Shown here: piece after piece, positions 1 through 14,064 of the stretch
Layout of the letters: each line of letters starts with the position of its first letter
Position numbering within the stretch: position 1 is the stretch's first letter
From: Promethearchaeota archaeon
GTDB lineage: Archaea; Asgardarchaeota; Thorarchaeia; Thorarchaeales; Thorarchaeaceae
Direction: 5' to 3'
DNA: 14,064 bases
NCBI GenBank assembly: GCA_048939765.1
Contig: JBHLPF010000057.1
Location: forward strand, 1 to 14,064
Program-made: the position numbers and the translations under genes
The notes under the pieces: model-generated
The model's database searches: none
What the model was told of the DNA's origin: nothing
Seen by the model: only the letters and a program-made list of their open reading frames with translations

Positions 1-645
1 GGACATACTCACTCATTGATTGTCGCACAGAATGGTGTCCGTCTCTTTAGAGCACTCATTGAAGGTCTTCAACCTTCGATAGTACAGGAAGAAACAGGCA
101 CGTTGCAAGATGCCGAGTTAATCGTGTTCATTGGTTGCTATCTCCATGACATCGGAATGGTGGTGGCTCGAGAGAATCATGACATATTCACTGTGTTCTT
201 AGCGACGCCCATATTAGACAGAATACTTGCGAAGGTCTATCCAAAAGACCGTCACAAGCAGGTCCATGTCCGTGGACATATCCAACATGCGATCTATACG
301 CACGACATTGCAGCTCCACCGTTGACCGTAGAAGCTGGTATTGTTGGAATCGCAGATGCACTTGACATGACAAAGGGTCGCGCAAGAATTCCATTTGAAG
401 CTGGTAGTGTGAACATCCACTCTGCATCCGCAATGGCAATCGAGAAGGTCAATATACGAAAGGGAGAAGAAAAGACCGTTCGCATTGAGGTCATAATGAA
501 CAATGCATCAGGTATTTTCCAGATTCAGGAGCTCTTGGAAAAGAAAGTCAGAAGCTCCCCTGCACTTCTAGATCACATAGAACTCTATGCAGTCATGTCT
601 GCCAAGGAAGAAACGATTCTAGAAGAAGAACTCAAGGTTTTGTAA
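1..645 (+). CDS. HD-superfamily metal-dependent phosphohydrolase (COG3294-like), 5'-truncated
   Basis: Frame open from base 1 (GHTHSLIVAQN...), so the start lies upstream. HD motifs: H, YLHDIG, H (ENHD), H (YTHD), D (IADALD). Stop TAA at 643-645. Confidence 0.85.
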   Translation, partial: GHTHSLIVAQNGVRLFRALIEGLQPSIVQEETGTLQDAELIVFIGCYLHDIGMVVARENHDIFTVFLATPILDRILAKVYPKDRHKQVHVRGHIQHAIYTHDIAAPPLTVEAGIVGIADALDMTKGRARIPFEAGSVNIHSASAMAIEKVNIRKGEEKTVRIEVIMNNASGIFQIQELLEKKVRSSPALLDHIELYAVMSAKEETILEEELKVL

Positions 646-789
646 AACAGTCATAGACCTGAGGGTATCGAGTCGTTATTCGGCGGTTTCGAACGTTTTC
701 AATTCCGAGTTCGTTAACATCAGCTAATATATATGTACGATAGCATGCATCCCTTAGTAACTCTTCGTCCATCATGGAGCCTGTTACCA

Positions 790-1227
790 ATGACACTTGA
801 CGACATTGACGAGAAAATCATATCGATGCTACAAGACGACGGACGCCGATCGTATAGTGAAATCGCTGAGGCCGCAGAGAGGACTGAAGTGACCATTCGT
901 CGCCGAGTGAAACGTCTCATCGATGAGGGATACATCAAGAAATTCACTGTCATCTTGGACCCCCTGAAAATGGGACGCAAGATTCGTGCCATCATCCGGG
1001 TTAAGACAGTGATGAAAGAGGCTACAGTCATCTCAAAGAAGGTCCAACATTTCGGCGAAGTGGACGAGGCCTATTTCTTGGATGGCGCATGCGGAATAAT
1101 GCTGAAGGTCACTGTGGACGACCTAGCAAATCTTAGAGAGTTTCTCGAGTTGAAACTGGGCAAGGTCCCTGGCGTAGGCGAAATAGAGACTTGTATTGTT
1201 CTCGAAGACATCAAGCCTCCATACTGA
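790..1227 (+). CDS. Lrp/AsnC family transcriptional regulator
   Basis: N-terminal LDDIDEKIISMLQDDGRRSYSEIA...RRVKRLIDEGYI HTH and C-terminal RAM domain. ATG 790 chosen over 733 because of GGAG at 776-779 and the family-typical start. Confidence 0.92.
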   Translation: MTLDDIDEKIISMLQDDGRRSYSEIAEAAERTEVTIRRRVKRLIDEGYIKKFTVILDPLKMGRKIRAIIRVKTVMKEATVISKKVQHFGEVDEAYFLDGACGIMLKVTVDDLANLREFLELKLGKVPGVGEIETCIVLEDIKPPY

Positions 1228-1249
1228 TGGTACGGCATGGTGAGTTCTG

Positions 1250-1663
1250 GTGCAACCTGTGCTGCGCCTACCTGAGGATGATCTGAATAGACTACATACA
1301 CATGCTGAACAGAGTCTGCCGCTTGAGTCTGCAGCTCTTCTGTTTGGCCAAGTCAAGGATAATGATGTAGTTGTAAGTCATATTGAACTTGTGCAGAATA
1401 CTGCGAAGTCAAGAACATCCTTCTCGGTAGATCCTGAAACAGAATACAGGCTTCTTGTAGAAGGCGAAGAACGTGGAGAGGCTTTAGTTGGCATATTTCA
1501 CTCGCATCCGGCTCCACCTAGACCTTCCTCCAGTGACTTACAGAATATGCGTTTGAATCCAGTCGTCTGGGTGATCTCCTCGAAATTGACAGGGGAGTGG
1601 ATAAGTCGTGCATTCATTCTGGAGGAGAGCAACTTGAAAGAAGTAGAACTAGACCTGACATAG
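1250..1663 (+). CDS. JAMM/MPN+ (Mov34/JAB, M67) metalloprotease, desampylase/isopeptidase-like
   Basis: Catalytic Glu (PLESAALL) plus JAMM motif HSHP-x4-PS-x2-D (IFHSHPAPPRPSSSDL). GTG start. Confidence 0.9.
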   Translation: MQPVLRLPEDDLNRLHTHAEQSLPLESAALLFGQVKDNDVVVSHIELVQNTAKSRTSFSVDPETEYRLLVEGEERGEALVGIFHSHPAPPRPSSSDLQNMRLNPVVWVISSKLTGEWISRAFILEESNLKEVELDLT

Positions 1664-1664
1664 C

Positions 1665-1973
1665 TCACGTCTTGAGTCCCTTGAGAGTACCTGACGTCCT
1701 CTTGGGTTCAAAAGACACCCTGGTCTTTCCTATTGATCCTATTAGAACTGCCGAGGCGATTACCTGTTCCAGTACGGCTGCATTGCATTGGAGTATGCCA
1801 ATCCCGCTGTCTTCGTTGTACTCGCTCAGATAAAGTCTGGAGTCAGCAACTGCTACCTCACCATAAAGAGAAAGCAGGTTCTTCCTGATCTCTATAACAA
1901 GCTGTTTGTCATTGACCGGACTGCCTTCCCTATGTAGACAGAACCGAAGATACCGCTTTCTTCGACCCTTCAT
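1665..1973 (-). CDS. rnp2: RNase P protein component 2 (Pop5/Rpp14)
   Basis: N-terminal RKRY, LYG motif, C-terminal SGTLKGL. 4-nt ATGA overlap with rpp30; conserved gene context. Confidence 0.88.
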   Translation of the reverse strand: MKGRRKRYLRFCLHREGSPVNDKQLVIEIRKNLLSLYGEVAVADSRLYLSEYNEDSGIGILQCNAAVLEQVIASAVLIGSIGKTRVSFEPKRTSGTLKGLKT

Positions 1974-2659
1974 TCGTTTCCCCCTCTTTTGACCACCTCA
2001 ATGCCGGATGCCACGAAATCCGGACTCAATCGCTTTCTGTTTCTGTCAATGATACCTTGTGGCCCCTCATGAACCGCAGTCTTTGTGTAGTGCCAGTCCA
2101 AGCCAAGCAGTAGTCCTACATATCGCATTGCAGTTGGCGATCTCATAGACATCACGTTCTTTGAGCCGCTTGAGAGAATCACCTGCATTTTAGCTCCCAC
2201 AGCAGTGTGCACATTCTCTCTGAAGACTTTGATAACTTTGGACCTTGCCAAGCCAGACAACTTTAGAAGTGGTCTTATGGGGACCTCAAGTGCCGTGCCT
2301 GATGCAGCAGCTAGTCTTGCAGTACTCTCACGCAGGATGCACTCATTATTGGGCTTATCAAGGGTCAAGAGGTCCACCCGCTCATCCTCAGCAGCCCAGT
2401 TGGCAATATCTACTCCTCGAAGGGGGATGGCAATCACAGCCGCGCTTGAACGAGCCTCCTTTACCGCCTTCTTTGCAGCTCTGAGACCGTTCTCTGGGAG
2501 GTCCGTTCGTGTGAATAGATTCATACCACTCTCCAGAGTCTCAAAAGGCTCGCCCCTTTCCAGAAACGTGACAAATCCAGTCAATCTGAGTCTTGCTGCC
2601 ATCTTGACAAAAGAGTCTAGGTTTTTCGAGGTCGGGCTCACATTCAAGTCGATTGGCAT
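1970..2659 (-). CDS. rnp3: RNase P protein component 3 (Rpp30)
   Basis: N..A.E..RVDLL, A...G.ALE, ILSSGS...MRSP motifs, C-terminal SGIEVV. SD GAGGTGA upstream; located between COG1325 and pop5. Confidence 0.9.
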   Translation of the reverse strand: MPIDLNVSPTSKNLDSFVKMAARLRLTGFVTFLERGEPFETLESGMNLFTRTDLPENGLRAAKKAVKEARSSAAVIAIPLRGVDIANWAAEDERVDLLTLDKPNNECILRESTARLAAASGTALEVPIRPLLKLSGLARSKVIKVFRENVHTAVGAKMQVILSSGSKNVMSMRSPTAMRYVGLLLGLDWHYTKTAVHEGPQGIIDRNRKRLSPDFVASGIEVVKRGGNE

Positions 2660-2674
2660 CAGTTCACCTCGACG

Positions 2675-3121
2675 CTATTGCAGACAGTCAGTCAGGAATT
2701 TCTCTGCATCTGAGCGAAGACATCTTGGATATTCTCTCAGATGAACTCTAACACTAATCACGTCAGAGTTACTTGCCAGCCTTGTTTCACCAAGATACGA
2801 TGCTTGCTTATCAATCCTGAGAAAGAGAACGCATTGGTCGTCTAGTCTTCGAGAGATTGTTCTCCTTAAGGTCTCTCTCTCCTTCTCGGAAAGACCCTCA
2901 ATGATTCTAGCGAACGTCTGTTCACAATGAGGCCTTTTCTCAAGGGAGGCAAGAATGACGATTATCTCCGTATTCTTGTGACTCTTCGTTGATTCGGCCT
3001 CAATCTCAACTAAATCTCGCAGTTCATCAGGATAGAGATTCAGGACTGCCTCAGTGACCCTCTCGACTACTTCAGTGCCCCTTGAGTATGCACGCGCCTC
3101 AATCTTACTGATGAATGGCAT
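2675..3121 (-). CDS. Exosome-superoperon RNA-binding protein (COG1325/DUF54)
   Basis: TE...V..A..NL, S/G-H.N.I, and LFLRIDKQA motifs; position between rpl15e and rpp30. Confidence 0.85.
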   Translation of the reverse strand: MPFISKIEARAYSRGTEVVERVTEAVLNLYPDELRDLVEIEAESTKSHKNTEIIVILASLEKRPHCEQTFARIIEGLSEKERETLRRTISRRLDDQCVLFLRIDKQASYLGETRLASNSDVISVRVHLREYPRCLRSDAEKFLTDCLQ

Positions 3122-3150
3122 CCACGAGTCCCCTGTGGGAGTCTAATGCA

Positions 3151-3735
3151 TTATTTGCCAACGTTGCCCTTTGCACCAAGGGACGGCCTGATTTTCTCAG
3201 CACCCCTTCCCTTTCTTCTGAGTCCTCTACTACGCTTTCCAGCTGATGTGAGTCCGCGGCTCTCCCTGCCCTTCTGAACAGGATCACAGATCCAATTGAT
3301 TTCTGGATCGTTGTAGATGACAGGATGGTCTGGATCAACCATAATGACCTCGTGCCACACCCATTTGTGATCCGAGCCTACCCAATAGGAGTTTAGAACA
3401 CGGAGGTTCGGATACTTACGAGCTGCTCTCTCTTCAGCAATCCATCGACGGGATTTCTGAGGAGTATATTTTGTGACACCCATGCTTCTTGGCTTTCTTC
3501 CCATTCTTGGCCTTGGCTTTTCCCTCGGTCCTCTTCCAGTCTTGACTCTCGCGACTACATAGCCCTGCTTTGCTTTGTAGCCAAGTGATCGTGCACGGCC
3601 TAGTCTTGTTGGCCTGTCCAGCCTTACAATGGTGCTCTGTTTTCTCCAGACAATCAGTCTGCTCTTTACTGTTTCAGAACGTTCATGCTGTTCCTTAATC
3701 CAACTCTTATTCATGTGTCTGTATGCTGTAGGCAT
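3151..3735 (-). CDS. rpl15e: 50S ribosomal protein L15e (eL15)
   Basis: RPTRLGRARSLGYKAKQG, AEERAARKYPNLRVLNSYWVG, RGLTSAGKRSRGL. Confidence 0.98.
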   Translation of the reverse strand: MPTAYRHMNKSWIKEQHERSETVKSRLIVWRKQSTIVRLDRPTRLGRARSLGYKAKQGYVVARVKTGRGPREKPRPRMGRKPRSMGVTKYTPQKSRRWIAEERAARKYPNLRVLNSYWVGSDHKWVWHEVIMVDPDHPVIYNDPEINWICDPVQKGRESRGLTSAGKRSRGLRRKGRGAEKIRPSLGAKGNVGK

Positions 3736-3745
3736 GAAGCTACCA

Positions 3746-3866
3746 TCCTTTGTTGTAATTCATTCGCTTTGTTTGTGGTTCAGCCTCTATGGGCCACATC
3801 CCTTGCGGACGTATCCGCCTAAACAAAGGAAGTGGTTTGGCTATTCAGCCACTGTTGTTCCCCTGT
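3746..3866 (-). ncRNA. Putative structured 5' leader of rpl15e (r-leader candidate)
   Basis: On the minus strand: hairpin GCGGA-UACG-UCCGC (3805-3818), stem GUGG/CCAC with a CUGAA bulge (3775-3797), and closing stem 3821-3828/3767-3774. Lies directly upstream of eL15; an eL15-Euryarchaeota leader family is published. Confidence 0.6.
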
Positions 3867-3904
3867 AATTCGCTTTTAGGTGTAGCGATTGGTCTCCGAG
3901 TGCA

Positions 3905-4816
3905 TCATTTGAACTCTGCAATCACTTTCTCCGCTGTAAGATCCCCAACTCTAACTTGAGCTTCTGAGGTAGATGATGATACATGCGGAGTGGCAACCAC
4001 TTTTGGATGCTTGACTAATCTCCAATCGACAGGCGGTTCTTTTTCAAAGACATCAAGCCCGGCACCAGCGACTTTGTTCTCGTCCAAGGCCTTCAGAAGG
4101 GCTTTTTCATCAATAACTCCTCCTCGGGCTGTATTAATGATGAAGGCCGACTCCTTCATCATATCCAGTTCTTCTTCACCAATCAAGCCCCTTGTTTCAG
4201 GAAGGAGAGGGACATGCAATGTGACATAGTCTGCTCGCTTGAGTAGGTCTTCCATTTCTGCCCTCTCAGCACCATACTCTACACATGCTGTATCAATATC
4301 GAGAACATCGTAGGCTAGGACTTCCATCTCGAGTGCCCTTGCTCTTCTTGCTACCTCGCATCCTATCCTTCCAAAACCTATGATTCCCAATGTCTTTTGC
4401 CAGAGTTCGGTGCCTTTCAGCTTCTTCTTTTCCCACCGTTCATCTTTCATGGAACTGTCAGCCGCTGTCATTCTTCTCGATAGGGCGAACATGAATGCAA
4501 TGACCATCTCCGCCACAGAAATGGTCGGTGCTTCTGGGGTATTCAGTACTTTGACACCTCTCTCCTTTGCGGCCTCAAGGTCGACATTGTCTAGTCCCAC
4601 ACCTGCCCTCACTACAAGCTTCAATACATCTGCCGCATCGATGACGTCCTTGGTCACCTTTGTAGCACTGCGAACGACAATACAATCGAACCCCCTTATC
4701 TGGTCCTCAATCAAGCCGTCTGTTTCGCTATTCCTGATCACTACGTCATGTCCCGCGTCTTTCATCTTGGCAACAGCGGAATCTGCGACTGGGTCTGCAA
4801 CAAGTATTCGCACCAT
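3905..4816 (-). CDS. D-2-hydroxyacid dehydrogenase, short (ACT-less) D-3-phosphoglycerate dehydrogenase-like, 303 aa
   Basis: VVRSATKV, RAGVGLDNVD, GIIGFGRIG (NAD binding), INTARG, LDVFEKEP, TPH. True start MVRILVADP at 4816; the ORF-track extension to 5086 overlaps the opposite gene. Confidence 0.9.
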   Translation of the reverse strand: MVRILVADPVADSAVAKMKDAGHDVVIRNSETDGLIEDQIRGFDCIVVRSATKVTKDVIDAADVLKLVVRAGVGLDNVDLEAAKERGVKVLNTPEAPTISVAEMVIAFMFALSRRMTAADSSMKDERWEKKKLKGTELWQKTLGIIGFGRIGCEVARRARALEMEVLAYDVLDIDTACVEYGAERAEMEDLLKRADYVTLHVPLLPETRGLIGEEELDMMKESAFIINTARGGVIDEKALLKALDENKVAGAGLDVFEKEPPVDWRLVKHPKVVATPHVSSSTSEAQVRVGDLTAEKVIAEFK

Positions 4817-4924
4817 TATCTGATACCCTCTGAATATAGAGTGAGCTTGGGCCGGTAGAAAGTTCATCTTAAATTTGCTGGCTGCACGACATTTACTTAA
4901 GCACCAAACATCATCTCCAATCTC

Positions 4925-5464
4925 ATGAAGAAAGAATGGAGGCCAACCACTGCAGTAGTACCTTGTCCGGTGGTTCTTCTCAGCGTCGCAGGTGAAGAAA
5001 GACCGAATATCATTACCCTGTCTTGGGTTGCGAATGTATGCAGCAATCCGCCCACAATTGTTGCTGGGATAAGGCGTCAGCGACATAGCTATGAGATGGT
5101 GAAGAACGCTGGCGAATTTGTACTAAACATACCCTCGATCAATCAAATTGATTCCGCGGAGTTTGCTGGGACCAAGTCAGGACGTGACTTTGACAAGTTC
5201 AAGGAGTGTGATTTCACAGCTGTTCCTGCATCGAAGGTCAATTCGCCGATGATTGAGGAATGTCCCATCAATATCGAATGCAAAGTCATCAAGGTTGAGA
5301 ACGCTGGAGTCCACGACGTTTTTACGGCTGAGGTCGTAGCAGTTCATATAGATGAGTCTGTTCTAGATGAGGACGGACGATTCGTCGTATCTAAAGCGCA
5401 GCTTTTTACATATCTGCCATTGAATGGAGAATATTGGTCATTAGGCAAACGTCTGCAGGCATGA
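4925..5464 (+). CDS. Flavin reductase-like FMN-binding protein (COG1853, flavoredoxin-like)
   Basis: PCPVVLLS, NIITLSW, GEFVLNIPS, GTKSGRDFDKF, SPMIEECPINIECKV, G.HD.F.AEV. Confidence 0.92.
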   Translation: MKKEWRPTTAVVPCPVVLLSVAGEERPNIITLSWVANVCSNPPTIVAGIRRQRHSYEMVKNAGEFVLNIPSINQIDSAEFAGTKSGRDFDKFKECDFTAVPASKVNSPMIEECPINIECKVIKVENAGVHDVFTAEVVAVHIDESVLDEDGRFVVSKAQLFTYLPLNGEYWSLGKRLQA

Positions 5465-5469
5465 GGGTT

Positions 5470-5922
5470 TCATGGTGTACTGATCTGGATGTTAATACTC
5501 TCAGACTCCTCTTCGTCATAGAATCTAGGAGATTGAAGCTGACGTACCGATGTCACCCCGTCCGACTCAAGAATGATCCAAGCCCCTCTAGGGACATGAT
5601 CCTCCTTCAAAAAGACGTCAAAGGTGATTCCGGGAAATTCTACAATGATTGGTTCATGTCCCAGCAGATTAAACAACCCACAAGCTTCTTGCGCCCGGCT
5701 GACGCTGGTCAACCGTGTAAGGATTGGTATCCATTCATCAGAGGCTCCTGACCACTTCAGAACAGGATGTGAATTTGGCGGCGGCCACATGCCTTTTCGT
5801 ACAACAGCATACTCTCCAGTGCCGAGCTCATAGATTGTAGGTGCTGTACCTGCTCTTGCGAGAAAAGTGCCATGTACCTTAGCATCTTCAAGTGTAAGAA
5901 AGATCTCCATTTGCTTCACCAT
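5470..5922 (-). CDS. Hypothetical protein with two internal ~52-aa repeats
   Basis: 150-aa ORF from ATG 5922 filling the gap between the flavin reductase and YchF. The protein-level internal repeat supports coding status. Confidence 0.7.
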   Translation of the reverse strand: MVKQMEIFLTLEDAKVHGTFLARAGTAPTIYELGTGEYAVVRKGMWPPPNSHPVLKWSGASDEWIPILTRLTSVSRAQEACGLFNLLGHEPIIVEFPGITFDVFLKEDHVPRGAWIILESDGVTSVRQLQSPRFYDEEESESINIQISTP

Positions 5923-6116
5923 TGTGTGTACTCGACAGCACTTTGTGATTGCAGAAACTGAGAAATCGCACCGCATCTGTGACGCTCAAAATTGGCATTA
6001 AATTGCAGAAGGAACGCCAGAGAGAGTGTTTTCTCTGCATTTTCCCATAGGAGATTAAATTGGACTGTGCACACAGTTGTGTTCTGTCTGATGGGCTCTA
6101 GGATATCGCCACTGCT

Positions 6117-7325
6117 TTACTTTGCCGATACTATACAGATGACATCGCGGTCCTTGAGCACATGCTTGTCTGAGATTCTCATCTTTGTACGGGCATCTAT
6201 TGCATGAATGAATGATTCCATCAGGTCTGTGTGAATATGTCCAGCGAATTCCTTAGCCGTTGTTCCTTGAGGGACGAGATACACATCGGGGAGAACATTC
6301 CCATCACCGTCCGTCAATGAATTCGCATCCTGAACAGGATAGACAGTAATCATATTGAGATATTCGAACACAGCCTTGTTCAGAATGTTTTGGACCCCTG
6401 TGCCCCCGTATTTCTTGAGTATATATTCTCTGAGTTTCTCAAGCTGGTCAATTTCCGCATCCTTCAAGCCCTCTCTTTTAAGAATCTCGAAGTCATCATC
6501 ACCAGGAATGTATTTGATTACAGACTTCTTATCCAGGTCCTTGAGAACCTTTTCAGCTAGGGCACTGACCGGCACTATAAGAAGGTCTGGGAATGTTTCC
6601 TTCAACCTCTCATAGTTCTCTTCTGCCCTTGGTCTGTCTATCTTGTTTGCTGCAATTATCAAAGGCTTAGCAACATGCCAGAGAGTCGATGCAAAGTCCC
6701 TCAGCTCCTCCTCCGTCCAATGGTCGGCAGTCTCGGCCTTGAGTTCCGAGTCACGAATGGCCCTCAATACATGTTTACGGGCGATTTTCAATCCAGATAG
6801 CTTCTCTAGCAGAATCTCATCCAGCTTTTCCCCCTCCGCCCTGACACGACCAGTTATTCTTCGCCAGTCCTTCTGAATGATTGACAATACCCACTCGGTG
6901 ATCTCCTCCTCCAGGAATTTCACATCATCGATTGGGTCATGGCTTCCAGCAGCAACCTCTTGTCCCTCTGCATCCAAGGCCCCGCTAGCATCTACAATAT
7001 GTATCAGGACATCAGCCTGTCTCAAGTCATCTAGGAACTGGTTGCCCATCCCCCGCCCTTTATGGGCGCCAGGCACCAGACCTGCAACGTCAATCAGCTT
7101 GATTGGAACTAGACGAATTCGTTCAATACAGATCGAGTTCTGCGGATTGTCATCCACATCGAAATCTCCGCAAGCGCATGGAGTCCTAACATGGGTCACA
7201 CCCACGTTTGCCTCAATAGTTGTGAATGGATAGCTCCCTTCCTTGAAGTCTGTCATACAGGCGGCATTAGTGAATGAGGTCTTTCCGCATGACGGTTTTC
7301 CTACTATCCCTACGCTGAATCCCAT
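6117..7325 (-). CDS. ychF: Obg-family YchF-like GTPase/ATPase (archaeal type) with C-terminal TGS domain
   Basis: G1 GKPSCGKT, G2 YPFTT, G3 DVAGLV, G4 NKID, TGS motif GTTAKEFAGHIHTDL. Confidence 0.92.
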   Translation of the reverse strand: MGFSVGIVGKPSCGKTSFTNAACMTDFKEGSYPFTTIEANVGVTHVRTPCACGDFDVDDNPQNSICIERIRLVPIKLIDVAGLVPGAHKGRGMGNQFLDDLRQADVLIHIVDASGALDAEGQEVAAGSHDPIDDVKFLEEEITEWVLSIIQKDWRRITGRVRAEGEKLDEILLEKLSGLKIARKHVLRAIRDSELKAETADHWTEEELRDFASTLWHVAKPLIIAANKIDRPRAEENYERLKETFPDLLIVPVSALAEKVLKDLDKKSVIKYIPGDDDFEILKREGLKDAEIDQLEKLREYILKKYGGTGVQNILNKAVFEYLNMITVYPVQDANSLTDGDGNVLPDVYLVPQGTTAKEFAGHIHTDLMESFIHAIDARTKMRISDKHVLKDRDVICIVSAK

Positions 7326-7399
7326 TCATCATCTCTCCGCACATACACAGCTCATAAGCCGGATTAAACTGTTCAGGTTCAGTGTCTACCGAATGATTT

Positions 7400-7440
7400 T
7401 TATGAATTAGGATTCATAATTAATATTGAATCAGGATTCA
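7400..7440. promoter_or_regulatory. Tandem palindromic operator overlapping the probable promoter of the NifX/ATPase operon
   Basis: TTATGAAT-tagg-ATTCATAA (7400-7419, perfect 8-4-8) and TGAAT-cagg-ATTCA (7427-7440). Cores 24 bp apart; TTTTTAT TATA-like element overlaps box 1. Confidence 0.75.
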
Positions 7441-7473
7441 TTATCTTGATGGATTAACTATGAATGTGAGAAT

Positions 7474-7887
7474 ATGTCTAAGATCTGTGTGACCTCCCAA
7501 GGGGCTGACATGAACGCGCTCATGGATCCCCGATTTGGTAGATGTCGGTACTTCGTCATTGTAAATCTAGAGTCGGGAGATTTCGATGCAATTGACAATG
7601 ATGCTGTTTCACGTGCGCATGGGGCGGGAATAAGAGCCGCTCAGATGGTCGCCTCGACCGGAGTTGATGCTGTAATAACAGGAAGTGTGGGTCCAAATGC
7701 TTACCCAGCTCTACAGAACGCTGGAATCCGAATAGTGACAGCAACATCAGGCACCGTCAGAGATGTGGTAGAGTCTTACAAGAGTGGTTCACTTTTTGAT
7801 GTGACGTCTCCTGGCCCTGCGCATGTTGGGATGGGCAGAGGTATGGGTCGCGGAAGAGGCCGGAGTGGTCGTAGAGGAGGATATTAA
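7474..7887 (+). CDS. NifB/NifX-family (COG1433, MTH1175/Orange protein-like) protein with Gly/Arg-rich tail
   Basis: DPRFGRC.YF, GAGI.AAQ, VITG.VGPNA...L..AGI; tail GMGRGMGRGRGRSGRRGGY. Confidence 0.92.
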   Translation: MSKICVTSQGADMNALMDPRFGRCRYFVIVNLESGDFDAIDNDAVSRAHGAGIRAAQMVASTGVDAVITGSVGPNAYPALQNAGIRIVTATSGTVRDVVESYKSGSLFDVTSPGPAHVGMGRGMGRGRGRSGRRGGY

Positions 7888-7889
7888 GA

Positions 7890-8258
7890 GTGAAACGCAG
7901 ACTACTGATTCCGTGCCAAGACCCAAGTGGTCAATACATCGCAGCTCATTTTGGCCGTGCACCCTATTTTGCCGCTGTCGATCTTGATGAGAGTGGCGCA
8001 GTCATAGACAAGTCAGTCCATCCCAATACTGGAGAGCATTCTGGCGGTAGGGGTCATGCCCATAGCAATGTGATGAGTCTAGACCCAAATGTAGTGATTG
8101 TGCAAGGCATGGGTCCTCGAGGCCTTACAAGCTTCCAGAGCAATGATGTCGCAGTCTTGCAGGCAAACAGTGACCTCATCGATAGTCTGGTGGAAGCATA
8201 CAAACGAAATGAGCTTCGAGAGCTCACAGAGGGCTGTTCACAGGCGCATCATAAATGA
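7890..8258 (+). CDS. NifB/NifX-family (COG1433) protein, His-rich
   Basis: HFGRAPYF, VIVQGMGPRG, C-terminal CSQAHHK. GTG start with GAGGAGG upstream. Confidence 0.9.
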   Translation: MKRRLLIPCQDPSGQYIAAHFGRAPYFAAVDLDESGAVIDKSVHPNTGEHSGGRGHAHSNVMSLDPNVVIVQGMGPRGLTSFQSNDVAVLQANSDLIDSLVEAYKRNELRELTEGCSQAHHK

Positions 8259-9125
8259 ATGGACTTGGACCAGAGGCAGAATCTCTTGATAATAGCAGTT
8301 GCATCGGGGAAAGGTGGTACAGGTAAGACCACCGTGGCTGTGAATATGGCTCTGTCATTAGGAAATGTCAACCTTCTTGATTGTGATGTGGAGGAACCCA
8401 ACGCGCACACACTCTTGCACCCTGAGGGACTGAGTACTGAATCCGTGAAAGTGCCTACGCCTCTGATTGAAACGGATAAATGCAATCTTTGCACGGCATG
8501 TGCCAATTTCTGTGAGTTCAATGCCATATTCGTTGGCAAGAATGTGCTCATCTATCCAGAGATCTGTCATTCATGTGGTGGCTGTGCCCTAGTCTGTCCT
8601 GAAGGCGCTATCATCGAGGAGCCTCGTGAAGTTGGAAATCTGTACAGTTCGAAAGTGAATGGGATTCGTCTTGTTTATGGAGAGTTGAATGTTGGAGAGC
8701 CCATAGCAATTCCTGTCATCAAAGCAGTCAAGAACAAGATTGACCGAAATGGTATCACAATCCTTGATGCACCACCGGGCACTGCCTGTCCAGTCATCGA
8801 AACCATGCAGGACAGTGACTTTGTTGTGTTAGTGACTGAGCCTACACCCTTCGGGCTTCACGATCTTGGAATGACGGTCGATGTCATCAAGGAGCTCAAT
8901 ATTCCCCATGGTATCGTATTGAATCGTGCGGGGGTAGGAAACGATGCAGTGAAGGAGTTCTGTAGAGCAAAGGGCATTCCAATTCTACTTGAGATCCCAT
9001 TTGAGAGGAAGATAGCAGAGTTGTATTCCAAGGGTGTTCCCTTTGTTCAAGAGATGCCAGAATGGGGAGACAAGTTCAGGCATCTGTTTGAGGTCATGAA
9101 GGAGATGTCAGAAGATGGCCACTGA
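8259..9125 (+). CDS. MinD-superfamily P-loop ATPase with inserted 2x[4Fe-4S] ferredoxin domain (COG1149), paralog 1
   Basis: Deviant Walker A SGKGGTGKTT, DCDVEEPN, CxxCxxCxxxC twice, DAPPGTACP, VTEPTPFGLHDL. Real start may be TTG 8286. Confidence 0.93.
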   Translation: MDLDQRQNLLIIAVASGKGGTGKTTVAVNMALSLGNVNLLDCDVEEPNAHTLLHPEGLSTESVKVPTPLIETDKCNLCTACANFCEFNAIFVGKNVLIYPEICHSCGGCALVCPEGAIIEEPREVGNLYSSKVNGIRLVYGELNVGEPIAIPVIKAVKNKIDRNGITILDAPPGTACPVIETMQDSDFVVLVTEPTPFGLHDLGMTVDVIKELNIPHGIVLNRAGVGNDAVKEFCRAKGIPILLEIPFERKIAELYSKGVPFVQEMPEWGDKFRHLFEVMKEMSEDGH

Positions 9126-9984
9126 GATTGCGATTGTCAGTGGAAAGGGTGGTACAGGCAAGACCACGATAGCAGCAGCTTTCGCAGCGATATCGCAGAA
9201 CATTGTTACTGCCGACTGTGATGTAGACGCTCCCGATCTGCACATCCTTCTGCAACCCGAAACAAAGAAGACTGAAGAGTTCAAAAGCTCGAAAGTCGCA
9301 TTGATTGACCCGGAAACATGCACAGAATGCGGTCTATGCGAAGTGAAGTGCCGTTTCGAGGCAATCCATCCTCCAGAAGTAGATGCGATTGCATGCGAGG
9401 GATGCGGAGTCTGTGCATATGTCTGTCCTGAGGCGGCAGTGCAGATGGGTCCTCGAACTTCAGGCTTTCTCTATGAATCAATGACTCGTTTTGGTCCCTT
9501 GTCTCACGCCAAGCTTCTGCCTGGTGAGGGGAACTCTGGCAGGCTAGTGACCGAAGTTCGGAGGCAAGCACAGGAACTTGCTCGCAAGAATGGCCAAGAC
9601 ATCACCCTAATCGACGGGTCTCCTGGAATTGGTTGTCCCGTAATTGCCACTATCAGCGGTATCAAACTGGGTGTAATAGTGACTGAACCCACCATGTCTG
9701 GCATTCATGATATGGAACGCGTCATGGCGCTCTTGGAGCGATTCAGAGTCCATACAATGGTTCTAGTCAATAAGTATGACCTGAATCCTGAAAACACTCA
9801 TCGAATTGAACAGATATGCACTGAAAAAGGGGCTGACTTTCTCGGCATGATTCCATTTGATTCAGTCATGACAGAATCAATGGTGGCTGCAAAGACATTG
9901 CCCGAATTCGTGCCCGATCACAGGATAACTGAATTACTGAAGAGCATGTGGAGCAAAATCACTGAAGTTGCATTGAATGAATAG
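9115..9984 (+). CDS. MinD-superfamily P-loop ATPase with inserted 2x[4Fe-4S] ferredoxin domain (COG1149), paralog 2
   Basis: SGKGGTGKTT, DCDVDAPDL, CTECGLCEVKC, CEGCGVCAYVCP, GNSGRLV, DGSPGIGCP, TEPTMSGIHD. Overlaps the previous gene by 11 nt. Confidence 0.93.
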   Translation: MATEIAIVSGKGGTGKTTIAAAFAAISQNIVTADCDVDAPDLHILLQPETKKTEEFKSSKVALIDPETCTECGLCEVKCRFEAIHPPEVDAIACEGCGVCAYVCPEAAVQMGPRTSGFLYESMTRFGPLSHAKLLPGEGNSGRLVTEVRRQAQELARKNGQDITLIDGSPGIGCPVIATISGIKLGVIVTEPTMSGIHDMERVMALLERFRVHTMVLVNKYDLNPENTHRIEQICTEKGADFLGMIPFDSVMTESMVAAKTLPEFVPDHRITELLKSMWSKITEVALNE

Positions 9985-10007
9985 AGTGGGGAGTATGAAC
10001 CGCCCGT

Positions 10008-10322
10008 TCATTCCTTCTCTTCTAGCTCTGTGAGTCTTTTCTCAATTCTCTGAAAGGCCTCTTGGATTGATTTCAGCTGACTTTCTAACATGTCTCTCTG
10101 AACCTGTAGGGCCTCTCGCTCTTCTGTTGGAGTTACTTGACCTGCAATCGGAGGTCTCACTCCATAATCTCTCCAATATCCAAGCGTCCAGCAAGAACCT
10201 GGACCATAGAGCCATCCTGGCCTCTCCCATGGCGGTAGATCTCTGAAGGGGCCATTTCCAGGCCATCTGCCACCACGGCCCCAGCTACCTCTACGTCCGT
10301 ATCCATACATATGATTACTCAT
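10008..10322 (-). CDS. DUF5320-like protein (Gly/Arg/aromatic N-terminus, C-terminal coiled coil)
   Basis: GRGGRWPGNGPF..LPPWERPGW followed by EEREALQVQRDMLESQLKSIQ...IEKRLTELE. Typical neighbour of NifX/DUF134 clusters. Alternative start at 10310. Confidence 0.78.
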   Translation of the reverse strand: MSNHMYGYGRRGSWGRGGRWPGNGPFRDLPPWERPGWLYGPGSCWTLGYWRDYGVRPPIAGQVTPTEEREALQVQRDMLESQLKSIQEAFQRIEKRLTELEEKE

Positions 10323-10336
10323 CTCGCAATCTTATT

Positions 10337-10375
10337 TTGTGCATATGCACAACATTATTTATGTGCATACGAACG
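10337..10375. promoter_or_regulatory. Tandem palindromic operator in the divergent DUF5320/DUF134 promoter
   Basis: Perfect 16-bp palindrome TTGTGCATATGCACAA (10337-10352) and degenerate copy TGTGCATACGAACG (10362-10375); cores 24 bp apart. Confidence 0.75.
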
Positions 10376-10447
10376 AATATAAGCATATTGGCCTGACAAG
10401 ACTGTAAGCAAGTCCATATCGTGGAATGTAAGAGCCGGTGACAAGAG

Positions 10448-10756
10448 ATGCACAGAAGAAGAAGGGGTAGACGTGGAAGAATGCCAGTCCAGCCCAGACT
10501 GGGTGCGCGATTCAAGGCAACTCGTATGAATCCTGAGCCGAAGGCTGATGATAGACCTGTATATATTGACCCCGCGGAGGCTGAAGTCCTACGACTTGTA
10601 GATCTTGAGGGCATGTATCAAGAAGATGCTGGAGATGCAATGGGTGTGTCTAGAGGTACCATCTGGAGACTCCTTGAGAGCGCTAGGAGAAAAGTAATCA
10701 GCTCGCTCTTTGAAGGAAGACCCCTCATCATCGGTCACTCACCTGATGAAGAGTGA
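10448..10756 (+). CDS. DUF134 (UPF0251) HTH DNA-binding protein
   Basis: E.EVLRLVDLEGMYQEDAG..MGVSRGT.WRLLESARRKV...LFEG is the DUF134 signature; Arg-rich N-terminus. Confidence 0.93.
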   Translation: MHRRRRGRRGRMPVQPRLGARFKATRMNPEPKADDRPVYIDPAEAEVLRLVDLEGMYQEDAGDAMGVSRGTIWRLLESARRKVISSLFEGRPLIIGHSPDEE

Positions 10757-10992
10757 GCAGTTGGATGGCGTGGACCATTTAGACAATGCAGCTCACTTGA
10801 CCGTTTGTTAAGCGCCGAAAAAACTGTTCTTCACTTCTGACTCCACGCATTACACACATTCTTGTAGTCTGAAACTCGTCCTCTCAGAAGGTGCTTAGGC
10901 GCCTTCTAGGTCTCATTCCAGAGCACCAGATTGTGCGATGCTCCCTTATATGCCAATTCACCAATCTGTCTAAGTGGAGAGGACAACTAATC

Positions 10993-11415
10993 ATGCAGAC
11001 TGTACCCTCAGGATCCATCAGCGACCCGATTCTGGTCAGAAGACCTGCATTTCCGCGATGGTGGGATCCGATTGCTAGACCTCATGTTGCTATTGTTGTA
11101 CGTGACCCCATTTCTGGAGCGGACATCAGATACTACCTTTCACAGAAGGGTCATGGGAACACGAATGGAAGAGAAATGCTTGATGTGGCTGACATAGATG
11201 GACTTGATGAGGGTACCTTGCTAGAAGTCCGATATAGTGCCACAAAGGCCAATCTGTACCGACTTGAACTGGTAGATGGCGTGCCATGCTGGAGATGGAT
11301 GGCTCGTTGTAGAGAGCTACCCGACTTCAATTATCCTGCTGAGATTCGATGGAATGGTCTCTTGGAAGACTCACCGATTGATGTCAGCGATTCTTTGTCA
11401 TACGAGATAAACTGA
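10993..11415 (+). CDS. Hypothetical protein (140 aa)
   Basis: ATG 10993 preceded by GGAGAGG and a CTTATAT TATA-like box near 10945. Stop lies 4 nt from the convergent DDAH stop. No recognised motif. Confidence 0.65.
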   Translation: MQTVPSGSISDPILVRRPAFPRWWDPIARPHVAIVVRDPISGADIRYYLSQKGHGNTNGREMLDVADIDGLDEGTLLEVRYSATKANLYRLELVDGVPCWRWMARCRELPDFNYPAEIRWNGLLEDSPIDVSDSLSYEIN

Positions 11416-11419
11416 AGCC

Positions 11420-12169
11420 CTAGAATATTACGGATAGGCAGGTGAGGGCTCCCTCACACTTCTCAAATTCGCTCATATCTAGTGGTATGACTTCAAATCC
11501 GGCCTCTGAAACAAGGGTCTGAGTCTTCTGATGCCTTTTTGACATCAATACAGCATTACCAATAGTCAGAGTGTTTGCAGCATAGCCCTCTTCCCTAGGA
11601 ACTACTATCCTGTCAAAGCTCTGCAGTGTTGGATGACTTTGAAAGTCTTCAGTCACAACCATTGTGTTTCTGTCCAAGTATGTGACATGGCTCTTCAGAT
11701 GAATGATAGACGCATCTTCAATTGTGTCGGACTTAACGTCAAGCCATCTCGACATCTGTTTCACACCTCTTGCATTGGTCCTCTGTGTGACGCCTGTTAT
11801 CAACCGGTCCTTAAGATGAATGACATCCCCGCCCTCTATTGTGGCAGCTCTTCTGGTAAATCCTATGTCTACATAGTCCTTGAGCACTTCAGCCACCGCA
11901 AACTCCTCGCCTCTACGGCTTTCTTTTGCGAATCTTGCAATGAATCCTCTACTACCATGGATGACTACGGTGTCCTCTACAAAGCACGAATCAGGATGGT
12001 TCTCATCCGGAGGCAATCTGATTAGCTTCAGTCCTTGATCAGACAATGTGCGACAGTATTCAGCATGCTGTTCTTGGGCCATGGACAGATCGAGGGCATG
12101 TCGCTCTGGGTGGGACGAGATACAATGTCTGAATGAATTGCCTGGAGGTCTGACAATCGCTTGCTTCAT
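11420..12169 (-). CDS. N(G),N(G)-dimethylarginine dimethylaminohydrolase (DDAH)/amidinotransferase (pentein) family
   Basis: PDSCFVED, R.GE, IEGGD, HLKS, YAAN, EFEK..G.LTCLS; Glu/His/Cys catalytic positions present. Confidence 0.9.
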   Translation of the reverse strand: MKQAIVRPPGNSFRHCISSHPERHALDLSMAQEQHAEYCRTLSDQGLKLIRLPPDENHPDSCFVEDTVVIHGSRGFIARFAKESRRGEEFAVAEVLKDYVDIGFTRRAATIEGGDVIHLKDRLITGVTQRTNARGVKQMSRWLDVKSDTIEDASIIHLKSHVTYLDRNTMVVTEDFQSHPTLQSFDRIVVPREEGYAANTLTIGNAVLMSKRHQKTQTLVSEAGFEVIPLDMSEFEKCEGALTCLSVIF

Positions 12170-12225
12170 CACCTACACCGTGAGAATAGTGTCTTATTAC
12201 TTAGCTGGGAACGACAACCTTAAAT

Positions 12226-12257
12226 GTAAAGTTTACTTTACGTAAAATGAACTTTAC
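12226..12257. promoter_or_regulatory. Two abutting 16-bp palindromic operators upstream of the XRE gene
   Basis: GTAAAGT-tt-ACTTTAC (12226-12241, perfect) and GTAAAAT-ga-ACTTTAC (12242-12257, one mismatch), immediately downstream of TATA-like CTTAAAT. Confidence 0.82.
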
Positions 12258-12271
12258 ATCTTGAGGCGAGT

Positions 12272-12505
12272 GTGACTGGTTTGATCGTCAATAGAATCAA
12301 GGCAATTCGTGAACAACGAATGGCTCAATCATCCAATCCTGAACATTGGACTCAGGAAGGACTTGCACGACGTTTGGGTGTCACCCGTCAGACTGTGATA
12401 TCTATCGAGAAGGGAACCTATAATCCCACTCTCTTTCTGGCGTTCAAACTAGCCCGCGCATTTGAGATGAGAATTGAAGAAATCTTCGAGTATAGAGATG
12501 AATAA
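12272..12505 (+). CDS. XRE-family HTH transcriptional regulator (COG1476)
   Basis: NRIKAIR...TQEGLARRLGVTRQTVISIEKGTYNPTLFLAFKLARAF...IEEIF. GTG start after GAGG. Confidence 0.93.
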   Translation: MTGLIVNRIKAIREQRMAQSSNPEHWTQEGLARRLGVTRQTVISIEKGTYNPTLFLAFKLARAFEMRIEEIFEYRDE

Positions 12506-12803
12506 GATGCAGTTTGAATTTGGCGAAGCCCTAATAGTGTTTAATGCAGTACTTGGTGTTGTCCTTGTAGCCAATGCACTAGTACTGCTTTATGTGAAGA
12601 AACTTCAAGATGAACGGTATACACACATAATGAGTCTGGCAGGTCGTAACGCATTTCTATTTCTCATGATGGTTCTACCGTTTCTTAGCGCTCTACAAAT
12701 CCTGAATTTAGCTTGGATTGAACCTGGGTTGTCTGTCTTTGGTGTTTGGATTGTATCTCTTATCATTCTCTATTCGTCGGCCTACCATTATTACAGGAGA
12801 TAG
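12498..12803 (+). CDS. DER-motif (DUF2178-like) membrane protein, paralog 1 (about 3 TM)
   Basis: KLQDERYTHIMSLAGRNAF, hydrophobic helices, C-terminal YHYYRR. ATG 12498 overlaps the XRE stop. Confidence 0.8.
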   Translation: MNKMQFEFGEALIVFNAVLGVVLVANALVLLYVKKLQDERYTHIMSLAGRNAFLFLMMVLPFLSALQILNLAWIEPGLSVFGVWIVSLIILYSSAYHYYRR

Positions 12804-12808
12804 GATGA

Positions 12809-13183
12809 ATGCTCACAAGAATGAATCGTAGCGTATTGGCTGGTCTAAGTATAGTGATTGTCGTACTGATAGTTTTCGCCATAATGTGGGTCCTAGACAT
12901 AACCTCTCTGGCCGGTATTATGGGGGCTATCGGCGGAATGATTGGTGGGGTCCTCGGTGCTTCCTATATGAGGAAACTCCATGATGAGAGGTTTTCTCAG
13001 ATTACAAAGAAGTCTGCAAGCAATGCTTACTGGTTTATCATGATAGCTCTGCCTTTTAGTTGGATTGCTATGGTACGACTAGAACCGATAACACTGCAAT
13101 TGGCTTTGGGACTGACGCTTGCGATATGGATGTCGTCTTTCATTGTCTACTACATCTCACTATTCTATTATTACAAGAGGTGA
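12809..13183 (+). CDS. DER-motif (DUF2178-like) membrane protein, paralog 2 (about 4 TM)
   Basis: KLHDERFSQITKKSASNAY, C-terminal FYYYKR. Confidence 0.82.
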   Translation: MLTRMNRSVLAGLSIVIVVLIVFAIMWVLDITSLAGIMGAIGGMIGGVLGASYMRKLHDERFSQITKKSASNAYWFIMIALPFSWIAMVRLEPITLQLALGLTLAIWMSSFIVYYISLFYYYKR

Positions 13184-13187
13184 TTTT

Positions 13188-13580
13188 GTGACAGAAGTCA
13201 GGTTATCAAATAGGACATTCATTTTGCTACTCGTCATTATGGTCTTCTCATGGTTTCTTGCAAACGTCATTGCCAGTATCATATTTCCAGAATCATCAGT
13301 ACCCCTCTCTCCCCCCTCACTATTGAGTGGGACCATCTGGATTCCAGTGCTATTGGGCTTCATGTTTTATTCGCAGAGGCTCCGGGACGAGCGTACCATA
13401 CAAATCTCTGACAAGTCAGCTCGTAATGGGTTTGCCTTCATCTTTTGTGTAGTTCCCGCTGCAATCATAGCCCTCTCAGCAACCGAAATTTCCGCTGACG
13501 TAACACTCGCGCTAGTATTAGTATGGATCGGGGCTGTTTCTATCGCAGGTATCTCAGCTCTATACTACTACCAGAAGTAG
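13188..13580 (+). CDS. DER-motif (DUF2178-like) membrane protein, paralog 3 (about 4 TM)
   Basis: RLRDERTIQISDKSARNGF, C-terminal LYYYQK. GTG 13188 preceded by SD GAGGTGA. Confidence 0.82.
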   Translation: MTEVRLSNRTFILLLVIMVFSWFLANVIASIIFPESSVPLSPPSLLSGTIWIPVLLGFMFYSQRLRDERTIQISDKSARNGFAFIFCVVPAAIIALSATEISADVTLALVLVWIGAVSIAGISALYYYQK

Positions 13581-13714
13581 GCATGGATAGGCAGAAAGTG
13601 GCCCTGGAACATTGGCATGTCAGGGAAGATGCGATAGTGAATCATCCTAAACATCGACGAGCTTATGTGAAACCCACTTCATTGTACACCGTCGCGCAAA
13701 ATGGGGTCTAGAGA

Positions 13715-14064
13715 ATGTACGAGCACTTCGAGCCTGTCGACCGAGTATTCGTTGACCGTGAGGAGTATCTAGACTGGATGACTGAGGCACTTGAACGGTG
13801 CAAGAACCAGAGTGTTGTTCTCCATCTTCGTGGCATTGGCGGGATTGGAAAGAGCTCACTTCTGGACCACTGGAAGAGCACAGTCGACGATACCATCTAT
13901 CTTGATTGCGAACGATACACTGAGTTCTATGACCGTTTGAATGTCATTGCTAAGGGGGTTGTCCACCTTGGCGTGAATCTACGCCGTTTCGACGTTCTCT
14001 GGCAGATTCGATTGCGGTTTGTCGAGGGACTAGAACCGGTCAAAGAGGAGGGCCGAGAATGGGC
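13715..14064 (+). CDS. STAND/AAA-type P-loop ATPase, 3'-truncated (absent from ORF track)
   Basis: Manual translation: MYEHFEPVDRVFVDREEYLDWMTEALERCKNQSVVLHLRGIGGIGKSSLLDHW... It shows the FVxRE motif and Walker A GIGGIGKS, and is open to the window end. Confidence 0.85.
   Translation, partial: MYEHFEPVDRVFVDREEYLDWMTEALERCKNQSVVLHLRGIGGIGKSSLLDHWKSTVDDTIYLDCERYTEFYDRLNVIAKGVVHLGVNLRRFDVLWQIRLRFVEGLEPVKEEGREW

Follow-up and report, generated by a model that had tools for sequence, protein, structure and literature searches.

A Thorarchaeal eL15 leader of the RF03144 family with a lineage-specific extension that may switch access to the Shine-Dalgarno sequence of rpl15e

How ribosomal proteins control their own synthesis through mRNA leaders is understood in detail for bacteria and barely for archaea. 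Bacterial leaders such as those of E. coli S15, L20 and S4 trap or hide the Shine-Dalgarno (SD) sequence, and archaeal L7Ae autoregulates via a kink-turn in its own 5' UTR. For the eL15 leader, a predicted element, no mechanism has to our knowledge been put forward. The Thorarchaeal form described here is similar to the E. coli leaders in that an rRNA-like r-protein site appears coupled to a helix or pseudoknot at the ribosome-binding site. It differs from them in having no sequence or structural homology, in its archaeal/eukaryotic-specific ligand, and in that the coupling is one we infer. It also resembles L7Ae autoregulation, where, as proposed here, an archaeal r-protein binds a mimic of its rRNA site in the leader, and the two rRNA sites are neighbours on 23S; however, the present loop departs from a standard kink-turn, and the gene under control would be rpl15e.

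The closest described system is the Rfam family RF03144, reported by Eckert and Weinberg in 2020 (PMC7247131), who proposed rRNA mimicry and noted a partial likeness to the bulged-G module at the eL15 site of 23S rRNA. Since no gene other than rpl15e consistently follows the motif, the same authors proposed that eL15 is the ligand; they also reported transcripts that start 33 nt before the motif in H. volcanii and 6 nt before it in T. kodakarensis (PMC7247131). The main text of that paper does not mention a Shine-Dalgarno sequence, ribosome binding site, or start codon, and the searchable parts of its supplements do not mention Asgard or Bathyarchaeota. Our literature searches found no experimental test of the family and nothing relevant on ribosomal leaders in Asgard archaea. 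The locus analysed here shares with RF03144 its position and strand before rpl15e, helix P2, helix P3 with the GAUGU/GAA loop, and an A-rich tail, together with the proposed logic of rRNA mimicry and eL15 autoregulation. The 48-nt RF03144 model has neither an outer helix nor an SD-sequestering strand; the Thorarchaeal form adds a 5' hairpin that is conserved and a 5' strand that never varies and could pair with either of two partners.

The window, that is, the whole 14,064-nt stretch of DNA that was analysed, contains a 169-nt gap on the minus strand between a D-2-hydroxyacid dehydrogenase gene (3905-5086, minus) and rpl15e (3151-3735, minus), which encodes a protein of 194 aa matching Pfam PF00827 (Ribosomal_L15e) with 244.9 bits. 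This gap is the leader locus. A cmscan search of the window returned a single Rfam match, RF03144, at positions 3772-3818 of the minus strand, with 49.8 bits against a gathering score of 33.7 (E = 4e-7) and full-length coverage of the model (positions 1-48 of 48). The core ends 36 nt upstream of the rpl15e ATG (3735) on the same strand and lies in the predicted 5' UTR. A reading made from the sequence alone had suggested homology to the published eL15 leader, which this search bears out; the euryarchaeal setting that it implied does not hold, as the leader family here belongs to Thorarchaeota. RF03144 is named for Euryarchaeota, whereas the host here is a Thorarchaeote (Asgard), and the label is not a structural criterion of the family. 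We regard the element as a Thorarchaeal copy of the known family, and a new, lineage-specific SD-sequestering extension as a good hypothesis that falls short of proof. Closely packed 3' of rpl15e on the same strand are genes for a PF01877 protein, Rpp30 and Pop5; coupling of the RNase P protein genes to control by the leader is speculation.

All secondary structure elements of the RF03144 consensus are found in the core, on the minus strand. P2 is the hairpin GCGGA-UACG-UCCGC (3818-3805), exactly as the sequence-only reading had drawn it. P3a consists of GG (3802-3801) paired with CC (3778-3777), followed by an internal loop of GAUGU (3800-3796) facing GAA (3781-3779), and P3b is formed by GGCC (3795-3792) and GGCU (3785-3782), within the family consensus of GG/CC, GAUGU/GAA and a GGCC(C)/(G)GGCU hairpin. 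An unpaired, A-rich tail, ACAAAC, makes up the 3' end of the core. Covariation supports P2 and P3 in Thorarchaeal and halobacterial leaders. Specifically, the fifth P3b pair is C-G in 35, U-A in 7 and U-G in 3 Thorarchaeal leaders; among 30 halobacterial leaders, P3a is GG/CC in 18 and GA/UC in 11, and the P3b triplets after AUGUG take nine different complementary forms, perfect in 29/30. The sequence-only reading had instead placed P3 in the register GUGG/CCAC with a CUGAA bulge, whose key pair would be A.C in 11 of the 30 halobacterial leaders; we rejected this register because the halobacterial covariation backs that of Rfam. The core loop does not have the 3-nt bulge and tandem sheared G.A and A.G pairs of a standard kink-turn: in the Rfam register its strands, G-A-U-G-U and G-A-A, allow one G.A at most, and position 2b is U.

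The core also shares a short sequence with 23S rRNA. Its segment GGGAUGUGG is identical to a segment of this genome's 23S rRNA, and the 3.37-Mb assembly contains just two copies of the pattern GGGAUGUGG-N10-CUGAAC, one in the leader and one at 23S position 296. The corresponding 23S region (positions ~268-321; contig C41:36572-36625) reads ACCGAAUCC-hairpin-GGGGAUGUGG...CUGAAC, with the 9-mer and the 6-mer spaced as in the leader. Across 30 Thorarchaeal 23S genes, ACCGAAUCC-hairpin-GG(G/A)GAUGUGGUGU is invariant, as is G(G/A)GAUGUGG with its preceding hairpin. The CUGAAC half of the likeness is confined to two genera, the others having G(A/G)AC. Plain identity between core and 23S (17/25) is not significant, being reached by 41 of 1000 shuffles, and a generic local alignment of leader and 23S was uninformative. 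Second genomic copies of the 9-mer/6-mer pattern in three other genera proved not to be rRNA. The rRNA genes appear to be unlinked in this assembly, as the 16S gene is on contig C94 and the 23S gene on contig C41, and the 4 kb that follow the 16S 3' end contain no 23S signature.

The Rfam LSU consensus has a large internal loop flanked by a hairpin stem on one side and a closing stem, CCG/UGG, on the other, and GAUG belongs to the 3' strand of this loop. The leader P3 loop may thus be read as the 23S loop (A-GAUG-B facing B'-RAW-A') with the capped helix swapped, that is, circularly permuted, and the core-23S identity is in line with rRNA mimicry. From its position, we take the 23S stem to be helix 15 (Kt-15), where eL15 lies beside L7Ae. 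Because the core copies this presumed eL15 site, it is a putative binding site for free eL15, which would be the ligand and would repress rpl15e. L7Ae must also be weighed as the ligand, alone or together with eL15, in which case the leader would tie rpl15e to L7Ae or to the status of ribosome assembly; the idea arises because the core resembles the presumed Kt-15 stem, where both proteins sit. L7Ae and L15e together form the pocket that holds the extruded uridine of KT-15 (PMC1808587), and the match of GGGAUGUGG and the preceding hairpin to the host's own 23S falls in the stem with the large internal loop. We nevertheless consider L7Ae improbable as the ligand: GAUGU/GAA lacks the tandem G.A/A.G of a standard kink-turn and has U at 2b, the authors of the family describe a partial bulged-G module instead, and rpl15e is the sole gene consistently downstream (PMC7247131).

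To compare the flanks of the core, we aligned 61 distinct Thorarchaeal leaders. Outside the 48-nt model there are three near-invariant blocks: (C)CAUU(U)CCUUUGU just 5' of P2, CACAAACAAAG(C/U)GAAU just 3' of the motif, and (A/G)CAAAGGA(U/A)GG, located 8-15 nt upstream of the start codon. Free variation is seen in the P3 loop, the spacers, and the upstream hairpin. The first block contains the 5' switch strand UUCCUUUGUUU (3821-3831, minus), an anti-SD-like pyrimidine strand whose portion UUCCUUUGU is invariant in all 61 aligned leaders. A search of metagenomes for natural variants yielded ~47 more Thor-type leaders, all with the same strand, for a total of ~110. The third block contains the distal partner AACAAAGGA (3754-3746), which overlaps the Shine-Dalgarno sequence AGGAUGG (3749-3743), so that the feature as a whole spans 3743-3754 of the minus strand. 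The AGGA ends 10 nt before the ATG at 3735, where the sequence-only reading had put it, and the strings that it quoted were all recovered at their minus-strand coordinates, namely CUUUGUUU (3828-3821), AAACAAAG (3774-3767), UCCUUUGUU (3830-3822), AACAAAGGA (3754-3746) and ACAGGGGAA (3866-3858).

The pairing between the 5' strand and the SD region is conserved across the lineage. Eight pairs of the 9-bp anti-SD helix proposed earlier are kept in 60-61 of the 61 leaders (alignment columns 9-16, UCCUUUGU, with columns 92-99, RCAAAGGA), and RNAalifold, run without an input structure, returns this helix along with P2, P3a and P3b. The helix has 29 substitutions, distributed over its columns as 22, 6 and 1; every one replaces A by G opposite a U, and none is a transversion. 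The column next outward varies through all four bases. The A and G states are both present within at least six genera, pointing to repeated substitution events; as transitions are a frequent class of change in any case, the statistical weight of this is low. When folding was constrained to contain the Rfam core, the anti-SD helix was part of the optimal structure in 59/61 leaders, and this state is on average 3.4 kcal/mol more stable than the alternative with P1, the helix formed by the proximal partner. In the unconstrained partition function, the probability of the anti-SD helix exceeds 0.5 in 57/61 leaders (median 0.91). The 3' end of the 16S rRNA of this genome is GGAUCACCUCCU, with which AGGA(U)GGU pairs with one bulge; this accounts for the conservation of GGA(U/A)GG but not for that of the (A/G)CAA in front. 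CAAAGGA(A/U)GG occurs in 33 copies genome-wide, mostly away from gene starts, and is not a general ribosome-binding context in this genome.

The second partner of the invariant strand lies immediately downstream of the core. This proximal partner, AAACAAAG (3767-3774, minus), is complementary to the 5' strand, forms the 3' strand of P1, and is a candidate decoy that would free the SD. P1, the outer helix of the sequence-only reading, held in part: six of its eight pairs are kept in at least 55 of the 61 leaders, whereas one pair is unpaired in 43. The changes in P1 are G-U-compatible ones only, and its predicted probability never exceeds 0.31 in unconstrained folding of the 61 leaders. In divergent genera that have no AAACAAAG, replacement sequences pair with different stretches of the same invariant 5' strand: AACACGAAG-type proximal sequences with CUUUGUGUU (9 bp), CAAGGAAU with AUUCCUU, and ACAAGGGAAU with AUUCCUUUGU (10 bp). 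This looks like selection for complementarity and not for a fixed sequence. The proximal block resembles the tail-plus-SD region of Methanoperedens leaders (AAAACAAAGGAGAAU), and may therefore be, as a conjecture, a relic of a duplicated SD region.

The sharing of one strand by two exclusive helices can be read in another way. According to this alternative, the leader is a plain RF03144 element without a switch, whose 48-nt core acts on its own, for instance by steric block of the ribosome or by mRNA destabilisation; the invariant flanks would be protein-contact or other signals, and the complementarity would arise incidentally, where a pyrimidine strand meets SD-like tracts rich in purines. 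Such a leader would explain why double-sided covariation is absent from both outer helices (no pair has changed on both sides in the 61 leaders, and the RNAalifold covariation term is -0.35 kcal/mol) and why the 5' strand never varies. The compensatory test has no power here because the 5' strand is invariant in ~110 leaders, and this invariance fits a strand with several partners and a protein-contact site equally. The duplexes, moreover, score only moderately above shuffles, beating composition-matched controls (p <= 0.05) in 64% of leaders for the proximal and 71% for the distal partner, with unimpressive controls for P1; this result is modest because a U/C-rich strand pairs easily with A/G-rich flanks. 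A leader without a switch does not account, however, for substitutions on the SD side that are confined to G-U-compatible ones, for a proximal strand that changes sequence in four variants and remains complementary, or for edges of conservation that coincide with the edges of complementarity in the 61 leaders. Weighing both sides, we find the plain leader rather unlikely. The central claim of the sequence-only reading, that a single pyrimidine strand can pair with partners that exclude each other and that one of these spans the SD region, is upheld by conservation and folding: two exclusive helices share one strand, one of them includes the SD, and both are conserved. As double-sided covariation is lacking, the switch is a well-supported hypothesis and not a demonstration.

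The leader in the window is itself an outlier in folding. Its folding energy is not unusual against shuffles (z = -1.6 and -1.9), and for this reason the support for the switch comes from conservation and not from the single sequence. Its 5' strand prefers GCAAGGGA (3805-3798), inside the motif, with a probability of 0.87 that drops to ~0 in other leaders, and its own SD helix reaches a probability of only 0.11. This deviating fold results from a U-to-C change at 3832 (CCACUUCC). In the minimum-energy fold of the window's leader, 3798-3805 pairs with 3823-3830, and CCAC/GUGG joins 3794-3797 to 3832-3835, which would break P3. The internal pairing with GCAAGGGA plus CCA/UGG is canonical in 93.8% of alignment cells. 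We considered it as a part of the switch model and set it aside as an unexplained side observation, as it is dominant in the window only.

Promoter elements upstream place the invariant strand within the predicted transcript. A promoter block, AATCGCTACACCTAAAAGCGAAT (3868-3890, minus), appears as CG(C/T)TACA(C/T)CTTTAAG(C)(G)AA at constant distance in nearly all of ~60 Thorarchaeal loci; the window's own copy reads CGCTACACCTAAAAGCGAA and contains the TATA-like box CTAAAAG (3879-3873, minus), which is CTTTAAG in most relatives. This BRE/TATA-like block lies ~45-50 nt upstream of the (C)CAUU(U)CCUUUGU block in nearly all loci. From the usual archaeal TATA-to-start spacing, the transcript is predicted to start near 3852-3848, which would be ~30 nt upstream of the core and so 5' of the switch strand. 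The sequence-only reading called for a start no further downstream than about 3800, and the predicted position agrees, as far as a prediction goes. Scans for sigma-70 promoters and terminators, which are not applicable to archaea, gave nothing useful. The predicted transcript would begin with hairpin P0, UGGCU-gaau-AGCCA (3838-3851, minus). Nearly all relatives have a stable hairpin at the same position, with folding energies of -9 to -29 kcal/mol and unrelated sequences, so that its presence is what is conserved.

These coordinates also bear on the third partner that the sequence-only reading had assigned to the switch strand, ACAGGGGAA (3866-3858), together with the AGUGG/CCACU hairpin that it was thought to extend. 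We rejected this partner because it falls inside the promoter spacer, between the TATA-like box (3879-3873) and the predicted start, and is common only to the closest species. The model proposed in full, a three-way junction with the GUGG/CCAC P3 and the third partner, draws on strings that do exist and are complementary in this one sequence; with its third partner outside the predicted transcript and a P3 register that fails in Halobacteria, it retains very little probability.

Leaders of other lineages show a related architecture where the 5' leader is long. The halobacterial form, like the Thorarchaeal one, has a long 5' leader, a 5' hairpin, and an outer helix next to the SD. In 30 halobacterial leaders, P2 is immediately preceded by CGGGC; on the 3' side, (A)CGCCCG lies 5-6 nt past the motif and directly abuts the SD, GGUGA. 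Their outer helix is built from unrelated sequences and has a single 3' partner beside the SD, in contrast to the proximal and distal partners of Thorarchaeota, and its competitor appears to be the 5' hairpin CGCUGG/CCAGCG. Halobacterial leaders carry two CGGGC copies, and the 3' strand of the hairpin overlaps the second; this overlap suggests that competing structures are arranged there too. A leader from another Asgard family (n = 1) contains GC(U)CUUG and CAAGGC, then GGAGGU. Lineages with long 5' leaders thus appear to place an outer helix at the same 3' position by the SD, using unrelated sequences in each case.

In lineages with short 5' ends, the arrangement is different. The TATA boxes of Bathyarchaeia and Methanoperedens leave ~6-10 nt before P2, the SD is closer to the motif, and we found no consistent complementarity that would form a P1-like helix in either group. 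The Bathyarchaeial TATA box is strong (GGTTTATTTT, ~6-10 nt before P2). In four Bathyarchaeia leaders, GUGAAAUUG appears twice, once immediately 5' of P2 and once inside the SD region (GAGGUGAAAUUG), as a direct repeat and not as a complement. That Bathyarchaeia, Methanoperedens and T. kodakarensis, whose transcript starts 6 nt before the motif, work without the 5' strand is a further point in favour of a core that acts alone.

Taking the Thorarchaeal evidence together, we lean, with moderate confidence, towards a leader in which an rRNA-like core is combined with an invariant strand that would switch between an SD-closing helix and a proximal decoy. Free eL15 would bind the rRNA-like core and its A-rich tail. 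Because the tail of the core overlaps the proximal partner, eL15 binding would disfavour the decoy helix. In the off state, UUCCUUUGU would pair with ACAAAGGA, closing a multi-branch junction around the core and burying the SD; in the on state, UUCCUUUGU would pair with the proximal AAACAAAG and leave the SD free. With eL15 in excess of free rRNA, the SD would be hidden and translation of rpl15e would go down; without surplus eL15, the helices would exchange, and ribosomes would capture the open form. Nearest-neighbour folding predicts the SD-closing state as the ground state; that so highly expressed a gene should be off by default is odd and counts against the model. The data show family membership, the conservation and complementarity of the strands, and the predicted energetics; we infer where the transcript starts, which ligand binds, which state the protein stabilises and in which direction it acts. 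A broader formulation, which we put forward tentatively, is a bistable switch whose permuted copy of the 23S loop senses eL15, perhaps together with L7Ae, and whose strand moves from the decoy to the SD; the same may hold in Halobacteria with other sequences.

The RF03144 motif is found in 79 of 85 other genomes of the host's family and in 16 of the 17 genera of its order. In a sample of the phylum, it is present in 37/37 genomes of the host's family and in one of two genomes of one further family, and searches with Infernal under stricter filters did not detect it in the remaining 21 families sampled. An exact-pattern scan of species-representative genomes recovered the same flanks in records of Candidatus Thorarchaeota, including the closed genome CP070761. 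Upstream of rpl15e, the same scan also located the core in many Bathyarchaeia (Thermoproteota) and in Methanoperedens, ANME-2, Methanosarcinaceae, Methanogenium and Halobacteriales. The family name "Euryarchaeota" is too narrow, because the core is also present in Thorarchaeota and Bathyarchaeia. Many of the bacterial pattern matches fall in one conserved coding stretch (GGATGTGGCCTTCCC(G/C)(C/A)GGCTGAACC). The bacterial matches look like chance, and the coding stretch resembles a conserved protein motif unrelated to the leader.

The gain from these results is moderate, since the family was known and its ligand is a presumed one. The Thorarchaeal form offers a concrete, testable mechanism, with short and well-defined parts that suit mutational tests. 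If true, the bistable-switch reading would give Asgard archaea their first mechanistic model of feedback by a ribosomal protein. The eL15 leader extends past Euryarchaeota to Asgard archaea and Bathyarchaeia, and this distribution bears on the age of eL15 feedback in the lineage nearest eukaryotes.
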